DNA from: Octopus vulgaris
Taxonomy: Eukaryota
DNA: 64,000 nt
NCBI GenBank assembly: GCA_951406725.2
Contig: OX597815.1
Coordinates: 199,578,001-199,642,000, forward strand
Direction of reading: 5' to 3'
The position numbers and the translations under genes are program-made. Of the stretch, positions 1 to 64,000 are shown in pieces; position 1 is the stretch's first letter, and each line of letters starts with the position of its first letter. The notes beneath the pieces are model-generated. The model was not told where the DNA came from, searched no databases, and was given only the letters and a program-made list of their open reading frames with translations.

Positions 1-450
1 TTCCAGAATGTTGCTAAAGTATTACTAGGTGTTAATTTTAACACCCAAGGGCACAAAAATGAGGGGAGACCTTTTAGTGACCGTCACAGCCACCCAAACT
101 ATTACTGACTGTAGATTTTAGCATCAATTTATGAGTCTACCCTTAACAGAGCCAGATACATGCCAAAAACAATCATTCTGATGGTTTACGGTCTGTTCAA
201 TGTCAAATTTCTTTTCATCAATGAACACCAGGTGGGGCAGTATGCCTTCAGCAATCTGATGCAGAAAAAGATGATTTCTCCCTGGTCTTATGGCTTTATA
301 AACTTGCATGAGTTCACGACAGTGGATCATCTTGTAGGGGGTGGGTACCGAGATCCTCCTTCAGCACTCAATACATCAATGTTTGACTTATTTTTTGCTG
401 TTGATTGCCAGGTGTTGAAGTCTTATTATTCTTTTAGCCAGACTCTTCTG
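1..450 (-). mobile_element. Decayed Tc1/mariner-superfamily (maT/DD37D-like) transposase fragment
   Basis: Minus strand reads ..HLVFIDEKKFDIEQTVNHQND.. (first catalytic D in the DEK motif) and, after a frameshift, ..QSVIVWVAVTVTKRSPLIFVPLGVKINT**YFSNILE; contains stops. Confidence 0.7.
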
Positions 451-458
451 ATGATATG

Positions 459-700
459 GGCACAGGAGTGACTGTGTGGTAAGCATGGTGCAGGAGTGGC
501 TGTGTGGTAAGTAGCTTGCTGACCAACCACATGGTTCCGGGTTCAGTTTCACTGCATAGCACTTTGGGCAAGTGTCTTCTACTGTAGCCTTGGTCAGCTT
601 GTGGCTATGATAGAAGACACTTGTCCAGGATGTCACATGGTGAAACTGAACCCAGAACTGTGTAGTTGGGAAGCAAACATCTTACCATACAGCCACGCCT
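459..700 (+). mobile_element. Partial tRNA-derived SINE (family A) with duplicated head
   Basis: A-box-like TGGCTGTGTGG, B-box-like GGTTCAGTTTC, then ttgggcaagtgtcttctac; same sequence as the full copies at 3745, 13016 and 41772. Confidence 0.75.
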
Positions 701-744
701 GGTACTTTGATAAGCTGAGAGGTCCACACACACCATGTCAATCA

Positions 745-1915
745 GTTGTGGAACCAATCTCTTGAAATTTCTTTTTCAAATTGCAAGACAGTGTGTCAGA
801 GAAAATTGTGATGTGGCAGGAGAGAAATGTGTTCGCATGGATGATGGTTCACTTGCAGTTAGTAATTCTGCATAGGAGTAGGCTTGGAAGTGCCACTATG
901 GAAGGGTGATAAATATAGAGAATGCATGGGAGAAGGAGAGCCTTCTTAATGTGGACTCAACAGAGGGGCCGGCTATTCAAATCAACTGTAGATTAGTAGA
1001 TAAAGCAATTGAGGATATGAAGACAGAGAAAACCTCCGGCCTCTCAGGAACCACTGCTGCAATGCTTAAAATATCTGGTGGAGTGAGATATGACTTGGTC
1101 ACCCATATTGTTCATCAGGTTGTTCATGAGGAAATCATACCCAATGATTGGTGCAGCAGTATTATAGTCAACTGCTACAAAGGCAAAGGTGATGGTCTAG
1201 ACAGAAATAATCACAGAGGCATCAAATTACTGGACCAGGTGATGGAAGTTGCAGAAAGGGTCATAGCTCAAATAGAAAGCGAGTTAGCATAGATGAAGTG
1301 CAGTTTGGTTTTGTACCAGAGAGAAGCACCACAGATGCTATCTTCCTGGTGAGGCAACTGCAGGAGAAATACTTGGTCAAAAATAAACCTCTGTATCAGG
1401 CTTTGGTTGACATGGAGAAAGCCATTGACAGGGTCCTCTGGCCCCATTTATTTGGTGGGCAATGTGGAAGCAAGGGATAGATGAGTGGTTAGTGAGAGCT
1501 GTACAAGCCATGTACAGGGATGCTGCTAGGTGAGAGTTGTCAATGAGTATAATGAGGAGTTTAGTATACAAGTAGGAGTCTACCAGGGTTCAGTTCTTAG
1601 CCCCCTCTTATTTATCATGCTATAAATGAGGAATTTAAGACTGGTTGCCATTGGGAGCTCCTCTACGCTGATGATCTTGTTCTTAATGCTGAATCACTAC
1701 CAGAATTAGAGAAGAAATTTCAGGTATGGATGCATGGAGTGGAATCAAAGAGCCGTAGAGCTAATTTGTAAGAAAAAGACAGAACGCAGAACCCTTCAGG
1801 GAGATGGCCCTGCTTAATATGTAGTTAAGCTGTCAGGAGAAACTCCATAAGGTGTGCCCAATGTAAGCTATGGACATGCAGGAGATGCAGTGGTATCACT
1901 GGAAGACTAACAGAG
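745..1915 (+). mobile_element. Decayed RTE-clade LINE reverse transcriptase (continues at 2770-2960 and 3227-3267)
   Basis: Motifs IPNDWCSSIIVNCYKGKGD..NHRGIKLL, QFGFVPERSTTDAIF..LQEKY..DMEKAIDRV, GVYQGSVLSPLLF, LLYADDLV; later VVDSFCYLGD..RIRKSWMKFRELLP; many stops and frameshifts. Confidence 0.9.
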
Positions 1916-1973
1916 AAAAAAAAACAGAATAGGAAAAAAAGGGAAGCTGCACATATATGTAACTTAGAAGCAG

Positions 1974-2433
1974 TGCTATGGATGTACCAGCGCTACGGAT
2001 GTACCAGCGCTACGGATGTACCAGCGCTACGGATGTACCAGCGCTACGGATGTACCGGCGCTACGGATGTACCGGCGCTACGGATGTACCGGCGCTACGG
2101 ATGTACCGGCGCTACGGATGTACCGGCGCTACGGATGTACCGGCGCTACGGATGTACCGGCGCTACGGATGTACCGGCGCTACGGATGTACCGGCGCTAC
2201 GGATGTACCGGCGCTACAGATGTACCAGCGCTACGGATGTACCAGCGCTACGGATGTACCAGCGCTACGGATGTACCAGCGCTGCGGATGTACCAGTGCT
2301 ACAGATGTACCAGTGCTACGGATGTACCAGCGCTACGGATGTACCAGCGCTACGGATGTACCAGCGCCACGGATGTACCAGCGCTACGGATGTACCAGTG
2401 CTATGGATGTACCAGCGCTATGGATGTACCAGC
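1974..2433. repeat. 17-bp minisatellite (GGATGTACC[A/G]GCGCTAC), about 27 copies
   Basis: Directly visible tandem array; the 17-aa periodicity of the three + strand ORFs equals 3 units. Confidence 0.95.
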
Positions 2434-2960
2434 ACAGCCGAGATTGAAACATGGCCGACCTTATACAATTCTTATGAGGAATTCCGGAAGGAGCTTCGTG
2501 AAACCACTGCTGAGACACTTCCAAAAAAGAAATAAGAAGACTCATTGGAAAACTGATTATAGCAGCGACTCCACATAAAAATATCTGAAGAAGGAATTTT
2601 ATTCCGAAATATCATCAGACTATGGATGACTAAATTGCAACAGGTATATAGCCCATTGTTTGTATTTTAGTACATTGTTGTAGCATTCAAAACTTTTTAT
2701 TCTTTACAAACAATACGCAATGCTTCAAGTGAACTACAATACTTTCCTAGAGAAAGTAACTTTTACATGTAGCAGATGTATAGATACATTAAACACCAGG
2801 AATGTCCAAATATAGACTCCCTCAAATGTCAGTGGCTATCCTTAGAAGTGGTAGATAGTTTCTGTTACTTAGGTGACCAAGTTAGTAGTGGGGGAGGTTG
2901 TTCCGAAAGCATAGCTGTCAGAATAAGAAAAAGCTGGATGAAGTTCAGAGAGTTACTACC

Positions 2961-3226
2961 TGTGCAGGTGGCACATAAAAAATACCATTTGAGCGTGGCA
3001 ATTGCCAGTACTGCCTGACTGGCCCTCGTGCCAGTGGCAAGTAAAAAGCACCCACTACACTCTCGGAGTGGTTGGCATTAGGAAGGGCATCCAGCTGTAG
3101 AAACTCTCCCAGATCAGATTGGAGCCTGGTGCAGCCATCTGGTTCGCCAGTCCTCAGTCAAATCGTCCAACCCATGCTAGCATGGAAAGCGGACATTAAA
3201 TGATGATGATGATGATGATGATGATG
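2961..3226 (+). mobile_element. 5'-truncated RTE 3' tail (family B) with (GAT)n end
   Basis: gtggca.gtaaaaagcacc..ggcattaggaagggcatccagctgtagaaa..ccaacccatgctagcatggaaa..(gat)n; matches the 3' end of the RTE fragment at 7303-8148. Confidence 0.85.
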
Positions 3227-3348
3227 TTAGTAACAAAGAGCCTCTCCTTCAGAATAAAAGGCAGGTTTCCATCCACTGAATTCATACAAGTGATCTTACA
3301 GGTGTTGAAATCCTATTATTTTTTTAGCCGGACTCTTCTGATGATATG

Positions 3349-3597
3349 GGCACAGGAGTGACTGTGTGGTAAGCAAGGTGCAGGAGTGGCTGTGTGGTAA
3401 GTAGCTTGCTTACCAACCACATGGTTCCGGGTTCAGTGTCAGTGCATAGCACTTTGGGCAAGTGTCTTCTACTGCAGCCTTGGTCAGCTTGTGGCTATGA
3501 TAAAAGACACTTGTCCAGGGTGCCACACGGTGAAACTGAACCCAGAACTGTGTGGTTGGGAAGCAAACATCGTACCACACAGCCACGCCTGTGCCTA
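3349..3597 (+). mobile_element. Partial SINE family A with duplicated head
   Basis: Near-identical to 459-700. Confidence 0.75.
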
Positions 3598-3744
3598 TAG
3601 AAATGGACAACCTCTTAGAAGAAACAGGCTGCATGAGACATGGTTCATTATCTGCAAGGGTGCACAACCAAAATAGTCAAGATAATTTTTCAGTGGGCAT
3701 GCCATTCAGAAAATCTTACAAATCACAGTTTGCTTAACGTCTGA

Positions 3745-4146
3745 TTTACTCTTTTCTTTCTGTCATTTGACTGCGGCCATGCTGGAGCAGCGCCTTTAAT
3801 CGAATAACTCAACCCTGGGACTTATTCTTTTGTAAGCCCAGTACTTATTCTATCGGTCTCTTTTGCCGAACCACTAAGTAACGGGGACATAAACACACCA
3901 GCATCGGTTGTCAAGCAATGCTAGGGGGACAAACACAGACACACAAACACACACACGCATATATATATATACATACATACGACGGGCTTCTTTCAGTTTC
4001 CATCTACCAAATCCACTCACAAGGCTTTGGTCGGCCCGAGACTATAAGTAGAAGACACTTGCCCAAGGTGCCACGCAGTGGGACTGAACCCGGAACCATG
4101 TGGTTGGTCAGCAAACTACTTACCACACAGCCACTCCTGCGCCTAT
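3745..4146 (-). mobile_element. Full-length tRNA-derived SINE (family A)
   Basis: Minus strand: tRNA-like head with A/B boxes, internal (TG/TA)n tract, 3' ..gctccagcatggccgcagtcaaatgac..; several copies in the window. Confidence 0.85.
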
Positions 4147-4184
4147 TTATGACATGATGTCTTAATAGTTGGTTAGTATATGTT

Positions 4185-4648
4185 CATGGGCCCGGGAGCA
4201 GGGGGTGCAGGCGGTGCAAGTGCACCCCCTAGAATTTTTGTGAAGTGCAGAACCAAAATTTGCAGCCCTACTTATTTTCTTCGGGTTTAGAAAACAGTAA
4301 ATAAAAAGTGATGTGTAAAAAATAGCTTGAAGTTAGGTTCCTTCTCAAAGAACAAAACAAAAATAGCAAAAAAAAAAAGACCTTCATCATCATCATCATC
4401 GTTTATCGTCCGCTTTCCATGCTAGCATGGGTTGGACGGTTCAACTGGGGTCTGGGAAGCCTGAAGGCTGCACCAGGCCAGTCAGATCTGGCAGTGTTTC
4501 TACAGCTGGATGCCCTTCCTAACGCCAACCACTCCATGAGTGTAGTGGGTGCTTTTTATGTGCCACCGACACAGGTGCCAAACTTGTTTGTAAATATTTT
4601 TGGACCTGGGTTTGCACCCCGTAAGCAAATTTCATTCCCGAGCCAGTG
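4185..4648. mobile_element. hAT-type MITE containing a nested family B tail (about 4385-4580, minus)
   Basis: 8-bp TSD TATATGTT at 4177-4184 and 4649-4656; imperfect TIRs CATGGGCCCGGGA / TCCCGAGCCAGTG; subterminal gcacccc motifs. Confidence 0.75.
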
Positions 4649-4945
4649 TATATGTTATTTGTTTATCATAACAGTTTCTGGATATGTTCGTGTTATACAG
4701 CAGTAAATGTGTTTAGAGTGCATCTATGTTGATTAGTGTAACTTATGTCGTTTACATCAATTTAATTTTAATCTATTTTTTTTATAGGTGTTAATTATTG
4801 TTTATTGATCTGGATAAGTATTGATTTTGTTATATGTTTAATTAAATTTCTGCATTAAAATGCAATTGGGTTATAGGTGGCAACTAATTAATTATGATCC
4901 GGATGCAAACTATTAGGTTTGCTTATTGCCAAGCAGCGTTCGATT

Positions 4946-5390
4946 ATCATCATCATCATCATTCATTTAGCATCCGTTTTCCATGCTAGCATGGGTTGGA
5001 CGGTTCAACTGAGGTCTGGGAAGCCAGAAGGCTGCACCAGGCCCAGTCTGATCTGGCAATGTTTCTACGGCTGGATGCCCTTCCTAACGCCAACCACTCC
5101 GTGAGTGTAGTGGGTGCTTTTTACGTGCCACCAGCACAGGTGCCAGATGGGGCTGGCAAATGGCCACGGATGGATGGTGCTTTTTACATGCCACCGGCAT
5201 GGGAGCCAGGCGAGGCTGGCAACAGCCACGATCGGATGGTGCTTTTTACGTGCCACCGGCACGGAGGCCAGTCGGGGCGTTGCTGGCAACAGCCACGATT
5301 GGATGGTTCACTTACATGCCACCGGCACTGGTATCACAGCTGCAATTTCCATTGATGCTGATCGACTTCGATTTTGGTTCTGATTTCTGA
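4946..5390 (-). mobile_element. RTE 3' tail (family B)
   Basis: (CAT)n start, reverse complement of the family B tail with internal tandem units. Confidence 0.85.
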
Positions 5391-5635
5391 TTACGTGTTT
5401 CTAAACCTGTTTGAGATTGATGGAAGTAGTGAATCTTGCTTACAGGTGTTGAAATCCTATTGTTCTTTTAGCCGGACTCTTCTGATGATATGGGCACAGG
5501 AGTGACTGTGTGGTACGCAAGGTGCAGGAGCGGCTGTGTGGTAAGTAGCTTGCTTACCAACTACGTGGTTCCGGGTTCAGTTCCACTGCGTGGCACCTTG
5601 TCTTCTACTGTAGCCTTGGGCCAACCAAAGCCTGT

Positions 5636-5826
5636 GAATTTTCTTTGTTCAATATTGACTCACCTAGTTCAAATTGGTAAAGTGAAAAAGTTGGATAAGT
5701 GGGTTCCACATGAACTCGATGAAAATCAGAAACAGCAATGTTTGGAAACCTGCATTATGCTACTTTCTTGTCACAAAAATGAATCATTTTTGAATCGAAT
5801 TGTAACATGTGATGAGAAATGGATCT
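5636..5826 (+). mobile_element. Mariner (DD34D) transposase fragment
   Basis: HLVQIGKVKKLDKWVPHELDENQK..FLNRIVTCDEKWI: the diagnostic WVPHEL and TxDEKW motifs. Confidence 0.9.
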
Positions 5827-5839
5827 AATATTTAGCTTG

Positions 5840-6400
5840 ATATTAAGCAACAACTACCCCAAAAGCATACTCTCCACTCCAATTATGAAGAAAAGAGAGG
5901 ATGAAACCAATAAACTGTCCACAGTTTGTCTACCTTATGTGAAAGGCCTCTTCAAAAAGATACAAAAGATATGTGACCCATGTGACAGTAGGACAGTAGT
6001 CAAGAGTAATACAACACTTTGCAAATATCTCCTTCGAGTAAAATAAACAATAGAAGAGAATATGACCAAAGACTTTGTGCACTCCATCCCATGCAGCTGT
6101 GGTAGGTTATATAAAGGCGAAACATGCTGCCCCCTCAAAATAAGGGCAGAGGAACATCACAAAGCTGTGACACGAGGGGATATTGATAAATCGGGTATAG
6201 CTGATCCTGTATGGAAAAATGGAGACCACCTCCCCCTGTAGGATGAAATTAAAATAATAGACTGAGAAAACTACTGGAAAATACGAAAACTAAAGGAAGC
6301 AGCACATATACTAGGACACAACAACCTCCTAAGCAGACCGAGTGAAGATATGAACAGCATATCGGGACCGGTATTAAGGAAGGATAGGAGAATAGTAGAT
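5840..6400 (+). mobile_element. Decayed Penelope-like element C-terminus (GIY-YIG endonuclease)
   Basis: VCLPYVKGL..KSNTTL..FVHSIPCSCGRLYKGET..LKIRAEEH..KSGIAD..RKLKEAAHI, a degenerate GIY-YIG domain with stops. Confidence 0.75.
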
Positions 6401-6434
6401 TTATAAGCTCTAAAATTCACTCCATAAGTGCCAT

Positions 6435-6505
6435 AGGCATATGGCGTTGTGGTTAAGAAAGCAGGCTACTATCCACAAGATTCTGAGTTCGATTTCAGGC
6501 AGTGT
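6435..6505 (+). promoter_or_regulatory. tRNA-like Pol III promoter segment downstream of the PLE ORF
   Basis: A-box-like TGGCGTTGTGG (6442-6452) and B-box-like GAGTTCGATTTC (6485-6496) at tRNA spacing; no intact cloverleaf. Confidence 0.55.
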
Positions 6506-6511
6506 CTTGAA

Positions 6512-6821
6512 TCATCATCATCATTGTTTAACGCCCGCTTTCCATGCTAGCATGGGTTGGACAGTTCAACTGGGGTCTGGGAAGCCCGAAGGCTGCACCA
6601 GGCCAGTCAGATCTGGCAGTGTTTCTACAGCTGGATGCTCTTCCTAACGCCAACCACTCCGTGAGTGTAGTGGGTGCTTTTTATGTGCCACCGGCACAGG
6701 TGCCAGATGGGGCTGGCAAATGGCCACGGATGGATGGTGCTTGTTACGTGCCACCAGCAGGGAGGCCAGTCGATGCGGCGCTGGCTACGGCCATGTTCAG
6801 ATGGTTCTCTTACGTGCCACC
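6512..6821 (-). mobile_element. RTE 3' tail (family B) inserted into the PLE 3' region
   Basis: (CAT)n plus family B reverse complement. Confidence 0.85.
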
Positions 6822-6866
6822 GAAAAATACATTAGGCATGAGAACCCAGGTTCGAAATTTCTCGAA

Positions 6867-6912
6867 GACACCTGATGAAGGCTGGAAGATATATCAGCCA
6901 AAACATTGTGTT
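6867..6912 (+). ncRNA. Degenerate minimal type I hammerhead ribozyme
   Basis: Stem I GACAC/GTGTT; CTGATGA(A) core; stem II GGCTG/CAGCC; AAAACATT in place of GAAACGTT (two CpG-type G>A changes). Confidence 0.65.
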
Positions 6913-7112
6913 AACAACAAACAAGATGAGGACAAATATCCGTCAGTTGTAAATAATGTACAATAATGGCATTGAATAATCACAACACCCATATTGTAAT
7001 TTTAATATAAATTTACCACTATGGTACTTTAGTATGCTGGCCACTGATAAATCATTAAATAATGACTTTATCTTAATTATGTGTATATATATATTTATAT
7101 ATATATATATAT

Positions 7113-7183
7113 ATCAAAATAAGCAACAAGGATAGCCAGAGGTAATGCAGTTACTTTTGGATATCCTTGTTGCTTATTTTGAT
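7113..7183. repeat. Imperfect inverted repeat, 33-bp arms, next to (TA)n
   Basis: atcaaaataagcaacaaggata..ggtaa / ttac..tatccttgttgcttattttgat. Confidence 0.8.
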
Positions 7184-7302
7184 TATAATCACCTTATTTT
7201 GAAATTGTATGGATAATACCATACTAAATTCTGGTGCCTCAACTTAACTACCATATTCATCTAAATCTATATGTATATATGTATGTATATATGTATATAT
7301 AA

Positions 7303-8146
7303 TCAGATGTGGTGTGCAAGAGAGACGTTTGCGCTGGTATGGACATGTGGCGAGAATGGATGAAGATAGTAGTGTGAAAAAGTGCCACACCCTAGCGGTT
7401 GAGGGAACCTGTGGAAGAGGCAGACTCAGGAAAACCTGGGACGAGGTGGTGAAGCATGACCTTCGAACTTTAGGTCCCACTGAGGAAATGACTAGAGACT
7501 GAGACCTCTAGAAGTATGCTGTGCATGAGAAGACCCGGCAGGACAACTGAGACCATAACCCATGGCCTTCTATATGGGATGTAGCCAGTCCACTTATGCA
7601 TACCTTCCCTTCTTGGGACACAAAACTCTACTTGTGAAGACCTGTTGAGGCAAGTGAGAATCAGAATTGAAATCGATCAATGGAAATTGCAGCTGAGTTA
7701 CCAGTGTCGGTGGCACGTAAGAGAACCATCCGAATGTGGCCGTTGCCAGCGCCGCCCCGACTGGCCTCGTGCCGGTGGCACGTAAAAAGCACCATCCGTT
7801 CGTGGCCATTGCCAGTGCCGCCCCGACTGGCCTCGTGCAGGTGGCACGTAAAAAGCACCATCCGTTCGTGGGCGTTGCTAGCCTCACCTGGCCCCCGTGC
7901 TGGTGGCACATAAAAAGCACCATCCAATCGTGGCCGTTTGCCAGACTTGTCTGGCACATGTGCCGGTGGCACGTAAAAAGCACCCACTACACTCATGGAG
8001 TGGTTGGTGTTAGGAAGGGCACCCAGCCGTAGAAACATTGCCAGATCAAACTGGGCCTGGTGCAGCCTTCTGGCTTCCCAGACCCCAGTTGAACTGTCCA
8101 ACCCATGCTAGCATGGAAAACAGACGTTAAACGATGATGATGATGA

Positions 8147-8148
<2 letters not shown>
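7303..8148 (+). mobile_element. 5'-truncated RTE-clade LINE: ORF2 C-terminus, structured 3' UTR and (GAT)n tail
   Basis: VQERRLRWYGHVARMDEDSSVKKC..GRGRLRKTWDEVVKHDL; the UTR is the source of the family B fragments. Confidence 0.9.
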
Positions 8149-8232
<84 letters not shown>

Positions 8233-8389
8233 ATATGTATGTATTTACTTATTTATTTACATACATGCACACATATGTATTTATGCATGTATAAATGATA
8301 AATAAGTTTTAATTCGAGAAGATGAACTGAACAGGCATAATTACAGATCAAAAAGCAGCCATATGTGTATATGTCTCAGGGCAATCTGC

Positions 8390-8700
8390 AGTCTTCCCTA
8401 AAAGACAGAGAGTGTCTAATGTCTTCCTGTGTAACAAGTGTAAAATTGGTGGAATCAAGAGCTTCCTTAATCAGCCATAATTGCCTTGGGTTGGCCATGT
8501 CATCAGAATGAGTGACAAAAGAATATCCAAAGTCCTCATGTACAACTAACTTGACGGTGGGCACAGAATTGTTGGTTGGCCATGGCTCAGATATAAGGAC
8601 AAGCTGAGGAATAACTTCTCAGTAGTCAACATAGCTCACAACACCATTGAGCTAACAATGGAGATCATTATGTCGAAATGGTATGAGAGACTTTATTTCA
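8390..8700 (+). mobile_element. Old LINE (RTE-like) C-terminal remnant
   Basis: ..WVGHVIRMSDKRISKVLMY..GWPWLRYKDKLRNN-like segment. Confidence 0.55.
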
Positions 8701-8970
8701 ACCAGCATTAACAGGCTTAGGGGTGCAAGGCAAAGGAGAAAAGCAGCTACACTGCACCATTCTTTTACTTGTTTCAGTGATTTGACTGTGGCCATGCTGG
8801 AGCACCACTTTTAGCTGAACAAATCAACCCCAGGACTTATTTTTTGTAAGCCAAGCTCTTATTCTATCAGTCTCTTTTGCCGAACCACTAAGTTATGAGG
8901 GAGGTAATCACACCAACATCGGTGTCAAGCAATGGTGGGTGAACAAGCACAGACACACAAGCACATGCAT

Positions 8971-9188
<218 letters not shown>

Positions 9189-9250
9189 ACAAAACATTCA
9201 AACACTGAGATATGAAATCAGATGTCACTACTGTTCATATCATCTGTGGA

Positions 9251-9415
9251 TAAATTTTAAAATTGATGACATCAACAGCAACAACATAGGTGGATCACAG
9301 GTGCAATAGCATTAGATAGCTATGAATTATAAATTTTAAAATTGATGACATCAACAGCAACAACATAGGTGGATCACAGGTGCAATAGCATTAGATAGCT
9401 GTGAATTATAAATTT
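9251..9415. repeat. Tandem duplication, 79-bp period
   Basis: aaattttaaaattgatgacatcaacagc..tgaattat at 9252 and 9331. Confidence 0.9.
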
Positions 9416-10668
9416 GTACAAAGCGTAAGAATGCTTAACAAACATCCACTTGCTAGAAATAAGAGCTAAAGTCTTAAATTTTTAACCACCCTATAGTACC
9501 AAGATAACAGAGAAAAACAGTATGCGAGTAAAAGAGAAAGGATTAAAACATTTAACAGCACAAATAAAAATATTATGCAATTAGGGATATCCATATATAT
9601 ATATATATATAATAACAAATTAATAAATAAAACATATGCATATATACATACATATATGTACGTACCTACATCTACATGTATATATACATGCATATATGGG
9701 TACAGGACACCAAAAAAACATCGAACACAATGAGAAACGAAAACATAAACACAAAACCAAGGAAATGGACATTTTTCTTAAACACAGATGGAAAATTCCC
9801 CTTCTTCAGTCACCTCTGTTTCATCTACTCTGCGTTTCGAAGGTAAAGGCGAGACACGACTTCGTTGAAACATTCCTTCCCGCAAAAGGCAAATTAAATA
9901 AAATTTGAGATTTTTTTGCAGTGGGGTAAAAATGGTAACAAAAACAGGACAGTAAAGACAGTACAAAATATAAACAGTAAAATACAGGACAAGGAGAATA
10001 ACAGTAACACAGACATTGAGGGCTGTTAAGCCAAACGAGAGAAAATATTATTACGAACGCGTTTTGAGAACGGCAGAGAGAGACACAGGAAATATATACA
10101 TGGGCTTCTTTCAGTTTCTGTCAAACCAAATCTACTCACAAGGCCTTGGTCGACCTAAGGATATAGTAGAAGACACTTATCCAAGATATGATCCATTGAA
10201 CAGTAAAAAATTTAGAGAAATATTAGTTAAAGTATTTGACAAAAAGGAGGATCTAGAAACATATAATATGAAAGGCTAGAGGAAGTTCATACAAGACAGT
10301 CTGAGGGCTATAGCCCTGATGCAAAATTCTAACCAGACCAAGGGTGGCATGATGGTGGAACAGAGATGCAGATGGAGCCATAAAAACAATGAGATATGCC
10401 TGAGAAAGTTGGAATAATGGGAGCAGCAGAGAACTGTAACAGGTAGCTAGAAGTGACATTTGGTCATAGGTTTATTTAGCAAGGGGAACAGCAGAAAGTA
10501 AGAGGTTTGCCTATGTTTTGTAGCATCAGGTGTTCCAGATTGAAGTCAATGTATCAGAGAAAATTGAGGTCTTATGGGAAAGAAGTGTGCTTAGATGGAT
10601 AAAGGTACACTTACACTTAGGGGTTCTAAAAAGAAAGGTGTGGAAGTGATATTATGAAAGGCTGTTAA

Positions 10669-10888
10669 CCCTTTCATTACCAAACCGGCTGAAACCGCCT
10701 TTGGCTTTGAGTACAAATATCATGTTTTCATAAGTTTTGAAATAAAATCTTTCACCAAACCTTAGTCACAATTTATGTTCCTAACATTAGCTTAATGATA
10801 ACTAAGTTATTTTACTAAATTCTTTGTTATATTTAAAATAATTGAAGGAAACAGAGAGCATCTCAAAATAAATACAGTAATGAAAGGG
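10669..10888. mobile_element. piggyBac-type MITE
   Basis: Perfect 12-bp TIR CCCTTTCATTAC/GTAATGAAAGGG flanked by TTAA on both sides. Confidence 0.85.
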
Positions 10889-11259
10889 TTAAATATGGAG
10901 GATAAATGAGGAAAAGAAGTTTCCCAACAGGGACCCAGCAGAAGGACCAGCTATCCTACTTGACAGTAGTAATGATTGGGAAAGCAATTAAGGATATGAA
11001 GGCAAGGAAAATTCCTAGGCCATTCAAAATTGCTGTTGAGATGCTTAAAATTTCTGGTAAATTAGGACATAGCCAAATAACCCACATAGCTAAACAGATT
11101 GTATAGTAATGTGCCACATTTAATGACTGGCATAGCAGAATCATAATCAATTATTACAAGGGTAAAGAGATGGCTAAAAACGAAGAAATTGCAGTAATAT
11201 CAAACTGCTAGATCAGGTCATGAAAGTTACAGAAAAAGTTATAGTTTGATTATTTAGAG

Positions 11260-11460
11260 CAGTGCTTTTCAAACTTTTTGCTGGAGCGGAACCCCAAGGA
11301 AACATTCCACTGGCTTGAGGAACCCCTGTGCAATAATTTAATAGTCTTATGTACACATATCTGCACAGGAGAATTAAAAATTACTGCTGATTTTAGCAGT
11401 TTTGTAACTTCTTGCGGAACCCCTGGACTGTACTGGCGGAACCCTGGTTGAAAACCACTG
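11260..11460. mobile_element. hAT (Charlie-like) MITE
   Basis: TIR CAGTGCTTTTCAA / TTGAAAACCACTG; perfect 8-bp TSD ATTTAGAG (11252-11259, 11461-11468). Confidence 0.92.
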
Positions 11461-11751
11461 ATTTAGAGAGTTAGATTAGAGAAGATGCAGCTTAGTTTCA
11501 TCTGAGAGAAAAGTACTACAGATGCTTTATTCCTGGTGAGACCATTGCAGAAGTACCTGGTCCTTGTGATGGAGAAAGCTTTTAACTAGGTTGCTTGCTC
11601 TGTAGGCTGGTGGTCATTGACAAAGCTAAGGTTAGACAAATGACTTGTAAGAGCTGAACAAAACATGTGCAGATGTGCTCTCAATAAGGTCAGAATCAAC
11701 AGCGAGTACAGTGGCTCATTTTGTGAGTGGTTAGGAGTTCATCAGGGCTCA

Positions 11752-12259
11752 AAGGGTATGGCCTGGTCAGCCTGTAATGACATGCATAAGATCTGGTCAT
11801 CAAATCTAAGTAGAGACTTCAAACTTGAAATCTTCAAAGCCACAGTCGAACCAATTCTACTATATGGCTCAGAAACCTGGACGTTATCAAAGACACTTGA
11901 GAGGTGGTTGGATGGAACCTACACTCGCCTCCTTATGTGAGAGCTCAAAATCTCTCGTGGAAGCGCCATCCAACCAAAATGCAAATATATGGGAAACTAC
12001 TACCTGTGTCATCTCTTGTGAAAGGTAGAAGAGTCCAGTTTGCTGGACATTGTTGCAGAGCTGAAAAAGAGGTAATTTCTATTCTTCTCTGGAAGCCATC
12101 TACTTGCAATACCAGAGAGCGCACACTCTCCTACCCTGATGTAATCTCCAGGGATACAGGCATCCTGCAACAGGACCTCCGTAATGCCATGATGGACCGT
12201 GAAGTCTGGCGTAGCATGGTAAATTCCATTGTCTCGACCACGGTCAAACAATGATGATG
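11752..12259 (+). mobile_element. 5'-truncated RTE-group LINE of a second family with (TGA)n tail
   Basis: FKATVEPILLYGSETWTL..LDGTYTRLL..RRVQFAGHC..AMMDREVWR; TSD AGGGCTCA (11744-11751, 12260-12267) splitting the host GVHQGS codons. Confidence 0.85.
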
Positions 12260-12392
12260 AGGGCTCACTTCTCTGTCCCTTCCAATTCATTTGAGTCCTT
12301 CATGCTATAACAAAGGAGTTTAAAACTGGTTGACCATGGAAACTCCTATATGCTCATGATCTTGTTCTCATAGCTGAATTGATAGTAGAATT

Positions 12393-12787
12393 AGGAGCTG
12401 GCAGAAACGTTAGCACGTTGGGTGAAATGCTTAGTGGTATTTCGTCTGCCTTACGTTCTGAGTTCAAATTCCACCGAGGTCTACTTTGCCTTTCATCCTT
12501 TCGGGGGTCGATAAATTAAGTACCAGTTACGCACTGGGGTCGATGTAATCGACTTAATCCGTTTGTTGGTCCTTGTTTGTCCTCTCTGTGTTTAGCCCCT
12601 CGTGGGTAGTAAAGAAATAGGTATTTTGTCTGCCTTACATTCTGAGTTCAAATTCTGCTGAGGTCGACTTTGCCTTTCATCCTATCAGGATCGATAAATT
12701 AAGTTGATATAATCGACTTAATCCCCTTGTCTATCCTTGTTTCTTCCCTGTATGTTTAGCCCCTTGTAGGCAATAAAGAAATAAGAA
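12393..12787 (+). mobile_element. Dimeric SINE (family C) with Deu/Nin-like central domain
   Basis: tRNA-like head (gagttcaaattcc) followed twice by gtcgactttgcctttcatcc..gtcgataaattaagt; older copies near 59350-59770 and 61770. Confidence 0.65.
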
Positions 12788-12840
12788 TTAGAATGGAAAT
12801 TCTGGATTAGGAAGCTAAATCTGGAATTAAAAGGGTTTAA

Positions 12841-13430
12841 CCCTTTAACATTCACATTATTCTGTCAAATGTAAGGATTATTTATTTTCATTGTTTTTAA
12901 TTAATCTGCTTTATCTTGTAGTTTTGAAAATTTGATTAGGTAACTGTTAATTTTTAGAATGATATTTTTAGGTTTGTATGAGAGGCTAGATCTGGCCAGT
13001 CTGATCATAAAACATACTCTCTTTTACTTGTTTCAGTCATTTGACTGTGGCCATGCTGGAGCACCACCTTTAGTCAAGCAAATCAATCCCAGGACTTATT
13101 CTTTGTAAGCCTGGCACTCATTCTATCATTCTCTTTTACCGAACCACTAAGTTACGGGGACATAAACACTCCAGCATCGGTTGTCAAGCGATGTTGGGGG
13201 AACAAACACACATATATATATACATATATATGGCGGGCTTCTTTCAGTTTCTGTTTACCAAATCTACTCACAAGGCCTTGGTCAGCCCGAGGCCATAGTA
13301 GAAGACACTTGCCCAAGGTGCCACACAGTAGGATGAACCCGGAACCACGTGGTTGGTAAGCAAGCTACTTACCACTCCTGCACCTATGGAATATTTTGGT
13401 CAGATATGGCCATTTAAATGCTAATGTGTA
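12841..13430. mobile_element. piggyBac-type MITE with nested SINE family A (13016-13387, minus)
   Basis: TTAA-CCCTTTAACATT start; same family as 62755-62975; SINE A sequence inside. Confidence 0.65.
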
Positions 13431-14664
13431 AAAATAATTATAGCAAACACCATAGTGTTAGTATATAGGAAAGCAGACGGTACTCTCCTTCCATCTGGGA
13501 AACAACCGTACTTAATATATTGAAAAGGAGAAGACTGAAATTGCATATGGTGTATCTAATGCAAACTAGGGACACACAATGCATGCAGGTTAACAAATAG
13601 ATGCACAAATCTATAAACACTAAGAGCACAAGGGAAAGACCTAGGAGGGTCCCTTGAGGTAGTGGATAGCTTCTGTTACCAAGGTGACCCAATTAGCTTC
13701 GGAACAGGATGTTCTGAGAGTATAGTTGTTAGAATAAAAACAAGGTTGTATGGTGCTTGTATAGGTGGCTGTGGGTCCTGAACAACAGAGGGTAGGCAAA
13801 GATTAGAAAATTATGCAGAGGGCATCATTCTATTGAATGTGTAATGGAAGTATGCATGAACAAAGAAGAAATGTGTTGAGAGAAAAATTAGACATAAGGG
13901 GTATTACATGCAGCATGCAAAAAGGAGGGAGACCCAGAAAGACTTCTTTTCATTAATGCCATGACTTTTGTGGTAACAACGTTCCTTCGAATATCACAAA
14001 CAAAATGAAGAGATATGTGAAAAAATTCCCAGTACCACGATGGAAGATCTCAGGAAATGTGTTTCATTTGCCAAAAGACTATCGTAAGCTTAATATACTC
14101 TTTGACTTGTTTCAGTCATTTGACTGCGGCCATGCTGGAGCACCGTTTCTAGTCGAGTAAATCGACTCCAGGACTTATTCTTTGTAAGCCTAGTACTTAT
14201 TCTACCGGTCTCTTTAGCCAAACCGCTAAGTGACGGGGACGTAAACACACCAGCATCGATTGTCAAGCAATGCTAGGGGGACAAACACAGACACTCAAAC
14301 ATATATATATATATATATATATATACCCCTTAACTTTGTCACTAATGTTTTTTAGTATAACACCTACGCTAATTCTATAAACAAGCCTGTCAATATAAAT
14401 ATTCTCCTGAACTGAACTGCGACTGCCAGCCGCCACTGACCATTCAAAATACAACCATCAGGGCACTCCCAGATTCTCCCACCCCCTTTCCTCACCAGCC
14501 TTCTTCCTCTACTACCCTACCAAGAACTCACAAGACCTCCAACACACAAGTGCAAACAAGGGAGTCAGAGAAAGGCAGAATGCCACTTAAATCTGAACAC
14601 TACTATAGAAATATTCCTTTAAAAAAACTTTTCTTCTAATTTTTCTAAATTTAATTATTTAATC

Positions 14665-14710
14665 GTTACAGTTGAAAAGGTCTCAAAATGACCGAAACCA
14701 GTACTGAAAT
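14665..14710 (+). ncRNA. Minimal type I hammerhead ribozyme, U3-A8 core (5' pLTR copy)
   Basis: GTTACAG-TTGAAAA-GGTC(tcaaaat)GACC-GAAAC-CA-GTA-CTGAAAT. Confidence 0.7.
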
Positions 14711-15711
14711 GTTCACTATAAAATTATTTTAACATTTTCTATTTTTGACTTGTTTTTTCATATATATCAACTCGTGTGTTCCTTTTCACCCTTATACATA
14801 TCATTAACCCACACGAGATACAGAAAATGCCGACAAAAACAGACACAATCACCTCCATAAATGAAGAAATACTGAAAGAACTCAAGAAAATCAACACAAA
14901 TTTGTCAACATTTTTGAACAAATTCGACTCGACACATCAACCCAATCGAGAGAACAATGAGGAAACAGATACGAAAAATACAACCTCCGAAATTGTCGAA
15001 AACCTTGGAAACTTATGCGAAACAATTAGAACATTTTTCTCTAACAACGCTAACCAAGGACCTCCAAACGCGTCAATATATGGGATCAATACTCTAACAA
15101 CATACCAAATGAAACACCACATAATACCACAATGGAACAAATCACTCAGAGATAGAAAGTTCGCCTTTTGGAAGATGATCCAAAACAACAACAAAGCGGA
15201 TATATACGAAAAATGGCTCAACCGGACCCCATTAACTCCCACGTAAATTCAGTAATGCTATTACAGAAGAACCTGAAACACAAAGACTACCTCAGGGAGA
15301 GAATGGCACTGTCAAAAAAATGAAAATGGAAATAGAACTTCTGAAATTGAGGGCCCAAACGAATGAGGATTCAAAATAAAATCCACCGATGAAGATATCA
15401 ACGAAGAAATTCCCAAAATGACCCAAGGCCCAGAACTCACAAGACCTCCAACACACAAGTGCAAACAAGGGAGTCAGAGAAGTTCTCCAAAATCTGAACA
15501 CTGGAAAGAAAAAAACTTTTCTTCTAATTTTTCTAAATTTAATTATTTAATCGTTAAAGAAAAGGTCTCAAAATGACCGAAACCAGTACTGAAATGTTCA
15601 CTATAAAATTATTTTAACATTTTCTATTTTTGACTTGTTTTTTCATATATATCAACTCGTGTGTTCCTTTTCACCCTTATACATATCATTAACCCACACG
15701 AGATACAGAAA

Positions 15712-16947
15712 ATGCCGACAAAAACAGACACAATCACCTCCATAAATGAAGAAATACTGAAAGAACTCAAGAAAATCAACACAAATTTGTCAACATTTTT
15801 GAACAAATTCGACTCGACACATCAACCCAATCGAGAGAACAATGAGGAAACAGATACGAAAAATACAACCTCCGAAATTGTCGAAAACCTTGGAAACTTA
15901 TGCGAAACAATTAGAACATTTTTCTCTAACAACGCTAACCAAGGACCTCCAAACGCGTCAATATATGGGATCAATACTCTAACAACATACCAAATGAAAC
16001 ACCACATAATACCACAATGGAACAAATCACTCAGAGATAGAAAGTTCGCCTTTTGGAAGATGATCCAAAACAACAACAAAGCGGATATATACGAAAAATG
16101 GCTCAACCGGACCCCATTAATCCTCCCACGTAAATTCCAGTTCAAAGCTATTACAGAAGAACCTGAAACACAAAGACACCTCAGGGAGAGAATGGCACTG
16201 GAAAAAATGAAAATGGAAATAGAACTTCTGAAATTGAGGGCCCAAACGAATGAGGATAAAATAAAATCCACCGATGAAGATATCAACGAAGAAATTCGCA
16301 AAATGACCCAAGGCCCAGATCAAGAGAAGTTCTCCAAACTATGGAAAGAGGACTGTGAAAAAGAAGAACTAAAATCTCTCCAACGCTGGGAGAAAAGCGC
16401 CACTTGGTTCTCAGACTATGAAGCCGTCTTTCAAACAGAGCACGCCTCCAACAACCCTTTCCAGAAAATAAGAAAACCAAAACAACACCCAAACACCGAT
16501 ACACACCTGTCTAAAAATCGGAACCTTCACTACTATCAAAAAAAGAATACAGGACCTAACCCTAACTCTGTAAGCAGCCAGCGATACAATATCAGGAATA
16601 CCCCCACTTCAAGCAGAGAAAGGATAAATCAACACCCACAGCATAGACACTGCAACCTTATCCCCACCCAAAGGAGTTACCAACGAAATCTTCGTCCCAT
16701 CAACCGGTTAAACAACCATGCACGACAAACCCACACCACTTGCAATGATTACCAACGAAGGCCTCCTAGAACACCACACCCGAATATGGGATATCGAGAT
16801 GCTCTCCTCAATACTGCTCCAAGAACACACACCATAAATCACAACAGGAGACCCCACATCAACAAAGAACAACTATATACTAGCTACCGTCCCAACCACC
16901 GCATTCATTTTTTAGACCCAATACGCAAACACAGAGACACAAGATAG
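15712..16947 (+). CDS. PLE ORF1, 411 aa: helical/coiled-coil N-half and basic, low-complexity C-half
   Basis: Uninterrupted ORF from the first ATG; heptad-like ERMALEKMKMEIELLKLRAQTNEDKIKSTDEDINEEIRKM; R/N/H/P-rich tail; no family recognised. Confidence 0.75.
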   Translation: MPTKTDTITSINEEILKELKKINTNLSTFLNKFDSTHQPNRENNEETDTKNTTSEIVENLGNLCETIRTFFSNNANQGPPNASIYGINTLTTYQMKHHIIPQWNKSLRDRKFAFWKMIQNNNKADIYEKWLNRTPLILPRKFQFKAITEEPETQRHLRERMALEKMKMEIELLKLRAQTNEDKIKSTDEDINEEIRKMTQGPDQEKFSKLWKEDCEKEELKSLQRWEKSATWFSDYEAVFQTEHASNNPFQKIRKPKQHPNTDTHLSKNRNLHYYQKKNTGPNPNSVSSQRYNIRNTPTSSRERINQHPQHRHCNLIPTQRSYQRNLRPINRLNNHARQTHTTCNDYQRRPPRTPHPNMGYRDALLNTAPRTHTINHNRRPHINKEQLYTSYRPNHRIHFLDPIRKHRDTR

Positions 16948-19233
16948 CACCAAACAAGCAGGAGGAACCAAAAGTAATAAAAATGATCAATCTAACTCAC
17001 AAGGAACTAACAGCAAACCAAATAAACATACTTTCCAAAGGACTCAAGTTTACACCCACCCCACAACACCCCAACTACAACGAAATGAAAGAAGACATCG
17101 CAGAATTCTGCAGAAAATTAAGACTTACTGAGGAGCTATACGATAAATACAACGAGGACGAATCGTTAGCCAGAAATAGGAGTAACTACACCCCCTCGAA
17201 AGGTAAGAACAAAACACTTGATGATTTCTGTGACCACATATCTAATTACCCATATCAACATATGCACAAACAAAAACACAAACCAAACTTCAGCAAAAAA
17301 GAATGGGCTGAGTTGAACAAATTAAAACTAGATAAAACAATAACAATCAAAGAGGCCGATAAAGGGAGTGCTGTTGTCTTAATGGATACGACATTTTACA
17401 AAACTTTGGTACTTTCTATGCTGGAAGACACAACATACTATGAAAAGGCACAAAACTACAGTCAACAAAAAATAATGAGGGAACTAAAATCCATATTAAA
17501 CCCATACAAAGCAGGGCTCACCGACAAAGAATATGATTATATGACCAATTTCACAAGCAAAACCAGCCAATTCTACGGTATACCTAAGATCCACAAAAGT
17601 GAGAAAATAAGCAACGCATGCAAGATAGCTACAGACAAAATAATTAAAGTCCCTAATCCTAATGACCTCAAATTGAGACCCATAATAGCAGGTCCCGCAT
17701 GCGAAACCCACCGCCTCAGTAACTTTTTAGACACCCTGTTAAAACCACTCCTAAAACATGTCAAAAGCTATATAAGGGACGACTTAGATATGCTCAATCA
17801 CCTACCGAATACTATAAACAAAAACACCATACTGGTATCCTTCGATGTAGTCAACCTCTACTCCAATATCCCCCACAACCTAGGACTAGAGGCAATCCAA
17901 TTCTGGCTAGAAAATCACGCCAACGAACTACCACATCGCATCAAAAAAGAATTCGTGATAGAAGGGGTTAAATTCATCCTGGAAAATAACTTCTTCGCCT
18001 TCAATGACTTCTACCGACAAAAATCGGGGACTGCGATGGGTACATGAATGGCCCCCTCCTTTGCCAACCTAGTCATAGGATATCTAGAGATCAGTCTGTA
18101 TCGTAAGGTTCTAGAAAGATATGGCAGCCCTTTCTCCATCTACATAGAAAACAACTGGAAGAGATATCTAGATGACTGTTTCATCCTTTGGCATAAAAAT
18201 ATAGAAAAACTCATAGAATTCCAGGAAATTTTAAACGGACTGGACGTAAACATCCAATTCACGATGGAATATAGCCAGCAACAACTCCCCTTCCTCGATA
18301 TCCTCATTAAGAAAGCTAATAATATAATAGAAACAGACATATATTATAAGCCTACAGACTCTAAGCAATATCTTCCATTCAATTCATGCCACCCCAGACA
18401 CACCAGGATGAATATCCCCTTCAACCTAGCAAAAAGGATATGCACTATAGTCTCGAACGCAAACACCAGAGACACACGACTACAAGAACTAAAAGATACC
18501 CTTATCACCAGGAACTATCCACCTTCACTTATTGACAAGTGCATTCAACGTGCCCTTCAACTTAACATCAAGGAACTGAGACATCCCAAATCAAAGAAAA
18601 CTTACAACCAAAAGCCTTACCATACATCTCCACACACAACCCTCTCAATAACGAAGCCTTCGGCACCATCCTCCACAACATACCCCTCCTAAAAAAAGAC
18701 CACAGAATGAACACAATCCTCCAAACACACACGATCATAAAAAGCAAGAGACAGCCTAAATCCATGAAAAGTCTCCTAACACAAGCCCGAATTCACTCTT
18801 CAACACAGAAGCCGACAGTAAAAAAATGTGGAAGACCCAATTGCGGGATATGCGACTATCTAATTGAGGGATCAGAGTTCTCCTTCAAACAGGGACAACG
18901 GTTTACAGTGAAAAGCAACTTTACATGTGCTTCGGAGAACCTAATATACTCACTAACCTGCTCCGGGTGTCAAGAGCAGTACATAGGCCAAACAAAAAAT
19001 AGTTTGCGTAAACGAATGGCCCTGCACAGATCCCAGATAAAAATTCCCCAAAACAGAAAAATAGCTTTTAGCCAACACATAGATACTTGCGCCAACAAAA
19101 AACACCAAGCTTCAGGATTTTCCCCCTCTACCAATTTAGGGACGATACAACCTCGAGACAACGAATAAGTAAAGAAACTCTCTTTATTGCAAAATAGAGG
19201 CCACTTCTTAACGGGTTTACGACAAACAATTAA
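16884..19233 (+). pseudogene. PLE reverse transcriptase + GIY-YIG endonuclease ORF, disrupted
   Basis: KEADKG, FYGIPKIHK, LRPII, LVSFDVVNLYSNIP, GTAMGT, WKRYLDD, LPFLD, SCHPRH, NLIYSLTC..YIGQT..LRKRMALH, RPLLN; TGA at 18045, -1 shifts in A-runs near 18600 and 19100, TAG near 19195. Confidence 0.92.
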
Positions 19234-19379
19234 TATACCTCAACTTTAGAATAAAAGAAATATTCACACACAAATATTACATTCCAAAGAATCCATTACT
19301 AATCACAGCTATAATCCATAACATACCAACTTCAAGTCATACAACACCTCCCTACTTTAACCCATTCATATTCTCCCTT

Positions 19380-19580
19380 CTCTGTTTTTTTCTTCTTCTT
19401 CCTCTTCTTCTTCATCATCATCATTATCATCATCATCGTCGTCATAATCTTCACCACCATCACCATCATCTTCTCCTTCTCCTTCTTCTTCTTCTTCTTC
19501 TTCATCATCATCATCAACATCGTCATCTTCTTCTTCTTCTACTTCTTCTTCTTCTTCTTCATCTACTTCTCCACCTCCTA
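19380..19580. repeat. (CTT)n/(CAT)n compound microsatellite in the PLE 3' UTR
   Basis: Direct. Confidence 0.9.
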
Positions 19581-19919
19581 CCCCTTAACTTTGTCACTAA
19601 TGTTTTTTAGTATAACACCTACGCTAATTCTATAAACAAGCCTGTCAATATAAATATTCTCCTGAACTGAACTGCGACTGCCAGCCGCCACTGACCATTC
19701 AAAATACGACCATCAGGGCACTCCCAGATTCTCCCACCCCTTTCCTCACCAGCCTTCTTCCTCTACTACCCTACCAAGAACTCACAACGACCTCCAACAC
19801 ACAAGTGCAAACAAGGGAGTCAGAGAAAGGCAGAATGCCACTTAAATCTGAACACTACTATAGAAATATTCCTTTAAAAAAACTTTTCTTCTAATTTTTC
19901 TAAATTTAATTATTTAATC

Positions 19920-19965
19920 GTTACAGTTGAAAAGGTCTCAAAATGACCGAAACCGGTACTGAAAT
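19920..19965 (+). ncRNA. Minimal type I hammerhead ribozyme, U3-A8 core (3' pLTR copy, intact ACCGGT palindrome)
   Basis: GTTACAG-TTGAAAA-GGTC(tcaaaat)GACC-GAAAC-CG-GTA-CTGAAAT; predicted cleavage after A19958. Confidence 0.78.
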
Positions 19966-20575
19966 GTTCACTATAAAATTATTTTAGCATTTTCTATTTT
20001 TGACTTGTTTTTTCATATATATATATATATATATATATACGACAGGCTTCTGTCAGTTTCCGTCTACCCAAATCCACTCACAAGGCATTGGTCGACCCGG
20101 GGCTATAGCAGAAGACACTTGCCCAAGATGCCATGCAGTGGGACTGAACCCGGAACCATGTGGTTGGTTAGCAAGCTACTTACCACACAGTCACTCCTGC
20201 GCCTAATATGATGAAGTGTGTTTTTGAAGGCATCCAAGCTGTTCTATGTGGAGGTGTAGAAGTCGTACATGACTTAAAATTTGAGGGTTGAAATGCAAAG
20301 AGATGAAAAAATCAGAATACAAAAAGCTTCAAAGTCTGAAAGCTCAGAATAACAAATTCTGAAACGCTTTAAGACAAAAAAAATTATTATTATTATAGTG
20401 ACAAGAAAAATTATTATTATAAAATAGGGAGAGCGGATCTCTAGTTACCGAACCCCATGGAGGAGATGTCAAAGGACCAAAATAACTGGTGATAGGCAGT
20501 GCTAGAGAAGACTAAACCGTCTTGTTGAATGAGGTTCCAGAAGCACAATCTATATATATATATTTGTTTGGATTA

Positions 20576-20623
<48 letters not shown>

Positions 20624-20796
20624 AATTGTGATAGGGGTTGTAAATGCAACCCTCCATGGGATAACATATATCCAATATACTGCTAGTGAAGTACCCAACA
20701 AAGTTAATACATAAATGTTAATGATTGTGATGCAATCAATTCAGTTACTGTATTATATGGGCAAAGGTAAAATGATTTACCACAAATTACTAATAC

Positions 20797-20988
20797 AAGA
20801 TAAGAAAATGGTGAAATACATCTAAATCAAATATCAATTACCAGATAATACTCAATCACATACTTTATTAAACCACCACATAAGAGACCGAACCCTACAG
20901 TCTCTTATGTGGTGGTTTAATAAAGTATGTGATTGAGTATTATCTGGTAATTGATATTTGATTTAGATGTATTTCTCCATTTTCTTAT

Positions 20989-20991
<3 letters not shown>
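20797..20991. repeat. Long inverted repeat: 92-bp arms, 1 mismatch, 11-nt loop
   Basis: 20797-20888 is the reverse complement of 20900-20991. Confidence 0.95.
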
Positions 20992-21028
<37 letters not shown>

Positions 21029-21404
21029 ATGAGGCCTCTTGCTCAAGCTTTACCCATCACCTACTTAACCAGTGTATTTTCTTGCCGCAACAAAATGTGA
21101 GCAGAACAGCATACTTCATATTCTTCTCTGTGTGTGATTGTTATTTCATATCTCCTTGTGTCTACACTTGGGATTTGCTCATTGTTTGTTAAAAAATTTT
21201 TTTAAAAAGGCACATTTTTGTTGTCTTTTGTTTCCTCTTGTCCACAAAAGCACGTCTGGAGATGTTTTTTTGTTTGACTGACAGGTAGATTATTACGTCA
21301 CCTGGAAAAAAAATGGGACGAGGCGATTAGAAGGGTATCTGGACATAGAGATCTCTACTTTGACCCATGCAAGCAGCGAAAAAATAGACGTTAAAACGAT
21401 TATC

Positions 21405-22475
21405 CTATACATACATACATACATACATACATAGGCACACACTATATATATATATATATATCGCACACACATACATAAATATTATTTAATACATATTGCA
21501 TATATGTATACATAAATATAAATACATATACACATATATAGATCCCATATATATTTACATATACACATAATATGTATATAAATATACACATAATATATAT
21601 ATATATATATACATATACACATATGTATATAAATATACACATAATATATATATATATATACATATACACATAATATATATATATACATATACACATAATA
21701 TGTATATAAATATACACATAATATATATATATACATACACACATAATGTATATATACATATACATACTGTACATGCATATACATACACAGAGAAAACGTA
21801 GTTCTACGTTGTTAGAGCCTTAATTTTGTTACTTCCCCCTCAATAAACCTCTCTTACGTTGTTTAATAATCTCCTTTTCTCACTACGCAGTCATTCCGTT
21901 TCTTCTCCTCCTCCCCATTTTTCCCTCGCTCACTCTCTCATAGCACTACTTCCTATCTCTATTTCACTCTCTCACAGAGCATTACAAATCACTCCGTTAT
22001 CACTCTTTGTCTTTCTTTTTTCGAAGCTCCTCACTCATCCCGCTTTCTCTCTTTCTTTTATTCCCTCCCTCTCTTTCATTTATTACCTTCTATTTTTTCC
22101 TCCCTCCCTCTCTCATAGCATTACTCTCTATCTATCTCTGTTTCACTCTCTCACAGAGCATTTGAAATCACTCCGTTATCTCTCTCTCTCTCTGTCTGTC
22201 TTTCTCTTTGCAGCTCCTCACTCATCCTGCTTTCTCTCTTTCTTTTTATTTCCTCTCCCTCTCTTTCATTAATATTACCTTCTATTTTTTCCTCCTTCCT
22301 TCCTTTCTCTCACTGTGTGTGTCTCTCTCTCCTTCGCAGCTCCTCACTCATCCCGCTTTCTCTCTTTCTTTGATTCCCTCCCTCTCTTTCACTTATATTA
22401 CCTTCTATTTTGTTCCTCCTTCCTTCCTTTCTCTCTCTCTCTCTCTCCTTATCTGTCTATCTCTCTCTCTCTTTT
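21405..22475. repeat. AT/AC compound microsatellites followed by a CT-rich internally repeated tract
   Basis: Direct; gctcctcactcatcc recurs at about 22026, 22213 and 22338. Confidence 0.8.
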
Positions 22476-22494
22476 TTTTTTTCAAAAATCTTTT

Positions 22495-22545
22495 TCCGGT
22501 GTCTACGTCACTTCCGCCGCCATCACCTTAGTAGTCGCCGCCTAG
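22495..22545 (+). promoter_or_regulatory. CpG-rich promoter-like element (ETS-CRE composite + YY1-like core)
   Basis: ACGTCACTTCCG (reverse complement CGGAAGTGACGT) at 22505-22516 and CCGCCATC at 22517-22524 in otherwise CpG-poor DNA. Confidence 0.55.
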
Positions 22546-22553
22546 TTTCTACT

Positions 22554-22574
22554 ATGGAGTATCCATTCGACGGG
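22554..22574 (+). CDS. Candidate distal alternative first coding exon of TIA-1/TIAR (MEYPFDG)
   Basis: ATG..GGG|gtaaca phase-0 donor, in frame with the exon at 28999. Confidence 0.4.
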
Positions 22575-23094
22575 GTAACAGATTTTTATTCATTTATAAC
22601 ATCACTTTAATCTCACCTCTTTTTTTCCAACCCTCTCTGTCTCCTTGCTTACACCGATCAATTCCATAATAACCAAATTATATCCATCGCCGTTGCCATT
22701 TCACCAAAGAAAAATCACAAAAACCCGAGCAGCTTCCACAAGCTTCCCACCATTATTACAACCATTCCCATTATACATCCACAGCTTAAGACGTGTATAT
22801 AACACGTATATATACATATATACACTCAACTATCGTTTGCCTTGTTGGCTTAATCCATATACTGTCTTCTCATGGCAGTCAGAGTCAAATATTTATATAA
22901 ATCTATATACATCAGATACTTTAATATACACACAGCCTTCTTCTTTCTTCTTATATATATAAAAGAAAAAAAAATGGTGAACTGTTTAAATACTAACAAC
23001 CTTTAAAATTTGAAAAATTCTCTCCATATGAAAGAAACCAATTGGTTTTAACACTTCATATCTTTTGTTACTAATATATATAGTTACTTAATGT

Positions 23095-23530
23095 AAATTC
23101 TAAGTTATATATATATTTATAAGTTATATATTTAAATATATATATATTCTAAGTTTATAGATATATATATTATAAGTTTTATATATATATTATAAGTTAT
23201 ATATATATGTATATATATTCTAAGTTATATATTTATATATATATATATATTCTAAGTTATATATTTATATATATATATATTCTAAGTTATATATTTATAT
23301 ATATATATATTCTAAGTTATATATTTATATATATATATATTCTAAGTTATATATTTATATATATATATATTCTAAGTTATATATTTATATATATATATAT
23401 TCTAAGTTATATATTTATATATATATATATATTCTAAGTTATATATTTATATATATATTCCAAGTTATATATATATAATATTCTATATATTCTAAGTTAT
23501 ATATATATATTCTAAGTTTATATATATATA
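23095..23530. repeat. About 30-bp AT-rich minisatellite (TCTAAGTTATATATTTATATATATATATAT)
   Basis: Direct. Confidence 0.92.
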
Positions 23531-25584
23531 AACAGATCTTGGTATATAAGATTCTTGGTATTTTGGAATTCGGTTTATTCCTTACAACAAAGTAAATTTG
23601 TCTAAAGAGAAAATTAATGTACACTCGACCAAAATTATATTTTGCCCAATTTAACAGTTTTTACTAACCATAAATTTTGAAAATATTTGTTCGTTCCATG
23701 TCATGTCTACAATTTTGATATTGCTGTCTCTTTAAAATTTTAAATCCCTGCTGTTCTATTCGATTTTATGAAATAAATTTTTACATTTTTTACTTCATTT
23801 TATTCACTGTGTGTGTATGTGTAGTGTACTTAAGGCACATTTTGATGTATGTATGTATGAATATATATATTTATTATATACTTTTGAGTCTGGAAATTAA
23901 CGCTATTCAGTTAATAAATGTCTATACCTTATTCAACAATACAGTTTGTAAAGTCCATATAAAGTTTGCTGGCGGGGGTTAAAGAATAGGTACACCACCC
24001 GTTTTCGGTGTGACAAAAGCCCTAACCCTTCCTTGAACACCGGGTGTATGTATTTTTTACCTTTGCCACTTTGTTTTACTGCTTATAGGAAATCCTTAAA
24101 TTCAGTTTGAGTGATTTGCAGTCTTAAAAATTAAATAAAATCTGAAAGATTTAGTAACGACCACCATTTTATAGCTTTGAATTGTCATATTACATACTTT
24201 TGTCTCTTGTGGAAACCCAAGCTTTAAGGACTCAGTCCTGTGTACCAGAGAGAGAATAAAGTAAAGTTAAAATGGAAAAATTGTAATCCATGAAATCGGT
24301 TTTTAATTTTCTATCCATTAAGGATTAAATAGTTGAAAATTCCCCCGACTGTATAATCACTACCATTGTACATATATATTCACATATGTATGTATAATCT
24401 CTTAACCCCACACGTGTGCGAATACATATGGCGATCGAAATTTCTGTTAGCTTATTTTTCAATTTAAAATCTAATGGGATTAGTTAAATACTTTATATAA
24501 AATAAACCTTAAAAGTTCTCCCATGCTGTTATTTATTGTCAGTTGACTTTCTTGTGAGTGAATAAATAAATAAATATATTTCTGAAATATTTCTTTCCCT
24601 ATATTTAAGTCATTCTAAGTATTTTTTTACTTTGTAAGTAAGTATTATTTTATCAGATAAGTTATGAGAAGAAAGAAAAAGAAAAAAAACTGTCTTTTAT
24701 ATAAATATTTTTTTTTTTTTTTCAAAAAAAGTTTTCAAAGTATTTAAAAAATCTTCTTTGGCGTTCAATGGACACGTGCTAAGGTGTGGACCATCATCAC
24801 TTTTACAACAAGCACATGGGTTTCTATACATTGTCCCTCAGCCGAAAAACCCACTCGAATTTTGCTTGTTAATAATCACTGCTAAATTATTAATTACATT
24901 GTTTATACAACAAAATAATTACAAAAGAATTTAAATCCGGTTATTGCCACAAAAGTTTTAGCCTTTTTTTCTTTACATTTGCTCTAAGCTATTATCATGC
25001 CTCTTTGGTCATCCTCAAAACCCAAATTTAAATCAAATTTAAATATTGATTTGAAATAGTATCGATATATATATTTATATATATATTGCAGTATTTTTAA
25101 ATTACTAGTTTAGTAATCGATATCTTATCCTAAATATAAATTTATTTGTTTCGTGCTAGTGGTTTTGTATTTTCGGCATATTTATATATATTTATTTAAC
25201 ATTTAATTTAAGTTGCTTTTGTAGCATAATGGAGTCGCTTTAGCCTTGATAACGAGTTGTGTAGTGGACCCAGATAACTTATTTTGTCGAGCCATTTAAA
25301 AACTACTGCAGAGAAAGAGAATTATAAAAGAAAAGAAAAAAAAAATGACAAAAGTTATATAGAATTCATTGTTTCTCAAATTTTCTGAAAAATGCCGGGG
25401 AATTTTTCTATTTTTTTTTTTTTTTTTTTTAGGCCTTGTTTTTGCTTGGCTGAGATCTTACCCGGTCTGCTAGTTTTTTTTTTCTTTCTTTTGCTTAAGT
25501 TTAAAAAAAAAAAAAAAAAGCAAGCCGAGGAAAAGGTCTGCCTATGTGGCAAAGGCATGCTTCTGGGTCAACCTGTCTTTTTTT

Positions 25585-25665
25585 CGTTCAATATGGCGTC
25601 GTTCTCACGTGATGTCAGCTTAGCGAGCGAGCGAGATGGCCTTCTCTCCTTCTCTCTCGGTTGAA
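25585..25665. promoter_or_regulatory. CpG-rich promoter-like element
   Basis: AATATGGCG (YY1-like) at 25590, palindromic E-box TCACGTGA at 25605-25612, (GCGA)n. Confidence 0.4.
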
Positions 25666-27296
25666 AATCCTCCCTCCTCGAATCATCATCGATTGATTGA
25701 TAGACGATACGATACGATACATATGCAACATTACAATTGATTCATTGCTCTTCGTGTCACTTTTCGAAAAAATTACATTAGTACATTACATGGCAGCAAT
25801 AAGTTTTTTATTTATTTATATATATATATATAAAGAAGAGAAAATACTCGAGGGGTGGTGGTTTTTTTAAAATAAAAAGGAGACATTACAGTTTTAATGA
25901 TTGTCGAAATCTCATTTTCCCTCTTTCAACAACGAATGAATTCAATTTAAATCGTTTTTACTTACAGCGATCCGTGACCCCCCCTCCTTCCCTTTCTATT
26001 TGTCTCGTTGCTGACATTTTTCAAAAAGCTTGTGGCTTGTCTGCAACAACCCTATATACACATAATACACACACATATATATATATATATATTCAACAAT
26101 ATAAGGAGGAATGGCCATATAGGACATTCGACTCACTAGAAAGAGCAGCCAAAACTCAAACCGCTAAATAAGTTGTAATTCTGAAATAGAAAGGAGAAAT
26201 AAAAAAAAAAAAACGTTTACCCCCTTTCGTCTCTGGACTATGCATAGTTTCGGCAAACTTTAATAAATAAATTAATTAAATTAAATTCATTTACATCTGG
26301 CGTGTATGTATAGTTTTGTCACATTCCATCCTCCTCTTTCTATCTCTCTCTCTCCCCTTTGTTCCATAATTTGTCAGTTGTGTCGCTATAATTATAAAAA
26401 GCACAGCATCCTGTCTGTATTCGGTCGGGAACGTTAGAATTTTTCATTCTTTTTATATATATATATATATATATGTTAATCTGATAACTTTACAGTGCCA
26501 TGTATATTTTAATCGTGTGTAAATTTGTTTAAAGAAAAAAAAAAAAGCCGATCTTTCTCTCCCTCTATATTTAAGATATATATATGTATATATATACTTA
26601 TATGCCGCGATCGCTACGTAGTAGATCGTTGCTGCTGCACTAGCATATATATAAAATGTATATATACTACATGTACCACCAACATTGTGTGCGAAAGTGA
26701 GGTGGTATGACAACAGGAAAGCTGTTAGCAGACAAATAACTAAAGCTACTACTCCGGTTTATAATAATAGGTGCGCCACTGTTTTTCCAACATGCTCTGA
26801 TCGTACTACATACCACATATCAAGCGCCCTTAAATGTTCTCTTATATACATAAATATATATATATAGATAGATATATAAATATATTTGTAGTGCACGCCG
26901 CATATGTGTATTACTCATTGACTGTTTGAAATTAAAAATACTGCAGAAATTTAAATTACATCATGTCATATATATATATATATATATACATACGGATTGA
27001 GCTTAATGGCTAATTATTATTTCTCTTCTTTTATTTTTATTTTTCTGTTAGTTTTTCTGACCATATCCTCTCATAATCATTTGTAGTAATTGAGTGTTTT
27101 AGTTAGTATAATGGTGGGAAAAAAGAGGAAGCGAATATTATATTATAGTATTGTCGGAATTAATGACACCCGTTCGTTTGAAACAATCTCTCTTTATTAT
27201 TTTTTTTTGTTTTAGTTTATTTCTAAGTGTACTTTTAATTAGGAACCATGAAACTATATTCTTTGATATACATTAAGTTCGAATTTGGTGTGGAGT

Positions 27297-27335
<39 letters not shown>

Positions 27336-28489
27336 CAAAATTATTAACGACAAATGAAACCGGATACTGTATATATGAATATATATATATATTTTATTTT
27401 TTTTTAAACGCTTTGTCCTTAAAGTCGATTGTAAACTTCTCGTATCACGAGGCATGGCTCAGTAATTCTTGTCCTTACACGTCATAGAATATAATATATA
27501 TGGTTTGATTTTTTTTTTTTTTTTACCATGTCGATGATCCATAATGACTTTTAGCATGAAAAAAAAGTATTTTTTAAACATATTAAAAGAAATTTTAAGT
27601 TTGTAAATAAATTAAGATTTGTGTATTATTTATTTTATTTATTTATTTAGTAGTTTTATTTAACCCCTTTTTTCTGCTTTTTAAACCGAACATATTTAGT
27701 TAAAAGTCGACTTAGTGGAAAAAAACTTCAAATTTTTAGTGTTCGTTACTGTTCGTTGGTTTCCGCTTCCTCTCGGTTATGACTAATTCGTAGCCAGAAA
27801 TGAAATAGTTACATAATATTATACACTCGTTGCCTTTTGAAAATATGTGCATGGTTGCACAATATGTGTACGCAATCTTGCATAAAAAAAATTGCTTAAT
27901 AAAATAAACTTTTTTTTAAAATAGTTTTTATTATTTTTTAAAATTCGTTTTCGTAGTGACACGTTGATATGTGACTACGTAGATGGCACTCAATATATTT
28001 GTATGGCTGGTTATATCGATTCGCACCCAAATTTATCACAACCACACATATACTGGCCTATTGAATGTGTGTCTACTACGTGTAGCGGCTTTACTATTTT
28101 CTTATACCCTAATATTTATTATTATTCATCGTAATTTTAACGTCTTCTCTATCGATGAGACCTGTCTTTGTATATTTTAAAATAAAATTTCGACATAGAT
28201 CTCTTCCACAGAACACAGCAAAAGTTGTAGGGTTTTAGAGGATTTAAATCTCTTGATCTTGTCTAGAAGTATATAATTAGTGTAATTAAACACCAGATGT
28301 TTTAATTATCAGAATAAATACTTAAAATTATTAGTATATATATATTAGTACATTCGTCGTGTACTACTATTACTATTAGTACTACTAAATGTTGAAAGTA
28401 AAATATTAAGAGGGATCGTATCTAATTACTGAACTGTTTTGGCCTATGAAAAATAAAAGTATCCCTGGTCTTAAATCTTCTTTTCCCCC

Positions 28490-28653
28490 CCGTGCAACGC
28501 CGCGCGTGTGTTTTTGTAAGTTGGGGGGGTTCGGCGTCTGACGCGCTGGTTTCAGTTTTGAAAGTTTCGAGTTGGCGCTAATATCCCATGGTCAATGTTT
28601 TCGCGGCGCAGGCGCACTGCGATCGCCGCCAAGTGGTTTCCTCAGACGCCATA
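28490..28653 (+). promoter_or_regulatory. CpG-rich proximal promoter/5' UTR of TIA-1/TIAR
   Basis: Dense CpG; NRF1-like GCGCAGGCGCA at 28606-28616; CGCCAT just before the ATG. Confidence 0.6.
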
Positions 28654-28665
28654 ATGTCTGAACAG
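28654..28665 (+). CDS. TIA1/TIAL1: TIA-1/TIAR candidate first coding exon (MSEQ)
   Basis: ATG TCT GAA CAG|gtactt phase 0, in frame with the next exon, which begins at an acceptor. Confidence 0.6.
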
Positions 28666-28998
28666 GTACTTGTTCTCCCCCACCTCCTTTTTTCTTTCCA
28701 ATTTATTATTATTATTGTTATTTTATTTTACTCGTGTGTCTTATCGTCTTTTTTTTTTGTTGTTTTTCTGGGGGGAGAGGTTTTTTTTTGTTTTCCTTAT
28801 TTCCTTTTTTTTTTAAATCCTAAAGTGGGGAAAAATGGGGAAAAATGGGGAAAAAAAAAAAATCTCCCCTCCCTCCCCCGTTTCTCTCTGTTTTTGTTTT
28901 TGTTTTTGTTGTTCGGTAATTAACCCCTTGATGATGAAACAAATGTGCATTTGTTGTCGTTAAAGATATATCTTTTTTCCATTATTTCCTTTTTCCAG

Positions 28999-29030
28999 AT
29001 GCCTGGCGAAGAGTCACAGCCACGTACACT
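28999..29030 (+). CDS. TIA1/TIAL1: TIA-1/TIAR exon (MPGEESQPRTL)
   Basis: ttttccag|ATG..ACA CT|gtaagt; matches the TIA-family N-terminus ..QPRTLYVGNL. Confidence 0.9.
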
Positions 29031-29731
29031 GTAAGTACTTTTTCTTATTACTTTTTAACCCTCTCATTACTTTTAAAAATACGATGTTCGGAATACATCG
29101 TTTATATATATATGTAATGTGTGTATAAAGCAAAGGGCATGTTGGAAATGTACATTTATACTACGTCTGTCTAGAAGCATATCGTTCGTGACCTAACCCC
29201 CTCCTCCTGTCGACAATTTTCCACTCGTATATTCCTGCCCTTTCTATGATTGTTGTCTTTGAACTTCTATTTGGTTTATTTCTTTTTATATACACAATTG
29301 CAGTTATATAATTCGTTTAGATAAATCTAAAAAATGTTGTCCATGCAACGATTATCCTTCTGAAACTGTTGTGTATGTATGTATGTATAACAATAAATGG
29401 GCAGCAGCTATACGTGGCTATGGTAGTTATTATTGGAAGACATATTTCTGCTAACATAAATCTCGTTATCGTGTGTAGTAGATACGTGTACCGGCATATA
29501 TATGTATATATATATATGTGTGTGTGTATATATATATATAATGCAGTCTTATGTGCGTGTATATATTTTACATATGCATGGATAAATGCGTGAGTGTGTG
29601 TATGTTGTGTATATATATGTATATATATATATATACGTTTTGTGTGTTTTGCATGAAGTTGTTGTCCACGTAATCATAGCTGATCTGATCCCTCCTTTCT
29701 ACTTAATTTTTTTTCTGTTTGTTTCTTGTAG

Positions 29732-29828
29732 GTACGTCGGCAATTTAGATCCTTCTGTCGATGAAAATTTCATTCTAGCCTTATTTACTCAAATGGGGCC
29801 ATGCAAAAGCTGTAAGATCATCCATGAA
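29732..29828 (+). CDS. TIA1/TIAL1: TIA-1/TIAR RRM1 exon (YVGNLDPSVDENFILALFTQMGPCKSCKIIHE)
   Basis: 97 nt, ttgtag|..|gtgagt; completes CT|G Leu; RNP2 LYVGNL and GPCKSCK. Confidence 0.95.
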
Positions 29829-30738
29829 GTGAGTAAACTTTATTCTATTTATAAATATATATATATGTATATGTATGTATATATGTAAAAATGTACAAAA
29901 ACGTTTCTTTTTTAAAAAGTACAAGTACATATGGTAATTTCATGATTGGGTGTGAAATAGCTCATAATATGCGTGTGTAATTGTGTTTATTTTTGTAATG
30001 ATTTTCTAAGTTCCATATTCAGTTTGTGATATTGGGCGAAATACTTGTAGCATGTGCAACATAAATAGCTGCGATCACGACTGTAATGATATCGGTGCTG
30101 TTAAACTAAAAACTGTTCAGCTGTCAGGTCTATTGACGTGTCATATGTATGTATAATGTGTTTGATCTAAATTACCCGTGTAATAGCAGTTAACCTTTTC
30201 TATTATTGTCCATATGGTTTAATGTGTAGTAGGAGCTATAGGTGCTGCTTGATTTATTATTAGTTCCTGGATTTTAAATTTTGTGAAAATCTGAATTAAA
30301 TCTGGTTTTTATTATTTTTTTTTCCTTTTTCTCACATTAGAGATAGTTTGTGTGGTAAGAGGTTAACATTGAAGCAAGGAGTGGTTGCATTTGTTGAAAG
30401 AAATAGGAACTTTAGTACAGTTTTTTTATTTTTAATCTTAAGCTTAAGGAAGAAAAAAAATAAGGTGTGCAGTTTGAATTTCTAACGTATTGCAGAAGTT
30501 AGTGTTGATCACGCAGAAAGGTTTTGCTTGCATTGATATATATTTAAACCTGTTTGTACACACATTTACATGAAATGTTTAATGTGTGTAGTGAGTTGAT
30601 TGATGCCAGCTATTTCTTTTAAACACTGTTTCACAACACATGAAAGTGATTGTAAAGAAATCTAAATTATGATTTTAGTTGAATGTTACAGTTTTAAGTG
30701 ATTTTGTGTTCACTTGATTTCTTTTTAATTTTCTGGAG

Positions 30739-31096
30739 CAGTATTTCAAAACATTCTACTTTAGATTCCTCCCTTATGTGTATCAGTTTGTCCAAAATCC
30801 TTCCCATTTGTCTTGAGTAAATTTTTGCATTACTTTAAAATAAGGTTAAAATTAGAGAAAAAGAAAACACTATTTTGACAAATCATAACCTCATGAAGAA
30901 AGGTATAAAATTTCTTTTTATTCTCAGTGTTAATGAATTGAAAGTGAGTTTAAATTATTTCCTTATGGTTGGATTCATAAATATTTACAGCTAGCATCAA
31001 AGAGAATTTTAAATTTGCATATACGTGTATGACCCTCAAAATGATAAAAAGGAAGATATTTTATAAAATCAGATTCCTCTAAATTGAGAAACACTG
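30739..31096. mobile_element. Older hAT (Charlie-like) MITE in intron
   Basis: CAGTATTTCAAAA / TTGAGAAACACTG ends; flanks TTCTGGAG / GTCTGGAA match at 6 of 8. Confidence 0.5.
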
Positions 31097-34044
31097 GTCT
31101 GGAAGAAGCTACCATGTGCACAGCTTTTGTTGATTACCACAAAACAATTATGTTCATGTTTAAATGTTGCTCTTGAGCAGCTGTTAGAATATCCTGTTCA
31201 GGAAGAGAATTTTGGAGAGCTAGCAGTGAAAAGAGGGCGGACTGGGAGAAATAGTTAAAGCAATGCCTTGGGAACATGGACACTGACTGACCAGTAAATT
31301 GGGTGACCCTAATTAGATGATGGCATGAGACCAGTGAACTGAGAAGCAGAGGCCATGTGTAGTAGCCATAGAAAAGGCCAGAGATGGGAGTGTTTTGATA
31401 AACAACTTAATGGCTATCAGGATATTGTCTAGAATGGCTGTAGTTTGTGATTGTGTGACCTAGTATTTATGATGCTGCAACATTTGTTCAAATTTTTTTT
31501 TTTCTAAGTTGTATCCTTTTAAATACAAAATGCTATATGATTTGGGTGAATTTCTTAAATTGTAAATCGCATCCATTTGATATTCCTCTGCCTCTGTACC
31601 AAGAATCCTTAGATTTTATTCGTTCTTGAACTATGCCATTTTATTTCTCTCTTGGCTGCGTTGACACACTTGGGGAGATGTTTTCTGCATGACAGTTAGG
31701 TGAAGCAGGAATTTCACAAATTAAACACTCTTAAACATCTATTTAACTGTAATAACCATGTGAAGCAGGTATCTTCATTTCATGTCTACTTTGCAACTTG
31801 GGTATATATTGCTGGGATTGTCGCTGTCCAAGACAGACTTATTTGGAACTGCTTCCCCTCTATGCATTAACTCTTTACTTCATAATTTCTTGGATTACAA
31901 TTTGGCCAAAGATTCCATAATGGAAATAAAAGCTAAAAGTATATTCTTGAAGCCCATTAACTTTGCAATCTGTTATCATTATTTTGAAAACATCCATTTT
32001 AAGGAATTCTTACTTCAAGTACTACAGTATATGCTCTCTAGGTGGTTAATATAACCTTATAATGGCTTACATTCTATTTGCACATTTTATAATCAGTAAT
32101 TCCTCCAATTTTTTTTACAGCTGTTACATATTGATTAATGGATGATTTAAGGTTTTTATTTTTTACAAAGCTCAAACTATATAGTACAACATTTGGAATG
32201 AAGATTTTGTTTACTTTCAAGAAGAATTAGTCGTTTATTATAATTCTTATGAAATAAATGAATTGTCATGCATTTCAATAAATTTTAAAAGTAATTAGTA
32301 TTTTGAAGTGATTTACGAATCAACTGTTGTATTATTAGTCCAGTTCTTGAAACATGCAGCTCTTACATGGAATTATCAAGAATATTACATAATTTAAGAC
32401 AAGGTGTTTTGTATTGTAATGCAAAGGATGCTTGTGAATTTTTTGGTAAAGGTTTACACTCTTTCTGATAAGACTTGAATAGTTTGATGCGAAAGAAAGA
32501 AATTGGAATCCTTGTCTGAGAGACATCTCGTTTGTTGCATCCACAGTTGAGATTTGACTATATGTAGTGAATCTTTCTTGCAAGAAATTTAGAATATTTG
32601 GTTTAAATGGAAATTTGGAAGTTAATATAGTTACTTTAAAACTTCCGTTTTGGAAACAATATGTAATAGTTTATTAATTGAACATATTATGTGCATTTGA
32701 ATCATTAGGTCTATTAAGGATTTGTACAGCATAGCTTCATAAAATTTTGAATTAAGTGGATTCTCAAGAGTATTTGAGAGCTTATGGGCATTAGGTCTCC
32801 AATATTTACTCAGTCAGGGTGCTGAATTAAGGGATTTAAAAAGAAAAAAATTATAGAATTATTTGATATAAAATTACTGGGATAGTCTTAATTGCCACCC
32901 CTCCTGCTAAAAATGTCTTGGTTTAACTATTTCAATTCTCAACTACATTTTCTTTTGGTTAAAGTGCTTAATGTTATCTGTTCTTGTTAGCTCAGCCAAA
33001 AGAGGTAGACTCTCTCTATGACAACCAGACCTCTTTCGAATCAGACCCTATTTGTTGCTTTAATATTTTTAGTATTTAAACCAGCCATATCCAGCATAAA
33101 CAATCACATCATAGAAATCTCAAAGCAACAAGGTAATGCATAATTAATTCAGAACAACAAGAATAGATAAGCATTACGTTTGATAGTCTGAATGCTAAAA
33201 GGTTAAAGTTAAATCTCCATTGAAGTTAGACAATTATATGAATAGCTTTGTTAGTTTATGCTTAGAATCTTATGGTTTAGAAAGATTTTAGTTTCGCTAT
33301 AACCTCAAAACTGAAACACTTGTCATTTCTTTAAACATTCATAGCTTTCTATAAAACTTTATCTCTCAATATAATTATTTTACAATTCAGACATTGGTTG
33401 TGTGGAATGTCTTATCAATTTTACAATTTCTTGTAGCATTCCTCTCAAAATGTCAATAACTTAAATATGGTGGTTTTGTTGATGTTTCGGAACTTTTATG
33501 ACAATATCAACATCTAGCCCTCTTGTAAATCCCTTCGCATTTAAACTGGCCAGATCTTGCCTTTCACAGCTACCCTACAACATCATTCTAAAAATAAACT
33601 ACATCATTGAAATGCTGAAGCTATGAGATAATGCATGATTAGTTCAAACCAACATGAATAAATAAACATTACATTTGATGGACTAATCTGAATGTTGAAA
33701 GGTCAATGTTAACTCCATCCGTATGTACATACAGAAGCCACCACTTACAATTTTTACGTCTGTTTAAGATTCTTTTCCCATTCTCAACTCCCGTCAGTCT
33801 TACACATCTATTACAGTGACTGTAAACCTGCAATGAGGACTAGCAAGGTCCAAAAAAGACAAATTTCAAGAAATATAGTTAACACAACCATCTTATTGTT
33901 GCTCAATTGCAGGATCTTTTAACATTACAATATCTTTTAGTGATCAAGTAATCTTCACATATGTAAGGTTCCTCCTCACTTCTGAGTTATTCATAGTTCT
34001 TAAAAAAAAAGTATAATTCGGTCTTCAATGGATACTGACATTCG

Positions 34045-34413
34045 TTGTGCCAGTGGCATGTAGAAAGCACCATCCGAACGTGGCCGATGCCAGCGCCACC
34101 TTGACTGGCTTCTGTGCCGGTGGCACGTGACCTGCTGTACTTGAGGAAACCTATTGAGTCAAGTACATCAACATCAAAATATCAAATGGAAATTGTAGTT
34201 GTGGCACCTGTGCCGGTGGCATGTAAAAAGCACCAACCGATTGTGGCCGCTGCCAGCTTCCCCTGGAGTGGTTGGCATTAGGAAGGGCATCCAGCTGTAG
34301 AAACACTGCCAGATCAGACTGGAGCCTGGTGCAGCCTCCTAGCTTCCGAGACCCTGGTTGAACTGTCCAACCCATGCTAGCATGGAAAACGGACATTAAA
34401 CAATGATGATGAT
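34045..34413 (+). mobile_element. RTE 3' tail (family B)
   Basis: Family B sequence ending in (GAT)n. Confidence 0.85.
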
Positions 34414-34804
34414 GTCTCTGAAGGTGGCCATGTTAGCAGCTTTACTGTTTGTGGATGGTGAGATAGCTTATTAGGCCAATATTAACATATGGGTTACAGT
34501 CTGGGCATGTAATATACAGAGTAAGGAGCCTGTGGGACTCCTGTTTTTGGTGCAGCATTCATATCTTCAAATTCTTTGATCATTTCTGATTCTATGGCAC
34601 TATGCCACAATGAGCAATCTTGCATAGGGAACAGATGTTAAGCATATATCAAAATGCAACTTCTCACTTACACATTTTGTGGGATGCAATCAAATTGTCT
34701 CTCATCGTGGACAACTATGGAGCAGTGTTTTAAAACTTTGAATAATTCATATGATTCATATATAATAGCAAGAATCCAAACATTGTATTGATTCTCAGTA
34801 CAGT

Positions 34805-35037
34805 CATCATCATTGTTTAACGTCTGTTCTCCGTGCTAGCATGGGTTTGATGATTCGACCGGGGTCTGGGAAGCCGGGAGGTTGCACCGGGGTCTGGGAA
34901 GCCGGGAGGTTGCACCGGGGTCTGGGAAGCCAGGAGGTTGCACCGGGGTCTGGGAAGCCAGGAGGTTGCACCAGGCTCCAGTCTGATCTGGCAATGTTTC
35001 TACAGCTGGATGCCCTTCCTAATGCCAACCACTCTGA
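34805..35037 (-). mobile_element. RTE 3' tail (family B) with internal 28-bp x4 G-rich expansion
   Basis: (CAT)n start; CCGGGGTCTGGGAAGCC[G/A]GGAGGTTGCA x4 at 34859-34972. Confidence 0.85.
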
Positions 35038-36621
35038 ATGTAGTATTTTTTAAAAAACTTAATCTGTTTAACTGTCATTTCTGCTTTATCAGGTGATGGT
35101 TTTCTGAACTTGACATTGTTTATCTTCCTAGTTTTTATCGGTCTTTCATACTTCTATTGAATATTTTGTATACACTTCAAAAGTCATACATTTTTTTCAA
35201 CCCGTAGCTGCTTGTATTTCTCCTACAACCAATAACCTCAACAACTTACATCTAAATCTTAGCCAATCAGTGTATGCCAGTGTTAGAGGATCTGAAGCAC
35301 TTATAAGCCCTGATCCTCTCTGGCTAGATAAAAATTAGACCCAAACATTTTGTTGTAAAAACAATTATAAAAGCATTGTCCCAAATTTCTAGGATTTTTT
35401 TTCTTCAATTTTTCTCATTCATTTAATTAGTTGCTGTGGTATTAATTGGCATATGGCTATAAAATTTGACTTTACTTAGTACCTACAGTTCTTGTTTAAT
35501 TAGATGGTGCTTTTTTTTAATGTATTAAGTAGGAAGTGAGCAAAGTAGACTAGCTGAAATAATGTGCTCTGCTATCTTTACGATATCAAGTGATCTTCAA
35601 TCTTCTCTTTATATATTGAATTGACTTCAAAGTCCTGATGTTCCACACAGTTGTTATTTAGTTTCTGATTTCAGCTATGGCCATCTTGTCTTTTTCCACA
35701 CGTACACAAGTATGTTCAATATATGTTTTCCTTTTCTAAGACCATAGATTGTGATATAAAGGGAGAGATATCACTGCTGTTTCTAATAAGCCGAGTAACT
35801 GTGAAGGTTCGTTTCCACAGTTTTAGATAATGTTATCTAGAATTAAGTTGTAACAATTAGAATTGACACATTTTCTGTTAAAAGTTAGCCGGTACAGTAT
35901 TGTCTGAGCGCCATGTAGAAATGGTTGTTTTTTTCTTTCAGATTCCTTTGATGTTAAAAAACGAGTGTAAAAAAAAGTAGTTGTTTTTCTTGATCTTGAT
36001 ACTTTGTTGAGCTTTTGTTAAAAAGACTCTGTTGCATGACATTCGCCAGTTTTAGCTTTCTAAGAATCCTTTCTTATGGAGTCGCTGTCGATAGCAGCTG
36101 CTATTCAAACTTGGAATTTGTACAGGTCTTTTATGTTTCAACTGGTGTTTTTCTTTTGCTCTTGAAACTTACCAGTGTTGCTTGATTAATTGCAAAAACT
36201 TGTCTGCAGGAAATTGCTTGAGCTCTTACAAATCTGGTACTTTGGTTATCTCTTACATAGAATAAATTTTCATTTTCAAGTAGATATTGTCTTTGTTCAC
36301 TAGTGACTTTATGGTGCTTGTATTGCCAACTTGAACCAATACACATTTGAACTGGCTATAATTGAGTCATATTCAAACTAACCAGATCCAACCTCTCACA
36401 CATATGCTACAAAGTTGTCCATGATTCATAATTAGTTCAAAACAGTGTGAATAAGCATTGCATTTAACAGAATAATTTGAATGCTAAAGGGTTAATAACT
36501 ATTGGTTTTGTTTTCCTCTTCAGTGAAATGAATTCAAACTGATAATAAAGTTGCTAATCTCCAGGAATTACCAACAGTACAATACAGAAAACAGCTTTTA
36601 TAAATACCTCTAGAATAAGGG

Positions 36622-36922
36622 TTTGCCAGCACCGCCCCGTTTCGTGTCCGTTGCCAGCCTCGCCTGGCCCTCGTGCCGGTGGCACATAAAAAGCACCATC
36701 CGTTCGTGGCCGTTTGCCAGCTCTGTCTGGCACCTGTGCGGGTGGCACGTAAAAAGCACCCACTACACTCACGGAGTGGTTGGCGTTAGGAAGGGCATCC
36801 AGCTGTAGAAACACTGCCAGATTTGACTGGGCCTGATGAAGCCTTCTGGCTTCACAGACCCCAGTAGAACCGTCCAACCCATGCTAGCATGGAAAACGGA
36901 CGCTAAACGATGATGATGATGA
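36622..36922 (+). mobile_element. RTE 3' tail (family B)
   Basis: Family B units and (GAT)n. Confidence 0.85.
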
Positions 36923-37343
36923 TATGCTTGTATCTTATTTCTAAGAGTTCTCAACAATATTTTGATGCTTGTTCCCTACAAATTTTGGCTACATGTAGAA
37001 AGATGTCTGAGAGCTGTTTGAAAGGAAAAGCTATATGAAAAGGAAGAGGTGTAACTACTTTAGCAAATGTTATTAGACTAAATGTTTTGGTTGTCCTAGT
37101 CATTAGAAATATTTTTGAATTTCCAAATAATTACTTTGAATTGCTGCTTTGGTAGAAAAATCATCCAAATTATTTGAAATCATTGATTTATAAATGCTGG
37201 GTTTTTCATATAAATATGTACTTGATTTGTTTTTGGAGCGATTTTGTCGGATTGATATTTGATGTTGGTAAATATTTTTCTTTTTATTTAGTCTGTTGTT
37301 TAATTTCGCTTTTATCTAATCTGTTGTACTTTCTGTCTTTCAG

Positions 37344-37439
37344 CCTGGAAACGATCCTTATTGTTTTGTTGAGTTTTATGACCATACTTCAGCAGCTTCG
37401 GCTCTTGCAGCTTTGAATAAACGCTTTTGTATGGGACGG
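37344..37439 (+). CDS. TIA1/TIAL1: TIA-1/TIAR RRM1 exon ([32 protein letters not shown])
   Basis: 96 nt, ctttcag|..|gtaagt; RNP1 DPYCFVEF is diagnostic of TIA-1/TIAR RRM1. Confidence 0.96.
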
Positions 37440-40400
37440 GTAAGTTGTTTTTGCTGTCAACAGCCTTTTAAAAATCAATATTGAGATACAATGGTGGTCT
37501 TGCTTAGTCATCTATAGATTGGAAATGAATATATGTACTATTATATAGATATTCATAAATACACAAATTAAAAAAAAAATCAAAATCAGTCTTGTTTATA
37601 GAAGAATTAAAATACACACATGCTATATATTCTCATTTCTGTAAAGCTGTGTGTTTCTTAGCCAATCTATTCTTCTATAATTTCTAAGATACCAATAAAA
37701 TAAACATCACCTTTTCCATAATATTGTTGTAATACAAGGAATAAAAAAAAAACTCCAGTACATTGTGTGTGTGTTACAGTATATTGTAGCCAGCATTTTG
37801 TGATTCCAGTGTTCTGGGGTAAAGGAGAATTAAAATGCAACCATTCATTTCAGGTGATGAGAGATGAGATTGGTCTGTTAAAAAAGTAACTTCATTAGCC
37901 CCTGCTGAGTCTCCAAGTGAGCATAATTTATTGTAAATATAACTATATGGATATTTTATTTAATGTTATCACTTTGCTCAACTTTAATTGTTGTTTGAAA
38001 GCAGTTAAAATTTGAATAAAGTTTTCTCTATTTGAACTCTGTCTCATCTTTGAGACATTGTATTTAAATCTATTCTATTTTTCCCATGATTTTCATCATC
38101 TATTTCCACTGCACGAGCACAATTTTTGTGTGTGTTTCTATCAAGTGTACATCATCCATTCATTTTATATTCTCAATTCATATCCCATGAAGTTTTCTTG
38201 CAAATTAATGTTGCATATCCAATAAAAAGTATTCACAATTCATTCTGTACTACTCCTTGCAGATCACTATTTGGTGTCTCTCATTCTTAATCTACTTTTG
38301 TTTAGAGGGGAGTTTCTCACTTCAAATTCATGTCTATTGCCAATACCATCTCTAGATAGCTCTCAACTCACTTTCATAAGTTTCAATCCATGGAAGTAGA
38401 GCAAAAGGCTATGTTCTATCTATAATCCTCTGTACAGAATTCAGGCTTAACATAAGCTGCTCAACACTGAACAAGCTCTGCCAGCATTGCCACAACCATT
38501 ATTCATAGTAAAATATTTAGGATCACCAAAACAACCAGTGGAACATGGAATACAAATTGCCATTCTAAAAGAGTATTCTCTGTCAACAGAAACTGCTTAG
38601 AAAATTGAACCATTATTACATCATAGCATCAATCAAAATGGCATTGATTATATAGTTCTTGATTACACTGCCTTCATGCATCAAGCTTTAAGAATTAGGG
38701 GAACATGATGCAATTGAGAAGCTGCCTGAGAAAGTGGATTTCAACCTTCGGTGCTTTTTTCTTGTATGAAAACTGAAGGCTTTGTTTCTTGAAAGGTTAT
38801 TAAGTTATTGTTATATGATTCTTTGAATTCTGTACAAACCTCTTCATGTTCAGCTTATTTTGCTCTGTTCTCAAGGGTAATATTGGTCAGTCCTTTAAGT
38901 AGATTTGGCCAAATTTCACACTATTAATCAGTGTATGGCAGTGATCCAAGCTTTCTTTCAACTTTTATTTTTTTTACGCTAGATATAATAATGGGAATGA
39001 ACCACATTGCTCTTCAGTAACTGTCAGAGCCAAGAGCATGTTATGCTGTGGGGTTTTCCAGTAGCAACGTAGAATTATTGATGTTAATGCGCTTGCTTGT
39101 TCAACTTCAGAATGGGCAAATAAATGAAATAACTTATTTATTCTGCTATTTGTGACCTCCAAAATCATTCACTCAGTGTAATGAGCAGCTTCAGTAAAAA
39201 GACATTCAGTACTACTTAAGGAACTGAACATTGTTGCATCAACTTTTGTCAGTAAAAAGCCATTGCTTCCTCCGAATGTTTTTTTCATACTCCAGATACC
39301 TGCTCTTTTTCCCTGTGCAGTTTTGTGGTCCGTTTGCCAGGCTTGGCAAATGTACTTTCTTTATAGTTGTTTCCTTGCGTTTCCGTTTGTTTCATCAGAA
39401 GATTACAGAAGAAATCCGGAAGATTACAGAAGAAGATACCATGTTTGCTTTGAAAATAAATTTAATTTTCAAGAAAATGGATTAATGTGTTTTGGACAAG
39501 TTTCAATTTGTGTGTGTTAAGAGAGAGAGAGAGAGAGAAAAATGTCTGAAAAAATTTGTTTTGGTATTCAGGTGATTGAATGTTTGCACTGTTGAACATT
39601 TACATTAAAACTTAAGCCACGGGGTCCTCTTAACTCATGAAGATATATTAAAGTTTAGGTCATTTTTGGTTTCCAAAATGACTTAGAATTTTTTTTTTTT
39701 TCAAAAAAGAAAAGAAATTATATGCTTATGAGACACTAGTTTTTTTATTTTCCGTCCTGATTATTCATAATCTACCCAACATTTAATATTTTGTTTGACT
39801 GTATCTATCCATGTCTACTTGCTTTCACCTTGATGGAAATATATTTGAATAAATATATCCTTAATCATTAATATTTTCAACATGGTTACGTTAATGTGCA
39901 CGTGTGACACCGGGACATTTAGGTCATAACATTTCACCATCTGTTGCCAGGGTACACTTAAATTGAAGAGGAGATATGGCAGTTATTTTTAGGTGCATTT
40001 AATTTTCTGAGGTTTTAAGATGACAAAGATAATTGTGTGGGTGTAGAAATAGCTGAGTGATTAAGTTTCACAGCCATGAGGTCCTATTTATGCTATCTTA
40101 AGGAAGTGCATAAACCATAGCCTTGGTTTGACTCAGACCTTCAAGTGAATTTGAACTGATGGAAACTATATAGAAACCTATTGGATGCACTGTACTTGGT
40201 AATTCAGAGGCCCAGCCTTGTTGCACTTGTGTTGTGCTGATTCTGTGGAGAGTATATGCCTGTCTATAGAATGCTTATGCACTCCTTTGTACATTTCAAT
40301 GAGTAAGTTTTCCAGTTGAAGCAACCACCATGTGCCCATAATTTAAAATTGACCTGGGGATCCCTCACTCATAATTTGATGGAATGTTACATTTTTATTA

Positions 40401-40682
40401 GTTTACCACTGCCCATTTGCAATAATACAAAAAATATACCAACCATAAATTCTCAATTGATATTGCTATTTCCATTGCTAGAAGTCATCAAACTGATTGT
40501 TGTAAGGCTGTACAATTTGTGTCCCTATCAGTTGTAACCTATTCTGTGTTTTTCTTTCCTAATATGGCTTTCTTTGTGTATGATTTCCTTTACCGATGGG
40601 TTTTCTGAATTACTTTCCCATCCTCCTCCTAAATGCTATGTAGCCAAGATTGCTTAACAGTAAAGTAATATTATTTCCGATT

Positions 40683-41073
40683 GCACTGGTATCACAACTG
40701 CAATTTCCATTGATTTTTTTTTTTCTTTTTTTTTTATCGAAATCGATCAAAAATCAATGGAAATTGCAGTTGTGATACCAGTGCCGGTGGCATGTAAAAG
40801 AACCATCCTAACGTGGCCGTTGCCAGCACCGCCTCAACTGGCCTCCGTGTCGGTGGCACGTAAAAAGCACCAACCGATCGTTGCCAGCCTTGCCTGGCAC
40901 GTAAAAAACACCCACTACACTCATGGAGTGGTTGGCGTTAGGAAGGGCATCCAGCTGTAGAAACACTGCCTGATCAGACTGGGGCCTGGTGCAGCCTCCT
41001 GGCTTCCCAGATTCCAGTTGAACCGTCCAACCCATGCTAGCATGGAAAGTGGACGTTAAATGATGATGATGAT
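40683..41073 (+). mobile_element. RTE 3' tail (family B) with 5' fold-back inversion
   Basis: 36-bp perfect inverted repeat 40683-40718 / 40749-40784, then family B and (GAT)n. Confidence 0.85.
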
Positions 41074-41771
41074 ATGTACTGTTCTGATGACCGGGTATAA
41101 GTGGTTTCAGAACAGATATATTGTAATTGATCTATGTTACCTGTTTTGCATGTCCAGAGAAGTTTGCTTGGGTAGAGAAGAAAAAAAAAAAAAAAACTGA
41201 TTTAGTGGCTGACGCTTGTTTGTCACATTCTTTGAAATGTGTCAGTTTGCAGATATTAGCATGTAATTTAGCTTTTAGCTCCAGTTTCTGACCAAAAGCA
41301 CTGCCAACCTACATTTTTCTCTTTCTTACACATTATCTAAAACTATTATCTAATGTTTGTTTTTTTTTATATATATATTGAGGGTAATTTTGGCTGCTGT
41401 TGCTTTAGTCACTCAAGCATATTGATTGAGGATTCGTAGCCGGCACACAGATTGGTGAACATGTGTGAATTATCGTTTCATTTAAACTTTTTGTTGTGCC
41501 TTTATAATCTGATTCTGGGCCCTGTTGGAGTTGTACTAGTTGAGTAATAGTTGATTTCATTGGTTTGACCTTCTTTCCCATTAAGAAATCCTATTTGGTA
41601 TGTAAGACAATAGTAGATGAGAAAATGTAACCTTATCAGCCAACATTAAACTGTGCCAAAACCAACATACAACAGGTCTGGTGCAGCCTCCTGTCCGACC
41701 AGCTCCTGTCAAACCGTCCAACCCATGCCAGTGTAGAAGGCGGATGCTAAACAATGGTTGTTATTTTTTTA

Positions 41772-41966
41772 TTCTTTTACTTGTTTCAGTCATTTGACTG
41801 CGGCCATGCTGGAGCGCCGCCTTTAGTCGAGCAAATCGACCCTGGGACTTATTCTTTGTAAGCCCAGTACTTATACTATCGGTCTCTTTTGCCGAACCGC
41901 TAAGTGACGGGGACGTAAACACACCAGCATCGGTCGTCAAGCAATGCTAGGGGGGACAAACACAGG

Positions 41967-42008
<42 letters not shown>

Positions 42009-42169
42009 CGAGAGGCTTCTTTCAGTTTCCGTCTACCAAATCCACTCACAAGGCATTGGTCGGCCCAGGGCTATAGCAGAAGACACTTGCCCAAGATGCC
42101 ACGCAGTGGGACTGAACCCGGAACCATGTGTTTGGTTAGCAAGCCTCTTACCACACAGCCACTCCTGCG
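41772..42169 (-). mobile_element. Full-length SINE family A
   Basis: Same as 3745-4146. Confidence 0.88.
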
Positions 42170-45100
42170 GCTGTTAACTTGTTAATATTTTGTTCCCTGT
42201 ACTATTTTCCATGGGGGAGGGGTCTAATTTTGGACAAGCTGGATCAATCCATGTTTTTGACGATAATTTGATACCTTGAAGTATTTTACGTTCAGTTTTA
42301 CCTTGATCATCTCAGGTTCACTCAATAAGTTTCAGTATGTGTTATTCGTCTTCCCCACCCACCGGATTATGCTTACACTATAAATCATTTATTATGGTTG
42401 CTAGTAATTTTTTTGTTGTTTTAGATTTATTATGAAACTACTAAAATTAGCTCGTTATTAAAACTTTGTTGTGACTTGGAATTTTCGTGAAAATATTGAC
42501 TTTCCCTAAAGTTACTTTCATAAAGTTAAAACAGAAACTGATCCGAAACACCTACCACGACCACCTCCACCACACCATCTACCTGCCTTTTAGTTACTCA
42601 CCAGAAAAAAAAAAAAAAAAAGTTTATTAGGTCCTCTTATTTTTAGCCAGTTATTTTGTCTCAAAATTAAACTTGCTGACCCCTTGAATGTTTTGGGTTT
42701 GTCATTGTCAGTGGTTAATAAATGCATTGAAAACCAACAATTTGTTGATCAGACAAAACTAGAATAATTACTACTTCATTGCTGCTGCTTCTGCCACTGG
42801 CTCCTCTCTGTTTTCTCTTTTGTCCTCTCCCTTGTGATTGCTGCTGACTGCTTGGCTCTTGACTGCCTCCAATTCTCCGAAAGAGGGTGGCAGTGGTCTG
42901 CTTCAACACTTTTCTACCACCACTGTCTTTCTATCCTTTACAGTGTCAGTCAGCACTAGAATAATTTTATATAAGCTGTATATATATATATGTGTGTGTA
43001 TCAGTGTGTGCCAGTGTGTGAGAGTGTGTGGCTGAGAGAGAGAGAGACAGAGATAGAGCGAGTGAGAAAAGGAAAGAAAATAAGTAGAGAAGGATGAGTG
43101 CTTGTACAAAATTTAGCTCCAGGCATTAAACTGATGTAGTGGAGAGTGTGGGAGCTGTCAACTCTGCCCTTACTGCTGCATGGTTACTAGTTTTAAGCCA
43201 CCGGTTTGCTGCTGCTGCTTATCGGTATTGCTTTAGCTGCTGCTTCTATCTGTATCTATCACTATTAGTCTCGCGCAGTGCCTACTACCTAGTGTTCTGG
43301 TTGCTGCTGCTATTGTTGCCTGTTATATTCATCAGGCTCTAATGCCACAAGGATGCATCCTTACTACTTTGTGCAGTATTTACCTATTACACTTAAACAA
43401 GACCTGGTAAGTGAAGTTTTATTGCAAACAAAAAAAAAAAAAACTAAAAAAAAAAAAAAAGAAAAGAGGAAAAAAAAAAATTCTTTAAAACGATAATTGT
43501 ATATCATGTACTTGGATTTCCTGTTACCTTGTTTACTGCGGTTGATATGATTGCCGTTGGAAGTTTTTTCTCCAGACCATGTTCTTATTGGTTGGTCATT
43601 CAATTCAGTTGGTGTAATGTGTGTAATTGGATTACCCCAGTCACTTTAGATCTTATGTTTTATAAATATCAAAAGGAGTACCAAAAAAAAAAAAAAAAAA
43701 ACAACAGAAAGAAACGGTTTAGGTTAAGCTAAATTGGAATATGATATTAAGAGATCGAGTGAAATTGTGTTGCTTCTTTTTGTTTTTCTCGGGTTTACTG
43801 TTAGATTTTTGTACAATCTTCAGTAATATTTGATTCAGAGGTGAAATAAATTCTACTGCTAGCCTGTTCCCTTTTCCTTTCACTAGCAAAGCTGGAGATA
43901 AAGGATAAAGTAGAGGAGGGGAGGAGAGCTTTTCCTTTGTGTGTCCAAGCCGTATTGTATTTTGTTACTGCTTTATGTCTTTTGAAGGCTTTTCTGTGTA
44001 TCTTAATTTTTTTCTTTTTTGTGATTATATAGTTTTGACACTAGTTTATTCCTTTCAAAATGTGGTTGTAAATTTAAATGAAAGCAGTAGATCTGTGTGT
44101 TACGAGATCTCACAAAATCCTGTCTAATTTAATACCACGGCTAACTATTTTAAAGCTAAATTATCGAATAATCATTCACCCCATTATGAGTGAAATATTA
44201 AATTTGCTAATGCTTGGTTGTATTTCATGTATGAAAACTTATCCATACGCGGCGGCGATGGATAACTTCGTTTATTTCATAACCACATTTTCCGTTTCTT
44301 TGTAAATTTTTTTATCTGTATTCTTCTGTTTTACTTTTATTTTTGTCAATACGACATGCATTTATGAATTTGGTGATTGTTTCATCCTTGTTTCTTATTT
44401 GGTTCTACGTATTTAATAAATTCAATTCTGATTGGGCCCGGTTAAACTGTTTGCTCTTTACATAAAATACACACGCATATAAAAGGCTGTTGAGAGTAAC
44501 GCTGTGTTTCCTCTCAAGTTTTTGTTGTGATTCCTCTTGAGTTGTAACTAGAAATTTTGTTTTGGCCCTTAGCTCTGCTATCATTGGGCAGATCGATGGT
44601 CAGAGGTGTACCGGCCACGACCACCTTGCTTTAATATACATGAGAAGTACATTATCTCATGTATCCTCCAAGAAATTAGAATTTATTAACATAAAGGATC
44701 ATCTATTTCTAGCTGTTAGAGTAACCACTTAGTGGCTCTACTGTTAAAAAAAAATTTCTTCATGAGATCTAGTTAAGTTAGGCTTGGTTTGTGATTTTCA
44801 TTTTGTAACCTGTCTCATCTCAAAGCCGAAAGGTTTAATTTCAAAGTTTTGATAAAAATTATATTTTCCTCAATATTTCTATTTTTGTGATTATTTTTCT
44901 AAATATTTCTGTCTTTAAGTAGTTTATAGTAATAATATACGCAAGTTACTTTCACCTGTTATTCCAGTATCCCTCATTTTCTCTACGGACCTTTGTAGTT
45001 TTTAAGTGTAATGACTATTTTTCATGCTAGTAGTATCTCAACTGTGAATTCATCTGAATACGACGACTTTGTTGTTTTCTCATCTGATCAATGTGATGAA

Positions 45101-45337
45101 TCGTTTGATCTACTTCTTTTGTGTGTTTACTCACCATACTGTTTCCTTTTACTATTTTGCTGTTGGTCGATATTGATATTATTTAAAGCAAAAAGATGTG
45201 CATCATATTTATTTCATTGCATTGCCTTTCCAACAAATCTATATTATTAATAGGAATAATAAAAATAATAAAAAAAAACAAAAAAAAAAAGCATTCCAAT
45301 ATCGGTTTCTGTCATAATCAGCCTAGCCTCTTCCTTT

Positions 45338-45370
<33 letters not shown>

Positions 45371-48300
45371 ACTCATGCGTTTCCTCTCCCTCTCTTTCTC
45401 TTTCACTGCCAACATAACTTAATACTAGCTAACAGAAAAATCAGTTGCACTGTAGCATTATTTCAATACTTCTTAGCTAACTCGTATATCATTGCTGCTT
45501 TTATAGATTGATTTCATTATGAAATTGAGCGAATCGGATTCTTTTCCTTTTTTATTTGTTTGTCAGTGTTTGTAAATACTTGTGTGTGCGTCTGCATCCT
45601 TTTTTTAAACCAAGGGAAATAAGGCTGAACATTGATGTACTAAATATATAATTGTTAGGCTTTACCGTAACTAACTTTAATGTTTTCATAAGTTAACTAA
45701 CTAACACTAATCTGGGTCATATATTAGAAATGGTTGCCAGGTTTTCTTATTGTGTGTTTCGTGTTTAAATTTAGTTCTTGTTACAGAGATCATCTTTAAT
45801 TTGATTTAATAAAATAAAAATTTAAAAAAAAAATTTTTTTTTTTTTCCTCTCATCTGAAATGGATTTGGTCTTGTCTAGTTAAATTATTTTCATGTTATC
45901 AGATTTATATAGCAGCTACCTAATTTTAATCCTGTTTCTGACAAATCGAATTATTTGGCTGATAACTTTTTGAAATATGATTTTGACTGCGTTTACTTCA
46001 TACTATATTTTACATTGCAGTATTCTAGATTAATCCAGTTATACAAATCTTATTGACCATGTCTACGCATTTTCGCTTGTATATTTGTTTTATTTGATAC
46101 TTCGAATGTGTTAAGCTATTCTGATGCTTATACTTTTATACATTTGATGGATTAATTTGTCATTTGACATAATGTTATCACTTTCGCCATAAGACGTGGT
46201 AGTGAGTTGACTTAACTGATTGTAGTTATGTCTGCATTCTTAGTTCAGGTCTCAGCTCTGAACTGGTTAACTCCACATATTTATGGTCTTTTGCCAGTGT
46301 GAGGGTTGTTTCTCTTCTCATATGTCTTCAAATGCATTACACTCTTAATTTACATAAGTCTGAAGCGTCATCTATCTATGTATGTATGTATAGAAGAGGA
46401 TTTGCTCTCCTATTTTTTTATCTTTGATTTTGCACATTGGGGGGTTCGAATAAGTTACTGTGTACAATTTCATCGCTAAAAGTTAGAAATAGGTGAAGAC
46501 TAGACACCAGGGATCTTATATTTGCTGTTGTACTTATTTGCAATAACAATATTAAATAGAAGAGGAATGAGAAGGAATCTGTGATAAAGTTTGCTTGCAC
46601 TGTCTATCTTCATACTTCATTCTGAGTTCCAATCTCAGTGAGTTTGACTTCACCATTCAAGTGCTAATAATATATCAAGGTAGATTTAATTAACTTATTT
46701 TCCCTGCTTAGCAAAAATTAGTTTTGTCAACAACAGAAAAAGTCAATATTAAATGGAAGCTCTCTGGCATTTCTGTGATGAATAGTTAATTGCTTGACCT
46801 TTCATGATCAGAGATGTGTATCAATGGGTAATAAGACCTGTTGACCTTTTCCCAGAGATTCTGGTACCTGTGCACAACGTCTTGGTGAATTGAGACTTGA
46901 ATGTATCTGATGCCCTCTCCTTCTGAAATGGTTGCTGCAGATGTATGTAAACTTGCAGTGAATCAGGTGTGTGTGTGTAGAATGTTATCCACTTTGTCAT
47001 CAGCTAGAAATAAAAAAAAAACACCAACAAACTCAATTACTAACCCTTATAAGATCCACAAGAAAAAGCCTGCAATCTCTCTCCCTTTTCAACTGAAATA
47101 CTTATTGAAAAGTTAAAATTTGAGAGTGAGAAAGCTCAATTATTTTAGCCTCAGTTGGATAAGAGGTTAACATTTTTCTTGTTTATGAATTAAGTTTTAC
47201 TTTCCTTAGATTTTGCAATGCTCTTTGTAAGTAAATCCATTGATATTGAATTCTTGTAATATGTTGGACTTATTTCCTTAATAATTTCACAAGAATAACT
47301 TTAGTTTGGAGTTGGTTTCTAATTTTTTTATTAGACTGTTAATTCTTATGAAAGTGATAAAACTAGCTCTAACTTTTTTCTTTTTTTTTTTTTTTAAATA
47401 AAGTTGTCCTACTTGGCAAAGTGCTATCCTTTATTTGACTAGTTGGAAAAATCCCATTACTTAGCTTTTAGGATCGATCATTATTTTCAGCTTTGTTCAG
47501 TTCCGCCATCATATGATTTTAATGTACTGTGATGGTTTTCGATTGGTCTGACATACAGCATATTGCTGCAATTCACCATGGCCTTTTGTCAGCTCTTCTG
47601 TGAGATTCAGCTCCGGAAGTCTGACCTCACCGTTTCTTTTTGGTGATGTGGGTACCCCTCCGAAAACAAATTAGCTCGCGTGAATTTACTCATCATCCCA
47701 TTTTGGCGTTACAAATGAGATAGGAACAGAAAGTGTGTACTTGCACGCTTTACTCTAGTTCTCCGTGTCTGTCTGTAGGCCTGCCTCTCTCTCTCTTTCT
47801 CACACGCACACACACACAATCTCTCTCTCTCTCTCTATTTGTGAACATACTATTTGAAAATGAGTACTGTTTGTTGTACGAATTGAAATGGTTACTTGAA
47901 TGTTACCGGTTTTAGTATGTGGTTATTTTAACCTATATTTAAAAAAAATTTTTTTTTTTTTTTTCAAGCTTTAAAAAAAGTTAGATTGACAAGTGACAGA
48001 TCTATTTATTGCGTTGTGTAAACTCAACTTTTGTTGCATCTCTCTTTCGCATCCGTATCACATCAAGAAGTCACATGCTTTACATGTTACCTATATAAAT
48101 TAAATGGTCTCTTCTTCACCAATGTAATTGGACCAATAAATATTGATTCATATAAGAGAATTGTTTTAATTATAACCCGAACGAAATTGTTTGGTTTACT
48201 CCTCCCTTCCTCCCTTGTCACTCACTGTCTATTTGCCTGTGTGTTTCCACTGCAATAGAAATTTCAAGTGCAGTCTGGAAAGAAATCAATATTTCCATGT

Positions 48301-50850
48301 TGTGGGTTTCTGCTTGTCTTCCTGGCACATTTTCACAACTTGAGCACACACAAATACATTTTATATAATCTCATCTTGGCTGTCTAAATAGTGTGGTGCT
48401 CAATAAATGCTTTATCTTTTCCTTTTGCTTTACCCCCCCCCCTTTTTTTTTTACCCCCCAATACTTCACCTTATTAACAAACATTATTTAATGTTTGGTT
48501 ATTGATCCTGAAATATTATATAACAAATTAAGTTATCATCTTACTTCAAAGTTCTTTGTAAAGATATTTGCGATTCGTCTTCTTTCCCCGTCTCCCTTTA
48601 TCAACTAGTGATAATTTACAGCCGATTTCAACTTTTACAGATGTAAAAATTATAAATCTTAGTGTAAAAAAATCAACTTACATGAAAGCAATTTTATAAA
48701 TTAGTATATTTTGAAAAATGGTTAAATTTACATCTCTTTTACTCATCATCATCTCTAATTTCCTCTCCGGCTCTTTTGCTCTTAATTTCCCTCTTTCTCT
48801 CTCTGCATTTGCTCATTTTTTCTCCCTCTACATCACTTTCCACTTATCAATTGTCTGTCTCTGTCTATATATATCTTTCTGTCCTTTTCTCCATCGCTTG
48901 TGTCTCTTCGTTTCTCTTCCCACGTGTCTGTTTCTCTCTCCGTTTGTCTCTCTCTTCTTCTTCCTCCTCTTCGCTCTTCTCGCGTGTCTCTCCATCTCTC
49001 ACCCCACTTGTCTCCCTACGTCTCTCTGTCGCACTCTCTACATCTCATCTCTTTCTTTGATGCTCATCTCTTGTCAGTCACAAACTCCTCTGTCATACCC
49101 AGTTATTGTTTTATTCTCCTGTTATGAGCCGCCTCTCTCTCTCTCTCTCTCTCTCCTTCACTTGTACTACTTACTATGCTTCTCTCTTCCTCTCTTACTC
49201 ACATTTCTTTCTCTGTCATGCACACAGCTCTGTTCGTGCAGTTCTTCCTTTCTCCGTCGCTCTGCTTTCCGTTTCTCTTTTCATGTCCCCCTTCCTTTTC
49301 TATCTTATTATTCAGCAGTGTAGGTAATGCCTATTTTTTTCTTCTAAAGTGACATGACTCCTTACTGAACATTTCTAAAAGGGTGCTATATAATCAAATG
49401 AATTATGAATAGCATATTTTTTTTTTATGACTAATACGACTAAAAAAAAAAAAAAAAAAGAAATTCCATTTAATGTTTGATATAAAACTTGTTCCATATT
49501 TATGCCTGAGGATTCCAGCGGAATCTGCATTGAATTTGACAATATAGACAATATATTTTTAGTACACAGAGAATAATAGGGTTTTTTTTTTGTTTTTTTT
49601 TTAAACCAGAATATGTTAGTTAATTTTTTAATTCACTTTTTCTTACTTAGAAGAGAAGCCAACAACATTTAACAAAAACTTAAATACATTTTTCTACTTC
49701 ATATCTTAATGGAAATAATTTTGTTTCCAAAATCAGGTTACTACTTAGTAGAAGTGAGCATTAGGCGCGCGCACACACAAACACACACACATAATGTGGG
49801 GTAATGGTTTCCGAATAGAATAAGCTGGTTTCTTCAAAAAGTTTTGCTGTTGGCTTTGATATAATTTACAATTGTTAAGTCATGTTTTTGCTAATTATTT
49901 TCATATTCTGCCCAAATGTAGCAAATTAGTATTTTTTTTCTTTTCTTTATTTCGATTTCCTATGATTTAAAAACTTTGCGTTTCTTATTTCGCGTATTAA
50001 AAGCTTGTTTTAAAAGGAATCTCACAATAATTACATCTGTAGGCATGTTTTTTATGTGCAAAATATCCGTTCCCATTTGATTTCTTTCAGTTTGTAAACA
50101 TGCAAGAGAAATTTTCATAATGGATGTTAGAATAAAAATTTTTCTTAAAAACGCTCTGCTTTTAGTTATATCTGTTTACTATCTCTGTTGTAAATTTAGT
50201 CTCACAGGTAAATATACGTGTGTGAATGGCTTATTCTTGGATAAGCATAAGTTTCCTTTAAGAGATAGTTTTCTTTTCTTTCCTTCTATATAATCATTTA
50301 GTATTATTGCAGTTTTTTTTTAATTATTGCAGTGGCTCTTTTTGTATGTACGAAACATGGTTTTTGATAGTTGTGGGAGTGTGGTTGTTTCAACAACAGC
50401 AGTATAAGCATAGCATTTTGTGCATATGCTTTTCAGTTTGTCCTTGCGTTAGCAGCAGCAGTGGCAGCAGCAGCTACCATCAGTCCAGTCAAACCTGAGG
50501 TTAATGATGAACTAATGTGGATCACGCCTTCACAAGGAATTTAACAGCTCTCCTAGAATAGTCTTTGCATAACTCCGCCCACCATTGTCATAAGGATGAT
50601 CAGGGCTTTTCCCAATAGGATATGTTATCTCCCAGAAAAGAAAAACAGTCCATCAATGAATGTTGTATATAGAAATGGTTATTTCAGTTGTAACATTAAG
50701 TTGGGATTTCCTAATGTACACTGGGCTCAGTCAAATGCTTTTTTTTATATGCTTATGTTTTGTTGACTGACCTCAACGGAGTAAGGATATGCCTTATGTC
50801 TTTGCGACTGCTGGCAGCTAATTTATATTTTCATATTGTCCTTTAGCCAG

Positions 50851-50940
50851 GATCTACTACATTCTTCTTTCTTTCTTCCTTTGGATTATCATTAGTTTTA
50901 CTCAATAATGCTTATGGAAACTGCTACACAAACACCTCCG
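50851..50940 (+). CDS. Candidate internal alternative exon: in-frame start MLMETATQTPP (50908-50940) or poison exon
   Basis: Acceptors at 50846/50850, donor CCG|gtaaga, phase 0 with the exon at 53990. Confidence 0.45.
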
Positions 50941-51089
50941 GTAAGACTGCAGTGTGTTAATTATGCTAAACTTTGCCTTTCCCTTACTCCATCCACATTG
51001 CTTGCAGCCAGCAAGAATATGATTCTTGTAATTTCCTTCCGGAAAGTAAGGAGTGGTGGTGGATTGATAATATATATATAAACGGGTTC

Positions 51090-51125
<36 letters not shown>

Positions 51126-53989
51126 TTCTTTTCTCCTCCTCCTCCTCCTCTTCCTCCTCCTCCTCATCATCAACTGTATTTATGAAGGATTGTTTTGAAA
51201 CCACAATCATATAATTAAAATTCACTCCTTCCTTTTTCTGTTACCTCCTAATTTTGTTAACTATATTTCTGTTTTTTTTTTTTTTTTGCTTTTCTTTTTT
51301 TTTTTAAACCATCTTTTTTTATTATTTAATTTTCTGTATTCTAAAAGTCAAACTGATTAGGAAAAAAATTTATTCAAATAAGTGTTGGCCATACTTTTAA
51401 GTTGTCAAGATTAGTCAATAAATCAACGCACGTGTCTTGAATCTTTTTATATTTTTTTTAGTATAACAACTCCTTACTTCCCCATGACAAAAATTCTATT
51501 ATAACTTGAGGAAATTTTTTTGAAAGGTAATCCAGTAATATAATAGTAGAATATAAGGCTATATTCGTTATTGTTTTTTTTTTTTTAACTTCCATTATTT
51601 TAAGGACCTTTCTTCTTTTGCCGGTTGATCTCGAAAATGTAATTCTTGTAGCTGCGGCTTTGCATTTTCCTTATGATCATTAAAATGCCATTGTTTGCAG
51701 ACTGATGTGATTATTTTTTTTTCTTGTGTATTTTAAGTCTTAAAAATATTTCAATTTATGCTTGCTTTCGCATACATCACTTAATACTAATGATAATATT
51801 CATGATTTGTTAGAAGTAGCTCCCCCTTGTATTGACTGCTGCGTTAGCCACCATTGCCTTTGCCTCTCTTACTACTACCATGACTACTACTACCACCACC
51901 ACCACCACCATTGCTGTTACTACTACTGCTATGGTTTTTGTCCACTTATCTCAGTGTGTTGCTATTCATCGGAATCTCACAGTTGTGTTAGTGTTCAAAC
52001 CCTGTCTACCTCATCTTCAGGATTAATGGAAATGTTGCTTGCTCCGTTCATCATAATTCCATCTCAGCCTGTATGTAATGTAGAATATATTTTTTTTTAA
52101 AAATATATTTTTTAAAAATTCATCTCCAGTTATTCTTTTAGTCTTTTGAAAGCACATTCATTTTTGCTAGACACACAGACACACAAACACACACACACAC
52201 ACACGCAGATATTATTCCTTATAGTTATGCTCAGTTATGCTCAGTTATTGCTTATTTTTCATGATATGAAAGTTATTCTATTTTGTTAATCACCACTTTG
52301 GTGTTATGAATTATTGCATGTACTTGTGTTGTACTCTTCCTGTGTGTGAAAATTTTCTTACACTTTATTTGCAGTTTATTCTTAAAGCAACTCTTAAAAC
52401 ATAAAAATGTTTTTAGACTAATCTATTAGTTGCTTATTCTATTAAAAAAAAGTACATCCTTTTCCTTGAGCTGCAACATTTAGTTAGCTATGTATTTGGA
52501 TTAAAGTACATCAAATTTTGCTGAATAGGGGAAAAGTAGCTGAAAAGAGTTACAGATCTTTTGAGATTTTCTTTTGTATAGTTTCTCCTAGGCTTTGTGT
52601 GTGTGATATTCTAACTGCCCTTGTGTTTTGAACTAACTTATATTAATAAAGTAATTGTTTTCGTCTTTAATGAGAAGAATTAGTCAAGATGATTAACGGA
52701 ATTTTCACATTGTTTTTATATCAACTAGTGTATGTATTTATATATTTTTTTTTACATAGGTTTTACAAAATCAATGCTACAATTATGGTATTCTTAAATA
52801 TCTTGTGTCAGTATCCCAGAGTCTGTAGTAATGGTGGGTGTGTCTTTCTGCTTCCTTTTTCTCCTAGCAGTTTTATTGGAACTTACAAGCCTCTCCTGCA
52901 GCAATCTTTTCAGCTTCCTTTCCAATTCTTTCAAATCTCCCCCAAATACATTTAAAATAGAACAAGCTTTTTGTATTTTCTCAAATTTGTTGTCTTAATA
53001 TTGTTTGTGAGACTCTTTAGTTATCAACATAATAGCAACAAGCATACATGTCTACTTTTGACTTTAAAAAAAAAATTTTTTTTTCAATCCTTAAGCTTGT
53101 AATTTAAAGGTTTGAAAGGAAAGTTTCTTTCACTTTTAAATGAAGTTGATTCAGATCCTTGTATATATATTCATGCTGTGTATATTTAGATTTTCCATTA
53201 GGTGCTTTTTTCTTTAATTAGATTTCTTTTTGGTCCCCTTTTTTTATCTGCTTAAGGGAAGTTTTGTGAAATGTCTTAGCTTTACTGAATGCCTTAATAA
53301 GCAGTCTTCCCTGTTACAATTCATTTTCTTTTAATCACTGAAGAGTAATTTTCTCTTGACGAATACAGCGAGTGCGTAATGTATATAATTCGGAATTCTA
53401 TTTTTAGTTACTGATCTAAATATTTATAGCAGTTTTTTCTCTCTCTCTTGTGCTGCATTAGTGTAGAATAATGTATTATTATAAGGTTTAGTTACTTTTA
53501 AGAAATTATTTCTTGATATAGAATCACTTTTTTTTTAAAATTATGATTCTTATATTTACATAAGATCTTGTTTCACTATTTTACTTTTCTGTGGTCATTC
53601 ATTCCACATTCTCCCATCTAATTTCTCTCTTTTATCTTTGTTATTGTCTCATTCAAACTCCATTGCATGTTTCTCCTAATCAAGAACTCCATTAAACAAT
53701 TTGAAAAGTTGAAAATTCCATGTATATATTCCCATTCAAAATAAAAAAAGTTTTGAGTTGTGCCTTATAACTATTCAGTTAATTTGCTGGGGGTGAGGGG
53801 TGGGGGTGGGGTATTGCTATATAAATAATAATTACTCTCATTGCTTTGAATTGAACAAATGTTTGTCTGGTGTAATGATGAGAATCCTCTTGAAAATGAA
53901 GTTACTTTTTAAAATTAGTTACATTATACCTTTTAGAAATTTGTTTGCATTTTGGGAAAATACTATTTCTTTTTTCTTTTTCTTTGCAG

Positions 53990-54047
53990 GAGATGAAGGT
54001 GAACTGGGCTACGTCTCCTAGTAATCAGCCAAAACAAGACACAAGCA
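53990..54047 (+). CDS. TIA1/TIAL1: TIA-1/TIAR exon ending RRM1 (EMKVNWATSPSNQPKQDTS)
   Basis: tttgcag|GAG..AGC A|gtaagt; family motif E.KVNWAT.P..K.DTS. Confidence 0.96.
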
Positions 54048-55449
54048 GTAAGTATTAGACATATATTAAGCAGGTATTCAGATTTTGAAGACCTGGTTTA
54101 AATTTTATTTCAAATAGGGAATAAGAGTCATAGATTGTAGTACTTCTGGAATTATTACAATATATTGTTCATTTGTACACATTTTGCTTGTTTTGTTTGA
54201 AGTTGTAGGCTACTTCTTTAGCTGGCATTTTCTATCCTCTTAGGGGTTGTTTGCTGTTACGATCGTTAGTGATTAATTGAACAAGTGATCAAATGCGTGG
54301 TAATTGCCACCCTGTCTATTTGATATTTTCCAAACTGTATTTTTCTTCATCCATTTGTAAAGTAAAATGGAGAAAGACTTGTAATTTATGTAGCATTTTA
54401 CATATTTTGGGGCTTAAAATTAAAATTCATATCTGTATAATAACCATTTTTGTCATTGGCACTATTAGTTTTGATATTAGATCTCTTCTCTGTCTTTCAC
54501 TTGATATATATATTATAAAGTGGGTCATATATCAAAGTATTTCGATACTATATATAATTCCTGTGGTATCATGTATTATATTTGGCTTTTAGTTTTTACC
54601 CCTCCTTTTAAAAACTTTTCATAGTGTGCTTATAGGTATTTGGAGATTTTTATATTCCTCTAAAGCTATGTATTAGACATAGGTGTATTAAATTTTGCAT
54701 TCTTTAGACCTTGTTTGCAACAGGCATCATTTTACTTTTGCATGTCTGCTCGCATACAAACACAATTTTTGTTTCAAATTTGTGAAATTTGATCTTAATT
54801 TGTGTATTTAGAACTCTTGGTCAGTCTCTCGAGTAATTTATACCACCAAGAAATCTGCATCCTGTGACCAGAGATAACAAGTACAAAAATGCATGTCCTA
54901 AAAAGACCTGGAGGTGTAGTCTTGAATGTGTGTGTTTACAAGGAATATTTGTAGTACTTTAGTGATCAATACATGAGTAAGTTATTTATAGAATGGTTCC
55001 CTCTCGGAATATATCTTCAGCTAAAAATGGAACTGATTTTTTCCCCCCACCCTTAACTTTCTTGTAGTTATATAAATTCTTGTGAACAATAGTTTGTTGT
55101 TTGTTGGACATTTTTTTTTGTAAATCATCAACACGGGTTTTTTTTTTTTTTTTTAATTGGATATTTGGTCTTTGATTTCCTTTTGAAATCTTGATTGATG
55201 CTTCCAGCTCTCCCATTTTTAAAAAAAAAGATATATATTTTGAATCATATCTGAGCAAAATAATACACTCACACACATATTAGATGGGGTACGTTTCTGT
55301 TAGAGGGTTTATAGCTGGCTGTTGCTGAAATTTTCTGAGGACAGTAAACTGCTAGCAAGTGGTATATATGCTGGTAATTGTCCTTAGTGATGTCAGAACA
55401 ATTGTCATCTTGTTTTTGAAAAAAGTAAAATTTCTCTTTCCACTTGCAG

Positions 55450-55470
55450 GGTCAAAATTAGGGCTGGGCA
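55450..55470 (+). CDS. TIA1/TIAL1: Candidate 21-nt frame-preserving microexon in the RRM1-RRM2 linker (RSKLGLG)
   Basis: tttctctttccacttgcag|GGTCAAAATTAGGGCTGGGCA|gtaagt; phase 1/1, no stop. Confidence 0.65.
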
Positions 55471-58400
55471 GTAAGTAAAATTTATCTATTCAGAAAGATA
55501 GTTTGTCATTAACAAGCTGACACCAGCTTGCATATTTATATAGAATATATGTACTGTTCCTTCTCTCCATATTCTGATTCAGAGATTTCAGGTGGCTATT
55601 GAGTTGTTTGTGGCTGCACTCTTCTTCCTCTCATGCAACTGTCTTTGACAAAGGAAACTACTGTTTTTCTTCACTGCCAAAATTTAGGTTTGTAGCTGGA
55701 ACAAAAAAAAAAAGAACAAGAAAACGCAAAAGAAAAAAAAAACAACCAGCTGGTTTTTGTTTTTCGAGAGAAGCAGTCACATTTGTTTTGAAGTAAATTG
55801 ATTGGAATTGAGGAAGAAATAGGCAAAGATGAAGAAACTACTCTTCGCAGCTGTCTGGAAAAAGGCTGTGTGCTTATTTTTCAACTCCCTCCCCACTTTC
55901 CAGTTGTGGTTTGTTTTGATACAAAGTATGATCAGAATCAGACTATTTTTCTTAATTTTGCATTCTACTTGTCAACCACCAAAATATTTTATTTGCCTTA
56001 AATAGAGGGAAAAAAATGTTAAGCTTTGAGAACAAATCTTGACTGCTATTTTAATGCATTGTAACTTTTGAGTGCACTGGTTTACACAAGATGCTGAGCA
56101 GTTTTTGGTCAAGATTATTTTCAACGCCATGTTGGTAGGTGTTAGTAAATCTTACCTTTTCCTTTTCCTTTTTTTTACACCTGTTTCCTGTTTTATCAGT
56201 AATCCGATAATGTAGTCTAATTGTCCTTCCATTTGTTTTTCACTTGTGTGTAGATGTTACCTTCCATATTACTAGAAACATGTAGAACCATTTCATAGAC
56301 TCGTTACATCACCTTGCACTAACCTAATAGTCTTTTTTGTATGTGTATGTATTTGCATACAAACATTTGGAATGTAGGTAGGTTAACCTTGTTTTGTGTT
56401 TTTATTTATTAATAATTACATAATAATTATCACAATAAACACGCAATTTTACCGTTAAAACTAAATGGCTGTGTTTTTAACCTTGTGTTGCAAGTTCGAT
56501 TTGCTAGTTAACACCTTTTTTTTTTTGTTGTTGTTGGGGACTAGTTGTTATTCTCCCTATGTGCCTAAATACCACCTTTGTAATATATAGGTATCATCCT
56601 TGAAATTATATCCAAATGTTGATAAAATTTGGCATGCATCGTCATTGGTTGTAGTCTGTATTTGAAATATTTAGGTTTAGTGTCTCAGCTAAATTTGGTT
56701 TGTAGTTTTGTTTAATGTAGTTCAGTATTATAATATATATATATAGAAAGAAAGCATGTTCAGGTTCTGTAACTTTCAAAAGGTTTTTCTCACTTGTAGT
56801 CAAGTATAGTTTTATATGGTTGACTAAATAAATAGTATGGTGTGAAGCTTTAAAACAATATGTGAAATAATGGTAAACCAAAATTAATAAATTAATATAT
56901 TGTTGGGTATAGATCGTCTGGACCCTACCAAGTAGTTGAAATTCTAGGAAAGATACAATTACAAATACTATCAACTTATACTAATATAATACTTTGGTTA
57001 AACTAGTGATTGAAGCATGGCATTTCTATGTACATGGCTTTTGTATTGGTGTTTGTAACTGCAGCTCAAAGCCTTTTCCGTTTCCTTTTTTTTTTTCCTT
57101 CATCTGGGTATTGTAACTTGGAAAATTCTCCAAAGTTACTTGACTGGGAAAATTTTCACAAAATCTGTTACATCTTGAATAATCTAGCTTAGAAAATGTG
57201 AGTGTCTGAGCGTAGCTGGTATTGCTAAGGTTGTAAGTTTTCACAATTTGTTTTTCATATTGGAAGATTAAATCTAGTTTTACTGTCTAAATTTACCTTC
57301 CAGTTTTTTTTTTTGTGTGTTTGAAGAAAGGCTGTTTAACCAGATGATTATATAACCATGGGCCTATTAAATCTCGCATTGTTTTAAATTTGCTTTGGAA
57401 ATTCAGATTTTAAAATGTTGCAATTTTTCTTAATGAACAGAATATCATGAGGGTAAACTCTCCAAAAAATTCTTGTTCAATTTTGAAAGCTGGTCAGGGT
57501 TGAAAGCTCATTGTTTTAAATCCACTTTTATCATGCTATCATCAGTTAGAGGAGATTCCTTGATGATGTATTTCTGTAGTTCTATACTCTTACTGATGCC
57601 AACCCTCAGTTGCTTTTGAGTTAAACACTTTATGCGAAAGACACATGAAAACACACCTGTGTTCACACACACTTAGATGCACACAATGGTTTTCTGTATC
57701 TAATTTCACTTGGCAAGGCACTCTGAAGTGTGTCGTAGAAGACACTTGCTCAAAGTCAGATTGAATCTGTGTGGCTGTGAAGTGTTCTCCTTGATCACGC
57801 TGCCATGCCTATCCCTGGCTCAGTTTCGAAAGGATAGATTCAATTGTTTAAATTAAAATTTTTTTCTATTGAAACACTTTATTTGCAGTTTCTAGTTTCT
57901 TCTTACATATCTGTATTCTTGGTAAATTTGCTTCATGATGAAAATGTTTAGGTTTTGATGTATTTTGTGTGTTTGGAGTAGAACTTTCTAAATATATTTC
58001 TCCTAGCAAGGACACATTGGACAGGGTAGTTCTGGACACACAATTTGAAAACAAGATGCATTAGTCTTGACTGGAACACATAGGTCTGTTTCATCTGGGC
58101 ATGCTTAGGGATTAGATTACACTAAATTGATGGCAGGAAATTAACTGTCTGTACCTACTTGTCGATAAACCAGAGGTAATCTGAACTGCAGATACATTTA
58201 TAGTTTATATGTATTTTCAATTGTTATAAGGATGTATGTTGACTTGAAACTAAATAATATAGTAATAATGAATGACGCTCAACATGGTTGCTCAGCCAGC
58301 GAAGAATAGTAGCAGCCAACCCTCACTCTTTATTTGATTAGGGTAGGCTGATCTAGTACTAAACAACATCAGCAAAGGACCTATTTGTGTGGATGTGCTG

Positions 58401-59164
58401 TTCTTGGGTGTGTGGAATGGATGTTCGCAAAATGATTACTTTTGATTATCACTCTGATCTGTCAGGGCTAATGAATCTCTGTTGAAGGTCTAAGCTAAAG
58501 CAGCTGTCATTATTTTTATCTTTTTAACTTTGGGATTTGTTGATTTCAGGCTATTGTAATTATGATCCTACGTTTAACATGGGAATTGAGTTCTGCGAAA
58601 TCGTAGGTGAAATAATATCAGATGCTTTGCTCTAAGCAGAATCTTTAAAAACTACTTAGGTATTAAGAAAGTCAGTCTTCTTGATGATAATTAAATCTGC
58701 TGCATTGTTGGGAATCCATTCAGGGTCCCAAGCGTTTTGCCCCCTTAACCTGAATGCTTCATCTGAGTGCGGCAAGAAGAACTGAATTAGCCTTCACCTG
58801 TCTAAGTGTTCCAGCTACATTCTTTTGCCCATCAGAGCTGGTGTCTTAAGTTGCAAGGAGCCAAGAAAAACACCGGAATTATTACTACTGCTACATAGGG
58901 TCATGGAGCTATTAGATGCAGTTCTGGGCTGCCAAGGGTGATTTGCTTCAGTTTTATATATTTATTTTCAATGTTTCACATCAAATGACTCCAGCGAATG
59001 TTGAGGCCAAGTCATAAATTCAAAATTGTACAAATCTTGAGGAATACTAATTGTTCAAGCATAGCTGTAAGTTTCCTTTGCTACATGTTGGGGACAACCC
59101 CTTAGTGCTGGATTGGTCAGTGATGCACAAGTGGAACTTGTTAGATAGGAATTAAACTGAAGCT

Positions 59165-59222
<58 letters not shown>

Positions 59223-62200
59223 ACAAGATATATATATCAAGGACAAGATTCATGAACACATGCTTTTAAGCAGAAATAACTTGTATTTATTGAGTTGTGC
59301 GGATGCCCTCTTGTTACTCTCATCATTATAAATGCTAGGAACCAGCACAGCAACCTGGCAGAATCATTAGCGCGTCTGACCAAATGCTTAGCAACATTTC
59401 ATCTGGCTCTTTACATTCTGAGTCTAAATTCTGCCGCGGTTAACTTCACCTTTTTATCCTTGTCGTATCAGTTAAATAAGCACCGGCGGAACGCTTTGGT
59501 CAGTATAATGACTTAGTACTCTCTGTGAATTGCTGGCCTTGTTACAGAATTGGAAATATCGTTTTGACCATCATCATGATTATATCATCAATACTAATTG
59601 TGGAATTATTGAGTTGTTAGAGTATGTACATTTGGGAGTTCAACTCCAGCTGAAGTCAGTGTTGCCTTTTGTCCTTCCTGGTCAATGAAATAGAAATACT
59701 GGGGCTGGTATAATTATCTAGTCACTCCCTCTTTCATGTTCAGTCCTTCGCACCTACGTTGGAAGCAATTACTTCTGCGTTATTCACAAAACAGTACTGA
59801 ACGGAGAAAGAATATCAACTGCGTATTAAAATAAGGGAAACTGAGCTACAATATTTATTCTAATATCTTGGCTTTTACTTTTCTGATGCAGATACTTGAG
59901 AGGCTTTATGGTGTGTTTTGGGTAGAATATATTGAAATTCATGGTTTATATTGTTAGAAATCTAGATCAGACACATGACATAAAGTATAGTGTAGGTTAA
60001 AGCGATGCACAAATTAGGTTCTATGGATCAAATTATGATTTATCTCTGATTCTTAATTCCCATCTCTTGCCACCGTCCTATTAATTATTTCAATTTACAA
60101 TAATAACACAACTTCAGTTACTTTTGTTTTTGAAAACGCTCTTCTATGTAATGCTGTTAATGTGAGTGGATCATGTTTGTCTCTTAAGATTATGTAATGC
60201 TGTGCAAAGAATTAAACTTCCTTTTGCACAAGTCCTCAAGATAGATTTCAAAGGAACAATATTTTATTGGATGTAACTTAAAATAGTTGTTCATTTTAAC
60301 ATAACACTAGAAAATTAGAAATAGGTCTTAAATTCTTAAATATCTTGCTTATGTGCTTGAAGATGAGGATAAAAGGTTGTTTGTTTTCGAATGAGCCATC
60401 AATTTTATTAAGCAAATAATCTTCATCATCCTTTTTGGTTTGTATGAATTTTCAGTTTTTATGTTTTTAATCAGCATAGTTTAAATTTTGACCATTTTTT
60501 TTCTATTGCGTAATATATTAACATTGATGTAAATTTCATAAAATTTTAAAATTATCAGCGTAAGTAGATATAATGATTGAAACAATTAACAAGTTATCAT
60601 CATCATCTGGATATTTGTTTCTGTGACTCGTTTAGTTATATAGGTGCAACGAGACTTGAGTTTATGTAATTTGCAAATTAATGAAGATGTCACGTAGATT
60701 ATCAGTTACAATTTCATAACGATATCAAGTAAGACTTTACTACAAATGTAAGATTGAGGTACAACTCCGCCCATTTATCAGTAACACACTTTGAAACCAA
60801 CTTCAAAGGTTTTTCTCATATATATATATATACAGCTGTCGACTATAACGTAAAGCTTCAGTAGAAATAATAAGCAGTAAGAAAGGAAAAAAAAAACAAT
60901 TTTCTCTATTCACATTGACACTTTATCTTTTGTGTGTCGATAATAAAGCAAATGGTCCGTGCACATAATTAAATTGTTTACATTTGCTGTCATGAATTGC
61001 TGTCTTATTAAACTAGGTTATTACTAAAAGTAACTTCTGAAGACCATTTCAAATTTTATAATCTAGTTCTCAATTTAAGTGATATATTTATCATAAATTC
61101 ACCTCCTTTTCAGTAAATGCGTTTCACTGAACCAACTGCTCATATTGGAATTATAGTGAATCTTTTTCAAGTTAGGTGTGATGTTACATCAAAGCCGAGC
61201 AACTATCAGTGATTAATCCTAGAATTTGTGAATTACTGCTTGACTAGAAGTCGTAAGCTCTTGGGTACAACTTTAGTGTCATATCATGCGTTAAAATTGT
61301 AGCATTCATATACAGAGCAATTTTTCCACATGAAAGTGTTGCATTAGTTGTTAGATCAAAGATGTTACAGCCCTGGCTATTTTAAGAGCTAAGGCTTCAT
61401 TGATAAAAGGAATATAATATGAAATAGTAAAGCTAAAAATCACTTGTACTCTCTTTATTCTCTTTCTCCATGTGTAAATTACCTATGCATTACTTTTATA
61501 GGTTTGTCAAAAGAAATTGTACCAATTAACCAATTACAATAAACACCTAAGTAATAAAGTTGGCTCGTCTTGTAAAATTTTTATTTGCAATTAGACCCAG
61601 GCTCAAAATCCTAAGTTTATGGTGCTACATACTCTGCTATTTGTAATTTAGACCAATCATAGATTGATGTTAATTTATAGCACGATCAATAGCTATGCCA
61701 TCGCCACTTTGTTTTCTGGAAGGATGAAAGCCAAAGATGACCTCAGCATGATTTGAACTCTTTGTATGCTGAGGTCAGCTTTGCTTTTCATTTCTCTAGG
61801 GTTGATAAAATAAATATTAATGACTTGTAGGGATGCGGCATTTTATTATGCAACCATAATATACTATGAAGTATACAACCATAATATACTATGAAGTATA
61901 TTAAACGTGTTTTTATAAGCCAGTACCGTGTTCAGTGTTAGCAGTGTGCTTTACACTACTCGTTAAGGTTGTAATTTCTGTAGAGTATCTGTAGAGATAA
62001 CCATAACAATAAAAAAAAAGTGCCTTGCCGTAGATGGTATTGACTTGACCCATCTCTCAGAACTGTTGGCCTGGTGCCTAAATGTGGAACTATTTTTATC
62101 GAAAGGATGTAGAAAGAAAATAGTATAAAATGAACCTCTTTTGTCAGTTAAAAGGTCTGATGTACATAAGTTGTAATGGGAAAAAAAATTGAGCGCCTAA

Positions 62201-62754
62201 AGCAACTTAAGAAATGATTGGTTCAAAAGAAAACAACTCAATTAGATACATGACTATTCTTTCTCATGACAGGTTACAATAAAAGGAAGAGATTATAAGT
62301 TTCTTCCTACGAAGTGTGTTAAAGGAATTTAGAATAAAGGTTAGATAAGAGTCAAGTCCTGAATTTTGTAACATTTTCCTTAAAAGCAGAATTACATTTA
62401 CCCTACGTTACAAACGTAATTTGTTTATCTTCGTAGAAACCCAAATACTTGATCGTTTCTGAAACAGTTGAATTAATATCTGGAATCTGATTATAACGCA
62501 TATTTCATTTTAACATTTAATTGGAATGAACACATTTTTGCTCATTCCCACTCCAATAATCATTCGTGATTCTGGCTCAACAGCTCAGATTAGGACTTTA
62601 TCATCGTCCAACGCCTGTTGTCCATGTTGGCATAGGTTGGATGGTTTGACCAGGGCTCGTAAGCTGCATGGCTTACCAGACTCCAGTCTTATTTGGCATG
62701 GTTTTCTATGGTTTGATGCCCTTCCTAATGTTAAGTTATAAAATTGCCCCTTAA

Positions 62755-62975
62755 CCCTTTAGTGTTCACATTACTCTGTTAAATGTAATACTTTTTCACT
62801 CAAATTGTTTTGAATTAATCATGCATTATCTTATAGCTTTGAGGTTTCAGTGATGTGATTGTTTATTTTTAGAATGTCAATGTAGGTTAGGTGTGAGAGG
62901 CTAGATATGACCACTTTGAATATAAAACATGGGGAATATATTGGGCTGGATAAGGCCAGTTTAAACACTAAATGG
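62755..62975. mobile_element. piggyBac-type MITE (related copies about 33060-33206, 33530-33706, 36340-36495)
   Basis: TTAA-CCCTTTAGTGTT .. AACACTAAATGG-TTAA. Confidence 0.75.
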
Positions 62976-64000
62976 TTAAAGAACTTCAATTTCTTTGAAA
63001 TTATGGTATTGGAAATATTTGGATATGAAAGAAATGTTTACATGATTTCAAATGCTTTTCAACTTTGCATGATATATAGCACTTGTATCTAACTAAAAAT
63101 AGTTTCCATACGGAAATTCTTGTGTAAAATCTTTTATACATAGCTTTATTGAACTTTTAAGTTCTTTTTAAGTTGCAGTTTCTAGTTTTCAGTACTAAAT
63201 AGAGCAGAAGAATATTACATAACCAAGAAAAATTAATTTACACAAGTTTTATGGTTTTGAAGAAAAACTCGGCACAATTGGCATTGGAAAACCTTTTAAC
63301 AAAGTTTGGGGTACCGAACTGAGCCAAAACCCAAATTTCATTTCTGTTGGTTTATATTGGGATTTTCCTTATGAAATGTGTTTCTGCTGGTACTGACTGT
63401 AATCTTAATTACCCACTTCATTAATTTTCTTCCAAATATCTGCCATATTCACCACTTATATATATATTGTAATTTAGTGTTCATCTTTTTTTTGTTTGTG
63501 TGTGTGTGTAGTGATGATGATGCCATTGTTAAAACTTAATGTTGCTTAAAATGTTTTTGCTAGTGTTTGCATGGGAGCGTCACCTTAAGCACCAATGAAG
63601 ATGTAATTTTCTGAGTAGCGTTCTCTGAAAACGTCCTTCTTATCAGCGTTAAAACTACAAGCGATTTCATTAAGAAGTGAAAAATACTTCGTTTCAGAAC
63701 ATTTCTCTGCTTAGCCTAAAAATCCTTTTCTTTCTTATTCCAATACTAAGTAGTATTATTAGAACTATCCTTGGTCCATACCACAGTGTCTCATAGTAAT
63801 AGTTTTTTTTTTTTTCAGGATATATTTATGGTTATTTATGAATAATAATGTCATCAGTTACAGGTTTCCAATGGTTCATTGTACATTTTCTTGCTTCTGC
63901 TCTTCTCCTTTGTCAGTCTACATTTGCAAAACATAAGATATACACAGACGTACATATGGGCTTCTGCACATAATCTGTTGATCATATTTTATTCCCATGT

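Follow-up and report, generated by a model that had tools for sequence, protein, structure and literature searches.

A probable −1 frameshift site between ORF1 and the reverse transcriptase of an endonuclease-bearing Penelope-like element, and a possible role for the ORF1 stop codon

Penelope-like elements (PLEs) have been described as having either one open reading frame (ORF) with an endonuclease or two without (Arkhipova and Yushenova 2019, PMC6431247), and canonical endonuclease-bearing PLEs of the Neptune/Nematis type as single-ORF (Craig et al. 2021, PMC8557442). The legend to Fig. 1 of the latter paper adds that a frameshift with a pseudoknot can set the ORF1 of PLEs apart, and the figure itself may already show such a frameshift for Neptune. 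An esterase ORF1 has been published for some Neptune-like PLEs (PMC3905857, PMC5408684), and a killifish Neptune has two non-overlapping ORFs (PMC12602865); the portions of these three papers covered here report no frameshift.

The element described here lies in a 64,000-nucleotide stretch of Octopus vulgaris DNA (hereafter the window). It resembles Neptune/Nematis PLEs (PMC8557442) in carrying a GIY-YIG endonuclease at the C terminus, a linker with Cx2-5CxxC, the GxKF and DKG motifs, pseudo-LTRs and (TA)n flanks, and perhaps in its hammerhead-like motif; unlike the descriptions of those elements, it is endonuclease-bearing yet has a separate conserved ORF1, joined to the reverse transcriptase (RT) in −1. 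With the two-ORF PLEs of the Fig. 1 legend (PMC8557442) it shares a helical ORF1 5′ of a PLE RT and joined to it by a predicted frameshift, but it differs from them in bearing an endonuclease, in the absence of a pseudoknot here and in most relatives, and in a conserved spacing of 10 codons between heptamer and ORF1 stop. An endonuclease and an upstream ORF are common to this element and the esterase-ORF1 and killifish Neptune PLEs, whereas its ORF1 belongs to a family other than the esterase one (no Pfam esterase match).

Our literature search, which extended to sources other than Arkhipova 2006 and 2017, Repbase and figures, found no slippery site reported for endonuclease-bearing PLEs, nor any natural stop-codon-roadblock frameshift or 10-codon spacing; those four sources may already show the two-ORF layout. 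The novelty attributed to a two-ORF frameshift PLE by the sequence-only reading that preceded this work is somewhat reduced by the legend in PMC8557442 and by the esterase-ORF1 Neptune-like PLEs in print. A helical ORF1 with a conserved −1 slip site would change the single-ORF picture of endonuclease-bearing PLEs, and the annotated 'RT-EN' proteins of the window's clade would have wrong starts.

Organization and classification of the element

All features lie on the forward strand. The element is bounded by direct pseudo-LTR repeats that are 99% identical (left, 14324–14767; right, 19579–20022), with a (TA)n run before the left and after the right repeat. The right repeat contains a hammerhead-like motif (19913–19977), which matches Rfam HH9 at 19.7 bits (E = 0.35), under the gathering score of 52, and whose first core box deviates from the consensus. 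ORF1 (15712–16947, 411 aa) runs from an ATG at 15712 to a TAG at 16945–16947. It is followed by the 5′ portion of the −1-frame RT ORF (16884–18047), the RT core and thumb with YLDD (18048–18692, in the same frame past a premature stop), and a linker with a Cx4CxxC zinc-finger-like motif together with the GIY-YIG endonuclease (18566–19215). The N-terminal RT motifs NL[ST]...GLKF, DKG and YGxPKIHK are present. The window contains only this one element and its partial duplicate, a tandem at 14749–15633 that comprises a broken copy of ORF1's 5′ portion together with a third, partial pseudo-LTR; the duplicated ORF1 part carries many small deletions. The window copy is a dead element. It has a stop at 18045–18047, is broken in frame around 18596 and again around 19096, and has a gap of 3 nt close to 18006; the earlier caveat that this copy carries other breaks was thereby confirmed.

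A PLE-type RT followed by a C-terminal GIY-YIG defines endonuclease-bearing PLEs, and this order is found here. The window RT is up to 63% identical to RT-GIY-YIG proteins, among them P0004 (RVT_1 plus GIY-YIG) at 61% over 556 aa; the endonuclease match in the window itself is to PF01541 (E = 3.7e-4, just under the cut-off). The sequence CGRPNCGIC between RT and endonuclease agrees with the Cx2-5CxxC of Neptune/Nematis, and its cysteines are almost invariant in an alignment. Endonuclease-bearing PLEs are expected to have a single ORF, but the window and 9/9 close loci have two overlapping ORFs, and we therefore file the element as a variant of this class. Athena/Terminon elements lack an endonuclease and attach to telomeres, whereas this element has a GIY-YIG and (TA)n flanks. 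The frameshift-separated two-ORF PLEs of the Craig 2021 Fig. 1 legend are presumably these Athena/Terminons. In a quick RT tree of 42 rows, the window groups with 4 other loci carrying the T6 run and 9 RT matches (SH-aLRT 90, unstarred), with L091 outside this group and L004, L005, L008, L009, L010 and L098 not included. The earlier label 'Neptune-like' fits the features, although these alone do not tell Neptune and Nematis apart. Homologues with a name attached are from Mytilus, Saccostrea and clam-symbiont assemblies; a scan of viral contigs found no relative.

The ORF1 protein consists of an all-helical core (approximately residues 91–254) and a low-complexity, N/Q/R-rich tail ending in Phe-Leu plus 10 aa. 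An AlphaFold2 model of the core shows three long helices (pLDDT 89). The family comprises at least 917 clusters at 50% identity, with no Pfam match above the cut-off, esterase included, and no Foldseek match in the PDB at E ≤ 0.001. ESM Atlas features of P0121 residues 1–262 fall near Gag-like clusters at 0.83–0.85, which we treat as a lead only, because in a third of cases shuffled proteins attain 0.8 as well. ORF1 would be an unrecognised candidate ribonucleoprotein (RNP) or structural protein.

The ORF1–RT junction

The ORF1 frame is open from 15634 to 16947 and the RT frame, at −1 to ORF1, from 16884, giving an overlap of 64 nt. Inside the overlap, TTTTTTA at 16908–16914 reads T TTT TTA in the ORF1 frame, encoding Phe-Leu, and thus lies in the X XXY YYZ register of a slippery heptamer. 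The heptamer, the ORF coordinates, the −1 relation and the length of the overlap had all been proposed from the letters of the window, and each was reproduced. A 10-codon (30-nt) spacer, unstructured by folding, occupies 16915–16944 and is followed directly by the ORF1 stop. Folding the 45 nt after the heptamer gives a minimum free energy of 0.0 kcal/mol, and folding 100 nt gives −1.4 kcal/mol, with z-scores of +0.7 to +2.0 against shuffles, in agreement with the earlier remark that a clear stimulatory stem is absent; a simple script with 15 shuffles found no H-type pseudoknot 3′ of the window heptamer.

We consider it probable (roughly 0.85) that programmed −1 frameshifting joins ORF1 to the RT-GIY-YIG in a gag–pol-like ratio. 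Ribosomes would slip back one base at U UUU UUA to yield a rare ORF1-RT-endonuclease fusion, and most would stop ten codons past the heptamer, releasing ORF1 alone. This reading, put forward earlier, is supported by three lines of comparative evidence: the junction in contigs of another run (X6), the in-register heptamer in relatives and the terminal Phe-Leu of ORF1 proteins.

Among nine close loci with a visible junction (L001–L005, L008, L010, L081 and L098, of which L008 and L010 are siblings; RT 40–46% identical), eight carry T TTT TT(A/G) in register, as do the distant loci L009 and L091. Conservation of the proposed heptamer in homologues is therefore seen at the junctions of 10 other loci. 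Because TTTTTT[AG] occurs only 3 times in 19,445 nt of RT coding sequence from ten related loci, this recurrence exceeds chance. In all ten tabulated junctions the run is exactly six T after a purine, always in the ORF1 Phe-Leu register. All nine close loci, together with L009 and L091, share the −1 geometry, and in the nine heptamer-bearing loci tabulated (L010 left out) the RT frame opens only 0–45 nt 5′ of the heptamer. At PLE loci further away the N-terminus is mostly long and open and an in-register T6 is mostly missing, and a search among them for the ORF1 core fused to RT gave no convincing score (only L067, E = 0.001). One in-register T6A, at L104, was left uncounted as incidental; there the RT frame is open over a long stretch upstream, and a stop follows two codons on.

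The ORF1 proteins fit such a site. Of 156 proteins, 104 count as tail-complete (tail ≥70 aa), and 80 of these have Phe-Leu ≤45 aa from the C-terminus. Phe-Leu falls within the last 30 aa in 52/81, compared with a shuffle mean of 3.7 and a maximum of 10. Phe is preceded by E, Q, K, M or W in 0/80 (background 21%), as expected if the preceding codon must end in T, and the codon after Phe-Leu starts with G in 61/80 (background 19%). Observations that count against frameshifting include L098, where an ORF1 homologue overlaps the RT in the same way yet an in-frame AUG takes the place of T6, and the 24/104 tail-complete proteins in which terminal Phe-Leu is missing.

Programmed −1 sites combine an in-register, evolutionarily conserved X XXY YYZ heptamer inside a −1 overlap, found here, with a stem-loop or pseudoknot 5–9 nt downstream, which is absent at the window junction. 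Among the 10 junctions, L001 is clearly structured downstream, L004 and L081 are borderline and the rest are not; a crude pseudoknot script and folding found no stimulatory stem or pseudoknot conserved across them. In HIV-1 gag–pol, a stem-loop lies downstream of the slippery site. The window junction, unlike that of HIV-1, is without a downstream stem, and the element is not a retrovirus. The two systems share the same U UUU UUA and the order of a structural ORF followed by an enzyme ORF in −1 (PMC4373837).

An assembly or decay artefact, in which a lost T split one fused ORF, is scarcely credible. The sequence-only reading had raised such a homopolymer deletion as a caveat; the window copy does have other one-base losses in A runs, its duplicated 5′ part is riddled with deletions, and runs X21, X22 and X23 (10, 92 and 0 reads) gave no raw reads over the junction. 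We reject the caveat because X6 record 4, a contig covering 16770–17110 at a depth of 70 with five substitutions relative to the window (two without a listed position), is gapless (0 gaps) at the junction, and because the relatives share its −1 geometry. The X6 contigs retain the junction yet lack all four other breaks of the window copy. Nor was a fused ORF1-RT protein found among the best 120 of 255 RT matches sized 679–2000 aa (684–899 aa), among the best 150 of 917 ORF1 clusters (all ≤546 aa) or, in a weak search for ORF1 matches, among 4,787 long candidate proteins (0 matches).

Splicing would account for some of the same sequence: TTTTTTAG could be a 3′ splice acceptor, with the RT translated from spliced RNA. 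In the window, as at 7/10 other loci having the T run, the run leads into an AG, the G-initial codon in 61/80 proteins fits a TAG acceptor, and spliceosomal introns in PLEs have been published (PMC4209133). We nonetheless regard this as improbable, since L002, L009 and L081 read TTTTTTGT and have no AG there, the residue after Phe-Leu cannot have a G-initial codon in 19/80, and an acceptor requires neither six T after a purine nor a fixed Phe-Leu register. No joint into 16916 is listed for X6, and one of its contigs runs unspliced through the junction, which is weak evidence against splicing because the assignment of X6 to RNA is a guess. Separate initiation of the RT near the ORF1 stop, by termination–reinitiation or by leaky or near-cognate starts, with the T run as a tether or by-product, has a similarly slim chance. 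It would suit L098, the window AUA that overlaps UAG in the RT frame and the fixed heptamer–stop distance, which would fit a tether too. The five closest RT proteins are annotated with a Met where ORF1 has its Trp/stop codon 11, and a separate RT start is thus possible in some lineages. Yet in 8/9 related loci, all except L091, no Met precedes the conserved N-terminal motif of the RT, and the frame of the RT is open as far back as the heptamer and closed just upstream. The sole AUG in the window's RT frame upstream of that motif (16983–16985) is replaced in X6 (82.6 of 82.6 depth, 2 contigs) and hence not family-wide. ORF1 ends in TAA or TAG at 9/10 tabulated junctions, making an AUGA stop–start overlap impossible there; ATGA occurs at 0/10, and such an overlap was rejected.

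Spacing between the heptamer and the ORF1 stop

The conserved distance of 10 codons to the ORF1 stop, missed by the earlier reading, may explain the absent stem. Among the 80 ORF1 proteins with terminal Phe-Leu, the spacing is exactly 10 codons in 29, longer in 51 and below 10 in none. The ten-residue tails after Phe-Leu are unalignable (10% identical), and under free drift at a stop rate of 0.082 per codon the first 10 codons would stay open only 43% of the time. Ten codons separate the two signals in L002, L004, L008 and L009 as well.

Such a distance approximates one eukaryotic ribosome, so a terminating ribosome may be the stimulator. In E. coli, trailing ribosomes slip into −1 more often when a stop lies 8–10 codons past a slippery heptad, with a peak at 9 on the count used here (Smith et al. 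2019, PMC6815119), and yeast disomes lie 10, sometimes 11, codons apart (bioRxiv 2023.02.01.526718). We tentatively propose that a ribosome terminating at the ORF1 stop (16945–16947 in the window), one ribosome length after U UUU UUA, would block its follower while the follower translocates over the heptamer. The arrangement resembles the E. coli reporter (PMC6815119) in placing a heptad about one ribosome 5′ of a stop, free of structure; that reporter is engineered with a 9-codon optimum, whereas the PLE sites are natural, eukaryotic and spaced by 10 codons, with a predicted mechanism. In SARS-CoV-2 the stop codon of the 0 frame lies 5 codons downstream and lets the pseudoknot refold (Bhatt et al. 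2021, PMC8168617); the PLE stop, by contrast, is never nearer than 10 codons and structure is mostly absent.

Against a terminating ribosome as stimulator stand the longer spacings, the clustering of the 10-codon state on the tree, a hairpin at L004 (z −2.2) in spite of its 10-codon spacing, and one mammalian profiling study that barely saw stacked ribosomes ahead of stops (PMC12458348). The state changes 10 times on a quick tree of 75 rows, compared with 22.3 when shuffled, so the 29 members are not independent; 26 of the 27 rows with spacing 10 fall in one 41-row subclade. We put at about even odds that frameshifting is real and the spacing has another cause, either a requirement of ORF1 concerning its nascent peptide or C-terminal length, or simple inheritance within that subclade. 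U UUU UUA may slip without a stimulator, as in HIV-1 and alphaviruses, and Phe-Leu 11–12 residues from the end could itself slow termination. Speaking against these other causes, the tails do not align but stay equal in length across long branches, no spacing is shorter than 10, and the window, at 10, sits in a starred group in which the five remaining rows show 20 or 26. In the closest ORF1 relatives, Trp occupies the window's stop codon position and the stop comes 20 codons after Phe-Leu.

It is conceivable, with the odds somewhat against it, that a large clade of endonuclease-bearing PLEs uses a natural, structure-free −1 frameshift stimulated by another ribosome. If so, RT output would scale with ribosome load and termination speed, and this would be natural eukaryotic collision-programmed frameshifting, found in the literature only as an engineered E. 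coli reporter. Were the 10-codon rule mechanistic, the terminating ribosome would join RNA structures and proteins as a natural frameshift stimulator, and the 29 sequence-unrelated natural spacers of equal length would form a test set for purposeful collisions in eukaryotes.

The other spacings include 6 at 20, 3 at 30 and 3 at 31 codons; a 10/20/30 periodicity was considered and is not claimed, as 4 of the 6 members at 20 are closely related to one another. Where the spacing is longer, RNA structure may serve instead: in a post hoc comparison (n = 10), folding z-scores are most negative at the long-spacing loci L001 (17 codons, −3.7) and L081 (19 codons, −2.3).

The ORF1–RT junction in the window copy and in a second data set

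The element lies between two pseudo-LTRs (14324–14767 and 19579–20022) that are 99% identical to each other, each against a (TA)n run. ORF1 extends from the ATG at 15712 to the TAG at 16945–16947 (411 aa). The RT frame, −1 relative to ORF1, is open from 16884, and the heptamer T TTT TTA occupies 16908–16914 in the slippery register, so that coordinates and frames bear out the overlap described in the sequence-only reading. The enzyme ORF matches a homologous protein with RVT_1 and GIY-YIG domains (P0004) at 61% identity across 556 aa, and its linker contains a Cx4CxxC motif. The window element is a dead copy: a stop interrupts it at 18045–18047, the frame is broken near both 18596 and 19096, and a gap of 3 nt lies near 18006.

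We compared positions 15650–19250 with four sequencing runs. Three raw-read runs gave zero depth at the junction; the contigs of the fourth run (X6) covered all 30 bins and lacked all four window breaks. The contig across the junction (record 4; 16770–17110, depth 70) showed zero gaps and five substitutions, two of them without a position in the table. The AUG at 16983, in the window the sole AUG ahead of the conserved RT N-terminal motif, is absent from X6. Because X6 lacks the breaks but keeps the junction ungapped, we attribute the breaks to this copy or its assembly and the junction to the family. An artefactual junction, including the homopolymer deletion raised earlier as a caveat, is ruled out for practical purposes.

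Conservation of the heptamer and the case for frameshifting

The scan covered the best 80 of 388 confirmed metagenome loci, 7 genome loci and 30 further loci from four genomes behind four of those 7. The heptamer is conserved in homologous PLEs: T TTT TT(A/G) stands in register in eight of nine close loci with a visible junction, ending in A in L001, L003, L004, L005 and the siblings L008 and L010, and in G in L002 and L081, with L098 the one exception; it is also in register in the distant loci L009 and L091. Its background, taken from 19,445 nt of RT-coding DNA, is 3 occurrences, and among more distant PLE loci it is in register solely in L104, in a different setting. The RT frame opens 0–45 nt 5′ of the heptamer in the nine tabulated T6 loci (L010 left out), and no Met precedes the RT N-terminal motif in 8/9 tabulated loci.

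The ORF1 family comprises 917 clusters at 50% identity, the best 150 of which are all ≤546 aa; the best 120 of 255 long RT matches span 684–899 aa. Of 4,787 candidates screened for long forms of ORF1, none qualified, which is weak evidence. After excluding 52 of 156 ORF1 proteins (tail <70 aa), we analysed 104, of which 80 carry Phe-Leu within 45 residues of the C terminus. Residues with codons unable to end in T never precede this Phe (0/80, against a background of 21%), an absence that is apparently the protein-level trace of T TTT TTR. The ORF1 core is predicted to form three long helices (pLDDT 89), with no match in PDB or Pfam.

The feature is real, and the conserved heptamer, the absence of starts in most loci and the absence of fusions among the proteins searched together support the sequence-only reading of a programmed −1 frameshift joining ORF1 to RT. 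Most ribosomes would finish at the ORF1 stop and yield ORF1 alone, and a minority would slip −1 on U UUU UUA to give an ORF1–RT–EN fusion, in a gag-pol-like manner. We assign this reading a probability of about 85%. The T run could instead be a splice acceptor, given that G follows the heptamer in 61/80, but this misfits the three TTTTTTGT loci (L002, L009 and L081), the fixed six T and the fixed register, and we consider it very improbable. Separate initiation of RT may hold for L098 and for the window's closest relatives among the matches listed; as a general account it is very improbable, with an AUGA overlap in no junction and an AUG lacking in most.

In L098 (G003:C197, minus strand, 2528–2585), RT overlaps an ORF1 homologue in the −1 frame but T6 is missing, the sequence reading T TAT TTT, and the in-frame AUG derives from Arg-Trp codons of ORF1; this may be a lineage with a changed mode of RT start. 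P0132 and P0142 end like its ORF1, in Tyr-Phe-Arg. In the closest ORF1 relatives among the matches listed (P0121, P0123, P0124 and P0134), codon 11 after Phe-Leu, the position of the stop in the window, encodes Trp, and the stop follows at codon 21. At the place matching that Trp, the closest listed RTs (P0003–P0006 and P0008) are annotated with Met, which could be a genuine AUG serving as an alternative start or an effect of N-TGG on the gene caller. In ESM Atlas features, residues 1–262 of P0121 ranked Gag-like and PNMA clusters top (0.83–0.85, below the tool's 0.9 threshold); its predicted core of three long helices had no capsid-fold match.

The in-register T6(A/G) is followed by a stop 12 codons on in L091 (G004:C61, 658–703) and 10 codons on in L009 (331–370). 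Since a quick RT tree places L091 apart from the main group and neither locus matches the ORF1 core profile, the T6 signal may be older than the present ORF1, or have two origins. In three other PLE loci, L055 (2358–2445), L047 (933–972) and L079 (1200–1254), long upstream ORFs of 815, 324 and 396 codons overlap RT in −1 without T6; L055 has an in-register T TTA AAC one codon ahead of the stop.

Spacing to the ORF1 stop and a candidate stimulator

Folding and a pseudoknot search found no stem or pseudoknot 3′ of the window heptamer, in agreement with the earlier reading. The spacing from Phe-Leu to the ORF1 stop is exactly 10 codons in 29/80 proteins, 11–40 in the others and below 10 in none. 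Because the 29 ten-residue tails share 10% mutual identity, conservation extends to the length of the spacer but not to its sequence. Among DNA loci, spacing is 10 in the window, L002, L004, L008, L009 and L010, 12 in L003, L005 and L091, 17 in L001 and 19 in L081; the long-spaced L001 and L081 are, post hoc, the most structured junctions. If stops arose at 0.082 per codon, a rate estimated for the same frame within RT and not for the linker, the first ten codons would be open 43% of the time. The floor at 10 has p ~3e-5 if the 80 proteins represent 12 independent lineages, a number that we assumed. Spacing 10 is clustered, with 26/27 such tree rows within one 41-row subclade; the window, at 10, sits in a starred group whose remaining rows have 20 or 26. 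The literature searched yielded nothing on stop-codon spacing at such junctions, and to that extent the ten-codon rule is new.

Slippage is generally placed at the ribosome step with the heptamer in the P/A or E/P sites. A leader ribosome with the stop codon in its A site would block a follower 11 or 10 codons behind, placing the heptamer in those sites of the follower. The floor fits this roadblock, as a stop nearer than 10 codons would hold the follower off the slippery site. E. coli reporters with a stop 8–10 codons after a slippery heptad show more −1 slips by trailing ribosomes, peaking at 9 by the present count (Smith 2019, PMC6815119), and yeast disomes lie 10 or 11 codons apart (bioRxiv 2023.02.01.526718). 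Against the roadblock, most members are spaced beyond 10, those with 10 are related to one another, L004 combines 10-codon spacing with structure, and one mammalian study barely detects stacked ribosomes at stops (PMC12458348). A terminating ribosome as stimulator is a tentative proposal, somewhat doubtful on balance. The main alternative, that the spacing may have another cause, touches the stimulator alone. The rule makes collision-programmed frameshifting testable by a short reporter.

Relation to known PLEs and neighbouring features

An ORF1 frameshift with a pseudoknot is reportedly found in Athena elements; the window copy is not an Athena element. By its features the element is an endonuclease-bearing PLE of Neptune/Nematis type, which agrees with the Neptune-like assignment and would fit either clade. 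It is a variant form, because the single-ORF description in PMC8557442 and PMC6431247 fails for its two ORFs. The frameshift itself is partly foreshadowed in print: according to a figure legend, a frameshift with a pseudoknot can set ORF1 of PLEs apart (Fig. 1, PMC8557442), and Neptune-like elements with an esterase ORF1 or two ORFs appear in PMC3905857, PMC5408684 and PMC12602865. Further literature consulted comprises PMC3846280, PMC6515669, PMC4209133, PMC7544508, PMC8168617 and 10.64898/2026.07.22.740005.

G004 has 155 PLE matches. L081–L087 and P0026, P0074, P0086 and P0104 are eukaryotic elements within bacterial assemblies (Bacteroidota, SUP05, Campylobacteraceae, Thiodiazotropha and a Solemya symbiont), probably through host contamination.

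Within the window, 14749–15633 partially duplicates the 5′ half of ORF1 and the pseudo-LTR with numerous small deletions, and could be a PLE partial-tandem form or noisy assembly. A hammerhead-like motif with a non-canonical first core box occurs in all three pseudo-LTR copies (14658–14722, 15546–15610 and 19913–19977), the middle one partly deleted. An open frame of 249 codons (1829–2578) is built of an 18-residue tandem repeat; Pfam ACP_syn_III_C scored on it without a passing stretch, probably a repeat artefact. A near-perfect inverted repeat adjoining a (TA)n run (20793–20995; 96-nt arms, 98% complementary, 11-nt loop) resembles a small foldback element.
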